The notes: generated by a model from the sequence alone, not told the origin. A stretch of DNA of 49,748 nucleotides from Candidatus Methanomethylicia archaeon (GCA_038845975.1 JAWBQF010000018.1:1-49748), one strand, 5' to 3'. Numbered from the stretch's first letter, positions 1 through 49,748 are shown. Program-made: numbers and translations.

Positions 1-333
1 CAACTTATTGATAAGGATCCTGTACAGGCTAGTGAAAAACTTTACAAGGTAGCTGAGGAAACAATTAAGGCTTTAGCAATACATTTCAAACTTACAGAAA
101 TCCTAGCGAAGGTTAATGAAAGAGGTAGATGGATAGCTAGCGAGCTTGATGATGTAGCTAGAATTGCCAGTAAGAAGCTAGGTGAATGGTTTTATGATGC
201 TTGGGATCATGCATGGACTTTACATGTATGGGGCTTTCATGAAGCTAAGCTTAATATTGAGGGTATTAAGGCTAGATATCCATATGTAGAGAGGATGGTG
301 ATGGAAATAAAGAGAATCATGAAGGGAAACTAA
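1..333 (+). CDS. PaREP1 family (HEPN-like) protein, 5'-truncated by the window edge
   Basis: Manual translation of frame 1: ...KDPVQASEKLYKVAEETIKALA...RGRW...WFYDAWDHAWTLHVWGFHEAKL..., TAA at 331-333. QASEKLYK and LHVWGFHE are PaREP1 signatures. Absent from the ORF track because it has no start codon in the window. Confidence 0.9.
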   Translation, partial: QLIDKDPVQASEKLYKVAEETIKALAIHFKLTEILAKVNERGRWIASELDDVARIASKKLGEWFYDAWDHAWTLHVWGFHEAKLNIEGIKARYPYVERMVMEIKRIMKGN

Positions 334-924
334 ATACTTCCTTAATAAGATTTTATGGTTTTCCTTCGATTTCTTTATGGATGTTTTTATCTTCTTCCAA
401 ATTGAGAATTCGCTTTGCATCGTTTAAATGTTGGAATGGATTTATCATGCTTATTGCTCTAGATATAGGCTTTACGAATATTAAAGATTATGAGGTTATA
501 AATGTTACTTAAAAGTTGTTTCTGTAAGTTATAAGATAGCGTTTAACAATAATACTAATATGATCTTCCATTATTTTAGGTTTAAGAGAAATGGTTTATA
601 ATCATATTCCTCTTCCTAAGCTTACGTAATAATGTCTTAGTTTAAGCTATTACTAATAGAGGTCTAACAACAGTCTTTAGAGTGTTAGGGAGTATTGCGT
701 TAGAGCTTAGGGATAGTTAAGCTGATTAAAGTAGAATAATAGCATTCTATTAAGCATTTATATAAGGTAAAAGTATTTAGGATATGTATATGTAAGTATG
801 GAGGTATAGTAGGCTGCAGTATTCATACTTGTTGGTAAAGCGAAATTATATTCTATCAAGTAATGTTAAGTCTGAAATAACTATTAAAATAATTAGGTTA
901 AGAAGGAAGCATATAAAATTTTAT

Positions 925-2007
925 TTAGGCTTTAAACTCTAGAAATTTAGATGCCTTCCTTAAATTACTGAATTTCATGATGTTTATTAAGTCAAGAGCA
1001 TTATTAAATTCTTTACCTTTTTCTCTTTCACTAACTATTTTGCTAGCTGTTTTAGGACCTATACCAGGCACTCTTAGCAGCTCATAGTAGTTAGCTTCAT
1101 TTACATTTATCGGGAATAAATCCCTTTTTACCATTGCATATATCTCCTTAATGTTTCCTCTAGGTAGGAATCCCTCATCATCCATTATATATTGGAAGTC
1201 ATTAATAGTGAATCCATAATCCCTCATTAAGTAGAACATTTGATATAGTGATTTCTCCCTTACTTTGGAGCAGCATGGATAGTTCTCTAGAGGAGTACCT
1301 GGTATGGGCTCGAATGGGGAGTAGTAAACTCTTGTAATCCTATAGCTTTTCATCAACTCATATGTTCTCTTCACAATTTCTAAATCATTCTCACCAAGCC
1401 CAACTATTATCTGAGTATCTAGTCCGCTTCTCACTAGGCCGTAGCCTTCATTAAATTCCCTTCTTGAACTATCGAGCTGCTCATAAACCATCCTACACCA
1501 CTCTAACCTCTTCAATATATCGTTATTGAAGGAACCCTTATCCGGACATATCTCATTGAATCTCGATGCTTCAGTAGCCTCAATATTTACACCAATTCTA
1601 TCAGAAACAGTAGCTGCTCTAAATATATTGTCAAAGCTGCTTCCAGGCATTACCCTAAGATGTATATATCCTGTAAAACCCATCATCCTAAGCTTTTCAG
1701 CAACCTCTATCTCCCTCATTAAAGCATCATCAGGATCCCCATCCACTGAGGAGCTGAGGAAAACACCGTGAATAATCGATTTCCTCCATAACTCGTAGGA
1801 TACTCTTACAAGCTTATCTAAATCCCATCTTCCCCTTAAAGTATTCCTATCTCTTCTAAAAGCACAGTATAGACAATTATTCCTACAAATATTTGAAACT
1901 AAGGTCTTAAGAAGAGGTATTAATCTACCTCTAGCTGAAGCCTTAAAGATAGGTATAACCGTACGATCATATTTAGAGCCGTCAATAAGATAGCTCCACT
2001 TACCCAT
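925..2007 (-). CDS. Radical SAM protein with C-terminal helix-hairpin-helix (putative DNA modification/repair radical SAM)
   Basis: CxxxCxxC motif (CRNNCLYC), FLSS and YIHL motifs, RVYYSPF, and C-terminal INVNEA..ELLRVPGIGPKTA HhH. Confidence 0.85.
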   Translation of the reverse strand: MGKWSYLIDGSKYDRTVIPIFKASARGRLIPLLKTLVSNICRNNCLYCAFRRDRNTLRGRWDLDKLVRVSYELWRKSIIHGVFLSSSVDGDPDDALMREIEVAEKLRMMGFTGYIHLRVMPGSSFDNIFRAATVSDRIGVNIEATEASRFNEICPDKGSFNNDILKRLEWCRMVYEQLDSSRREFNEGYGLVRSGLDTQIIVGLGENDLEIVKRTYELMKSYRITRVYYSPFEPIPGTPLENYPCCSKVREKSLYQMFYLMRDYGFTINDFQYIMDDEGFLPRGNIKEIYAMVKRDLFPINVNEANYYELLRVPGIGPKTASKIVSEREKGKEFNNALDLINIMKFSNLRKASKFLEFKA

Positions 2008-2111
2008 TGAATACTATTATCTTAATAGCTTAAAAACCTATAGGTATTAAGATGATGTAGCAACTTAATAAGTATATAACTCTAGTATTTGATGTTTACG
2101 TTGGTATTAAG

Positions 2112-2775
2112 GGACGTGGCAACTTAAGGTTTAGTTACGTATTTCCGTTATTTATCTTATGTTTGGCATTAGGAATATTGTTAAGCGCTTCCTATTTGAG
2201 AGATATCCATTTGGGCTTAAGGTTCTTAGTTTTGTCTTCTATGTCCAATTATCTTAGGAGGACTGCTAGGACATTGTCAAAGTGTAAAAGGGCTTTTTAA
2301 ATATCTGTTTGGGGTTGTTAATTTGAAGAGTTGCCTAAGTCTCTTCATGGATGTTAAGCCTAAGCGTTTTATAGTAGTTGATGAGATGTACGTTAAGGCG
2401 AACAACCTAGCTATGTTTTTCTCAGCCATGAATATCAATAGGAATGAGATCGTGTATGCTACCCATCCAGGAACATGCTTATAGTCAGGTCATTATTTAG
2501 CCTTAAAGCTATGTAATGGAAAACGAAGTTTATAGTGGATATCCATGACTTAAAGCATTAATTATCTTGGACTATTACTATCAAACCTTCAGCGAAAAAA
2601 CCTTGCGGAATTCTCATCGCTAAGCAGAGGATAAGAACATTTTCAACAACATAATGATAAACCCAAATATAACGAAGGAATGAAGTGGAGAAGAAACGTG
2701 GGATCTAGAACCTACTATGACATGTTCACATATTACTACAACCACTTAAGAAGGTAACCTTAAGCTGCCACGTTC
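2112..2775 (+). mobile_element. Degenerate IS6-family element with a pseudo-transposase
   Basis: 20-bp terminal IRs GGACGTGGCAACTTAAGGTT (2112-2131) and AACCTTAAGCTGCCACGTTC (2756-2775), 2 mismatches. Internal remnant KRFIVVDEMYVK resembles the first IS6 DDE motif. No intact ORF and no target duplication recognised. Confidence 0.75.
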
Positions 2776-2860
2776 TGCGCTAATCTATAAATAGATGCTT
2801 AACCGTTAACATATTCAAAACTAATCTTATGGAGACGTTTGAACTTTACAATTTATATAT

Positions 2861-2945
2861 GAGTCTGTCTGAAAACTCCATAGTTAATTAGTAGATATTA
2901 ACCTATTAAGTCTTAGCAACATTTAAAGAGTTTTCAGATGAATTC
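2861..2945. mobile_element. 85-bp MITE-like element
   Basis: IRs GAGTCTGTCTGAAAACTC ... GAGTTTTCAGATGAATTC, TAT on both flanks, and a homologous reversed partial copy at 10547-10600. Confidence 0.6.
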
Positions 2946-3324
2946 TATGCTAATTCATTATTTAGGTTCAATTTCGTTTATTCAGAATTTAAATGTTATT
3001 AAGCTTATGAAGTCATGATTACCATTACATATAGGAGTGATTTACATAATATTCTTATTCTACGCAATTAGTAAACCCAATATTTAGCTTAATACTTTGA
3101 TTTATGATTTAATTTGAAATCTTCAAGTATATAAATATGCCATCAATATAATCCTAATGCTAATGTTTCCTAACAATCTTATCCATGTGGAGAATCTAAG
3201 TACTCGTAATACTTACGTCTTTCCATTAGCCTTATGATCCTTATTTACATATATTCCCTATTAACCTCCATATTAGACTCTAATTCTCCTCACATCTAGA
3301 AATAAACTATAAAAATATTGAAGT

Positions 3325-4545
3325 TTATCGTTTCCATGATAGCCATGCTTCATATGATGTGTAGTCGCAGTTATGAGGCCATATGTATAATGTATCGCTA
3401 TACCAGCTATAAACGTTTATAACTCTTACTCTAGGTGGTGCATAACCATTTCCACCTGCAGCTCTATAGAGAGTTATTGTTACTGATACTGGATAAACTT
3501 CTCCTCCAATAGTGAATGTAAGGGAAACATCGGTATTCATCCATGAAGTATTATCATTAGGATCGTTTTCAAAGGACATAGAGTATGGTAATGAAGTACT
3601 TTGAGTTATAGTAGTAGCGCATGTTGGTGGGGGCCATGGACCTATTCCTCTATAGGTGTTTGTAGCTTGTAGGTAGTGGTCTTCTATGTATATTGGGTCT
3701 AGATGATATATCGTATAGTGCATTTCAGGACCAGTTATTACCTGCCACCATAATCTATATCTAATATTAGCCCAAATTATATGGTCATATGGGCTCCCTA
3801 AGGTTCCTTCATCTCCTCCAAATGTTGATATCGCTATTCCTCTTCCTTCTGTGTTGGTACGTATGTTTGATAGGCAATCTATTGTCTGAGTATATGATTT
3901 GAAGTATTGTCCTGTTCGTGTAGGGTAGTCGTCATATCTCCATGCAATGTTAACGTAGGATATTCCATGTATTATTCCTGCTTTAGTCCATTCATTGTCT
4001 TCAGAGTATGATGATGTGAGTTGGCATGGTAGATTGCTTGGTAGTCCTTGAGTTAATAGCTCAGGCTTAACCATATCCTTCAACTCAGGCTTAATCGTTA
4101 TCGTCGTTATTGGGTTTTTAGGATCTATGAATAGATCTGTTGTTGATGCTCTCTTATTAGCAATATCTATCAACAATATCCTAATATGTCTTGTTAAATA
4201 TTTTGTCTCTCCATCTTCAACAGCGTATGGTATTCTCTTGATCTTAAAGCTAATTCTATCTGGTAGATTAGCTATACTGTTAAAAAGTTCTAATACTCTT
4301 GGAACAGGCTCCTTAACCTCGTAGTTATCAGGAGATAAATCATAAGCTACAACTATGTACGTACTTAAAGGTACATTAAAATCTATACTTAATAATCCTG
4401 AAGGCTTATTATTAATCCAATCCATGAATAGAGACCATAGATTAGGATCGAAACCATTAACACCAAATAAACCCATAGGAACAAGCGAAATCGTAAGCAA
4501 TAATAGAATCGGTAAGAAAATCTTTGCAGCTCCAGATTTGTCCAT
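3325..4545 (-). CDS. Hypothetical secreted or membrane-anchored protein
   Basis: ~406-aa ORF; SD-like GGGTGGTG before ATG 4545; N-terminal hydrophobic signal segment; T/Y/W-rich C-terminal half. Confidence 0.75.
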   Translation of the reverse strand: MDKSGAAKIFLPILLLLTISLVPMGLFGVNGFDPNLWSLFMDWINNKPSGLLSIDFNVPLSTYIVVAYDLSPDNYEVKEPVPRVLELFNSIANLPDRISFKIKRIPYAVEDGETKYLTRHIRILLIDIANKRASTTDLFIDPKNPITTITIKPELKDMVKPELLTQGLPSNLPCQLTSSYSEDNEWTKAGIIHGISYVNIAWRYDDYPTRTGQYFKSYTQTIDCLSNIRTNTEGRGIAISTFGGDEGTLGSPYDHIIWANIRYRLWWQVITGPEMHYTIYHLDPIYIEDHYLQATNTYRGIGPWPPPTCATTITQSTSLPYSMSFENDPNDNTSWMNTDVSLTFTIGGEVYPVSVTITLYRAAGGNGYAPPRVRVINVYSWYSDTLYIWPHNCDYTSYEAWLSWKR

Positions 4546-4680
4546 ACCTAACACCACCCTATTCTATAATATAGGACAATAATATAAATTTTCTTGAAAA
4601 AATTCAGATAGGAATCTAATTCAAGATATGAAATAGAAATACCTTATTTAAGCTCCATCGACCCTCCTATACTTAAGGAT

Positions 4681-4730
4681 GAGCCTAACAACTTAAGAAG
4701 AAAGTTACAATATGCTAAGTTGCCAAGTCC
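4681..4730. repeat. 50-bp micro-MITE-like element with IS6-like ends (copy 1)
   Basis: Right end read on the - strand (GGACTTGGCAACTTAG) matches the 2112 IS6 IR; 37/50 ungapped identity to the reversed copy at 6472-6521. Confidence 0.6.
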
Positions 4731-5062
4731 ATATTAGGCTTAGTTAAGGATTCTGGGGAAATAGGATTCTATTAGAAGTTAAGATGCTTGTATAGCTTTC
4801 AGATTCAGATGCTTAAGAAGAGTTTAGGGTATTATGAATCATAATATATGGGTAACTAATAACACATAGATAAGCTAAGCATTAATTCATTAGGATTCTG
4901 AAGAGCCTATAGCTCTAGAGATGGTAGTTTAGAATCTTCTTACAAATAGTTAAGCCATAAGATAAGTCTTACGTAGATTGCTAATGTTTAGTTTTACTCT
5001 AAGCTTATCTAAATTTATGCTTATAATAGCTAAAATTAGAAATCTACTAGTTTTACGCTTCT

Positions 5063-5680
5063 CTACATTATTATGCTTCTCGCTATTGTTTCTACTCCTA
5101 GCTCTCTACATTTATCATATGCCTCCTTATCAAATGCTACTGCAATAATTATCATTTTGAATTTTTCTTTAAGTGTTTTTTCAGCATATATTGTCTTCCT
5201 ATAGAATTTCAATACATCATCAAGTCTACATCTTGACTTAACTTCTACAAGAATCTTCTCATCATCGCTTAGGTAGACATCAAATCTTATTTCTGCCGGA
5301 ATACCGAAAACCTCCCCCTTCTCATCCATTAATGACAGCTTACTAGCCTTACTAATCCTCAATCCTTTAACCTCAGCTATAGTCTTCATAACGACATCCT
5401 CAAATCCATATCCAAACCTTTCACCTAAAGCAGAAACCTCAAGCCTTAAATCCCTCAAACAAGCCTCCATACTCTCAAATCTCTTATTAAACTCCTCAAA
5501 TCTCTTATTAAATTCTTCAAATCTCTTATTAAATTCTTCAAATCCTTCCTTCATGTATGTCGCTAGGGATTCTATTGCTTTAGCCATCTCCTTCATTTCT
5601 CTAGTTCTAGATTTTTTTACTACTTTTTTAATTATCTTCTCTACGTCACTCCATGTAATTTCAGTCTTAGCTGAAGACAT
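5063..5680 (-). CDS. Coiled-coil protein with C-terminal PD-(D/E)XK nuclease domain (DUF3782/DUF1626-like)
   Basis: Heptad repeats (EEFNKRF)x3, ALGERFG, FD..., LVEVKS nuclease motif, ELGVETI end; start placed at ATG 5680, downstream of a TTTAAA TATA-like box. Confidence 0.85.
   Translation of the reverse strand: MSSAKTEITWSDVEKIIKKVVKKSRTREMKEMAKAIESLATYMKEGFEEFNKRFEEFNKRFEEFNKRFESMEACLRDLRLEVSALGERFGYGFEDVVMKTIAEVKGLRISKASKLSLMDEKGEVFGIPAEIRFDVYLSDDEKILVEVKSRCRLDDVLKFYRKTIYAEKTLKEKFKMIIIAVAFDKEAYDKCRELGVETIARSIIM
5474..5544. repeat. In-frame 21-bp tandem repeat (~3.4 units) encoding heptads
   Basis: Unit ~TCAAATCTCTTATTAAA(C/T)TC(C/T), near-identical copies. Confidence 0.9.
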
Positions 5681-6224
5681 AAAAGTAAGAATAAGCAACA
5701 ACATTTAAACCTTACGTTAAATAACACATTCAACTTGTTGTGGAGCTCATCACTGTTTCCTAAGGTAAATCGATGAAGATTAAACAAATGGTCAGATATG
5801 CCCGGTTAAGTAAGAGTATATTATTAAACTATATACTCCTCATATCTAGATTGTCTTCTTTACAGAGCTGATGAGAAACATGTTTGCTTACTCATAAGTT
5901 CTTATTAACCTTTAATTGTAGGGAGAATCGGTGAAGCAATAATAATTAATATTCATTATCCCTCCAACCTAAGCTTGCTTATGGCTTCCTAACTTAGTGA
6001 TTATAGTAATAGTTTGATGAAGCTATTGAATATGTTTAATAAAGTTATTTACCATTAATCCATTAATACGTACAATCTAAGTTAATGGAAGGCATTCATT
6101 TAATTGTAAAATTTATTTATTGAGTATATAATCCTAATGATGGTAGGAGTTGGTGGATATTTAGGAAGTATAGTGGAGTCCTATGAAGTTCGGATTAGCT
6201 AGTGTTAACATAAAAAGTTTGTGT

Positions 6225-6413
6225 TTATGAAGAAATTCTTGAAGCTTGCTCTCCACTAATACCCCAATTGTTTTTCGGTACTTCATGAATTATTATATGT
6301 ACATGTTCAGGCTTAACGCCTATATCCTCAAAAACCTTTGTTATCCCCTTTATAACTAGTCTCTTCTGCTCCTCCGTTCTACCACTCCACATTTCAACAA
6401 TCACTACAGGTAT
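6225..6413 (-). CDS. 4-oxalocrotonate tautomerase family protein (probable ATA start)
   Basis: PVVIVEMWSGRTEEQKRLVIKGIT...VHIIIHEVPKNNWGISG is a typical 4-OT sequence; SD GGTGGT lies 4 nt before ATA-CCT. Confidence 0.9.
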   Translation of the reverse strand: MPVVIVEMWSGRTEEQKRLVIKGITKVFEDIGVKPEHVHIIIHEVPKNNWGISGEQASRISS

Positions 6414-6471
6414 GCTTACCACCAAATAGATAGTTATTCTACTAAAATATAATATTAACTATAAAATTAAA

Positions 6472-6521
6472 TGATGTAGTAACTTAGCATATCATAGGTT
6501 TCTTCTTAAGTTATTAAGTTT
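6472..6521. repeat. 50-bp micro-MITE-like element (copy 2, reversed)
   Basis: Homologous to the reverse complement of 4681-4730; flanks AAATTAAA and AAATTAAG are a possible 8-bp TSD. Confidence 0.55.
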
Positions 6522-7123
6522 AAATTAAGCATTATGTGAATTAATTTTATTTAGGGTTCTCCTACCTATGGTGGAGTTAGGTTAAGTCGCCTAAGTTTGT
6601 TGGGGAGGGGAACCCATTTATTCTTGTGTTATGGTATCTATATTTCATTTATTTAATTAATTAGTAGTAGTCCATAGACTATTATAATAGAGTACTTAAG
6701 AGGGAAATATTTTAGAAAATTTTGATTGAGGGTATAGCTGAGCTAATTAGAGTATTTACATGAATTTTGTTGAAGAAACCATTAAGAAGAAGGAAATTAT
6801 AGTCTATAGAAAAGTTTAAAGTATTATTTTGTTTGTGGTTTAAATTTTAAATTTGAATTTAAGTGAAATACGGGAAATAAGTATTAAGTATAGGGCTGTT
6901 TAAGTGATTTGTAAAGAAGAGAGTTGCTAAGCTGAGCAGCATTGGAATTAGTTAAGGAATATTCAGTAAAGACTTACCATGATAAAATTTTCTAACCTTC
7001 ATATTGGGGTGATTTAAAGCATCTTCCAATCTAAGGCTTAGATAAATATCTGTAAGCACTTAGATTTCCACTTATCCTTAAGATAGGACAATATCTTTCA
7101 TCCCCAATAACTTAGAAATTACA

Positions 7124-8161
7124 CTATTCATTTCCAAATTTCTTCAGTAGCTTTAATAGGATATCTCTATATATTGGTATCTGCCATCCAAAATCCTCTC
7201 CAATACCGACTTCCTTATCGGGTTTAAAGTCATTACTTACAGCTAACGTAATACCTGTACGCATGAATAGATTTGTCTCTACAAGGATATCTATAAGTGT
7301 AAGCATAGATTCTGTAGGGGTTTTAAAGCCGTTATCAGGATTATTGATTAGAGCTTTAAGCTCCTCAGTTAGACCTTTAGAGTATATTATGGTAGCAACA
7401 TCTTTCAGCTTTCCAGTATATATTTTCACCATGCTTTCTAAATCCCATCTAAAATCTTTAGCTAGCTCAACTAGCTTTCCAGGATTTCCGCCGAGAAGAT
7501 TCCAAACATCATCAATTTTTATGTTTGGAGGGGGAGTTAACTCGTAGAAGAGTTCTTCAAAGGATTTCTTGTCAAGATTCCATATAAATTTTGGATGAGT
7601 ATGTCTATGCCTAAAGATAAGCTTAAGGCTTTTCCCTTCAGATGTAGTCACTATAAAGTTTATTGCTTTCGGCTTATACTCCTCCTCAAGCTTCCATTTA
7701 AGCTCATAAAGCCACTTAACATAATGCTCCACCCTATCTAATCCAATTGCTCTTACAACATCATCTATAATAATGAGAATATGCTTATTTTTAAGGCTTC
7801 TCCTGAAGGCTTTCTCAGCAATTTTATCGATAATCAGTGAAATAGATCTTGATAAAGCATGACCGAGTGGAATACTCTGATGAAGGAGATCCATATATGC
7901 CTCTAAACCAATTTTGGAAATATCAATTAACATAGATGACGTTAAAGCCTTCTTAACATCTCTATCTTCAAGAGCATCAATATATACTGCTACACCATCC
8001 GTAAAGAAATCATTAAACCTCTTAACAAACTCTCTTAAAAGCCTAGTTTTACCGCATCCCTCAGGACCGTAAATATATAGTGGAGTTGCTCTAGATTCTG
8101 ACGCCCAGTCTTTAAAAGCTTCAACCTCCCTAACTCGATTAATAAATCTTAATTCAGACAT
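7124..8161 (-). CDS. Archaeal ATPase (AAA+/STAND-like, COG1672-type)
   Basis: FINRVREV N-terminus, Walker A YGPEGCGKT, Walker B IIIDD, GGNP motif. Confidence 0.9.
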   Translation of the reverse strand: MSELRFINRVREVEAFKDWASESRATPLYIYGPEGCGKTRLLREFVKRFNDFFTDGVAVYIDALEDRDVKKALTSSMLIDISKIGLEAYMDLLHQSIPLGHALSRSISLIIDKIAEKAFRRSLKNKHILIIIDDVVRAIGLDRVEHYVKWLYELKWKLEEEYKPKAINFIVTTSEGKSLKLIFRHRHTHPKFIWNLDKKSFEELFYELTPPPNIKIDDVWNLLGGNPGKLVELAKDFRWDLESMVKIYTGKLKDVATIIYSKGLTEELKALINNPDNGFKTPTESMLTLIDILVETNLFMRTGITLAVSNDFKPDKEVGIGEDFGWQIPIYRDILLKLLKKFGNE

Positions 8162-8224
8162 TAACTATCACTACTATCTAACTACTATATTATTAAACTT
8201 TATAGTTTAAAATGGTTTTAAATA

Positions 8225-8393
8225 AATTCTAGCTCCCACCAATCTTCTTTCTAGCTTCATCATAAACTTTCTAAACTCTTTACTGTAAGCCATAACCTTA
8301 CAATCTTTAACAACTACATACATGCTAGAGTACTTACTCTACATCTCAGAGTGATAGGAGTTCACATTCAAAATCCTCAATTGCCTTAGACAT
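8225..8393 (-). pseudogene. Remnant of a small DUF5678-like protein
   Basis: Fragments across frameshifts and a stop: MSKAIEDFE / NSYHSEM*SKYSSMYVVVKDCKV / AYSKE / VYDEARKKIG. Confidence 0.5.
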
Positions 8394-9056
8394 TCAAACT
8401 ACTAAATAATTAGCCTATATACTTAAATCTTTGTAAGGGAATGCTGCTTTATAAACTTAAGCCATTAACTATATGTATCCTACTCTATTCATGGAATCCG
8501 TCATAACATACTAATTTCCCTTTAACTTTATGTGAGCTGACTTTACCACATCATAGCTCCTCATTATCCTGTTAACTTTTAATATCGTTCCTATCATTTC
8601 TTGTGAGGAGATTTATTTTATCTACGTCTTTAATTTCATTTTCATATTAATTGTTATTGATGGGTATGTTCTTATCCAGCTGTGGTATATATGAATACAT
8701 CATAGCATGCTTTAATGGCTTCCTAACCTACTTTATGTTTAATCATACTTCGGTGCTGTGAACTTAAAATGTAGGAAACATATGTAGCTGATGACTTAAC
8801 CTCACAAAGCCCATACTTCTAGCAAAATCCCTAAATTTTCATTAGCTCTCAATTTGCATTTATTAACTTGATGGCGTTTCAATCCATTAGCTTAGCTGTA
8901 TAGCATCGTAGAAATCAGTAATAACAATTTTAAACATTTTATTAAAGAGCGTTATTGAAGAAACCCCACTATTCCTATTATGATGTTTATGTATTGGCCA
9001 ATTATAAATAGTTTTTGAGTTTAGGCTTTATGTAAGGTAAAGAATAAATCTATAAC

Positions 9057-9696
9057 TTATGATGCTACTGGCTTCATGCTCTCCACGATCTTTACCACTT
9101 CATCTAAATCAAATATTGGAGCAATACAATACTGATAGTTTAATATACCTATAGTTTAATATACCTATCTTTACATCTGCAATTATACAGTAGTGCCCAT
9201 ACTTCTTATTATACTCTCCATACGGATCCCAATATGGAGCTCTAGTATCTAGAAATACATCTAAACCATTTACCTTAATCATTTTCTGTTCTGAGCTATT
9301 TGTAAAACGCTATGGAAATGATGGGAGAGGCTCAACCTCCACTGTAAGCTCAGCTGAATAGATCTTCTTGGTACCCGTATTACTATATACAACGATAATT
9401 ATGTTTCCCACCTCACCATTAAGAACCTTAGCATAAACAGCCGTTAACTTTAGGCCTTTAGGAAGATATGTAGGTAGGTGGAGGATCCATCCTCTCTTCA
9501 TCCACTGCTTAACAACAACATCAATACTAACCTCCTCAGCAATCTTATCAAATGGAACAGGGCCAATTACAATTCTAGTATTTGTTTCCGTATTTTGGTT
9601 TAGGGACTGCATGCCCACTGTAATACAGTAAGCTAGGGAGATAGCTATAATTAGCCCTACTAGAAGAAGAACAGTAAATATTCTCATATCAATCAT
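9057..9696 (-). pseudogene. Membrane-anchored hypothetical protein (DUF4367-like), disrupted
   Basis: ORF 9310..9696 continues in frame past TAG 9310-9312. Removing one copy of the 16-bp tandem duplication (9135-9166) gives a 207-aa product ending FDLDEVVKIVESMKPVAS*; contains LPTYLPKG. Confidence 0.75.
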
Positions 9697-10355
9697 TATC
9701 CACCACCTCCAGCATAAAACTCATAATTCGAAACCTCAAGAATCCAATAAGGAAAATCAGCACGTGAAACATGTCTATCCCAAAACCGCCAATCATACTT
9801 TATCTTATAGGATAAATACATAAAATGAGTTCCATGAATACTTATAGCTGTATTTGTCATTTCATTAAATGCCTGATAATCCCTCGCCTCATTTGGACTA
9901 AGTATTCCCAAGTAAACACTCTAATCATCAGAACCACATCTCCAATCTAAATATTCTGGATGCTTGGAGATCCAGTATTCATATATATTATCTGGATAGC
10001 GTAGGCTAAAATAATCAGTAATATATCCATTTTTATCATTCTTCTCAAAGTATGATTGAAGCCTATATTGAGTAGCTTGGCTTTTAGCATATCCTACTTG
10101 TACCCAATACATAGGGCGATAGCTAAGTATTACTGTTACCCATTGAGCATAAAATTCCCCTTCAGGAACTGATCTATCAATTGTATATATATCTCCCTTA
10201 ACACCATGATGGGGAGGCCATCCCTCACTATTATAGTAGTAATATCCAGCATAGAAATGTTTAGAAGAAGCGGAAAGCACCTGTACACCAGCTAATACTG
10301 AAATACCTAACAATACTTATTATTGTATTGTTAGGTATTTCTTCAATTGTCCCAT
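9696..10355 (-). pseudogene. Secreted beta-rich protein (possibly glutamic-peptidase/neprosin-like fold), disrupted
   Basis: ORFs 9921..10313 and 9696..9911 are in one frame, split by TAG 9921-9923. Upstream in-frame ATG 10355 is cut off by TAA-TAA inside a hairpin loop. TAATG overlap with the next gene. Confidence 0.75.
10300..10341. repeat. Perfect 17-bp inverted repeat with an 8-nt loop
   Basis: GAAATACCTAACAATAC-ttattatt-GTATTGTTAGGTATTTC. Confidence 0.95.
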
Positions 10356-10546
10356 AATTAAGTAATTTTAAACTAGCTTTTATTTTTTGCTAGAAAAATT
10401 CCAATAGGAATCAAATCTATGAATGTTGTGGAGAATCTAATAAGCATTTATAGATAATAACATTGAATGGTTAAACTTAACAAGATACTATAGTATTTGT
10501 CTTATGAATTTAAGCATACTTTATCATCTCTATTTTAAGAATTCGC

Positions 10547-10600
10547 TTAAATGTTGTTAAGGCTTAATAAGGTAACTACCAGTTAACTATGAGTTTTCAG
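10547..10600. repeat. Partial reversed copy of the 85-bp MITE at 2861
   Basis: TTAAATGTTGTTAAGGCTTAATA...TTAACTATGAGTTTTCAG aligns to the reverse complement of ~2869-2926. Confidence 0.6.
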
Positions 10601-10616
10601 AGCTTTAACATTATTT

Positions 10617-10931
10617 TTACTTTGCTCTCCTCTTAAATACTATAGCGAATCCTTTAACACCCTGGAATGATGGTCCTAATAAAAATTTACTTGTTGGAGT
10701 TAATCCAATGTTAGGTATTATAGTGATAACTTCACCGAAGTTTTTCTCTACATAGTCTAATGCATTAATTAAAATATTTAAATCCTTAGTAAAGTCGTTA
10801 ATAGGTAAATAAACAATACCGTAAACTTCACCTAGAACTATAACATTAATTAGCTCATTTATATTTGCAATCTTAATATATCCTCTCTCCATAATGCGTA
10901 AAGCTTCCAGCCCTAATATATAGTTAACCAT
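10617..10931 (-). CDS. Hypothetical protein
   Basis: 104-aa ORF with protein-like composition in an otherwise unoccupied interval; start uncertain. Confidence 0.6.
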   Translation of the reverse strand: MVNYILGLEALRIMERGYIKIANINELINVIVLGEVYGIVYLPINDFTKDLNILINALDYVEKNFGEVITIIPNIGLTPTSKFLLGPSFQGVKGFAIVFKRRAK

Positions 10932-11079
10932 CTTAATTTTAACTCGGCAACTTAGGAAGGAAGCTATAATACGCTACAACCCTATAAATATCTAAACGTA
11001 TCTACTACCTAAATAATAATTAGTGGTTTTCAATTCATAATACTTAAAAGAGTACGTGTTATTATGAGTTAGGTAGTAT

Positions 11080-12030
11080 ATGGTAAAGCTTGGGAAGATA
11101 TATACATTAGTTTTTAAGCCTTTAAAGCCGTATAGCTTTAAGCTTACTGCTTCAGCATACAATTTTAATTGGTGGTTTAACGGTTCATATTTAATTCTTC
11201 CCTTAGGAAGTTCTACTATTAGTATTCTACGTGAACTTAATGGAGAGGTAAAATGTACAGTATATTCTAGCAGCTCGATAAATAGAGGAGTTGTTGAGGA
11301 TTCTATTGCCTTCCATATGGGTTTCTATGAGGATCTAAGTGATTTCTATACTAAAATATGTAGTGATTCTCTTCTAAGAGGGGTTCCCTTAAGGCTTGCT
11401 GGGATGAGGTTAAGGTCAACAGATCCCTTTAACGCTCTTCTAGTAGCTATATGTCAGCAGAATGCAAGTTTTAAGCAGGGATGGAGGATGCTTATGAATA
11501 TTTATGATAAGTATTGTGGAAGAGTATTTGTTAATGGATTGGAGGCTAGAATACTTCCATCCCCATTAGAAATTGTTAATGCTGGAGTTGAAGAACTTAG
11601 AGGTTTAGGAGTTGGATATAGAGCTGAAACCATATTTGAAGCCTCCCGGCTTTTAAGCGAATTAAATCTTGGAGAGCTAAGCATCAATGATTTTGAGGAA
11701 AGACTTCTTAAGATTAAAGGTATTGGGCAGTATACCTCTAGATTAACTCTACTTTTCAGTAGGAGACTCTACACTAAACCACCAATAGATAGATGGGTTT
11801 CAAGAATAGCTTCAGAAACCTATAGGGTTCCAGTAAGTGGTGTTGAGAAATTCTATACTAACTATTTAGGATCATGGGCTGGTTTAGGAATATATTTTCT
11901 AACTATAGTTTTAGATGCAGTACCATTAAGGAAGGCTATTGAGAGAGTTAAAACTGGGAGAATATATCCTGAAATGAAGGGTTTAACTCCGTTAACACTA
12001 TGGATGCTGGGTGGAGGTATTGATACTTGA
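11080..12030 (+). CDS. HhH-GPD DNA glycosylase (AlkA/Ogg1-like)
   Basis: DPFNALLVAICQQN, LGVGYRA, LLKIKGIGQYTS HhH, PIDRWV catalytic Asp. Confidence 0.9.
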   Translation: MVKLGKIYTLVFKPLKPYSFKLTASAYNFNWWFNGSYLILPLGSSTISILRELNGEVKCTVYSSSSINRGVVEDSIAFHMGFYEDLSDFYTKICSDSLLRGVPLRLAGMRLRSTDPFNALLVAICQQNASFKQGWRMLMNIYDKYCGRVFVNGLEARILPSPLEIVNAGVEELRGLGVGYRAETIFEASRLLSELNLGELSINDFEERLLKIKGIGQYTSRLTLLFSRRLYTKPPIDRWVSRIASETYRVPVSGVEKFYTNYLGSWAGLGIYFLTIVLDAVPLRKAIERVKTGRIYPEMKGLTPLTLWMLGGGIDT

Positions 12031-12622
12031 AACGCTTATGAGGATTCTTGAATTGAGAAGTTTAGCTATTATTGATGCTAAGGGATTAACTCAAGAACTA
12101 CTTTACGAGCTTAGAGAAGTTGTAGAAGTTAAGAATGGATTTATTAGAGTAGTTAATCCTATAGGTTTAGCTATGATTACTATTAAGCTTGGAGTAGACG
12201 TAGAGAAAGTATCAAAACTGTTGGATTGGAGGGATTTTGAGAAGCTATGTGTAGAAGCTTTAGAAGCACACAGCTTCAGAGTTAAGGCTCCGTTAAGATT
12301 TAAATATGAGGATAGAAGATACGAGATAGATATAGTTGCATGTAAAGATGAATTAATGCTAGCTATCGACTGTAAACATTGGATGGCTAAAGGACAAAGC
12401 TACATGGTTAAGAATGCTTCCCTTAAGCATCTAGATAAATGCTTAAAGCTGGCAAAAATTCAAAACGTAAAACTTATAGTTCCAATAATAATAACACTAA
12501 GAGAAATAAAGCCTAAATCACCTATAGACAAGGTTTTAATAGTACCTGTATTCAAGCTTAACTCCTTCTTACTAGATCTTGAAGCAAACATGGATAAGCT
12601 TCCATTAATAAATCACCTATAG
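12011..12622 (+). CDS. Restriction-endonuclease-like (Mrr/NERD-type PD-(D/E)XK) protein
   Basis: LDWRDFE, YEIDIVA, AIDCKHW motifs; overlaps the 3' end of the glycosylase gene; start uncertain. Confidence 0.8.
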   Translation: MEVLILETLMRILELRSLAIIDAKGLTQELLYELREVVEVKNGFIRVVNPIGLAMITIKLGVDVEKVSKLLDWRDFEKLCVEALEAHSFRVKAPLRFKYEDRRYEIDIVACKDELMLAIDCKHWMAKGQSYMVKNASLKHLDKCLKLAKIQNVKLIVPIIITLREIKPKSPIDKVLIVPVFKLNSFLLDLEANMDKLPLINHL

Positions 12623-13308
12623 GCTTTAACCATAGCTTCAGCCATATCATTTACTATTTTTCCAGGCTCTTTAGCCTTCATTACTGCTGAAGCTACTAGA
12701 ACACCTGATGTTCCAAGCTTAATAGCTGCTATAACATCTTCAGCTGTAGATATTCCCGCTCCAGTTAGTAAAATTACTTTACTATTAACTTTTCTAATCT
12801 TCTCAATAGTGTTTGTAATGATTTCAGGTTTAGCTTTAGAGACAGCTATACCTGTACCTATTAGTTCAGGCGGTTCTATTGCTAGTATATCTGGGTTTAG
12901 AGTGGAGATAGCCATTGAGGTTTCAGGAGTATCTGCGCATGCTAGGGATGTGAGGTTAAGGGTTTTAGCCTTACTTATTATGAAGTTTACTTCATCTATT
13001 CTAAGTCTCTTTTCACTATGATTCATCAATATTCCTGATGCTCCAGCTTCCTTAACCATTTCGGCAACAACATGCCCAGTCCATGCCCCAGGCTCAACAG
13101 GATCAACATGCTGAGCGAAAACAGGGATCTCAACTTGGGAAGCTATAAATCTTATTTCAGTAAGTGGAGGGATTACAATTATTGTTAAGCCATAATTTCT
13201 AAATGCTTTCTCAGCTAGCTTTGCAATTTGTACTGCCTTAATACCGAATGCATTAACATATGCTTTAAAATTTATTGCTAGTATAGGCTCCTTAATCATA
13301 TATCTCAA
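12613..13308 (-). CDS. tpiA: Triosephosphate isomerase (archaeal type)
   Basis: INFKAY, NHSE, IEPPELIGTG, GAGI, GVLVAS. Confidence 0.97.
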   Translation of the reverse strand: MRYMIKEPILAINFKAYVNAFGIKAVQIAKLAEKAFRNYGLTIIVIPPLTEIRFIASQVEIPVFAQHVDPVEPGAWTGHVVAEMVKEAGASGILMNHSEKRLRIDEVNFIISKAKTLNLTSLACADTPETSMAISTLNPDILAIEPPELIGTGIAVSKAKPEIITNTIEKIRKVNSKVILLTGAGISTAEDVIAAIKLGTSGVLVASAVMKAKEPGKIVNDMAEAMVKAYR

Positions 13309-13334
13309 TAGTTAGCTTACTGAAGCCTTATATG

Positions 13335-14450
13335 TTAGGTAATTTTCTTAAATCTACTCTTTATCTTCTCCATTATTTTAACTATTCCAGTATATTCAAG
13401 CTCTTCAGGTCCTAGAAGGGCTGGAGCTATTTCTCCATGTCTCCTCATGTAGTCAGCTATTTCCATAGCTTTCCTCCTAGCCTCGTTGAATGCTACATCT
13501 TCAAACAGGTCTGCAGGCTCATTACTGTGGAGGCCAATAAGTTCACCATTCCTCAACTGGAAGCCTAAACCTATAACTCTAGGAGGCCCGTCGAAGAATG
13601 TACATTTAGCATCTTTTAGGCTAACAGGCATTAATGGACCGTGATGTGAGCCCCTCATCCATCCAGCTACTAAATGTGGAAATGCAAATGGAGCCAGTAC
13701 TTCCCCTACTGCAGGTAAACCCGCCTGCGCTCTAACCATGAGGACAGGATCATCCTTACCAACATATCTACCAGCTATGAAGCTTAATCTACTAGTACTT
13801 GCAACTGCAGCTATTAATCCATCACTACTCCTAAATACTCTCTCAACAGCGTATCTACCTGGAGTTCCAAGTAAAGCTATAAGCTCATATGTTTCAGCTG
13901 GACACTTCAAATCAATATATTCCCCCTCCTTCATATCTACAACTCTAAAGGTAAATCCTCCACTCATAGCCGGATCTATAACTAAACCTGCTGTAGACAT
14001 TGGATCTGCAAATATCCTGTAGAGAGGTAGATTCCAGGCTCCAGGCTCAGTCTTATCAGCAGCAAATACAAGTAGTGGTTCACTTGGTCTTTCATCAATC
14101 TCCATTTCAGCAACTCCTGGACCCATACCCTTAATGTTTCCTGAGAATGCTTCCTTCAAAAGGTCTTGACCTGCAGCGTAAAGCTTTAATGGTCTAGATA
14201 TTTTCTCAGTAACCTCCTTGAAAACATTCCATGCTAATCCATGGATTTCAGAACTATTCTCTCCTTTACCATGAGTCATTAAAAGCTCTAAATCATCACC
14301 ACAATTAAAAACATAGTAATCAATCAGTATTCCTCTCCTCTTCTCTTCTTCAAGAATTTCTTTAGCAAGATCTAGCTGTTTTGGATGAACTATATGGTGA
14401 CCACATAAGCTACCTACATCAGCCTTTATTAGGGAAACTGTAACTTTCAT
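13335..14450 (-). CDS. fbp: Bifunctional fructose-1,6-bisphosphate aldolase/phosphatase
   Basis: IKADVGS..GH, GDD, YAAGQDLL, ADKTEPGAWN, YVGKDDP, GWMRGSH, LEYT. Confidence 0.97.
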   Translation of the reverse strand: MKVTVSLIKADVGSLCGHHIVHPKQLDLAKEILEEEKRRGILIDYYVFNCGDDLELLMTHGKGENSSEIHGLAWNVFKEVTEKISRPLKLYAAGQDLLKEAFSGNIKGMGPGVAEMEIDERPSEPLLVFAADKTEPGAWNLPLYRIFADPMSTAGLVIDPAMSGGFTFRVVDMKEGEYIDLKCPAETYELIALLGTPGRYAVERVFRSSDGLIAAVASTSRLSFIAGRYVGKDDPVLMVRAQAGLPAVGEVLAPFAFPHLVAGWMRGSHHGPLMPVSLKDAKCTFFDGPPRVIGLGFQLRNGELIGLHSNEPADLFEDVAFNEARRKAMEIADYMRRHGEIAPALLGPEELEYTGIVKIMEKIKSRFKKIT

Positions 14451-14583
14451 AAGAGAAATTATAACTACACTATTTAAGTCTTTCGTAAACCATAATGACT
14501 CAATAAACTTTAGATTATGTAGCTAATAGCTTAAGTTTAAGTGTAGTAATGCTGCTAGTCTATAAGTTTTCCATATTTAATTA

Positions 14584-14631
14584 GGATGTATCAGCTTAAC
14601 ATATTTAGCTTTCTCCTAAGCTACCATGTCC
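14584..14631. repeat. 48-bp micro-MITE-like element (copy 4)
   Basis: GGATGTATCAGCTTA...TAAGCTACCATGTCC; its reverse complement aligns to 4681-4730 through the core CTTAGGAGAAAGCTAAATATGTTAAG. Confidence 0.55.
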
Positions 14632-14686
14632 TTAATGTATTAATTGACAATGTTAATTTCTTAGATATAAATGTTGCTAGCTAAGA

Positions 14687-15886
14687 CTACTTAGTATTGG
14701 GGTCTAGATTCTCCCGTCTTAATAGGGTAAGAATTAAAAGTACGTAAATCATATATATTATGCTCGTTATGAATATTGGTGTATCCAAACTGTAATCCAT
14801 TATTATTCCTCCTAGCTGTGTTGTGAAGGAGTAAGGTAGACTCCATAGTAGAGTAGATATTGATATGATTGTAGCTCTCTCCTCTTTAGAGCATGATCTA
14901 ACAAGTAGGGAGCTCCATAATGGGTTAACCATATTCATAAACGTTGTTCTAGCTATTAGTATTGTGGAGGCTATGATGAAGTTAGAGGTAAACGGTAATA
15001 TAGCTAATAGTATTGCTGCTAAAGCCTGAGGAATAACTATAGCGTACAGCATTCTTAGAAGCTCAACCATTAATGGTGCTATGAGAAAAGATATTGACTG
15101 AATAATACTAGTTATAGCGTTTAAGGTTCCTATTGGGCCGCTTTCAACTTTAAATTTTAAGCTTAAATAATATGATAGTAGAGGTATACTAAACCCTGCT
15201 CCAAGCCCTACTATAACGTTTAAAACTAAGATTTTAAATAGTAGCTTACTGATATGTATTTTAATTAGCTTAGTTCTATATGGCTTGCTTTCAGATACGA
15301 GTAATAATGGAATACACGTTGTTAAACTAATAATGCATGATAGGAAAATAACGATTCTATAAGCTTCTAAATATGTTAATCCCTTACTAGCTAGGATTTC
15401 AGGAATCCACCCCATAAGTCCTCCAATAGCCATACCTATAGATAATAGAAAAGATGCTGAGCTATATGTAACTTCAAGATTATCCCTAGCCTTATCAGCC
15501 AGTAGGGCGCTTAAAGATGGATGAATTAAAGCTGATCCTAACCCGCCGAGAAGCGCTGAAGTAGCCATGAATGGTTTAAGAGTAGATGTAGCAATTAAGA
15601 ATGTAGATAATGTTAAAGGTATAATACTAATAATAGCTATTCTCCTTCTTCCAAATACATCAGCTAAATAGCCTGAAGGTATTATAAGTATTGTGGAAAC
15701 TAAGCCATTAATAAACATAAAAAACCCAACATCCCCTCCACTATATCCTGCTGATTTAAGATATAGTTGAAGAAGACCACCCATATATAGAAGACCATCA
15801 AAAACACCGCTAATAAATGATGTAAGGAGAAGAATTTTAACTTCATAGTTTAAGCTTAAATACTTATTAAGCACTCTATTAAGCAT
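14687..15886 (-). CDS. MFS transporter
   Basis: ~12 hydrophobic segments; motif A GYLADVFGRR. Confidence 0.92.
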   Translation of the reverse strand: MLNRVLNKYLSLNYEVKILLLTSFISGVFDGLLYMGGLLQLYLKSAGYSGGDVGFFMFINGLVSTILIIPSGYLADVFGRRRIAIISIIPLTLSTFLIATSTLKPFMATSALLGGLGSALIHPSLSALLADKARDNLEVTYSSASFLLSIGMAIGGLMGWIPEILASKGLTYLEAYRIVIFLSCIISLTTCIPLLLVSESKPYRTKLIKIHISKLLFKILVLNVIVGLGAGFSIPLLSYYLSLKFKVESGPIGTLNAITSIIQSISFLIAPLMVELLRMLYAIVIPQALAAILLAILPFTSNFIIASTILIARTTFMNMVNPLWSSLLVRSCSKEERATIISISTLLWSLPYSFTTQLGGIIMDYSLDTPIFITSIIYMIYVLLILTLLRRENLDPNTK

Positions 15887-15999
15887 AACGATCTCCTAAG
15901 CCTTTCTATATTTTAGAGATAAATTTAAACCTAATTAATACTAATATTAGAGCAGAGGCTACGTTTAATCATTGAGGACTATATATGCTAGTATTTTAA

Positions 16000-17043
16000 C
16001 TATTGGCTTCTACCCTTCCTAAATAGCTCATCAATAAGGTTAAGAGTACTCCTAATATTCTCCGGTATTTTACCAACAAATATTCTAGTTGTTTTTACTT
16101 CTCCATTTATCCATCCAGTAACTGTATATATAAAGCAGTCAGGATGTATTTCACCTATTTCATCTTGAGATAATAGCGATACTGAGCTTTCTAGAATTTG
16201 CTTAACTTTCATTGGAGTTATGTTAAACCTTACTTTGCTATTAGCTTTATGATCTATAAAGTATATTAATCCATTACTCATAATCATTAACTCAAGATTA
16301 AAGCCAGCTATTCCCCCTTGCTTAAATACGTGTAATACAACTCCTGGAGGCAATATATTGCTTATAGTTTCCCCCTCAATAACGTCAATGTATGGCTTAC
16401 CATCCTTAGAAATCCTTACAAATCCTTTTAGATAGATTAGGGTTTTTATATCTCCTAATCCGTATGGGCTTGGTAGATTTTTAATATTGCTTACAGTATG
16501 GGCATCTATATATATTGCACCAGTAGCATCAGCAATTACAATATCGCTCCTAGTTACGGGGGGACTATAGTTAACCTCTCCTAGAAGATCCCATCCACGA
16601 TAATAGCCTATAAGTACAACTTCCCTATCAACATATTTATACGGGTTTTCTATAATTACCCCTATTAATGTAGTATTAAACCACAATTCATAGTTTATAT
16701 TTAAGTAGGAACGGTTCCTTATAATCATATTTTTAATGTCTTGACTTCTAAATTTGTCTTTAACATATATCTTAAATCCACCGATCTCAGTAGGTATTCT
16801 AGTAGTGTTAGCTACATATTTATCAATATAGATTGCTACCCCCTTAATGTAGTTGTTTTCATCTCTCTCAATACCGGCTCCTAGAACACCATCAATACTT
16901 AGTAAATACTTTTCATTTTCTAATAGAGTTTCAATAATTCTAGTATCTAATGGTTTCCCAAATTGAAATATGTAAATAAAGTATCCAAATCCCATAATGA
17001 ATAACAGTATTAGAGCCGCTATGAATATTTTAATATTCATCAA
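16000..17043 (-). CDS. Hypothetical N-terminally membrane-anchored multidomain protein (central OB-fold-like region)
   Basis: 347 aa; N-terminal TM helix; IIENPYKYVDREVVLIG...IADATGAIYI resembles an OB fold. Confidence 0.7.
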   Translation of the reverse strand: MMNIKIFIAALILLFIMGFGYFIYIFQFGKPLDTRIIETLLENEKYLLSIDGVLGAGIERDENNYIKGVAIYIDKYVANTTRIPTEIGGFKIYVKDKFRSQDIKNMIIRNRSYLNINYELWFNTTLIGVIIENPYKYVDREVVLIGYYRGWDLLGEVNYSPPVTRSDIVIADATGAIYIDAHTVSNIKNLPSPYGLGDIKTLIYLKGFVRISKDGKPYIDVIEGETISNILPPGVVLHVFKQGGIAGFNLELMIMSNGLIYFIDHKANSKVRFNITPMKVKQILESSVSLLSQDEIGEIHPDCFIYTVTGWINGEVKTTRIFVGKIPENIRSTLNLIDELFRKGRSQ

Positions 17044-17275
17044 GAATCATTATTTAAAGGGTATATATTTCTATCGTACTAATAGTACGTATTACTAGTA
17101 CGTGAAGCATTACGCTTTTAAAATGATAGTTTACCTATAAATATAGCTATATAAACTATTAATTTAAGATGCTTACTGTATCTTGAATCATCGACTACGC
17201 ATACTTCCATATTTAAAGCTTACAAAGCCTACTATAACCTAGTAAGAATTATAAATCTTAATACTTACTCAAACT

Positions 17276-18370
17276 ATGGAGTATACTGTAAAATGTAGTA
17301 GATGTGGTAGAGAGCGTAGAGATTATAGAGAGTGGAGATGTGAGTGTAATGCACCGTTTAATGTTGTTTTAGAGGGGGATTTCTACATAGAAGGAATAGA
17401 TAATAAAAATTATACTGTTTGGCGTTATAGAAGGTTTTACCCGTATATTAAGGAAAATTCCATAATAAGTCTTGGAGAGGGATTTACACCTCTTGTAAGG
17501 GTTGAAAATAATCTTTGGTTTAAACTTGATTTCTTAATGCCTACAGGCTCATATAAGGATAGGGGATCATCAATATTAGTATCCGGATTACTTTCCGACT
17601 TTAAAGAGGTTAGAGGTGTTTCAGAAGATTCTTCCGGAAACGCTGGAGCTTCAATTGCAGCATACTGCGCTAAAGCAGGTTTAAAAGCAAAAATATTTGT
17701 TCCAGAAAAAGCATCTGGACCTAAGCTTCTCCAAATAGGAAAATACGGTGCAGAAGTCTACATTGTTAAGGGTAAAAGAGAGAATGTTTCTATTGCTGCT
17801 CAAAACGTTAAAGATGGATTCATATATGTTGGCCATATATGGCATCCATACTTTAAAGATGGTGTTAGAACCTTAGCATATGAGGTGGCTGAGCAGATGG
17901 AGTGGAGGATGTTTGATAAAATTTTCCTACCAGTTTCAGCTGGTACTCTACTACTTGGCCTAATAAATGGATTTATTCATCTACTTAACTCCGGAGTAAT
18001 TAATACCATTCCAAAAATTATAGCATGCCAGACAAGTCAAGTATCCCCACTCTACCACAAAATTAAAGGTATAAAATATACTCCACCGGAAAGAATACTT
18101 TCTGTTGCGGACGCCTTAGTTTCCACGAATCCACCATTACTTGAGGAAATGTTTGTTAAAATAAAGGAAATCGATGGAGATGCCGTAATAGTAGATGAAG
18201 ATGAAATTATTCATGCACATAATGTTCTTGCTAAAAGGGGTTTCTATGTTGAGCCGAGCTCAGCTGTAGCTTACGCTGCATATCTTAAATATTTAAAAGA
18301 AAAAGAGCTAAGTAAAACTGAGAAGACCCTAATTATATTAACTGGTTCAGGCTTTAAAAGCACTTTTTAA
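17276..18370 (+). CDS. thrC: Threonine synthase-like PLP enzyme
   Basis: N-terminal CxxC Zn-ribbon, SLGEGFTPL, PTGSYKDRG, SSGNAGAS, EPSSA, LTGSG. Confidence 0.85.
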   Translation: MEYTVKCSRCGRERRDYREWRCECNAPFNVVLEGDFYIEGIDNKNYTVWRYRRFYPYIKENSIISLGEGFTPLVRVENNLWFKLDFLMPTGSYKDRGSSILVSGLLSDFKEVRGVSEDSSGNAGASIAAYCAKAGLKAKIFVPEKASGPKLLQIGKYGAEVYIVKGKRENVSIAAQNVKDGFIYVGHIWHPYFKDGVRTLAYEVAEQMEWRMFDKIFLPVSAGTLLLGLINGFIHLLNSGVINTIPKIIACQTSQVSPLYHKIKGIKYTPPERILSVADALVSTNPPLLEEMFVKIKEIDGDAVIVDEDEIIHAHNVLAKRGFYVEPSSAVAYAAYLKYLKEKELSKTEKTLIILTGSGFKSTF

Positions 18371-18494
18371 AGCTCTATATCTCGTAAATCCAAGCCATCA
18401 GCTAAACGTGTTTTCACATCTAAGTTTACAGAATAGACTTTACAGTTCAATATTTACTTCGTTTCACTTATAATATTACAAATTAAAATACCTA

Positions 18495-18755
18495 TCATTC
18501 ATATATTGTAGTTATGAATGGAGGTATTCTAGCTTTTCTTAAGATGTCTAAGAAGTCTTCAAGCTCCATTCTAGCTATGTGTTGAGCTAGTCTTAGATCC
18601 CCCATTTCTATAAATAGAATAACTGCCTCCCTAATACGTATAGGTAGACTGTTTATATAGCTCCAGTCAGCTTCCCTCCTCCTAATATCCCTCTCAATGA
18701 TTCTCTCCTTATCCTCTAGGAATCTTCGGAAATCTATGGCCTGTTTCCCTCTCAT
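18495..18755 (-). CDS. UPF0175-like antitoxin paralog (downstream copy; start uncertain)
   Basis: Shares ERDIRRREADWSYINSLP with 19206..19427; HTH-like GDLRLAQHIARMELEDFLDILRKARIP. Confidence 0.7.
   Translation of the reverse strand: MRGKQAIDFRRFLEDKERIIERDIRRREADWSYINSLPIRIREAVILFIEMGDLRLAQHIARMELEDFLDILRKARIPPFITTIYE
18643..18697. repeat. 55-bp perfect direct repeat, copy A
   Basis: Identical to 19360-19414. Confidence 0.95.
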
Positions 18756-19209
18756 AGATTTTCACCTCATCCTCAAAATTATTTATAAGTCCACGCTTAT
18801 AAGCTTCTCTAAGAAGCTCAAAGCTCCTCCATACTCTTATAGAGCTGAATTCAGAATATAGTCTTACAAGGTTTAATACCCCATTATTCTCTGTTAGTAC
18901 AATCGTGTTTTCACGTATTCCTATAGCGAAGGCATAGGCTTCAGGAGGATCTAAGACACGTATTCTAGGATCTCCTACACTTAAATCTATTATTCTTCTA
19001 ACTATAGGTTCAAGCTCGCTTTTAAATGGGTAAAAGACTAGAAATCCTTTTGATAGTAGTGAGGAAACATAGGCAAGGCTTTCATCACTTTTAATCTCTC
19101 TTAGAACATCATCAACAATAAAGCAGTAATCAAAAATCTTCTCTAAAACTCCCCTCTTGCTATATCGACACCAGTCTATTAGGAAGCAAGTATCTATAGA
19201 GGAAATCAT
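18709..19209 (-). CDS. PIN-domain (VapC-like) ribonuclease
   Basis: IDTCFLID, VLREI, LDPPEAYAFAIG, VLTEN; ATGA overlap with the upstream antitoxin-like gene. Confidence 0.85.
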   Translation of the reverse strand: MISSIDTCFLIDWCRYSKRGVLEKIFDYCFIVDDVLREIKSDESLAYVSSLLSKGFLVFYPFKSELEPIVRRIIDLSVGDPRIRVLDPPEAYAFAIGIRENTIVLTENNGVLNLVRLYSEFSSIRVWRSFELLREAYKRGLINNFEDEVKIYERETGHRFPKIPRG

Positions 19210-19427
19210 TTAGATTCATCCTCTACAGCTACAACCTTAGGTACTCTAGCTTTAATTCTTAAATCTTCAAACTCCTCTATAGATAATCCAGCTAGTCTTG
19301 AAGCTTTATATTCATCCCCGATCTCTATGTAGAGTATTAAGGCATATCTAAGTTTAGGGGGTAGACTGTTTATATAGCTCCAGTCAGCTTCCCTCCTCCT
19401 AATATCCCTCTCAAACTCTTCCAGCAT
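19206..19427 (-). CDS. UPF0175-like antitoxin (upstream copy)
   Basis: 73 aa, KASRLAGLSIEEFEDL HTH-like motif, translationally coupled to the PIN gene. Confidence 0.8.
   Translation of the reverse strand: MLEEFERDIRRREADWSYINSLPPKLRYALILYIEIGDEYKASRLAGLSIEEFEDLRIKARVPKVVAVEDESK
19360..19414. repeat. 55-bp perfect direct repeat, copy B
   Basis: Identical to 18643-18697. Confidence 0.95.
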
Positions 19428-19830
19428 CTAAACTACTATATAGCACAGTAACTTAAATATTTGCAGATGCCTATTAACACCCTCTACAGCTAGGATCTAG
19501 AAATTCTTAATAGAAACATAAAATCTAAGAATAACGCCATTTAAGATGTTGAGATATCTAACACTAAACTTACTCTATAAAATATTTTATACTTTACTAT
19601 AACAAGGGAAAGAGCTTAAGCTACACATTAGATATAGAGACTCTGTAAACTTAGGGTTAGAATATATAGCTTAAGTCTACAGGACTATAGGGAACGCTAT
19701 GAGTTTAAGTTATTGGCTATATGTGGTTTTACACTTAAAGTTTATAAAACCTAATAATTATTTTATAGATTAACTTAAATTAATTCTTAATTTGGCTGGG
19801 TATGTTTTGCTGATTTTAAGAATAGATTTG

Positions 19831-21996
19831 TTATCCTTTCTGAATTGATTTTAGCATTATTTTTACATGTATTTCCCGGACTAGAATCCCATTCATATAG
19901 TATTGGGCTGTATATTCTTCCTTAACTTCTCCTACTTCAGATGAGATCCACGAATAGCCTTTAACAATTATTGTTAATTTTCCTTTACTTACATTGAATT
20001 GATCTGTTGTTTTGAAGCTTATCTTAGCGCATGAGTATGTTTTACCTATAGCTTCTATATCTTGAATCTCCTCGACATAGCATTCCTCCATGTATTTTCC
20101 ACGTGTCTCCTCTTCACCTATATGGAGTGTATAGCTGCTTTCATACTTCCAATTCTTCCCCTTAAATATGGGATAGGGTGGAGGAGGTATTGGTGTATCG
20201 TACATAACTTCTATACCGTTTGAAGTATATCCGGTTAGCTTTTCCTCCTCGTTATAGTAGTAGTGGGTTATCATGTCTGGACGTTCAACAACTATTTCCT
20301 GCTTACTGGTTTTAATCCATTTCAATAAATGTTCTTCACCATTAATTTCCTCTATAAACTCCTTAACAGTTCCTACTGGAAGATTTGGTTTAGCTATTTC
20401 CCTGATTTCCTCAATTTTTCTAGATTCAACAGTAACTTTAACCCCTACTATTTCGGAGACTAGATTTAGTATTAGCTTATAGTTATCCTCAACATAGCAG
20501 TACGGTTCTTTAAGAAATGTTTGGTCGCTGAAGGCTATTACTGTACCGTTCCTCTTTACGTAGGCTATAACGTCATATCGCCCCCTCCTTTCAGCTGTTG
20601 ATGAGTAGGTATTGTTTGACGTCCATGCTACTCCATTATTCATGTTATGTATATATGTTGAGGTGAAGAAAACAAGTGATGTTAGGTTTCTTGTTAATGG
20701 GTTTTCCCTGAAATTTCTTATATATATGTTTCTATAGAATCCGTAATGCTCAACCTCATTGTATAGGTAGCCCTTAGCAAACGATAATCCAAATCTATTA
20801 GCTATGGAATTTACTGGGCCGAAGAAGTCAGGAATACTTACATACTCGTAGGACGGATCATAAAATAGTAGAAGCATTCCTCCCCTCCCTACAAATCTCT
20901 CTATATCTTCACATTCCCTCATAGAGTATGTTCTTGTAGGGGAGGCTACTATAAGGCAGGATATATTGTTTAGCATTGATTTTAAGTCATCCCAACTCGA
21001 GATAAAACCTACAGTTACATTTCTCTTAGCAAGCTCAGCTATAAATATATCTAGATCCCATTCTGATACAATGTTCCCATGAGATTTATCTACAGCTACT
21101 AAGCCAGCTTTACTTCCTCCAGATATTTCCACTATACTTTCTTCAAAACTATTGATTTTACTACTTGGAAGATATAGATACCATATAGATGGAGGGGGTT
21201 GAATCCTATTAAGAGTATTAACTGTTAAGTTTCTCCATTCCGTTATGCTTTGGCTTAAAGCAGTATTTCTAGGCATTAAGCTAGCAACTCCATACTGTAC
21301 TATACCTGCCTTCTCAGCAGCTTTACTAATGGCTTTCTGAAGGGAGCCGACTTCGTCAGCTAATCCAATCTTTAATGCTTCACTTCCCATATATATCATT
21401 CCCTTCTTAAGCTCCATTAATGGGATTTTAAGCTTACTCCCCCTATTACTGGTTACGGCTAAGAGAAAGTTTTCTAGTGCATGTGTTAGATTAAATGGGA
21501 ATAGAAGTCTTGAATATCCTGTAGCCTTATACACTCCGGTTTCAAGTACTGTTTCAGATGGGATTAGAATAGGCGGCATTACACCTATAACTCCTACATT
21601 TCCAATAGATGAAGTAGGCTCAACATAAATATGATCTGCAGCAACCGCGATATAGTATCCTCCGGAGAGAGCAAGAGTTACAGAAGCTATAATAGGTTTA
21701 ATCTTTCTTAATTCTAGAAGATCTAAATATATTTGCTCTACTAAATCAGCATATCCACCTGGAGAATCTATTCTTAGCACTACTGCCTTTATAGTATCAT
21801 TTATTATTGCTTGATTTATAGCTTCAAGACATTTATTAGCATCCTCAGAAGTAAGTATAGGGCCTTCAATATTTATAATTCCTACTATATTTCTCTTAAC
21901 AGCTAAACCCATGTAGAAATATATAGATAATCCGGAAACAATAAGTACAAGAATTATAAATATAGCAATTACTAATTTATGCTTAAGTAAGAGCAC
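19831..21996 (-). CDS. S49 (SppA-like) peptidase fused to a GldG/DUF4350-like domain and a beta-rich C-terminal domain
   Basis: TM anchor; LRIDSPGG, ALSGGYYIA, IGNVGV, GLADEVG (S49); VDKSHGN...IERFVGRGGMLLL...NSIANRFGL (GldG-like). Confidence 0.8.
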   Translation of the reverse strand: MLLLKHKLVIAIFIILVLIVSGLSIYFYMGLAVKRNIVGIINIEGPILTSEDANKCLEAINQAIINDTIKAVVLRIDSPGGYADLVEQIYLDLLELRKIKPIIASVTLALSGGYYIAVAADHIYVEPTSSIGNVGVIGVMPPILIPSETVLETGVYKATGYSRLLFPFNLTHALENFLLAVTSNRGSKLKIPLMELKKGMIYMGSEALKIGLADEVGSLQKAISKAAEKAGIVQYGVASLMPRNTALSQSITEWRNLTVNTLNRIQPPPSIWYLYLPSSKINSFEESIVEISGGSKAGLVAVDKSHGNIVSEWDLDIFIAELAKRNVTVGFISSWDDLKSMLNNISCLIVASPTRTYSMRECEDIERFVGRGGMLLLFYDPSYEYVSIPDFFGPVNSIANRFGLSFAKGYLYNEVEHYGFYRNIYIRNFRENPLTRNLTSLVFFTSTYIHNMNNGVAWTSNNTYSSTAERRGRYDVIAYVKRNGTVIAFSDQTFLKEPYCYVEDNYKLILNLVSEIVGVKVTVESRKIEEIREIAKPNLPVGTVKEFIEEINGEEHLLKWIKTSKQEIVVERPDMITHYYYNEEEKLTGYTSNGIEVMYDTPIPPPPYPIFKGKNWKYESSYTLHIGEEETRGKYMEECYVEEIQDIEAIGKTYSCAKISFKTTDQFNVSKGKLTIIVKGYSWISSEVGEVKEEYTAQYYMNGILVREIHVKIMLKSIQKG

Positions 21997-22082
21997 ACTA
22001 ACAATTCTAAAATCATCCTTATAAAGGTTTCTATAGTCTTCCCGTCTTCTTAGGTGTAAAAGTATATATTTGATGGCTTAAT

Positions 22083-22340
22083 TTAGCAAGACAGTTTTCT
22101 CTCTACTATTATTCTACATTTAGACATCATTGCAGCAATAATTCCTAATGTGGTAATCCATGGAGTAACTATAACTCCTAAAATTCCAACTGTAACAGGT
22201 ATTTCAAGTAGTGTTTCTCCCTTCTCATTCTTAACAATAATTTTAGTAACGTTACCCTCATGAATTATCTCTTTAATTTTTCCAATTAAATCTCCAGATA
22301 ATACTGAATACTCCTCCCTTATAGTTTCCTCCCTACTCAT
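22083..22340 (-). CDS. DUF4342 domain protein
   Basis: KIKEIIHEGNVTKIIVK...LLEIPVTVG...CRIIVER. Confidence 0.9.
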   Translation of the reverse strand: MSREETIREEYSVLSGDLIGKIKEIIHEGNVTKIIVKNEKGETLLEIPVTVGILGVIVTPWITTLGIIAAMMSKCRIIVERKLSC

Positions 22341-22471
22341 TCAATTCGTAACTGGCAGGCATATATTTATACTTTTTTATAGGTGGAGGACTTCATGTAA
22401 TGTAGTGTTTAAAAATCTACATGTAATAATTTATTAGAGAATTTTAAATAATACATTATGGAGTTAGAGTT

Positions 22472-23440
22472 TCATCCATTAGAGATATGTAAATGTTTAA
22501 GAGCTTCTTCGACTTCTTTACTGAAGCATTCCAGAAATTCTTCTAGCCTATCTTTAGGTATTTTCGCTCCTGCTGCTTTACGGTGTCCTCCACCACTACC
22601 ATCATATTTGCTAGCTACGTTTCTTACTATCAAGTTTAAATCTATAAGGTTGGATTCTGTTCTAATACTTATATCTGCTTTCTTCTCCTCTATGCTTACT
22701 GCAATTCCCACAATTGCTCCACTTATACTTCTAGCATAAGTAGCAGCCTTACCTAGAGGGCCTTTAGGATCTATTACATAGGATACTTTACCAATTCTTT
22801 TAAAGCTGTTTTTAATTCTAATTCTCATTTCCTCTTCATAAAACGAGTTCATGAAGGCTGCTCCAATAAGTCCTTGATGATGGCTTGGAGGTTTACCTGA
22901 AGCTAGAAATCTAAGTATTTCCTCTTTTCTCTCATCATTTTTCCTAAAGCTCTCTAAACCGTTAACAAGAACTCCAGCTTCAAAATAGATTGATCTCTTA
23001 TCCCATCTACTCAATATCTCCTTTACATATAGAGTATCATCAGCATAGTCGGCTACAGCTCCTATAAGCATAATTCTCTCCATATCGGGATCCAAATACC
23101 TACTTAAATGTTTAAACATAAGCTCTGAAGCACAAGCATTCTCATCATGTATGAATGTTACTGGTAATTTATTTAAATCAAACTCTTGAGGAAGAGGATG
23201 ATGATCTATATAGGTAATTTCACAGTTTAATCCACATATACACTCTTTAAACTCCTCAAAATTATTAATTGCAATATCACTCATAATAATCTTTAAGTAT
23301 TCTCTAGAAATCTTTCTAAGAGTTACGGGAAGATCTGAAGGATTTGAAAAGACTATGTGGAAATCTTTAAATACATTATAGGCTATAGCTCCTGAACATA
23401 CGCCATCAGCATCTCCATGTGTTATTATTAAGCCATTCAT
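22472..23440 (-). CDS. DHH/DHHA1 phosphoesterase (NrnA/RecJ-like)
   Basis: THGDADG, SDI, YIDHH, GGGHRKAAGA. Confidence 0.93.
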   Translation of the reverse strand: MNGLIITHGDADGVCSGAIAYNVFKDFHIVFSNPSDLPVTLRKISREYLKIIMSDIAINNFEEFKECICGLNCEITYIDHHPLPQEFDLNKLPVTFIHDENACASELMFKHLSRYLDPDMERIMLIGAVADYADDTLYVKEILSRWDKRSIYFEAGVLVNGLESFRKNDERKEEILRFLASGKPPSHHQGLIGAAFMNSFYEEEMRIRIKNSFKRIGKVSYVIDPKGPLGKAATYARSISGAIVGIAVSIEEKKADISIRTESNLIDLNLIVRNVASKYDGSGGGHRKAAGAKIPKDRLEEFLECFSKEVEEALKHLHISNG

Positions 23441-23564
23441 ACAATTAATTAAGTAGGAAATACTTAAAGATTATCTAACCCAGTCTTGTAAGCTTTACCT
23501 ATAAGTGAGCAATATAATTTTACCTAGTAATAATTGTAGATTTCATCAGTAGTAGAATTTCAAA

Positions 23565-23930
23565 TACCATGAGTTACCATATTAGAGAAAGCTTTAGGAG
23601 TAAACTTTTGAATAGGGGAGAAGCACTTATCTTTTGTTACAAGGGTTAGATTCTTGTTTAGAGCTATTGCTCTATAATTAGATCTTAATACCCTTAGAAA
23701 ATCTATCAGGTTTAGAATAGCCGTATAGTCTTAGATTTAATAATATTTTCATAATTCTTGATTAAAGTTCTCTCTATCCTTTTATAAAAATTATCTCCTA
23801 AAATCTTGAGGAAAATTTCACTGGAGAGTTCAAGCTTCTTTTCTAGTTTCTCAAGGTAAGCAATTATTGCTCTTCATGCTATTTCACTTCTTTACGCTTC
23901 CTCATCTTCTCATATATCTTGAGGGAATTG
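23565..23930 (-). pseudogene. Decayed vapBC-type module (PIN toxin remnant)
   Basis: Frameshifted fragments AIIAYLEKL... and DLII-AIALNKNLTLVTKDKCF (PIN C-terminal motif); a short upstream ORF end (EKMRKRKEVK*) abuts an ATG; boundaries approximate. Confidence 0.6.
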
Positions 23931-24247
23931 GGAAACCGTATTTAGCATAGTAAGTTATGTAAATTCACATTATTTAGTTTTCTACAAAATTTTATGAGAC
24001 TATTAAGTTAGATATGGTAAGCTTATGGGTTTACAACTTAATTTATAGTCTTGAAACATATCGCAATAGCTCCTCCATACTCTTATAAAACCATTAATTA
24101 CCAGCTTAGTAATAATTCCTCTAACGTATTCTAAACCATTCTTACTGTTGAATCTACATATCTAATGCAATTATTTCTTGAAGAGCTTAATCATACAGTA
24201 ATTAAGTTAGGGATAAATTGGTAGTATTCATTATGTTGGTGATTGTT

Positions 24248-24571
24248 TTAGGGCTTAATTATATCTAATATATGTTCTAGGAAGTCGATACCGTTTTTAA
24301 GCTCAGATTTTCCCTTAGCTGTGATTTCATAGTATTTTTTACCGTTTTTCTCTACGACTTCTATTAGTTTTTCATTAGCTAGCTTGTAGAGAATTACGTA
24401 GGCTGTTACTGTATTAACGCTTATTTTGAAGCTGTTTTTTATGTTATGTATTATTTCATATCCATACATTGGCTTTTCACTTAATAGTTTAAGTACGTAT
24501 AGCCATATATTTCCTGAAGTTAATGTCCTAACAAGTCTTCTATAAGCTTTAGAAGATTTTTCTGAATTCAT
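24248..24571 (-). CDS. PadR family transcriptional regulator
   Basis: LKLLSEKPMYGYEI...YVILYKL...KKYYEITAKGK. Confidence 0.92.
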   Translation of the reverse strand: MNSEKSSKAYRRLVRTLTSGNIWLYVLKLLSEKPMYGYEIIHNIKNSFKISVNTVTAYVILYKLANEKLIEVVEKNGKKYYEITAKGKSELKNGIDFLEHILDIIKP

Positions 24572-24732
24572 AGTAATACATTTACAGGCTTAAATATAAA
24601 TTTGCTCTTCAATACAAGCTATAATAGTGAGCTTGGGTTGGTATGCTCGTAATACCATCTATACCAGGATGGAGGTATAGTTGTTAAAGCGTAAAATATA
24701 TTAATTCCAATAAATATAAGACATAGATAAAT

Positions 24733-25836
24733 ATGGGTAGAATTAGAGTTGCATTAATTGGAGTTGGAAACTGTGCTTCAGCATTGGTTCAGGGTGTTTA
24801 CTATTATAGGAATGTTGATGAGGATGTGGTTATACCTGGGCTTACATATGTTAAGCTTGGAAAATACCATGTTGGCGATATTGAGTTTGTAGCTGCATTC
24901 GATGTATCTAGAGATAAGATCGGTAAGGATTTATCAGATGCAATATTTGAACAGCCTAATATTACTAGGAAACTTATTGAAATACCTAATTTAAACGTTA
25001 CTGTTAAGCCTGGCCCAGTTCTTGATGGTGTAGCTGAACATATGGTTAATGTTTTCAATCCAGTAAACTATAATAGAAGCTTAGATGAAGTTGTAGAGGA
25101 TATTAAAAGCTCTAGAGCAGATGTAGCTGTAAATCTATTACCAGTAGGTAGTGAGAAGGCAACAAGATTCTATGCTGAAGCATGCATTAAGGCTGGAGCA
25201 GCTTTTGTTAACGGTATACCTGTATTTATTGCAAGTGATCCTGAAGGCTATTGGCCTAGAAGATTTGAGGATTCAGGGCTACCAGTTATAGGTGATGATA
25301 TTAAGGGGCAGATTGGAGCAACAATACTTCATAGAGCACTTGTAAGACTACTACATATGAGGGGAGTTAAAGTTGAGGAAACATATCAGCTTAACGTTGG
25401 GGGGAATACTGACTTCCTAAACATGACTGTTGAGGAGAGACTTCATAGTAAGAGAATAAGTAAAACTAGAGCTGTTACAAGTATACTACCATACGGTGAT
25501 GTTTTAGAATCCAGGGGGAAAGTTAGAATTGGACCTAGTGACTATGTGGAATTCCTAGGAAATACTAAGATAGCATACATATATGTTAAGGGTAGAAGCT
25601 TTGCAGATTTCCCAGTAACCTTAGAGGTTAAACTATCAGTAGATGATAAATCAATGTTTGCAGGATCAATGATTGATGCAATAAGATTGGCAAAGATAGC
25701 TTTAGATAGAAATGTTAAAGGACCAGTTATAAGCGCATCAGCATTCCTATTTAAACATCCACCAATACAAGCTCCAGATGATGAAACAGCTAGAAAATGG
25801 CTTGAGGAATTCATAGAGGGGAAAAGAGAAAAATAG
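24733..25836 (+). CDS. ino1: myo-inositol-1-phosphate synthase
   Basis: [54 protein letters not shown]. Confidence 0.96.
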
Positions 25837-25873
25837 CTATATTTATGATTGTGGGTTCCTATTCCCTTAAAGT

Positions 25874-26626
25874 CTATTCCCTTAAGGCTTCCTCCCATCT
25901 CTTCACTACGGTCTCCTTTGTAATTCCAAATTTTTCCTCTAAAAACTTGTAGACTCTTTCAAGATCTCTCTCAAGATCCTTCAATGCTTTTGGATCTTTA
26001 TGGAGACATGACCATTCAGGCGGTTTCTGTCCTGGAATTGGTACAGCATATATATCCATAAGCTCCCCCCTCCTTTCTTCTCTAAATCTTATCTTAACTT
26101 CCTGTCCAATCCATACATAGGTTGGAGGAGTTAGAATTTGAATAGGTAGAGCTGTATGAGCACCATCAATCTGTACGTATCCAAGCACGAAGGGAAGCTG
26201 ATCAAGAAATGAATCTGCTGAGAAAAGCATTATGGAGAATGTATGTACTCTACCTCTTGGAGGAAGCTCAACCCATTCTGTTGGCTGAACATTACAGTCA
26301 GGATTCCAGCAGTGAGCTCTAGGTGGACAGTAAACTGTACTGCATTTCGGACATTTTGTACCGTAAATCTTACCCTCAATTAATCCCTTGAAAAACTTTG
26401 AAACCTTACCTAGACTGTGATGGTAGAGAACACCGTGAGGACGATAAACTATTAGGAATTCATTCTCTTCTTCCTCTCCAACTTTAGTGTTTCCAGCAGG
26501 TCCTCTTACTACTTGATAACCTCTAACTCTTAAATTACCTTTTCTTGCATACTCCTCCCATTCCCTAAGAACTTGTGAAACTCTATCCTCAATAATTCTC
26601 TCCTTAACTCTTCTTCCATTAACCAT
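25874..26626 (-). CDS. DUF35 Zn-ribbon/OB-fold protein (thiolase partner) with N- and C-terminal extensions
   Basis: GTKCPKC..YCPPRAHC...C, WVELPPRGRVHTFS, PFVLGYVQIDG. Confidence 0.9.
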   Translation of the reverse strand: MVNGRRVKERIIEDRVSQVLREWEEYARKGNLRVRGYQVVRGPAGNTKVGEEEENEFLIVYRPHGVLYHHSLGKVSKFFKGLIEGKIYGTKCPKCSTVYCPPRAHCWNPDCNVQPTEWVELPPRGRVHTFSIMLFSADSFLDQLPFVLGYVQIDGAHTALPIQILTPPTYVWIGQEVKIRFREERRGELMDIYAVPIPGQKPPEWSCLHKDPKALKDLERDLERVYKFLEEKFGITKETVVKRWEEALRE

Positions 26627-26630
26627 ATTC

Positions 26631-27911
26631 TCACCTTGAAAATATTATTACTCCACCTTGACAGCCAGTACCGCCATGACCAGTTATAAGTGCCTTCTCA
26701 GCTCCTGAAACCTGTAGTTTCGGATCTCCAAATTTCCTCGGTATCTGTTCTGTAAGCTCCCAGTAGAGGAAGAGGGTTTGAAGTAGGCTAGTAGCACCGA
26801 CAGGATGAGCGAATGCTGTAAGTCCTCCACTAAGCTGGCATGGTAATTCCCCATCCCTCATAACAATCCCCTCCCTAACTAGTGTTTTACCCTCCCCTCT
26901 AGGACACCACATCAAGTCCTCATAGAGGCATAGTTCAACTCCATCGTAAGGCGCAAACAATTCTGCAATATCAAGCTCTCTAACAGGATTTGATATTCCT
27001 GCCTTAATATAGGCTTGTCTTGCTGCTTCTCTTGCAAATCCAAAGTTAGCCATTTCAGGATATGGTGTTAAAGGCTTCCCAATAAAGCCTGGATATATAG
27101 CTTCACAGTCTGGGAAAACACCCTTATAAGCCCAGTTAGCTAATCTATCTCCAGGCCTCATTGAATCCGTTCCAAGTCCAATACCTTTTATCCACATTGG
27201 TGAATCCGAATATTTCCTAGCGATTCTCTCTGATGCTAGAAGTAGAACTGCTGCTCCCTCACTTATCAGGGCGCAATTCCATCTTCGATATGGCCATGCA
27301 ATAATTCTATCATTAAAGTAGTCGTCAAGCGTAACATAACTTGTTCCATGCTCAGCTCTCCATTGAGAATATGGATTGTGAACTGCATTATTCCTATTTC
27401 TAACTGCAAGCATTCCTAAGTCCTCTATGGTTTCACCGTAGAGCTGCATATGTCTTAATTCGAGGGCTGCATAATACCCATTATAATATCCACCAACAGT
27501 AAAATCCCAGTCAGTATCTGATGCTGAAGCAATGAATTCATTCGTTGTTGCAGTATCTACTTCAGACATCCATTCCCATCCAGCTACTAGAATAAGATCA
27601 AATTCTCCAGATTTTATTAAGAAGTAGGCATTTATTATTGCGTCAAGCGGAGTACTTCCTCCAGCCTCTACTCTATAACCTCCCTTCCGATGCTGCCCTA
27701 TATAGTCCTGAATTATCCAACTCATACATAGCTGCTGATTTAAATGATCACTAAAATATGAGCACTGAATAAATTCTATATCTCTCGGATCCAGTTCAGG
27801 AGTATCTTCAAGTAGCATCCTATAGGCTTCAGCTACGCCCTCCTCGGCAACTTCATATCGAACCCTATCAGGCCTAAAAAGCCCACCACCAACTACAGCT
27901 ACTCTACTCAC
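26631..27911 (-). CDS. Thiolase-superfamily (SCP-x/Ltp2-like) protein with an atypical active site
   Basis: VRNRNNAVHNP, ISEGAAVLLL, SGGL..FAHPVGAT; adjacent to DUF35; VEAGGST replaces the Cys motif. Confidence 0.88.
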   Translation of the reverse strand: MSRVAVVGGGLFRPDRVRYEVAEEGVAEAYRMLLEDTPELDPRDIEFIQCSYFSDHLNQQLCMSWIIQDYIGQHRKGGYRVEAGGSTPLDAIINAYFLIKSGEFDLILVAGWEWMSEVDTATTNEFIASASDTDWDFTVGGYYNGYYAALELRHMQLYGETIEDLGMLAVRNRNNAVHNPYSQWRAEHGTSYVTLDDYFNDRIIAWPYRRWNCALISEGAAVLLLASERIARKYSDSPMWIKGIGLGTDSMRPGDRLANWAYKGVFPDCEAIYPGFIGKPLTPYPEMANFGFAREAARQAYIKAGISNPVRELDIAELFAPYDGVELCLYEDLMWCPRGEGKTLVREGIVMRDGELPCQLSGGLTAFAHPVGATSLLQTLFLYWELTEQIPRKFGDPKLQVSGAEKALITGHGGTGCQGGVIIFSR

Positions 27912-28163
27912 AACTTACCACCAAATCCATAACCTACTACAATTATTTATATCTATGCTTAATATACAAACGTGGCTGTCTATATGTCATTTAACTTAAA
28001 GTCAAAGAAGATAAAGACTAATTACGAGCTTGTATTGAATGATGCTACTATAGGACAGCATATAAAATTCTGAATTTAAAGTATGACATGAATAAGCAGA
28101 GAACTCGTAGAAACAATATTGAATAGAGGAATAACAGGCTTAAGCTTACAAGCTACCTCTTAA

Positions 28164-28878
28164 GGCTTTGTTAACTTTAGATTTATTTGGGTTTCTCTTT
28201 ATTTATGGTGTTAGTATGTCTAAAGTTATCAAATTTGTTAGGGAGAGAACTCCATTTACTCTAGTTGTTTATTGCTTATATATATTTTCGTTCTTCTAGA
28301 ATGGCTTCAGATATTCTAAGCTTCATTATTGTTAGGAGTTATGTATCTATATTATCGTGGTTTATCTTAAATTCGATAGGAGGGATGTTAGGATTGTGGT
28401 TGATGATACTATTATAAGTGTGGGGTCTATGAGGAAGATTGTTTATGTTGCGTTTAAGCCATTGTTGAGGAGGATTCTATATGTATGGGTTTGCGATATT
28501 GCAACATACTTACATCTCTAACATTCCCTAGAAAATTAGAGCTATTTACGGTTCAAATATAGTTGTATTAAGTGATGGAGCTCAATACTATAAGCATCAT
28601 GTAAAATATTAAAATTAAAACATGAATTATATAGTTTAGAGGTTAAGAATCTAATGGAGAGAATAATACAATACATTAAGGATAGAACTAAGCTATTCGA
28701 TAACTACATACCGTGCATGAAGGATAAATGCGGTAATGAGCATGCATTAATGCTTATGAAGTCAATAGCATACATACTGAACGAAACATGGATTAACAGG
28801 AAAATAAAAGCTAAGGAATTCATAGAAGATACAATACCAAAAATAGAGGTGATAAAACATGCTTAAGTTAACAAAGCC
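28164..28878 (+). mobile_element. IS6-family insertion sequence with a degenerate transposase
   Basis: Perfect 14-bp TIRs GGCTTTGTTAACTT / AAGTTAACAAAGCC; perfect 8-bp TSD CCTCTTAA (28156-28163, 28879-28886); DDE remnants RIVVDDT, LSDGAQYY, NLMERIIQYIKDRT (ORF 28654..28866 is the C-terminal fragment). Confidence 0.92.
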
Positions 28879-29319
28879 CCTCTTAAAATAGATAAGTTTA
28901 TATATTGGAGTATCTATCATATATTAGGTCCAGTAGTAGCCAGAGTTACGATACGATGTCATGTTACCTATAGGATATTTAATTTCTAAAACTATAGTTT
29001 CATTAACCTGAAGTTCAGAAATCAATTACTCTGCTAGAATGATTAAGTTGAATTAATAATTAGGAAGTGTACTAAGGTTAATTAACAGTTAAATGAATTG
29101 CAGTAATTCAATGATGTAAAGTTAAAGCATATCAATACATTTCAAAGCTATATTAAGCATTAACAGTTAAGCGTCAACTTATTGGGCTGAAATAATGTAA
29201 AGTATCTGGAAACTACTACTGGACCTATACTAGGAGAATTCTACTTATTGTAAATTAAAAGTTGATTTCAATAGAATAGTGTAAACTATTGCCTAATATA
29301 CTTCCAAAATTAGAAATAC

Positions 29320-29448
29320 GGTTCTGTGGCTTAATACTTGTTTCCCATATTTTTATCCATTAAATACTACGATTATAGAACCCATATTAAAATTTCTCTA
29401 TTTTATGTAAATTTAGATCTACAAATTTCAGAATTAAGCCACAAAACG
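29320..29448. mobile_element. 129-bp MITE with IS6-like ends
   Basis: IRs GGTTCTGTGGCTTAAT / ATTAAGCCACAAAACG; flanks AGAAATAC / AAAAATAC (7/8 TSD match); no coding capacity. Confidence 0.75.
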
Positions 29449-29568
29449 AAAAATACCATAAACTTCTCGAATTACTAGTATTTAGGTATTTGAAAACTCT
29501 TTTAAAATACTTCCTGAATAATGTATTTTAGAGCAAAGTTTATTAGTAGGAGGCTAAATAACTTTAAT

Positions 29569-29988
29569 ATGCCAATAACTATTAGAGTTAGAGATGTTAT
29601 GGATGCTGATGTCTACTTCATTAATGCTAAACAAAAAGTTTCTGATGCTATTAATTTAATGCTTGAAAAGGGTGTTTGGTCTCTTATTGTTGAAAGAGAG
29701 GGGCTTCCAGTAGGTGTTATTACCGAAAGAGATATTATTAGGAGATGTGTTTCAAAGGGCCGTGACATAAAAACAGTTACTGTAGAGGAAATTATGAGTT
29801 CACCACTAATAACTATAGGCCCTAATGAACCTGTCGGTGAAGCTATGAAGCTTATGGCTGATAAAAAGATTAGGAGAGTATATGTTGTTGAAGAGGGGAA
29901 AATTATTGGTAGAGTAACTCAGACAAAAACCTTTGAACATATGCTAAACATCATGATTGCACTAGCAACATTACCATATCAAATATAG
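29569..29988 (+). CDS. CBS-domain pair protein
   Basis: VRDVM, VGVITERDI, VEEIMSSPLITI; start placed at ATG 29569. Confidence 0.92.
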   Translation: MPITIRVRDVMDADVYFINAKQKVSDAINLMLEKGVWSLIVEREGLPVGVITERDIIRRCVSKGRDIKTVTVEEIMSSPLITIGPNEPVGEAMKLMADKKIRRVYVVEEGKIIGRVTQTKTFEHMLNIMIALATLPYQI

Positions 29989-30410
29989 TGTTTAAACTAA
30001 ACTACTAGACTAAAATACATATAAATTTCATACTTTATATTTTCCCCATATTCATCAGACAACAAACCCTTCTTCCTAACTATTAAGGCTTAAGCATGAA
30101 ATCATATTTAAATAGATATATCAAAACTATTCATAAATCCTCATTACTGTAACCTTAAGTATAGAGGAAATGCGAAGCATAAACAATAATTAGACACGTT
30201 CACACAGTCCATAACCTTAATGTTTAAGTACGGTTCTTCCTACATTAATATAATTAGGGACTATGGATTCTTAAAGGATAAGAGTAATATTCATATTTGA
30301 GGCTTTATTAATCTATTTCTCTGAATTGATAATGTTTCAGCTTCATTATGGTTTGCATTGGTATTAAGGTTTAGCAATAATACTTATATGTTTAGTAATA
30401 TAGTAATACT

Positions 30411-31064
30411 ATGTCTAGCTGGAGTATTAGGAGGATAGAGCTTGCTAGAAGAGTATCTGAAATTCTCTCTGAAACATGTTCAATAAGCTTTGGAGAGTTT
30501 AAGCTTACATCAGGTAAGGTTAGCCCATACTATATAGACATGAGAAGAATACCTGGATATCCTAAAGCCTTCAGGGAAATTGTTGATGTTTATGTTGAGC
30601 TTATATGGAATACTGTTGGAGTTAAAGGATTTGATAGGATTGCAGGCATACCTACTGCTGGAATACCGTATGCAGTAATGGTAGCCTATAAGCTTTCTAA
30701 GCCTTTTCTATATCTTAGAAAGGAAGAGAAGAAGCATGGCTTAGGAAAGCTTGTTGAAGGGGTGATGAATAGAGGGGATAGAGTACTTATAATAGATGAC
30801 TTAATAACAACTGGTGGAAGCATTATTAATGCTGCTAGATCTATAAGGCTTGAGGAAGGATCTGTAAGTGATGTTGTTGTTTTAATAGATAGAGAACAGG
30901 GAGGCTCCAGAAACTTAAAAATGGAGAATCTAAATTTACACTGTTTAACAACCATTTCGGAGCTTATCAATTTCTTAAGGGAGATGAAAGCTATCAGTGA
31001 AGAAAAATATCTAGAAATAGCTAAATATATAGAGAGGGAAAAAACTATCCAGTATTACAAGTAA
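30411..31064 (+). CDS. pyrE: Orotate phosphoribosyltransferase
   Basis: FGEFKLTSGKVSPYYIDMR, RKEEKKHG, VLIIDDLITTGGS, VLIDREQG. Confidence 0.96.
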   Translation: MSSWSIRRIELARRVSEILSETCSISFGEFKLTSGKVSPYYIDMRRIPGYPKAFREIVDVYVELIWNTVGVKGFDRIAGIPTAGIPYAVMVAYKLSKPFLYLRKEEKKHGLGKLVEGVMNRGDRVLIIDDLITTGGSIINAARSIRLEEGSVSDVVVLIDREQGGSRNLKMENLNLHCLTTISELINFLREMKAISEEKYLEIAKYIEREKTIQYYK

Positions 31065-31126
31065 TTTAAGCTTAACCAAGCTTACAGTAGATATTTGGGA
31101 GTATATTGCTTATATGTTTTAGTGAA

Positions 31127-31396
31127 TTATAGTTTTCTCTTTATCCACTTTCCTTTTTCAAGTCTGAATTCATATTTAACATTTCCAATAGTTATTGTTG
31201 CTGTTTTTAATTTTGGATGTTTCTTCTGAATATCCTTGAAAAACTTCTCTACAGCTAGGTCTTCTGAGACTTCACGTATAGTTCCTGTTTCTCTTATTGG
31301 AGCTTTATCTGGAAACGTTATTTCTGCTTTAATAGAAAAGGATTTAGGAGCTTGTGATTCCTTTTTCTCTTCAACTTTCTTAGAGGTTTTACTCAT
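31127..31396 (-). CDS. Small Lys-rich hypothetical protein
   Basis: 89 aa with a strong SD (GGAGGTGA) immediately upstream. Confidence 0.8.
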   Translation of the reverse strand: MSKTSKKVEEKKESQAPKSFSIKAEITFPDKAPIRETGTIREVSEDLAVEKFFKDIQKKHPKLKTATITIGNVKYEFRLEKGKWIKRKL

Positions 31397-31689
31397 TCAT
31401 TCACCTCCATACTCTATATATTTATACTGGATATTTATGTTTTCTTATTTTATACTTTTTATTTATATAATTCATTATTTTATACTTCAAGTTGCTAAAT
31501 GTCGACTTAATCTGATACTTACTATAGGCTTACTCATATAAAGCTTAAAACTTCAAATATGATTTTACATTTAAGCCTTATCTTCTCAACATAACTACTA
31601 AATACTCTACACTTAGCAATCTAAAAGATACTAATTCCTCTAAAATAGGAAGGTTTTTATGTTTCAATGTTTAAGTAAGAGGGGTTACT

Positions 31690-32853
31690 TTGAGGTTTCC
31701 GAAATTTTGCCTTGAAAGATGGCAGAGTCTACGTGAGTATCGCGTTAAAATAAATTTAGCTGAGAGTGGAGTTTATCCATTAACACTTGAAGAGTTAGGT
31801 ATAGAGATTCCTAGTAATTTACTTTTAGGATATGTTATGACTAAGGGGTTAATAGAGCTTAGAGAAGCTATTATTAATATATATGATGTGAAGCTTACCC
31901 GTGAAAATGTTCTAGTTACCAATGGTACTTCTGAAGCTAATCTCCTAGCTGTTTTATCATTGATTAGTAGAGGTAATGAAGTTATTGTTCAAATGCCTAA
32001 CTATATGCAGGTTTACGGGCTGTTAAAGGCTCTTAACGCTAAAGTTAGGGAATGGTGGCTTAAACCTAATGAAGAGTTTAAACCGTCAATAGATCATTTA
32101 AGCAAGCTCTTAAGTAGAAATACTAGAGCAATATTTATTTCAAACCCAAATAATCCAACTGGAAAAGTTTTAAATAATAGGGAATTAAGGGAAATAGCTG
32201 AAATAGCTAGGGAGAATAATGTATTTCTCATATTTGACGAGGTATATCGAGGCTTAGAGCTTGTAGATAACTATACTCCAAGTATACTTGAATACTACGA
32301 TGTAGATAAAACAATTGTAACTAGTGGTTTAAGTAAGGTTTACGGATTACCGGGTATTAGAGTAGGATGGATGATATCCTCAAGAAAAATAATTAATAAG
32401 GCATGGAGTATTAAGGACTATACAACAATATCTATCTCTACTTTAAGTAGCTATGTGGCATCAAAAATTCTACAACCCCAAATAAGAAATAGACTTATTG
32501 AGAGAGCAAGAAGAATTGTAAGTGGAAATCTAATAGTAGCTAAGTCAATAATTTCAAAATCAAAAAACCTATTAAGCCATGTTGAACCTGATGCTGGAGC
32601 CTATATTCTAGTAAAAATACACTTACCAATCAACACGTTAAAACTAGCAGAGAAAATCTATAGAGAGAAAAGCATTTTAGTAAATCCTGGAGAATGCTTT
32701 AACCTACCTGGATACTTTAGAATAGGGCTAGGTGGGCTATCAGAAGAATTAAATGCAGGAATGAAAACAATTACTGAAACTCTACAGAAACTTAACCATA
32801 ATAATAGTGGATCTCATACTAACCATCATAGATCTATATTAGCTGAAATATGA
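31690..32853 (+). CDS. Class I/II PLP-dependent aminotransferase
   Basis: NPNNPTG, DEVY, GLSKVYGLPGIRVGW. Confidence 0.93.
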   Translation: MRFPKFCLERWQSLREYRVKINLAESGVYPLTLEELGIEIPSNLLLGYVMTKGLIELREAIINIYDVKLTRENVLVTNGTSEANLLAVLSLISRGNEVIVQMPNYMQVYGLLKALNAKVREWWLKPNEEFKPSIDHLSKLLSRNTRAIFISNPNNPTGKVLNNRELREIAEIARENNVFLIFDEVYRGLELVDNYTPSILEYYDVDKTIVTSGLSKVYGLPGIRVGWMISSRKIINKAWSIKDYTTISISTLSSYVASKILQPQIRNRLIERARRIVSGNLIVAKSIISKSKNLLSHVEPDAGAYILVKIHLPINTLKLAEKIYREKSILVNPGECFNLPGYFRIGLGGLSEELNAGMKTITETLQKLNHNNSGSHTNHHRSILAEI

Positions 32854-33020
32854 TATTAGGCTATTACTGAAGCCCTAAAACATTAATAACTAGTAAAGTT
32901 TGAATATCTCTAATAACTCTATCTACTCTCTTAAAGTTTGTTTATGAATTTAGTGGATGCAATACATTCTTCCTAATTCTTATAGCTTAAAGTTTATATT
33001 TTTAATTTAGAAGATTATTT

Positions 33021-33563
33021 ATGAAGAGAATATGGTTATTAACTGGTAGACCTGGTATAGGTAAGACAACAGCTATTTTTAGAATAGTTGATGCTCTACG
33101 TGGAAGAAATGTATCTGTAGGCGGTGTTATTTCATTGGAGATTCGGGAGGGAAATGTTAGAGTTGGTTTTAAGCTTATTGATGTTAGAACAGGTAGAGAG
33201 GGGATTTTAGCGCATGTAAATTTTTCTATTGGTCCTCAGGTTGGTAAGTATAGGGTTAATCTTGAAGATTTAAGAAGTATTGCTGCCCAGTCAATACTTG
33301 ATGCTATTAATAGTAGTAGTGTCATTGTATGCGATGAAATTGGACCTATGGAGCTTTACAGTAGAGAGTTTAGAGAAGCTGTATTGAAGGCTATAGAGTC
33401 CGGTAAGATATTTATTGGTACAATACATTATAGGGTAAGGGATAAACTGGTAGATTACGTTAAAAGCCTAAATGAAACTATGGTTATTGAGTTAACGTTT
33501 AGTAATAGGGATGAGGTTCCTAAAGCTATTGTAAATCAAGTATTAAGTATGTTGGAATTATAG
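33021..33563 (+). CDS. Nucleoside-triphosphatase (THEP1/COG1618)
   Basis: TGRPGIGKTT, RVGFKL, VGKYRV, DEIGPMEL. Confidence 0.93.
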   Translation: MKRIWLLTGRPGIGKTTAIFRIVDALRGRNVSVGGVISLEIREGNVRVGFKLIDVRTGREGILAHVNFSIGPQVGKYRVNLEDLRSIAAQSILDAINSSSVIVCDEIGPMELYSREFREAVLKAIESGKIFIGTIHYRVRDKLVDYVKSLNETMVIELTFSNRDEVPKAIVNQVLSMLEL

Positions 33564-34913
33564 CTTTGCTTTAGGTATATGTATAGCTTTCTTATAGGCA
33601 GCCATTACAGCTTCTCTAATAGCTTCAATAATTGTTGGATGGGGATGGGGAATATCTATTATTTCAGATGATGATGCTTCAAGCCTTAATGCTACTAAAG
33701 CCTCCCCAATAATATCTGTAGCTCTTGGACCGACAATATGTACTCCAAGAATCTCCCCGTATTTAGAATCTATTACAACCTTAACCATTCCCTCTCCCTC
33801 CCCTAGTGTTAATGCCCTTCCATTAGCTGAAAATAATGCCCTCCCAACAATTACCTTATATCCTTTAAGTTTAGCCTCTTCCTCAGTTAAACCTATCGAT
33901 GATGCTTCAGGTCCAATATAGATACATTTTGGAATCTTTTCAAGATCTATGGAGATATTTCCTCCTAAAGCGTTTTCAGCTGCTACTATTCCCTCCATGA
34001 ATGCTACATGAGCATACTTTCCACCAGTAACGTCACCTGCAGAATATACGCCATTAATATTTGTCTCCATTTTATTATTAACCCTAACCCATTGATTACT
34101 AAACTCTAAGCCTAAAGCATTAATCTCATCAATTCTAGCTATCCTATATCCTGAAACAATAGCGTCAATAGCTATCTTCCCTCCCCCTTCAAACCTAATT
34201 TCTCTACCATCTTCATTAATACTAAATCTTTTACCAGTTAAAATCTTAACTCCATTTCTAATAAGCCAGCTCTGAATACCTTTTGAAACATCACGATCCA
34301 TATCTGGTAGAACTCCGGGTTTATCATTAACTAGAAATACATTCCTATCCAGTCTCCCCAATATGTATGCTACCTCAACGCTGAAAACATCTTCACCAAT
34401 AATAGCTATGTTTTGGGGTAGTTTATCGATTCCCAGTAGAACACTATCAATACCTAAAACATTACTGGTATTAAATGGATTTACTGTTTTTGATCCTGAT
34501 GCAATAATAAGTCTCCTACATTCAACATCCATTAAGCCGCTAGAGCTTTGAACCTTAACATAACTTGGAGATTGAGGTCTACCAACCCCATTAATAACAG
34601 TTACATCGTAGGATTCAAGAACACTCCTTAAACCATGAGTAAGCTTACTAATAACTTCTTTAACCTCAGACTTTACAGCTTCAATATTTAGTCCTCCTGA
34701 AACATTAAATCCAATCCTTCTAAAATACTCTAGTCTACTAGTAAGCTTCAGAATCTCGATTAAAGCCTTAGAGGGAATACATCCACGATTAAGACAGATC
34801 CCTCCAACCTCAGCATCCTCAATAACAGCAACCTTAACATTAAGCTGTGAAGCTCTTATAGCTGCATGATAGCCAGCAGGACCCCCACCAATAACACATA
34901 AATCAAAAATCAT
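33558..34913 (-). CDS. lpdA: Dihydrolipoyl dehydrogenase (E3)-like flavoprotein
   Basis: GGGPAG, GGICLNRGCIPSK redox disulfide, GDV, HPTIIE; NAD-binding motif degenerate. Confidence 0.88.
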   Translation of the reverse strand: MIFDLCVIGGGPAGYHAAIRASQLNVKVAVIEDAEVGGICLNRGCIPSKALIEILKLTSRLEYFRRIGFNVSGGLNIEAVKSEVKEVISKLTHGLRSVLESYDVTVINGVGRPQSPSYVKVQSSSGLMDVECRRLIIASGSKTVNPFNTSNVLGIDSVLLGIDKLPQNIAIIGEDVFSVEVAYILGRLDRNVFLVNDKPGVLPDMDRDVSKGIQSWLIRNGVKILTGKRFSINEDGREIRFEGGGKIAIDAIVSGYRIARIDEINALGLEFSNQWVRVNNKMETNINGVYSAGDVTGGKYAHVAFMEGIVAAENALGGNISIDLEKIPKCIYIGPEASSIGLTEEEAKLKGYKVIVGRALFSANGRALTLGEGEGMVKVVIDSKYGEILGVHIVGPRATDIIGEALVALRLEASSSEIIDIPHPHPTIIEAIREAVMAAYKKAIHIPKAKL

Positions 34914-35177
34914 AAAGACAAAAAGTAGAAAAACATTTAAACCTTACGATCAGTAAAGATTTTCCTGTTAACCTCCAATATGTAGGCTTCTTTGCTTTAT
35001 GGTTTTCAATAAGCTTATAGAATCGTTAAATCAAAATCTTTAGAAGCTGATTTTACTAGACTTCTAGCTTGTAATTGGAGAATAGAGCTTCTAGAAGCTT
35101 AGAATAGTATCAAGTTATTCTGGGTTTATGCTTACCCTATACAGTTACGTTTAAAAGTTGGATTGTATTGCTCATAT

Positions 35178-35702
35178 ATGATTGAAGTGGAGGTTAAGGT
35201 TAGAGGCTGGGATAATGTTGAGGAGCAAATTATTATGTTAGGGGGAGTATTAATTGGCATTGAGGAGCATCTTGATGTTTATTTTAATCATTCATCTAGG
35301 GATTTTAAAGTTACTGATGAAGCTTTAAGACTTAGAAGAGTAAATTCACATGTTGAGTTAACATATAAAGGTCCTAGGATTGGATCTATATCAAAGACAA
35401 GAGAGGAAATCACATTAACAATAAGCGATTTTAATACGTGTAGGGAGATGCTTAAGAAATTATCCTTTAAAGAGGTTATTGAAGTGTTTAAGGTAAGGAG
35501 AGTTTATAGGCTTAATGAGTTTAAGATTAATCTAGATGATGTTAGAGGTCTCGGTAAATACATTGAGGTTGAAGCTGAAGCATTATCTATAAGTGATATT
35601 CCAAGTGTAGAGGAGAAAGTTAGGAAGCTTCTTGAAGGATTTGGATTTCATGAAGAACAGTTTATAAGGAAAACCTATCTTGAACTGCTTCTTGAAGGCT
35701 GA
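35178..35702 (+). CDS. cyaB: CYTH-domain protein (class IV adenylate cyclase-like)
   Basis: MIEVEVK, DVYF, ALRLR, LTYKGP, GKYIEVE, TYLELL. Confidence 0.9.
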   Translation: MIEVEVKVRGWDNVEEQIIMLGGVLIGIEEHLDVYFNHSSRDFKVTDEALRLRRVNSHVELTYKGPRIGSISKTREEITLTISDFNTCREMLKKLSFKEVIEVFKVRRVYRLNEFKINLDDVRGLGKYIEVEAEALSISDIPSVEEKVRKLLEGFGFHEEQFIRKTYLELLLEG

Positions 35703-35772
35703 GGTAGCCATGATTATACTATTAGTTTCAGCATGATCTATAGCTTTAAATCATTATTTACTTAGATACTTT

Positions 35773-37755
35773 ATGTATCTAGATGTTTTAAAATTTATTA
35801 GTAGGGAGCTTTCAGGTATTAGAGCTAAGGAGTATGTTACTGGTATTTCATGTTTTCATAGGGTTCAATCATCAATAGGTCTTAATGAAGCTATAAACTA
35901 TATTGAAAGTCAACTGAGAAGTTTTGGAATTGAAACATTTACTGAATGTTTCCCAGCTGACGGTAAAACTAGATTCTTCACTTTTACTTCCCCTATATGC
36001 TGGCATGTTGATGATGGTGAATTAATAGTTACTAAACCTAGGGAGATGCTTATTGGAAGATTTAATGATTCTCCAACTCTTATTATTGCTCATAGTGGAT
36101 CTACACCTCCTGAAGGAGTTGAAGCTAATGTTGCTTATGTGGGTAGTGGTGTTAGTGATTTAGATTATTATGGAAGAAATGTTAATGGAAGATTTGTTTT
36201 AGCTTATGGTAGAGCTGTAAATGTTTTCCGTAAAGCTGTTCTAAAGTATAACGCGTTAGGAATTATGGTTTTTCAACGTGATAGAATTGAAACTCCTGAA
36301 GCTATACCGTATCAGAGCTTATGGATTGATTCCGATCTAGTAGATAAAACATGTCCAGCATTTTCAATTCCTCTAAGATATGCTGAGAAAATTATTCATT
36401 GGCTTGAAAGAGGGGAAGATGTTAGAGTTAAAGCTAAAGTATCCTCAAGAATTTATGTAGGAGAATTTAAGGTTTTAAGCGGTATTATTCGCGGTGAATG
36501 CGACGAGGAAATATGGCTTATAGCTCATGCATGCCATCCAAAGCCAAGCGCTAACGATAATGCTTCAGGTAGCGGCTTACTTATTGAAATTGCTAGAACA
36601 TTAAAAACGCTAATTGATAGTGGGAGAATTAATAAGCCTAAGAGAACTCTAAGGTTTCTATGGGTTCCGGAAATAATTGGTACAGTTGCATTTCTAGAAG
36701 CTCATCCGGAGCTTGAGGGGAAAGTTATTGCAGCTTTAAATCTAGATATGGTTGGTGAAAACCAGGAGCAATGCGGCTCAGTATTAACAATAGTTTCAAC
36801 ACCGAACTCAAACCCTTCATTTCTTCCATATCTTGCAGAACATATTGTAGAGATTGTTTCGGAAATGGATGAAGTAAAACACTTCAATAATGTTTCAAAT
36901 CTACCATCATTCAAATATAAACTTACACCATATATTAACGGTAGTGACCACTATATTCTTTCAGATTCAACAATAGGAATCCCCTCCATAGCCTTTATCC
37001 ATTGGCCTGATAAATACTATCATACAGATCTTGACACTATTGATAAGGTTGATCCTAAAGAACTTAAAAGAGTAGGATTAGCTGTATCAGTAATAGCTTT
37101 AATGCTTACAACACCATCGAATAGTGATTTAGAGCTAATTATAGATGAATGCTTAAAAAGACTAATATCAAAAATCTCGTTTGAAAATCAAAAAACAATA
37201 AGTAAAGTAATAAGAGAAGTAACTGAAGGGAAATCTCCAAGTAGAATTGCTAGAGAGCTTACATTAGGATTCATCAAGAATAATGAATATATCGAATTAG
37301 CAGTTAATACTTTAAACTCAATACGTAGAATATATAACTTAACTAGTGAAGATATAGAGGAGGCTATTAAGCTAATTAGGGATTATGGAGAATATGAAGT
37401 TAATCGTTTGAGGAAGATAAGTATTAAACATGATATTCCATTAATAATTGAATATAATGATTATGAATCTAAAGCTAAAGAAATTATTCCTATGAGATGT
37501 TTTAAGGCACCATTGGATTTTAATATGTTTCGTAAACTACTTGGTGAAGACATCTATAATAAATATATTGAAATGTTTAACCATAATAGAAATCTAAGAA
37601 ATATATTTGATGAAGTAATCAACTTTATGAATGGGAAACGTAGCCTACTCGAAATATACTGGAAAGTACTAGCTGAATACGATAATGCCGATTTAAAACA
37701 AATAATGGAATTCGTAGAGGATCTTGAAAAAATAAATCTAGTCAAGCTAGTGTAA
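35773..37755 (+). CDS. M28-family aminopeptidase-like protein with PA domain (DUF4910-like)
   Basis: AHACHP, ANDNASG, WVPE, NLDMVG, GSDH, YYHTDLD; C-terminal wHTH-like region. Confidence 0.85.
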   Translation: MYLDVLKFISRELSGIRAKEYVTGISCFHRVQSSIGLNEAINYIESQLRSFGIETFTECFPADGKTRFFTFTSPICWHVDDGELIVTKPREMLIGRFNDSPTLIIAHSGSTPPEGVEANVAYVGSGVSDLDYYGRNVNGRFVLAYGRAVNVFRKAVLKYNALGIMVFQRDRIETPEAIPYQSLWIDSDLVDKTCPAFSIPLRYAEKIIHWLERGEDVRVKAKVSSRIYVGEFKVLSGIIRGECDEEIWLIAHACHPKPSANDNASGSGLLIEIARTLKTLIDSGRINKPKRTLRFLWVPEIIGTVAFLEAHPELEGKVIAALNLDMVGENQEQCGSVLTIVSTPNSNPSFLPYLAEHIVEIVSEMDEVKHFNNVSNLPSFKYKLTPYINGSDHYILSDSTIGIPSIAFIHWPDKYYHTDLDTIDKVDPKELKRVGLAVSVIALMLTTPSNSDLELIIDECLKRLISKISFENQKTISKVIREVTEGKSPSRIARELTLGFIKNNEYIELAVNTLNSIRRIYNLTSEDIEEAIKLIRDYGEYEVNRLRKISIKHDIPLIIEYNDYESKAKEIIPMRCFKAPLDFNMFRKLLGEDIYNKYIEMFNHNRNLRNIFDEVINFMNGKRSLLEIYWKVLAEYDNADLKQIMEFVEDLEKINLVKLV

Positions 37756-37986
37756 ACTAGCTAAATAATTAAATTAATAGTTTAAAACCTGAAATTCATC
37801 TAGAAGCTAGCTTTTAACTATGGTTTCCATATATTGATTTAATAACTGATTACCTAGTAAAATGAAGAGATATGCTGGTAACTATTTGAAGCTTCACGTA
37901 AATATTTAGGTTGACTATTAACGTTAAATGGTTAGGTTTAAAATTTAGATGGTAGTAAGACTTAAAGACTATAGTAAACTTGAGAA

Positions 37987-39135
37987 TTATTGTTTAGCTA
38001 TTTTGGATTCTAATATTAGAATTAATGGGTTTTCAAGATTCCTTTTAACTTCATTTAGGAATTTTGCTGCTGGAACTCCATCAATAACTTGATGGTTAAA
38101 TACTAGGGTTAGGGTTGTAATTGGCTTTAAATCTAGATCATTATCTTTGGCAACTAATTTATGGTTTACTGATCCAACTCCAAGTATTGCTGTTTGTGGC
38201 GGGTTTATTAATGGTGTAAACGTAGTAACTCCGTAAGGTCCTAGATTTGTTATTGTAAATGTTCCGCCTGTAAGCATTTCAAGTGTTAGCTGTTTTCTTT
38301 CAGCTTTTTCAGTTAATATTTTAATTTCGTTTGAAATTTCTTCAACACTCTTATTGTCAGCATTAAATATTACAGGTGTTATTAATCCCTCCTCTGTATG
38401 TATTGCAACATTTATATTTATGCTATCATATACTGTTACTTCATCTCCTTCAATTGATGAGTTTAGCATTATATGGCTTCTTAATGCCTTAGCGGTAGCC
38501 TTAACTATAAATGCTGTAAGAGATATATCTACTTTTAGAGATTTCTCCATCATCTCTCTAAGCTTAATTAGATCTTCAAAGTCTACATCTACAGTTATGG
38601 AAGCTGACGGTATTGTCCTATGGCTATAGGTTAAACGTTCAGAAATTGTTTTTCTTAAGCCTGATAAATTGAATCTCCTTAACACTCTAGCCCTTCCAGT
38701 CCTAATCAGTACAGCTTCAGTAGATTCCACTTTAACCCTTTCAATTTCTCTAATTACATCATTCTTAGTTATTCTTCCATTAGGTCCTGATCCTTTAACT
38801 CTAGATAGATCAATACCATGCTCCTCAGCAATTCTTCTCGCTATAGGTGTTGCTTTAACTCTAGTTTTCTCTACAGCTTCTACTATTGGTTTAACTTCTC
38901 CAGCTTCAGACACTATTGCTATAATACTTCCAGCTTTAACTTCAGAGTTTTCAGGATACATTATCTTAGTGATAACACCATCAATAGGAGACTCTATTTC
39001 GAATATTGTTTTCTCCCCCTCAACTTTAGCTATTGGTTCTCCTCTTCTAACCAAGTCCCCCTCCCTCTTTATCCATTCAATAATTTTCGCTGTCTCCATT
39101 GCTGGATCAAATCTAGGCATGTAAATATTAACCAT
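37987..39135 (-). CDS. 2-oxoacid/acetoin dehydrogenase E2 (dihydrolipoamide acyltransferase)
   Basis: Lipoyl domain (VEGEKT), E3-binding domain (ATPIARRIAEEHGIDL...GRIT), TFTITNLG, NHQVIDG. Confidence 0.93.
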   Translation of the reverse strand: MVNIYMPRFDPAMETAKIIEWIKREGDLVRRGEPIAKVEGEKTIFEIESPIDGVITKIMYPENSEVKAGSIIAIVSEAGEVKPIVEAVEKTRVKATPIARRIAEEHGIDLSRVKGSGPNGRITKNDVIREIERVKVESTEAVLIRTGRARVLRRFNLSGLRKTISERLTYSHRTIPSASITVDVDFEDLIKLREMMEKSLKVDISLTAFIVKATAKALRSHIMLNSSIEGDEVTVYDSININVAIHTEEGLITPVIFNADNKSVEEISNEIKILTEKAERKQLTLEMLTGGTFTITNLGPYGVTTFTPLINPPQTAILGVGSVNHKLVAKDNDLDLKPITTLTLVFNHQVIDGVPAAKFLNEVKRNLENPLILILESKIAKQ

Positions 39136-39143
39136 TCAACCAC

Positions 39144-40127
39144 CTATTCTAGATACATTACCTTCTTTACAGCCTTAATAATATCCTCCCTACTAGGCAT
39201 ATACATTTTTTCAAGCTGTGGCGAGAATGGAACTGGAATGTTTGGAGCTCCAACTCTAACTATTTCTGCATCAAGATAGCTAAATACATGTTCCTGTATT
39301 GATGCAGCTATTTCAGCCCCAATACCGCCGAATACACAGTCATCTGAAGCTATAACTACACGATTGGTTTTCTTAATAGATTCCGTAATTGTCTTAATAT
39401 CTAGCGGCTGTATTGTTCTTGGATCTATTACTTCAACACTTATATTTTCCTCTTCAAGTATTTTAGCTGCTTCTAATGCTTCATGAACCATTCTTGAAAT
39501 AGCAATTATAGTTACATCGTTTCCAATTCTTTTAATATCTGCCTTTCCGAACTGTATCATGTATTCCTGATCTGGAATCTTGTCTTTAACTCTATGGTAT
39601 AGAATACAGCATTCAATGTAGACTACGGGATTTTCACTTCTAATAGCTGTTTTCATTAGTCCATAAGCATCATATGGTGTTGATGGAAGAGCAATTATTA
39701 TTCCAGGTATGTTAAGAAGTATTGATGGGAAGAATTGGGAATGCTGTGCTCCATGTGCTCTACCTAGACTATACTGTGTCCTAATAACTAGGGGAACCTT
39801 CAGTTCTCCCCCGCTCATAAAGTATATTTTAGCAGCATGATTTATAATTTGCTCTAAGGCTATTGGTAGGAAATCCATATACATTATTTCAACAATAGGC
39901 TTCATACCCATTAATGCAGCTCCAATACCTAAACCTACAATAGCTACTTCAGATATTGGAGTATCAATAACTCTTTCAGCTCCAAACTCCTCATATAGTC
40001 CTCTAGTAACTTTCTGTGCTCCCCCATAAACCCCTATGTCTTCCCCAGCAATGAATACCTTAGGATTTACCTTCATTTCCTCTCTTATAGCTTCTCTTAT
40101 AGCTTCAGCATATGTTAGAGTTCTCAT
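39144..40127 (-). CDS. 2-oxoacid/acetoin dehydrogenase E1 beta subunit
   Basis: GEDIG, DTPISE, GAQHSQ, IDPRTI; SD GGTGAT before ATG 40127. Confidence 0.95.
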   Translation of the reverse strand: MRTLTYAEAIREAIREEMKVNPKVFIAGEDIGVYGGAQKVTRGLYEEFGAERVIDTPISEVAIVGLGIGAALMGMKPIVEIMYMDFLPIALEQIINHAAKIYFMSGGELKVPLVIRTQYSLGRAHGAQHSQFFPSILLNIPGIIIALPSTPYDAYGLMKTAIRSENPVVYIECCILYHRVKDKIPDQEYMIQFGKADIKRIGNDVTIIAISRMVHEALEAAKILEEENISVEVIDPRTIQPLDIKTITESIKKTNRVVIASDDCVFGGIGAEIAASIQEHVFSYLDAEIVRVGAPNIPVPFSPQLEKMYMPSREDIIKAVKKVMYLE

Positions 40128-40131
40128 GGGA

Positions 40132-41136
40132 TCACCCATATACAAGGCTGTAAAGCTTATTGAACTCCATTACTTGACTACTTTGAGCAAATAGTTCAGC
40201 TTCATCAATTTCTTTTTTAACCTCATCTTCAAGAACAGTTATTTCTCTAGAGCTTAATATATTAGCTTCAAGAAGTTTTTTCTTAAATAGGAGTATAGGG
40301 TCTCTTTCAATCCATTCGTTATACTCCTTCTTATCCCTGTATTCTGCCTTATCATATACTCCATGTCCTTTTAATCTATATGTTCTACATTCAAGAAATA
40401 TAGGCCCTAATCCTCTTCTAATTTTTGAAGATGCTTCAAGAGATGCTTTATAGACTGATAATACATCATTACCATCAACAACATAGCATGGCATATTATA
40501 CCCGTATGAAACCCTTTCAGCAATACTTCTTGCAGCTACTCCTATACTGGCCTTCATTGATATAGCGTATTGATTGTTTTCACATACGAAGAGTACTGGT
40601 ACTTTAAGATATGATGCCATATTAAGTCCTTCATGGAAAGCTCCAGTATTAACAGCTCCATCCCCGAAGAAGCATACAGCAATTCTTCCAGTATTTCTTA
40701 ATGCAAATCCAACACCTACAGCTATGGGGATATTACTTCCAACAATAGCTGAGGAATACAAGGCTCCAAGCTTAGGATACATACATACATGCATAGACCC
40801 ACCTAAACCCTTACATGTACCTGTAGCCTTCCCGAAAAGCTCAGCCATAACATATTTAGATGGGATACCCTTCGCAATAGCATGTCCATGCCCTCTATGA
40901 TTGCTTAAAACAACATCATCACGGCTAAGTGAACTACATATACCTACAGCTATAGCTTCCTGCCCAAAGTATAGATGTGCAGGACCAATAAGTAAACCTC
41001 TAACAAGAAATAACTCCTCAACTCTCTCCTCGAAAAATCTAATTCTAACCATGTCTTTAAGCATTCCTATAAGCTTACTCTTATCAAGATCTTTAAACTC
41101 ATTTAGACTAGTATTATGTATCTCAGTAATTGACAT
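40132..41136 (-). CDS. 2-oxoacid/acetoin dehydrogenase E1 alpha subunit
   Basis: GQEA, HRGHGH, GGSMH, TPP-binding GDGA...ENNQY, TYRLKGH. Confidence 0.95.
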   Translation of the reverse strand: MSITEIHNTSLNEFKDLDKSKLIGMLKDMVRIRFFEERVEELFLVRGLLIGPAHLYFGQEAIAVGICSSLSRDDVVLSNHRGHGHAIAKGIPSKYVMAELFGKATGTCKGLGGSMHVCMYPKLGALYSSAIVGSNIPIAVGVGFALRNTGRIAVCFFGDGAVNTGAFHEGLNMASYLKVPVLFVCENNQYAISMKASIGVAARSIAERVSYGYNMPCYVVDGNDVLSVYKASLEASSKIRRGLGPIFLECRTYRLKGHGVYDKAEYRDKKEYNEWIERDPILLFKKKLLEANILSSREITVLEDEVKKEIDEAELFAQSSQVMEFNKLYSLVYG

Positions 41137-41189
41137 AAAAGTTAGGATACAGAAAGAGTTATAAGCTTTACCTCATGAATCAAGAACTA

Positions 41190-41680
41190 TCTCCTAATAG
41201 AGTTCTACTAATGTTTCAAAATCTTCTAGATCCCATATCAGCCATTCCATTTTAGATTTTCCCTTCAATTCTTCTTCCTATAAATCCGTAATGTTTCCTC
41301 CAGTTCTTAAAATTGACAAGTTGAAATTTCCTTCTAAATCTTTTAAATTTTCTCAGCTTCTTTCTCACTCAGATCTTTCCACTTAGCCTCAATATTCTGA
41401 TGTAGATATTCAAAAAGGCATTCCAGTTCTGAAAAGGAATTCTTTCTGAGGAAATCATCGTCAAAGTAATTTGCAATCCTTTCAGAGAAACGCTTTAAAT
41501 TTCGAAACCTCCAGTCTCTCTAGCTAATAGGTAGATTCCTCCATATTTCTGAATTAGCTCTATAATGAGGGAAGTCTTACCTATTCTCCTTCCTCCATAG
41601 ATAATGATAAACTCAGCATTATTGCTTCTGAATTCCGGAAATCTAAGCTCCGCTTTTCGATTTATGAATTGTTTACTCAT
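41190..41680 (-). pseudogene. Internally deleted archaeal ATPase-DUF234 gene
   Basis: N-terminal FINRKAEL...IIYGGRRIGKTSLI joined within ~300 bp to C-terminal EAKWKDLSEKEAEKIL and WDLEDFE fragments, with frameshifts; 3' boundary approximate. Confidence 0.75.
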
Positions 41681-41879
41681 AAGTAATTTACTTCTAAGTA
41701 AATATTTCCATGTCTTCAAGCTTGTTCAAAATCAGTAAATATATAGTGTTCTAAATAAATAAGTTTAGCAAATGTATAATGTTAGAATATTAAGATTAAA
41801 ACTATAGCTTTAAAATGGATTACAAGATACTATAATATGTATAGGCAAAGTTTAAATTGTTTAATTTAATATTAGGTAT

Positions 41880-42275
41880 GTGAAGATTCAAGTAATAAAT
41901 CCTGAAAATGTTTTTAAACCTCTTAAACCTACATATTCAAACGTCGTTAAGGTTGAAGATATTAAAAGCTTGGTTTTCATATCTGGGCAAGTAGCATTTG
42001 ATAAGGAGGGAAATATTGTTGGGATTGGTGACCCGGAGGCTCAAACAAGACAGGCGTTAGAGAATCTAAAAGCATGTATTGAATCTGTTGGAGGTACAAT
42101 AGATAACATTGTAAAAGTAACTTTTTACCTGAAGGATATGAAACATTTTGAAGCTGTACATAGGGTAAGAGCTGAATACTTTAAAAAGAATCCTCCAGCA
42201 AGCACTTTAGTTCAAATTTCCCAACTCGTACATCCGGAACTTCTTGTAGAAGTTGAAGCAATAGCTGTAGTTTAG
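41880..42275 (+). CDS. RidA/YjgF family protein
   Basis: YS, FISGQVA, QTRQALENL, PPAST, LVEVEAIA. Confidence 0.93.
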   Translation: MKIQVINPENVFKPLKPTYSNVVKVEDIKSLVFISGQVAFDKEGNIVGIGDPEAQTRQALENLKACIESVGGTIDNIVKVTFYLKDMKHFEAVHRVRAEYFKKNPPASTLVQISQLVHPELLVEVEAIAVV

Positions 42276-42733
42276 TTATTGGTGACGCTAATCAATATTA
42301 TGGATGGTTAAGGCGGAATGAGTGGAAATAAACTTCATTTTATTTCCCTATTTGCGTTCTATATATTGTGACTTGCAGTGTTTAAACAAGGATATTAAGG
42401 AATTTCGGTAAGGCTATTACCGTAGCTGCTAGTTCCAGTATACCAAGTACTCATAGGTTAAGTAGACGAGTTGATTATGTATGAGGTAGAGGAAGCTTCA
42501 TATAGGATAATATTATTGCTCTAGCCATAGTGGCTATGATGGATAACAGCTACTATTTCATTGCCAAGCAGCATAAACAATCTAAAGTGATAGTAGATAT
42601 AATATCAATTATTAAGCCTAGAATGCTGGAATTAATAGAATCCTCCTAGAAATAGTAGAGCTATTTTCATATATGAATATGATGTGGATATACATATTAG
42701 AATTGATTCAGAAATAAAAGTTTAGTGTTAAGA

Positions 42734-44092
42734 CTATTCTTCAACTTCCTTATCTGCAATTTTTAATGCTTCATCTAATGCATCTATACCTTCATCTATT
42801 TGCTGCTCATTTATTATTAGTGGTGGTGCAATTATGAAGTGGCTTACTACACCGTATAGGTAAACTCCTCTCATCATTAATTCATTACTTATCTTATCAA
42901 CCATAAGCTGTTTCATGGATGCCTTATCCATTTTAGTATTGAACGGCTTCTTAGTTCTTCTATTCTTTACGATTTCAATAGCCCAGAATAATCCTAAGCC
43001 TCTAATATCACCTATGCATTTATGATTCTCCCATAGCTCGCTAAGTCTACTAGCAAGGTAACTACCAACTCTCTGAACATGTCCACTATCGATTAGCCTC
43101 CTATATTCTTCAATCGCTACTGGTAGTGGTGCTAATGTAATTGGATGTGCTGTATATGTGTGTCCATGTACAAATATGTTTTCCTCAAAGTATTCCGCAA
43201 TTCTACTATTTGTTGCTGTAATTCCTAGAGGCATGTATGCGCCAGTACATCCCTTAGCTGTAGTTAAAATATCAGGCTTAACACTCCAATGCTCTATAGC
43301 AAACATTTTACCTGTTCTACCCCATCCACACATAACTTCATCAGCTATTAGGAATACGTCATTTTCATCAGTTATCTCCCTTAATCTTGGAAGATATTCT
43401 TTAGGGGGGACAATAACACCATTAGTTCCAACTACAGGCTCAACAATTACTGCTGCTACATTTCCCTCATTTTTTATTATGTAGTCAACGTATTCAGCAC
43501 ATTGTATTCCACATTCGGGATGTTTAAGTTTGAATGGGCAACGGTAACAGTAAGCATCAGGCGCGTATACTACTCCAGGTATTGTACTTACATGTTCCGC
43601 AAACCATCTCCTCCAGTCTCCCGTTAAAGTGTTAGCAGCTGCTGTAGTGCCATGGTATGATGAGTATCTAGATATAATTTTATACTTACCCTTAGAGGCA
43701 TTATAGAGCCTCACAATTCTTACAGCTGTTTCATTAGCTTCTGATCCTGATGTGGAGTAGAAGATCTTCCTAAGGTTCTCCGGCATAACTTTAAGGAGAG
43801 ATTCTGTTGCTTTAGCACGTATCTCACATGCAAACATTGGGCTAATATACTGAAGCTTTTGGGTTTGCTCTATAATTGCGTTTATTAATGCCTTATTCTT
43901 ATGTCCGAGATTTGAACACATAAGCTGTGATGAAAAGTCAAGATATTGCTTACCTGTATCATCATATAGATATACTCCTTCAGCATCAGTAATATAGATA
44001 GGCTTCCTCCAAGCTTTCTGCGGTCTCCATAATCCATATGTATGTTCACAGATAAACTCAGCTAATTCCTTACTGGACAGGCAGATCACCAA
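42734..44092 (-). CDS. Class III PLP aminotransferase (omega-amino acid/taurine-type); real start possibly CTG 44080
   Basis: YLDFSSQL, SGSEANE, SYHG, IADEVMCGWGRTG, TTAKG, HGHTY. Confidence 0.92.
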   Translation of the reverse strand: MVICLSSKELAEFICEHTYGLWRPQKAWRKPIYITDAEGVYLYDDTGKQYLDFSSQLMCSNLGHKNKALINAIIEQTQKLQYISPMFACEIRAKATESLLKVMPENLRKIFYSTSGSEANETAVRIVRLYNASKGKYKIISRYSSYHGTTAAANTLTGDWRRWFAEHVSTIPGVVYAPDAYCYRCPFKLKHPECGIQCAEYVDYIIKNEGNVAAVIVEPVVGTNGVIVPPKEYLPRLREITDENDVFLIADEVMCGWGRTGKMFAIEHWSVKPDILTTAKGCTGAYMPLGITATNSRIAEYFEENIFVHGHTYTAHPITLAPLPVAIEEYRRLIDSGHVQRVGSYLASRLSELWENHKCIGDIRGLGLFWAIEIVKNRRTKKPFNTKMDKASMKQLMVDKISNELMMRGVYLYGVVSHFIIAPPLIINEQQIDEGIDALDEALKIADKEVEE

Positions 44093-44388
44093 ATATATTT
44101 CTCAACACCTACTAATTTATATTTCTAAAACTCATCTTATAGGTTGTTATAGTATAGCATGAATAATTTATGAATAGACTCCAACATTCAATTACTCTCT
44201 TACTATTTAGAATATCTCTGTTTAAACGAGGAGTATACTGACTCCACTATACTTCTCTTACTGAAAGATATCCTTGGTCTTCCATTACAGTAACTTAATA
44301 CTTAATTGAGAATTATTATATATCATGATGTTGCTTAGCATAATTTATGTGTTGATTTTGAATTGAAACAGTAAAGGTAGTTTAGACA

Positions 44389-44781
44389 TTATTTAGCATC
44401 TAGAACATGTTTCTCAGTAACAATACATGTAAATATTCCTTCTAGAACCTTTACATTATTAGCTTCAACTATAACATTTACAATGTATTTTCCATTTATC
44501 CTATCGATTACTTTAGCTCTAGCAATCATTAAATCACCAACCTTTACGGGAGCGGTAAACTTAACTTCTACCTTAGCTAAAACTACGTTAGGCTCATTAA
44601 CTACAATCATAGCGGTATAGTCTGCAAGTCCAAATGTAAATCCTCCATGTATTAATCCTCTTTCATCAACAGCCATTTTCCAATCAGCTTTAAGCTCTGC
44701 CTCAGCATAACTACCAGGAGAAATAGTTAGAGGCTTACCTACAAGAGTTGGAGATGCATACTTATGGGTTTTAATACTCAT
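44389..44781 (-). CDS. PaaI-type hotdog thioesterase
   Basis: IHGGFTFGLADY, VKFTAPVKVGD. Confidence 0.92.
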   Translation of the reverse strand: MSIKTHKYASPTLVGKPLTISPGSYAEAELKADWKMAVDERGLIHGGFTFGLADYTAMIVVNEPNVVLAKVEVKFTAPVKVGDLMIARAKVIDRINGKYIVNVIVEANNVKVLEGIFTCIVTEKHVLDAK

Positions 44782-45066
44782 AACAATAAATATTGTTAAC
44801 TCTTAAATACCTTCTTAAGCTTTTATACTTGATAAGTAGGGTTACTGTTCATCCTATATGGTGAAAGAGCTAGCTTGAACTATTAAGTAGCTTAAGCAAA
44901 ATAGTTATCTATTAAAGAAGTAGTTTGGAGAGGATTGCGGATTCGAATGTGTTCCATGTAGATATATTAGAGTTTACAGTTAATAATCATAAGAAGTCTA
45001 GCTTGAGGAGGAGAAGTAAGCTTCATGTCTAGAGTTTAAATATGAAAATTTTAATATTGCTATTTA

Positions 45067-46020
45067 CTAAATTGTTAAGTCGTATTCTGCTTTATGTTTT
45101 ATGTCGTTAGCTACTTTACGTTCGAATTTAATCCTTATATCATCTATTTCCGATTTAAATACTAGGTCTTCACTTTCAGGCTCTAAATGAAGACTACTAT
45201 CTTTACTTGTAGGGACCTTATATATTGGTATGGGTTTAGAGATATGCATTTCCTTTCTATTTTTATAGTATTTTAACCCTAATGCTAGTATTTTACCGAA
45301 TGGAGTTAGTTCAACTCTTTTTACTTTAGCTTGTGGAACCTCCTTAACAAGTCCCTTCCTCACTAGACTGTCAATAAGTCTACTATACTTATTTTTTACA
45401 GCTGCGTTTTCAGGGTTTTCATTACACCATTCAATAATGCTTCGAATAGAATCTGAAATACCTCCATGATTTAGGAGAAGGGAAATTATTTTCTCTTCAT
45501 CCTCTTTAGGGTTTTCAAGCCTATATCCTGGAAGAAATATTTCCTGGGGTTCTAGTCCATTAATGCTTCTAACTTTATTAAACCATTCCTCATATTCTGG
45601 CATACCAGGTTCAGGAATATACCATCCTCTCTCAGCAGGTGGGACAATATATAGTGTAACATCTGAAAACATTAATGCACATGTTACAGCTGCGCCGTAA
45701 GCTTCTTTTGTTGTTGATGTTGTATCAATTAAAACCTTTCTCTCCATATCTACTACTTCAAATCTAATAATTGAGTATAGAGTTGAGAAAACATCTGGAT
45801 AGCTTTGGGGATTGTAGCCTATAAGGATAGGTTTTGATCCTGCAAAGCTTAAAGCTCTTTCAAGATCTTTAGCGTTTCTTCTTGATGCATATCCATACTT
45901 ATCCTTTTTCCTATCATATAGAATGTATATGGTTTCAATAGGGTATCTTTTCCTCCAGCAGTTAACACCATCAAGTATTCTCTGATAGTCATGTCCAACC
46001 ATGCAAATTAATACAGCCAT
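45067..46020 (-). CDS. CARF-like (DUF6293/Csa3-type) domain plus winged-HTH transcriptional regulator
   Basis: Rossmann-like N-terminus ICMVGHDYQRI...IYILYD; VLIDTTSTTK matches the CARF D/N-x-S/T-x-x-x-K/R loop; C-terminal LVRKGLV...RVELTPFG wing; SD GGTGAT. Confidence 0.72.
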   Translation of the reverse strand: MAVLICMVGHDYQRILDGVNCWRKRYPIETIYILYDRKKDKYGYASRRNAKDLERALSFAGSKPILIGYNPQSYPDVFSTLYSIIRFEVVDMERKVLIDTTSTTKEAYGAAVTCALMFSDVTLYIVPPAERGWYIPEPGMPEYEEWFNKVRSINGLEPQEIFLPGYRLENPKEDEEKIISLLLNHGGISDSIRSIIEWCNENPENAAVKNKYSRLIDSLVRKGLVKEVPQAKVKRVELTPFGKILALGLKYYKNRKEMHISKPIPIYKVPTSKDSSLHLEPESEDLVFKSEIDDIRIKFERKVANDIKHKAEYDLTI

Positions 46021-46274
46021 TAAATCACCGTATCATCAAATCGTTACAGTATAATATAGGGAAGCTTAGTAATAAATTTTTGCTACTATTTATGTATTAA
46101 ATGTTACAGTTAAACATTTATATAGCTAGTCACTTATTGAACTGTTACTGTCCACTATAATTGCAATTGTCTACTCTAACACATTACCGTCATATGTTTT
46201 CTCTAATTTTCATGGATTTAAAATATCTACGATAATGTTAATATTAATGTTTAAACATCTATATTGGTGTCTGA

Positions 46275-47231
46275 ATGAGGGGGTTAACTGAAAGTATAGA
46301 TGTAATCGTAGATGAAATAGTAAATATTTTTAATATTGATAGTAGACATGGAGGTATACGTCCCATATTAAAGATTAAGGGGAAAACACTTTACGGCTTT
46401 GAAATTCATGATAGCTACTTCCATGATTTAACTCCAACCCCCCATGATAGAGGAGTTTTATGTGTTGATGCTTCTGTTAAAAAGATTTTTGATTTAGGTT
46501 CTCTTCAAATTATATGTATTAAGGTTGCATGGGGATTATGGCGTGGGAGAAATAAGGTTAATTCATCATCAAAAAGAGTTTTCAGCATCGTTAACGGTAA
46601 GGTTGAAGCATTATCTCTTTTAAGAAGTGTTGAAGCTGAAACTATTCTCTTAAACTCTACTCTACTTAGAAGTGGGGATATATGCATTCTAGATAGACCA
46701 TTAATGGCTATACCTACATTTAAGAAGAGCTCATTTGATGTTTTAGCAAGCCTTGAAAATAAGCTTTCAAATAGAGGAATTATACTTGTTGGATTATGTA
46801 AATCTACACAGCTTAAACTTGAAAATGGGGAAAGTATTGTTGGCTATTTAATGTTTAGAAGAAGAGAGAAACCGTGGCTTTACTATCCAGTCTTTGAAGA
46901 TACATATCCATGGATTCTCGGTAGAATTGTTATTGCATGCTTCAACAATGTTGAATATGCTTTCCGAGTTGATATTTCACCAAGTATTTCAAGCATTCAA
47001 GATATTAAGAAAATACTTAGCTATATAGCATATCTACAGGACTCAGCATATCCAGGCTATCCATATCCACCACTACACGTCCATAATGAAGCTAAAATAT
47101 CTGATAGTGAAATAGAGGTTTTAAGAGAAAGAATTGTTGAGCAACTAGAGGAAAAAGCGTTTCTTAAAAGATTCCTGGGAAGTGTTAGATCTGGAGAGTT
47201 TAGAGAGGATATTTTATGGGGGAATCGGTGA
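46275..47231 (+). CDS. nurA: NurA-like nuclease (RNase H fold)
   Basis: CVDAS, ILDRPL, VGLCKST, FRVD, GYPYP..HVHNEA. Confidence 0.82.
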   Translation: MRGLTESIDVIVDEIVNIFNIDSRHGGIRPILKIKGKTLYGFEIHDSYFHDLTPTPHDRGVLCVDASVKKIFDLGSLQIICIKVAWGLWRGRNKVNSSSKRVFSIVNGKVEALSLLRSVEAETILLNSTLLRSGDICILDRPLMAIPTFKKSSFDVLASLENKLSNRGIILVGLCKSTQLKLENGESIVGYLMFRRREKPWLYYPVFEDTYPWILGRIVIACFNNVEYAFRVDISPSISSIQDIKKILSYIAYLQDSAYPGYPYPPLHVHNEAKISDSEIEVLRERIVEQLEEKAFLKRFLGSVRSGEFREDILWGNR

Positions 47232-48823
47232 AGATAGGTACTGTTGTATGGGTTGAAGGTGTAAAGGTTAAATTTAGAATTAAGGATGGTGTAAAGATTG
47301 ATAGGGGGCAATTAGCAAAGGTTCAGCATGGAAGCTGTAGATTTATTTTAAGAGTTACTGATTTTAGACCTGAAAGCCTCCTAACACAAGCTGAAGTTGC
47401 TAGATTATCATTAAGAGGAGAAAACGGTGAAGAACTTAACATATATGATAAACCATTAAGATTCTACGATACAGCTATTGCAGTTATAGTTGCTCAAGTT
47501 GAAGATGGATTTAAAGCACATGGTCCAACATCGGTTCCCCCACTATTCTCAAATGTATACACTATTGGAGATGATGATTTAAAAATGCTGGATCTAGATA
47601 GTGGAGATATTGAGCTTGGCTACGTTAGACAGGGACATAGGGTTACAGGTCAACATGTAAAGATTAATGGATTTAAAACATTTCCACATCATATGCTTAT
47701 ATGCTCAAGAACTGGAGGGGGGAAAACAAACTTCAGTAAGGTTTTAGCATTAAATATTTTAAGCCAAAACACAGGGAAATACTCTCTCATCATCATCGAT
47801 ACTGAAGGAGAATACTTTGATGGAGGTGATAGTAGCCATCTAGGACTTGCTCATTCACCATACTCTGAAAACAGACTATTCTATATTACAAACAGTATTG
47901 AGCAGCTATCTAGGAGAAAATATCTCCTTAACGTTAACGGTACAGTTATTGAGAGAAACATTCTTACATGTCCATTAAGAATTTCATGGAATCAACTTCA
48001 CCCTGAAGACTTCATCCAAACAGGTTTCCTAACGCCTCCACAGGAAGCTTTACTATGGCTTCTATGGCGTAAAAGACATGAAGACTGGCTATACACACTC
48101 ATACGTGCAGACTCCAGTACAATATATGAAGATCTTAACAAGCAAGTTCAAAAAGTTACAATAAACACTACAAAGAGAAAAATTAGAAGTATGATAGGAG
48201 ATGAACAGATATTTATTCCAGATGAGAAATTCGATATGTTAAAGCATTTTATGGGTGCTGTTAAGGATGGATACGTTATACTTATTGATCTACCATCAGC
48301 ATCAGAACTACAGGAAAAACTATTAACAGTCACTATTACTAGAAGAGTTTTCTCAGCCTATGAGGGTTTGAAGAGAATTATGCCTGATGAATGGACAAAG
48401 CTTCCAACAATACTAATAATTGTAGAGGAAGCACATCGATACCTTTCAAAAACAGTTTTAAGAGATAGTGGAGAAAACATTTTCTCAACAATTAGTAAAA
48501 GAGGAAGAAAATATAGAATTGGATTATGCTGTATTACACAGATGCCAGGTGAACTTGATGAACCAATTATAAGACAACAACTTACAAAAATAATTCTCCC
48601 ACTACCAACAAAACCAGACTATAGTAAAGTTATACAGTACAGCCCATATCTTGACGGAGCATCCTCAGAGATTAAAACCCTAGATGAAGGAGAAGCCATA
48701 CTTGTATCACCACCATCAGGAATAAAGTTTGCAGTACCTGTAAAAATCCATTCATTCGAGGAACTTATACAGACACAGATCAAAAATGAACTTTTAAAAC
48801 CGAAGTTAATAATTAAAGAGTAA
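47216..48823 (+). CDS. herA: HerA-like ATPase/helicase (HAS barrel plus FtsK/HerA ATPase); start possibly GTG 47228
   Basis: HHMLICSRTGGGKTN Walker A, IIDTEGEY, IVEEAH Walker B, RGRKY, ITQMP; GTGA overlap with the nurA stop. Confidence 0.9.
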   Translation: MGESVKIGTVVWVEGVKVKFRIKDGVKIDRGQLAKVQHGSCRFILRVTDFRPESLLTQAEVARLSLRGENGEELNIYDKPLRFYDTAIAVIVAQVEDGFKAHGPTSVPPLFSNVYTIGDDDLKMLDLDSGDIELGYVRQGHRVTGQHVKINGFKTFPHHMLICSRTGGGKTNFSKVLALNILSQNTGKYSLIIIDTEGEYFDGGDSSHLGLAHSPYSENRLFYITNSIEQLSRRKYLLNVNGTVIERNILTCPLRISWNQLHPEDFIQTGFLTPPQEALLWLLWRKRHEDWLYTLIRADSSTIYEDLNKQVQKVTINTTKRKIRSMIGDEQIFIPDEKFDMLKHFMGAVKDGYVILIDLPSASELQEKLLTVTITRRVFSAYEGLKRIMPDEWTKLPTILIIVEEAHRYLSKTVLRDSGENIFSTISKRGRKYRIGLCCITQMPGELDEPIIRQQLTKIILPLPTKPDYSKVIQYSPYLDGASSEIKTLDEGEAILVSPPSGIKFAVPVKIHSFEELIQTQIKNELLKPKLIIKE

Positions 48824-49515
48824 TAATAGCATTTTAAATCTCTACTACGACTTGCCATTTATGCTATGTAGCTAAACTAATAAATTAGGATGCAATATCT
48901 AAAATTGAGAAAGTAATGAAGATTTGGGGCGGCTTCTAAGAGAATGATAAATACTATATTGGATGTAAACCATTAGAGCATAGTAAGGAGTAGCGTATAA
49001 CTAAATAAATACCATGCATTATTAATAACAAGTACATGTAGAAGATGGGTAAAGTGAAATCCTCATGGAAGATGCTGAAAGGAGTATGAACTTCTAAAGT
49101 TGGCATGACGTATTTCATGAAGATTTATTAAGAGAAGCTGGCTAAGTATTAGTTACTAAAGCTTAGGCTTTAAACTCTCCAAATTCTTAGATTATTCCAT
49201 CTATAGGCTGTGTTTCCTTAGTCTGTATTGATTTCTCCTCCAAAGATAGTTTAAACCATACCCTCCTCCTTAAAGCTAAAACCCTAAGATTAGAAAGCAA
49301 ACTACAATAAAGCATTACATGAATGGTTGAGTTTAGGAAAGAAGTATAGTAAGAAGAATTTATAAAGAATTAAGATATGGATTGATGTGTCTGGAAAGAT
49401 TGAGAGTAACGGATTATCAGATAATGAAATATTAAGATAACGTTAAACTATTATGTTTTAACCACTAAATGCTAGATTTATAAGGATATTGCTGATATTA
49501 TGGTAGTAGTAAGCT

Positions 49516-49748
49516 ATGAAACATAAAATAACTAGGATACGGATAACCTTCAGAACATATTATTACTCCCTTACTGGAAGAGTCTTTAATAGATGGGTAA
49601 TGAAAGAACAGATTGTAGAGACAGTAAGATTTTTAAGGAGAATTCTAGATGTTCAAGAAATAGAAATTGTATGTTTAGATAGGAGGAGAGGGGAAAAATC
49701 ATATTATGACGAAGAGAAGCTGCCAAGAAAAGTAATTCTAGGAGGAAT
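49516..49748 (+). CDS. Hypothetical protein, 3'-truncated by the window edge
   Basis: Manual translation MKHKITRIRITFRTYYYSLTGRVFNRW...KVILGG stays open for 77 codons to the window end. Confidence 0.5.
   Translation, partial: MKHKITRIRITFRTYYYSLTGRVFNRWVMKEQIVETVRFLRRILDVQEIEIVCLDRRRGEKSYYDEEKLPRKVILGG

Follow-up and report, generated by a model that had tools for sequence, protein, structure and literature searches.

A divergently transcribed CARF–winged-helix regulator gene and a second nurA-herA pair form a conserved three-gene unit in Methanomethylicia and related archaea

Introduction

Regulators that combine a CARF domain with a winged helix (wHTH) have been linked to NurA and HerA before. 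In Sulfolobus islandicus the CARF-wHTH protein Csa3a is reported to bind the promoters of a stand-alone nurA-herA pair (SiRe_0094/0095) and of nurA-mre11-rad50-herA (PMC5587795). The work on Csa3a and Csa3b (structures 2wte, 6wxq) describes proteins that act on NurA-HerA promoters in trans from the CRISPR-cas locus and bind cA4 (PMC5587795, PMC7480081). HFX_2341 (Crr) of Haloferax mediterranei has a Csa3-like architecture and is vertically inherited. Its host lacks a type III cyclase. The protein is described as repressing transcription and as regulating transport and metabolism on a global scale; neither HerA nor NurA occurs in the main text of that paper (PMC11434293).

CARF genes can also lie next to nurA and herA. 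In the nurA-csm6-herA clusters of Thermoproteales a CARF gene of the APE2256/Csm6 type is flanked by nurA and herA, shares a transcript with them and lies beside CRISPR arrays (PMC3396285). In these clusters and in the HerA/NurA pairs described as 'coevolved' with type III systems (PMC6546367), a CARF gene is physically linked to a vertically inherited NurA-HerA paralog pair separate from the one used in recombination. HerA-family ATPases also work with nuclease-type effectors in defence pairs (Sir2-HerA, DUF4297-HerA, TdpAB, MADS mad8).

Here we describe a locus from a hot-spring Candidatus Methanomethylicia archaeon in which a CARF-wHTH gene (p1) is divergent from a NurA-type nuclease gene (p2) and a HerA-type ATPase gene (p3). 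The p1 protein shares the architecture of Csa3, a CARF domain with a C-terminal wHTH. However, it belongs to another sequence family, that of HFX_2341 (PF19810/PF22665, DUF6293); it is linked in cis to the pair in every genome found to carry that pair, and it is not beside cas genes. The locus is not a cluster of the Thermoproteales type either: the order is p1 divergent from nurA-herA, p1 has no APE2256 match by Pfam, and the window holds no array. Instead, the CARF gene carries a wHTH, has a spacer rich in operator-like sites in common with the pair, and is not CRISPR-linked. Canonical archaeal HerA-NurA proteins (2ygk, 4d2i, 9x1l-n) are the closest solved relatives of the pair, with the same folds, catalytic motifs and overlapping co-directional genes, but the pair described here has no mre11 or rad50 nearby, falls in a separate clade and scores far below the equivalog cut-offs. 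TdpAB and defence HerAs are among the structural and sequence matches of the triad, weakly (E 1e-7 to 1e-13 by sequence), yet there is no defence-island context, and no Sir2, DUF4297 or Dnd neighbour was found at the locus or in the scanned flanks of its relatives.

Literature searches returned no paper that describes the triad as a unit. It is a conserved three-gene unit that, as a unit, is not described in the literature we found.

Results

Three genes in a housekeeping neighbourhood

The window is the whole analysed stretch of 49,748 nucleotides (GCA_038845975.1, JAWBQF010000018.1:1-49748). Positions 45067-48823 hold three genes and one control region:

45067..46020, minus strand: p1, CARF and winged-helix regulator, ORF of 317 aa
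46021..46274, no strand: divergent control region common to p1 and p2, 254 bp between the head-to-head starts
46275..47231, plus strand: p2, divergent NurA-type nuclease, ORF of 318 aa
47216..48823, plus strand: p3, HerA-type hexameric ATPase/translocase, ORF of 535 aa

The start of p3 lies inside the end of p2. The two genes overlap by 16 nt (47216-47231) and are probably translationally coupled. The genes that flank the triad are housekeeping genes. Pfam finds no Mre11, Rad50 or Cas family in the 35 ORFs scanned out of 44 window ORFs of at least 100 aa (most of the other 9 are shadow ORFs), and a repeat search finds no CRISPR-like array in the window. These results agree with a sequence-only reading of the window, which had given the same ORFs, the same head-to-head gap and nurA-herA layout, and the same absence of mre11/rad50, cas genes and arrays. 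The motifs that it had named are present in the translations as VDAS (D65), ILDRPL (D140) and SRTGGGKT.

The unit is strictly conserved

In a phylum sample of 301 genomes, 17 genomes carry this type of NurA. The p1 gene is adjacent and divergent in all 17, which belong to at least six families, and the spacers measure about 250-380 bp. Such an arrangement is not due to chance. Of 40 relatives searched, 10 have a p2 ortholog, and all 10 show the same layout. All eight of the more distant loci that we fetched contain the full triad, and cultured Thermofilaceae carry it as well. A profile of the p2 subfamily detects no NurA at E ≤ 1e-20 in other families of the phylum sample. Hence the triad, whose conservation the sequence-only reading had left to be checked, is stable across all of these sets. 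In six relatives' loci the scanned flanks are housekeeping genes that differ between lineages.

Expression of the pair is weakly suggested by four metatranscriptome contigs that map to p2 and p3 with 2-3 mismatches each (about 99 % identical); the RNA library behind them may contain carried-over DNA, and they are uninformative for strand or start.

The regulator has a CARF domain and a winged helix

The p1 protein consists of a CARF domain (residues ~1-165), a MarR-like winged helix (~169-268) and a lineage-specific helical tail (~286-314). Pfam HFX_2341_N (PF19810) matches above its gathering cut-off (6.8e-8, 33.4 bits against 30) and DUF6293_C (PF22665) below it (2.8e-4, 21.7 bits against 27). 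Among 110 homologs returned, 68 carry PF19810 or PF22665 and 42 carry neither (precomputed column); five of the 110 have the source name 'DUF6293 family protein'. No Csa3 model is among the Pfam and NCBIfam matches of p1, and a PDB profile search returned wHTH proteins and no CARF protein.

The predicted structure is more informative. Csa3 is the first Foldseek match of the AF2 model (pLDDT 87.2), and the top matches also include Csm6 and ring nucleases; the probability is 1.0 for Csa3, Csm6, Can2 and Card1. VIA gives Z 15.9 against the Can2 CARF domain (rmsd 1.8, 121 residues), Z 13-15 against about 20 other CARF entries and Z 14.3-14.9 over 198-200 residues against the ring nucleases Sis0811 (Z 14.9, 198 residues) and Sso1393. 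The C-terminal part matches MarR wHTH domains with Z 13. The earlier call of a CARF-like plus wHTH protein is borne out by the HFX_2341_N match and by these structural comparisons, and the model points to a CARF-wHTH transcription factor with predicted DNA binding.

The invariant residues of p1 (G9/D11, D36-K38-D40...N49, N70-P71-Q72 and D99-x-T101-S-T-T-K105-E106) lie at the C-terminal ends of strands b1-b4, the place where CARF ligands bind. The stretch D99-T-T101-S-T-T-K105 lies at the end of strand 95-99; in 24 sequences neither D99 nor T101 varies, and K105 is conserved in at least 90 %. It matches [DN]x[ST]xxx[RK], the type of motif conserved in CARF domains after strand b4. An invariant loop crown of this kind is hard to explain without a ligand.

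The control region contains clustered palindromes

Operator-like sites and a putative promoter element can be read from the spacer:

46043..46050, plus strand: operator-like site O1, GTTACAGT, with the p1 start codon 23-30 nt away
46103..46110, plus strand: operator-like site O2, GTTACAGT
46144..46151, plus strand: operator-like site O3, GTTACTGT
46183..46190, plus strand: weaker site ATTACCGT; the putative nurA TATA box follows ~27 nt downstream
46217..46226, plus strand: putative TATA box of nurA-herA, TTTAAAATAT, 49-58 nt upstream of the start codon (ATG)

The spacer contains three GTTACNGT sites, and it is the only intergenic spot in the 2.77-Mb genome with at least three of them within 200 bp. 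The word itself is common, with 335 copies of which 75 are intergenic. It shows no intergenic enrichment, and permuted control words are about as frequent. Hence the case for operators rests on clustering and on conservation across genomes and not on the word.

Conservation is seen in several ways. The density of GTTAC-N-GTAAC-like sites (at least 8 of 10 positions) is 6.0 per kb across 13 distinct spacers and 0.68 per kb in the window; these sites are about ten times denser in control regions than in whole loci. In the same 13 spacers their distance to the p1 ATG is repeatedly ~57 or ~77 nt. The TACNGT core is found 79 times in 20 distinct spacers, compared to 10.6 ± 3.6 times in shuffles (maximum 22 in 1000), and 17 of the 20 contain at least two cores. 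TTAC-N-GT sites occupy places similar to that of ATTACCGT in the short spacers of relatives, and 8 of 12 other distinct spacers have a TTTAAAATAT/TTAAAATAT string a short way upstream of nurA. Because the positions of the sites relative to the putative TATA boxes vary between lineages, activation and repression cannot be told apart from sequence. Control most likely takes place at transcription, by way of the conserved operator-like palindromes, and not by direct gating of the enzymes.

The pair is separate from the housekeeping copy

The divergence of the NurA that had been noted from the sequence holds up: Pfam NurA (PF09376) has no match on p2 at E ≤ 1, although the structure is that of a NurA. 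A scan of the whole genome with PF09376 finds only the copies on contigs C27 and C44, while 21 of 23 proteins sampled from the p2-subfamily profile search match it at E ≤ 0.01. NCBIfam NurA_Sulf matches the C-terminus only (3.3e-5). The AF2 model of p2 (pLDDT 89.2) matches S. solfataricus NurA 2ygk in Foldseek (E 1.6e-12, TM 0.59); other matches are 9x1n, 3tal, T. kodakarensis HerA-NurA and TdpAB. D65, E120, D140, K176 and G261-Y-P263 are invariant in p2. Of these, D65, E120, D140 and GYP261-263 are also invariant in 24 sequences, canonical NurAs among them. H270 is conserved within the subfamily, and its position is D in some canonical NurA rows. The acidic D65, E120 and D140 presumably have the catalytic roles of their counterparts in S. 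solfataricus and P. furiosus NurA. The model and these residues show a NurA fold with a complete predicted catalytic set.

Pfam DUF87 (PF01935) matches p3 over the full model length (1.7e-16), and among solved structures S. solfataricus HerA 4d2i is the best match (1.3e-20). The protein has a Walker A motif SRTGGGKT (K170), a Walker B motif VEEAH (E404, E405) and a KRGRKY arginine motif. K170, E404/E405 and R429/R431 are invariant in 14 p3 orthologs, as are 124 residues overall. NCBIfam equivalog scores are far below cut-off, for HerA on p3 (72.9 against 970 and 70.2 against 800) as well as for NurA on p2 (23.3 against 400).

The genome has a canonical nurA-herA-mre11-rad50 operon on another contig (C27), and of 5 other triad genomes checked, 4 likewise have canonical HerA and NurA. 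Since the canonical operon is also present, the second NurA-HerA may be a conditional DNA-end processor. In the HerA tree the 14 triad proteins fall together in a single clade (SH-aLRT 99, stem length 1.53), and the canonical, housekeeping HerAs lie outside it. The tree follows taxonomy, and the five rows of one family (f33) are monophyletic. Between this genome and four others, triad HerA is 52, 48.5, 55.5 and 60 % identical and canonical HerA 53, 50, 48 and 36 %; by this measure triad HerA is as conserved as canonical HerA.

Discussion

We favour, with modest confidence, the reading that the triad is a ligand-gated, autoregulated and vertically inherited cassette for DNA-end resection. The p1 protein would bind the GTTAC-N-GTAAC-like palindromes of the 254-bp control region, probably as a dimer by analogy with all solved CARF proteins. 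Bound there, it would control both the promoter of its own gene and the nurA-herA operon that diverges from it. A small ligand, probably derived from a nucleotide, would bind the conserved CARF loop crown and change DNA binding by p1, so that a cellular signal would switch the operon. By homology, p2 and p3 would form a machine of a NurA dimer and a HerA hexamer that threads DNA ends and resects or degrades them.

An antiviral or CRISPR-ancillary module is an unlikely alternative with several observations to its credit. Cyclic oligoadenylate made by a type III Cas10 would bind p1 and induce NurA-HerA, and the pair would degrade invader DNA or supply prespacers, on the pattern of the Thermoproteales nurA-csm6-herA clusters or of what is modelled for Csa3a in Sulfolobus. 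The genome has a type III-D-like locus whose Cas10 is cyclase-competent (GGDD motif) and also carries an HD motif, along with Csx1 and other CARF genes, but this locus is on another contig. Furthermore, the closest structures to p1 are cA4/cA6 sensors and ring nucleases, and NurA/HerA-like pairs can be defence systems. CARF genes are reported between paralogous nurA and herA beside CRISPR arrays in Pyrobaculum (PMC3396285), and HerA/NurA pairs are listed among type III accessory genes (PMC6546367).

Of the 17 triad genomes, 9 have Cas10, a somewhat higher share than the 96 of 301 for the sample as a whole. Yet the Cas10 palm2 domain is not detected in the other 8 of the 17, which are 91-98 % complete. 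The triad thus occurs independently of Cas10, and the messenger may be something other than a CRISPR cyclic oligoadenylate. In PADLOC, which gives no cut-offs, p1 matches CARF3 (8.3e-8), p2 matches none of its families, and p3 reaches at best 87 bits, with 81 bits for the 'type III coevolved' HerA model (both HerA models) and 78 bits for mad8. The pocket residues of p1 are invariant also in lineages without the pair, and p1 is 50-65 % identical across phyla, which to our knowledge exceeds what is usual for CRISPR-linked CARF sensors. The idea of a signal-regulated module, put forward from the sequence alone, is strengthened by the conserved unit, the canonical operon elsewhere, the CARF and wHTH domains and the GGDD Cas10. 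Its antiviral side is not supported: the flanks are housekeeping genes, HerA follows taxonomy, and no relatives were found on plasmids or viral contigs.

It is quite improbable that p1 is instead a general global regulator of the HFX_2341/Crr type, possibly independent of a ligand, next to a constitutive NurA-HerA paralog of the repair machine with which it happens to have an old promoter in common. Deletion of HFX_2341 is reported to alter many metabolic and transport genes (PMC11434293). Orthologs of p1 (50-57 % identity) in Nezhaarchaeales, Bathyarchaeia and others stand without the pair; this is so at 12 of 22 loci and in 5 of 22 genomes. Together with the global role of HFX_2341, this means that nurA-herA may be one target among many. 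Further GTTACNGT sites at 44287 and 44841 lie in spacers that look like promoters of the aminotransferase and thioesterase-like genes nearby. However, the genome's only intergenic cluster of three sites is the nurA-herA spacer, p1 stays adjacent and divergent in 17 of 17 genomes while the flanks change, and the invariant loop crown speaks for a ligand.

That p1 is mainly a ring nuclease of the Crn1 type (CARF and wHTH) which clears cyclic oligoadenylates, with a wHTH that plays no regulatory role at this locus, is very unlikely: the matches to Sis0811 and Sso1393 are full-length, but p1 has G9-H-D11 in its b1 loop and lacks a Ser/Thr at the place of the Sis0811 S12 mutant (PDB titles; by eye, unaligned), the conserved palindromes favour DNA binding, and the p1 family thrives in genomes without Cas10, both here (8 of 17 triad genomes) and in published work (PMC11434293).

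Under the favoured reading of a resection cassette, the module is more likely of a repair type than antiviral. Its evolutionary behaviour fits chromosome maintenance, as a response to damage or replication stress, better than antiviral defence.

Tentatively, and as a possibility that we think less likely than not, the DUF6293/HFX_2341 CARF-wHTH family may be a CRISPR-independent archaeal sensor of an endogenous nucleotide-type signal of damage or replication stress, and hence the core of an SOS-like switch. Its hard-wired outputs would be proteins for DNA ends and ssDNA. In Methanomethylicia, Culexarchaeia and Thermofilaceae the output would be a dedicated NurA-HerA resection machine; in Bathyarchaeia, where a p1-family gene adjoins an SSB-like gene, it would be that SSB-like protein. 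If this is true, CARF signalling predates type III CRISPR or exists apart from it.

The triad is real and conserved

The locus consists of three genes (ORF list), with the regulator head-to-head with a nurA-herA pair.

Genes of the triad
45067-46020, minus strand: p1, CARF + wHTH regulator, 317 aa
46275-47231, plus strand: p2, divergent NurA-type nuclease, 318 aa
47216-48823, plus strand: p3, HerA-type ATPase, 535 aa

The start codons of p1 and p2 are separated by 254 bp, and the start of p3 overlaps the stop of p2 by 16 nt. The motifs DAS, DRPL and SRTGGGKT, named in the sequence-only reading, are all found in the translations. The triad region has the GC content of the rest of the contig (0.33-0.34). 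The source genome is that of a hot-spring archaeon (2.77 Mb, 76 contigs, 93 % complete), of which the window is one whole contig (C18, 49,748 bp).

The triad is conserved, as the sequence-only reading requires. Ten of 40 relatives carry an ortholog of p2 (E 1e-83 to 1e-101), and in all ten p1 is divergent from p2, which is followed by p3. Identities in these relatives are 52-65 % for p1, 35-44 % for p2 and 54-60 % for p3. In an even sample of the phylum (301 genomes) the p2 type occurs in 17 genomes and the p1 family in 22. By coordinates, p1 is adjacent and divergent in 17 of the 17 genomes with p2, the spacers being about 250-380 bp long. Family f5 accounts for all five genomes that have p1 only. 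The full triad is also present in 8/8 more distant loci that we fetched.

Scanning named genome contigs with p1 yielded 22 loci, 10 with the triad and 12 without. The triad loci come from Culexmicrobium, Methanomethylicia, MAGs labelled 'Nitrososphaerota' and one Thermoprotei MAG; eight of them, judged by identical spacers, repeat loci of the 40 relatives. The loci without the triad come from Nezhaarchaeales, Bathyarchaeia and others, and some of these contigs are short. Overall, p1-p2 adjacency was seen in 24 genomes, and HerA was checked in 21 genomes. Exact look-ups identify distant copies as public proteins of Infirmifilum uzonense (AKG38369-71) and Infirmifilum sp. NZ, and their 90 % clusters also contain proteins of I. 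lucidum and Thermofilum pendens. Their public annotation is ATP-binding protein, NurA, and hypothetical protein or HTH regulator, nothing more.

Four RNA contigs from one metatranscriptome run (X17; 176-380 nt, 2-3 mismatches each) map to p2 (46280-46831) and p3 (47224-47775). They show that p2/p3 sequence was present in the RNA library, no more, DNA carry-over being possible. No RNA contig of this single run lies over p1 or the flanks, from which we conclude nothing.

The gene-poor stretch downstream of herA (48850-49440) is strain-variable: one DNA run has no contig across 48850-49213, another has 543 letters inserted at 49436-49442, and several contigs terminate at 49226-49310. An Rfam scan of 44000-49748 returned a lone snoR136 match (26.2 bits, cut-off 43) within the p1 coding region, which we rejected. 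The contig also encodes a DHH/DHHA1 phosphoesterase (22472-23440, minus strand) and a CYTH-domain protein (35163-35702, plus strand). Some members of these two families act on nucleotide messengers; we saw no link between the triad and these two genes of the window.

A CARF-like regulator

Several lines of evidence confirm the proposal that p1 combines a CARF-like domain with a wHTH. Residues 3-130 clear the gathering threshold of Pfam HFX_2341_N (33.4 bits, with 30 required), and the DUF6293 C-terminal winged helix matches below threshold. Matches to the PADLOC CARF models are weak (8.3e-8), and a sequence search of solved structures found only wHTH proteins and no CARF protein. The AlphaFold model, built from a 24-sequence alignment (pLDDT 87.2), has CARF proteins as all of its best Foldseek matches: Csa3 (2wte, 3.1e-8), Csa3 with cA4 (6wxq), Csm6, the ring nucleases Sis0811/Sso1393, Can2 and Card1. 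With VIA-align, residues 1-165 of the model resemble the Can2 CARF domain (Z 15.9, rmsd 1.8 over 121 residues) and residues 169-268 a MarR-type wHTH (Z about 13).

CARF domains bind their ligands at a loop crown, at the C-terminal ends of strands b1-b4. In the alignment and the model of p1, these strand ends hold the residues that the family keeps invariant (G9/D11, D36-K38-D40-G43-S46-N49, N70-P71-Q72 and D99-T101-S102-K105-E106). The window's p1 and its closest relatives have an extra C-terminal tail (45067-45260, residues about 250-317) with a predicted long helix at 286-314; most orthologs lack it.

A divergent NurA and a second HerA lineage

p2 is hard to recognise from sequence. It has no Pfam NurA match, and the genome-wide PF09376 scan also misses it; NCBIfam NurA_Sulf touches its C-terminus alone (3.3e-5). 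A word-based search found only four relatives. Searching 1.84 billion representatives with a profile turned up 589 proteins at E <= 1e-3, only 17 of them at E <= 1e-30, and PF09376 is present at E <= 0.01 in 21 of 23 sampled matches. The AF2 model (pLDDT 89.2) resembles Sulfolobus solfataricus NurA (2ygk; E 1.6e-12, TM 0.59 by Foldseek); further matches are the NurA of the T. kodakarensis HerA-NurA complex, TdpB and P. furiosus NurA. In an alignment of 24 rows, canonical NurAs among them, D65, E120, D140, K176 and GYP261-263 do not vary.

p3 is matched by the whole Pfam model of the HerA central domain (1.7e-16), and S. solfataricus HerA is the closest protein of solved structure (1.3e-20). 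The 124 residues that are invariant in 14 orthologs include Walker A (K170), Walker B (E404/E405) and KRGRKY. p3 falls far under every cut-off of the NCBIfam equivalogs HerA, antiphage HerA and CedD. We rejected a Ced/Ted-like DNA-transfer protein (CedD 70 bits vs 600, CedB 20.6 vs 700); membrane partners are absent around the triad.

The triad is not the only place in the genome with herA and nurA. A canonical operon, the separate housekeeping locus that was to be looked for, is present and contiguous on contig C27, with NurA (445 aa), HerA (543 aa), an Mre11-type phosphoesterase (390 aa) and Rad50 with zinc hook (905 aa). Some 8 kb from this operon the contig also has cas1 (C27:10189-10971). 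A third pair, on contig C44 (L011 720-2483 and 4859-6628), has an unusually long and very divergent NurA (587 aa) and HerA (589 aa), with a long branch in the tree. Between the two C44 genes lie a formamidase-like gene and a small ORF, and the pair adjoins a branched-chain amino-acid ABC transporter.

In a 23-protein HerA tree the triad HerAs do not group with housekeeping orthologs. All 14 fall into a single clade (SH-aLRT 99, stem 1.53), distinct from the canonical HerAs. Of five further triad genomes examined, four likewise carry a canonical HerA next to NurA; the fifth (G011) has another divergent pair only.

Candidate operators in the control region

The 254-bp spacer contains GTTACNGT three times (46043, 46103 and 46144, all plus strand). 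The window has 14 copies compared with 2.6 in shuffles. This count overstates the case because GTTACNGT is common genome-wide, with 335 copies, as are permuted control words. As a marker of a genome-wide regulon we rejected it: 75 of the 335 copies are intergenic, which is no enrichment, and control words behave alike. The spacer is the sole intergenic place in the genome with at least three sites within 200 bp. The other two three-site clusters are Thr-Val coding repeats, and the paired non-overlapping sites of the genome-wide search are all in ORFs.

Related sites recur across genomes. In 13 distinct spacers, GTTAC-N-GTAAC sites (at least 8/10 positions) occur at 6.0 per kb, compared with 0.68 in the window. 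Recurrent positions are about 57 and 77 nt from the p1 ATG; a third one is about 150-190 nt ahead of nurA. Thermofilaceae-type spacers keep the core TAC-N-GT. This core occurs 79 times in 20 distinct spacers, compared with 10.6 +/- 3.6 (maximum 22) in 1000 mononucleotide shuffles, at a density of 13.8 per kb in spacers and 1.3 per kb in whole loci; 17 of the 20 spacers have at least two. Hence the case for putative operators rests on clustering and cross-genome conservation of the candidate sites, not on word frequency.

A TTTAAAATAT string 49-58 nt before the nurA ATG recurs in relatives and is likely the TATA box of nurA. Since the positions of the candidate sites relative to the putative p1 TATA differ among lineages, activation cannot be told from repression.

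Single GTTACTGT sites at 44287-44294 and 44841-44848, in the spacers beside p1, precede a class-III aminotransferase gene (42734-44092, minus strand) and a 130-aa thioesterase-like gene (44389-44781, minus strand); they may be further targets or chance. The genome has four perfect palindromes, of which two are intergenic, GTTACCGTAAC and GTTACTGTAAC, at C1:72484 (L068 about 1985) and C4:53237 (L066 about 1238). One precedes a TIP49/RuvB-like AAA+ gene by 333 nt, and the other precedes a bPH/zinc-ribbon protein gene by 72 nt.

The regulator family outside the triad

The p1 family is 50-65 % identical across Nezhaarchaeota, Methanomethylicota, Bathyarchaeia and a Hermodarchaeia entry, and its loop crown is invariant also in lineages without the nurA-herA pair. 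In Nezhaarchaeales-type loci (L032, L033 and L037), which lack the pair, p1 lies between a DUF7347 HTH gene and NAD synthase. A DUF7347 HTH gene also lies just past herA in two triad loci (L025 1164-2078, L027 1198-2124). By this pattern, nurA-herA looks to have been lost or gained at one site, between the p1 and DUF7347 regulators.

In six of eight Bathyarchaeia-type loci (L038, L039, L041, L043, L044 and L045) an SSB-like OB-fold gene (PF21473) is directly upstream of p1 on the same strand. L043 also has an ATP-dependent DNA ligase, split into two ORFs, downstream of p1. Thus the fixed partners of the p1 family are DNA-end and ssDNA proteins: nurA-herA in triad loci, SSB-like proteins in Bathyarchaeia-type loci.

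Chromosome maintenance or defence

We lean modestly towards the triad being a ligand-gated, autoregulated second DNA-end resection machine that would serve chromosome maintenance.

A CRISPR-linked or antiviral role we consider unlikely (the sequence-only reading had named defence or repair), even with CRISPR genes in the same genome. Contig C6 carries a type III-D-like locus (L050 2066-13600) with Csm2, several Csm3/Cas7 genes, Cas5-IIId and the Cas10 that had been looked for (872 aa, GGDD and HD motifs), flanked by Csx1 (CARF9-HEPN), a CARF7 protein and a CARF_m5 protein. The window encodes central metabolism (Pfam: TIM, FBPase, thiolase, 2-oxoacid dehydrogenase complex, aminotransferases), and the triad flanks in six relatives are housekeeping genes that vary by lineage (seryl-tRNA synthetase, AIR-synthase-like, nitroreductase, adenosine kinase). 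No PADLOC model matches p2. We found no relative of p1, p2 or p3 on viral contigs, and among plasmids p1 has no match and the best match of p3 is only 28 % identical. The HerA tree follows taxonomy, with five f33 rows monophyletic, and the triad HerA is comparable to the canonical HerA in its identity to the same four genomes (52, 48.5, 55.5 and 60 % vs 53, 50, 48 and 36 %). A link to cyclic oligoadenylates is further opposed by a Cas10 palm2 census (PF22335, E <= 1e-5), in which 9 of 17 triad genomes are positive (whole sample 96/301). The eight negatives (G011, G015, G027, G030, G193, G297, G303, G309) are 91-98 % complete, and their lack of Cas10 is weakened, not removed, by MAG incompleteness. 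Beside the C6 locus is an MkoA-like helicase gene (L050 15690-17705).

Slightly less probable still is that p1 acts as a global regulator and that nurA-herA is incidental among its targets. The study of its Pfam namesake describes HFX_2341 as a global repressor that is Csa3a-like by HHpred, vertically inherited and also present in CRISPR-negative species; its authors left the ligand open, and neither HerA nor NurA occurs in its main text (PMC11434293). That p1 is a ring nuclease, like its whole-length VIA-align matches Sis0811/Sso1393 (Z 14.3-14.9, 198-200 residues), is highly improbable.

CARF-wHTH control of NurA-HerA is a known theme. Csa3a is reported to bind two promoters, that of nurA-mre11-rad50-herA and that of SiRe_0094/0095, a stand-alone nurA-herA operon (PMC5587795), and Csa3b overexpression to raise nurA-rad50-mre11-herA 2.4- to 3-fold (PMC7480081). 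Two further studies describe a vertically inherited, CRISPR-adjacent nurA-csm6-herA cluster in Thermoproteales (PMC3396285) and count HerA and NurA among type III 'coevolved' accessory genes (PMC6546367). A PT-defence study (PMC10853773) mentions neither NurA nor CARF. In a literature search that reached few subscription papers, no description of a DUF6293/HFX_2341-type regulator linked to NurA-HerA came up. What is new here is the cis-wired form.

Little is understood so far of how DNA repair is regulated in archaea, or of the ligand sensed by widespread non-CRISPR CARF regulators. A 'stand-alone NurA-HerA' should not be filed automatically under housekeeping repair or phage defence. The cassette is a compact regulator-operator-effector unit, and since it is present in cultured Thermofilaceae, both questions, repair regulation and the CARF ligand, are directly testable.
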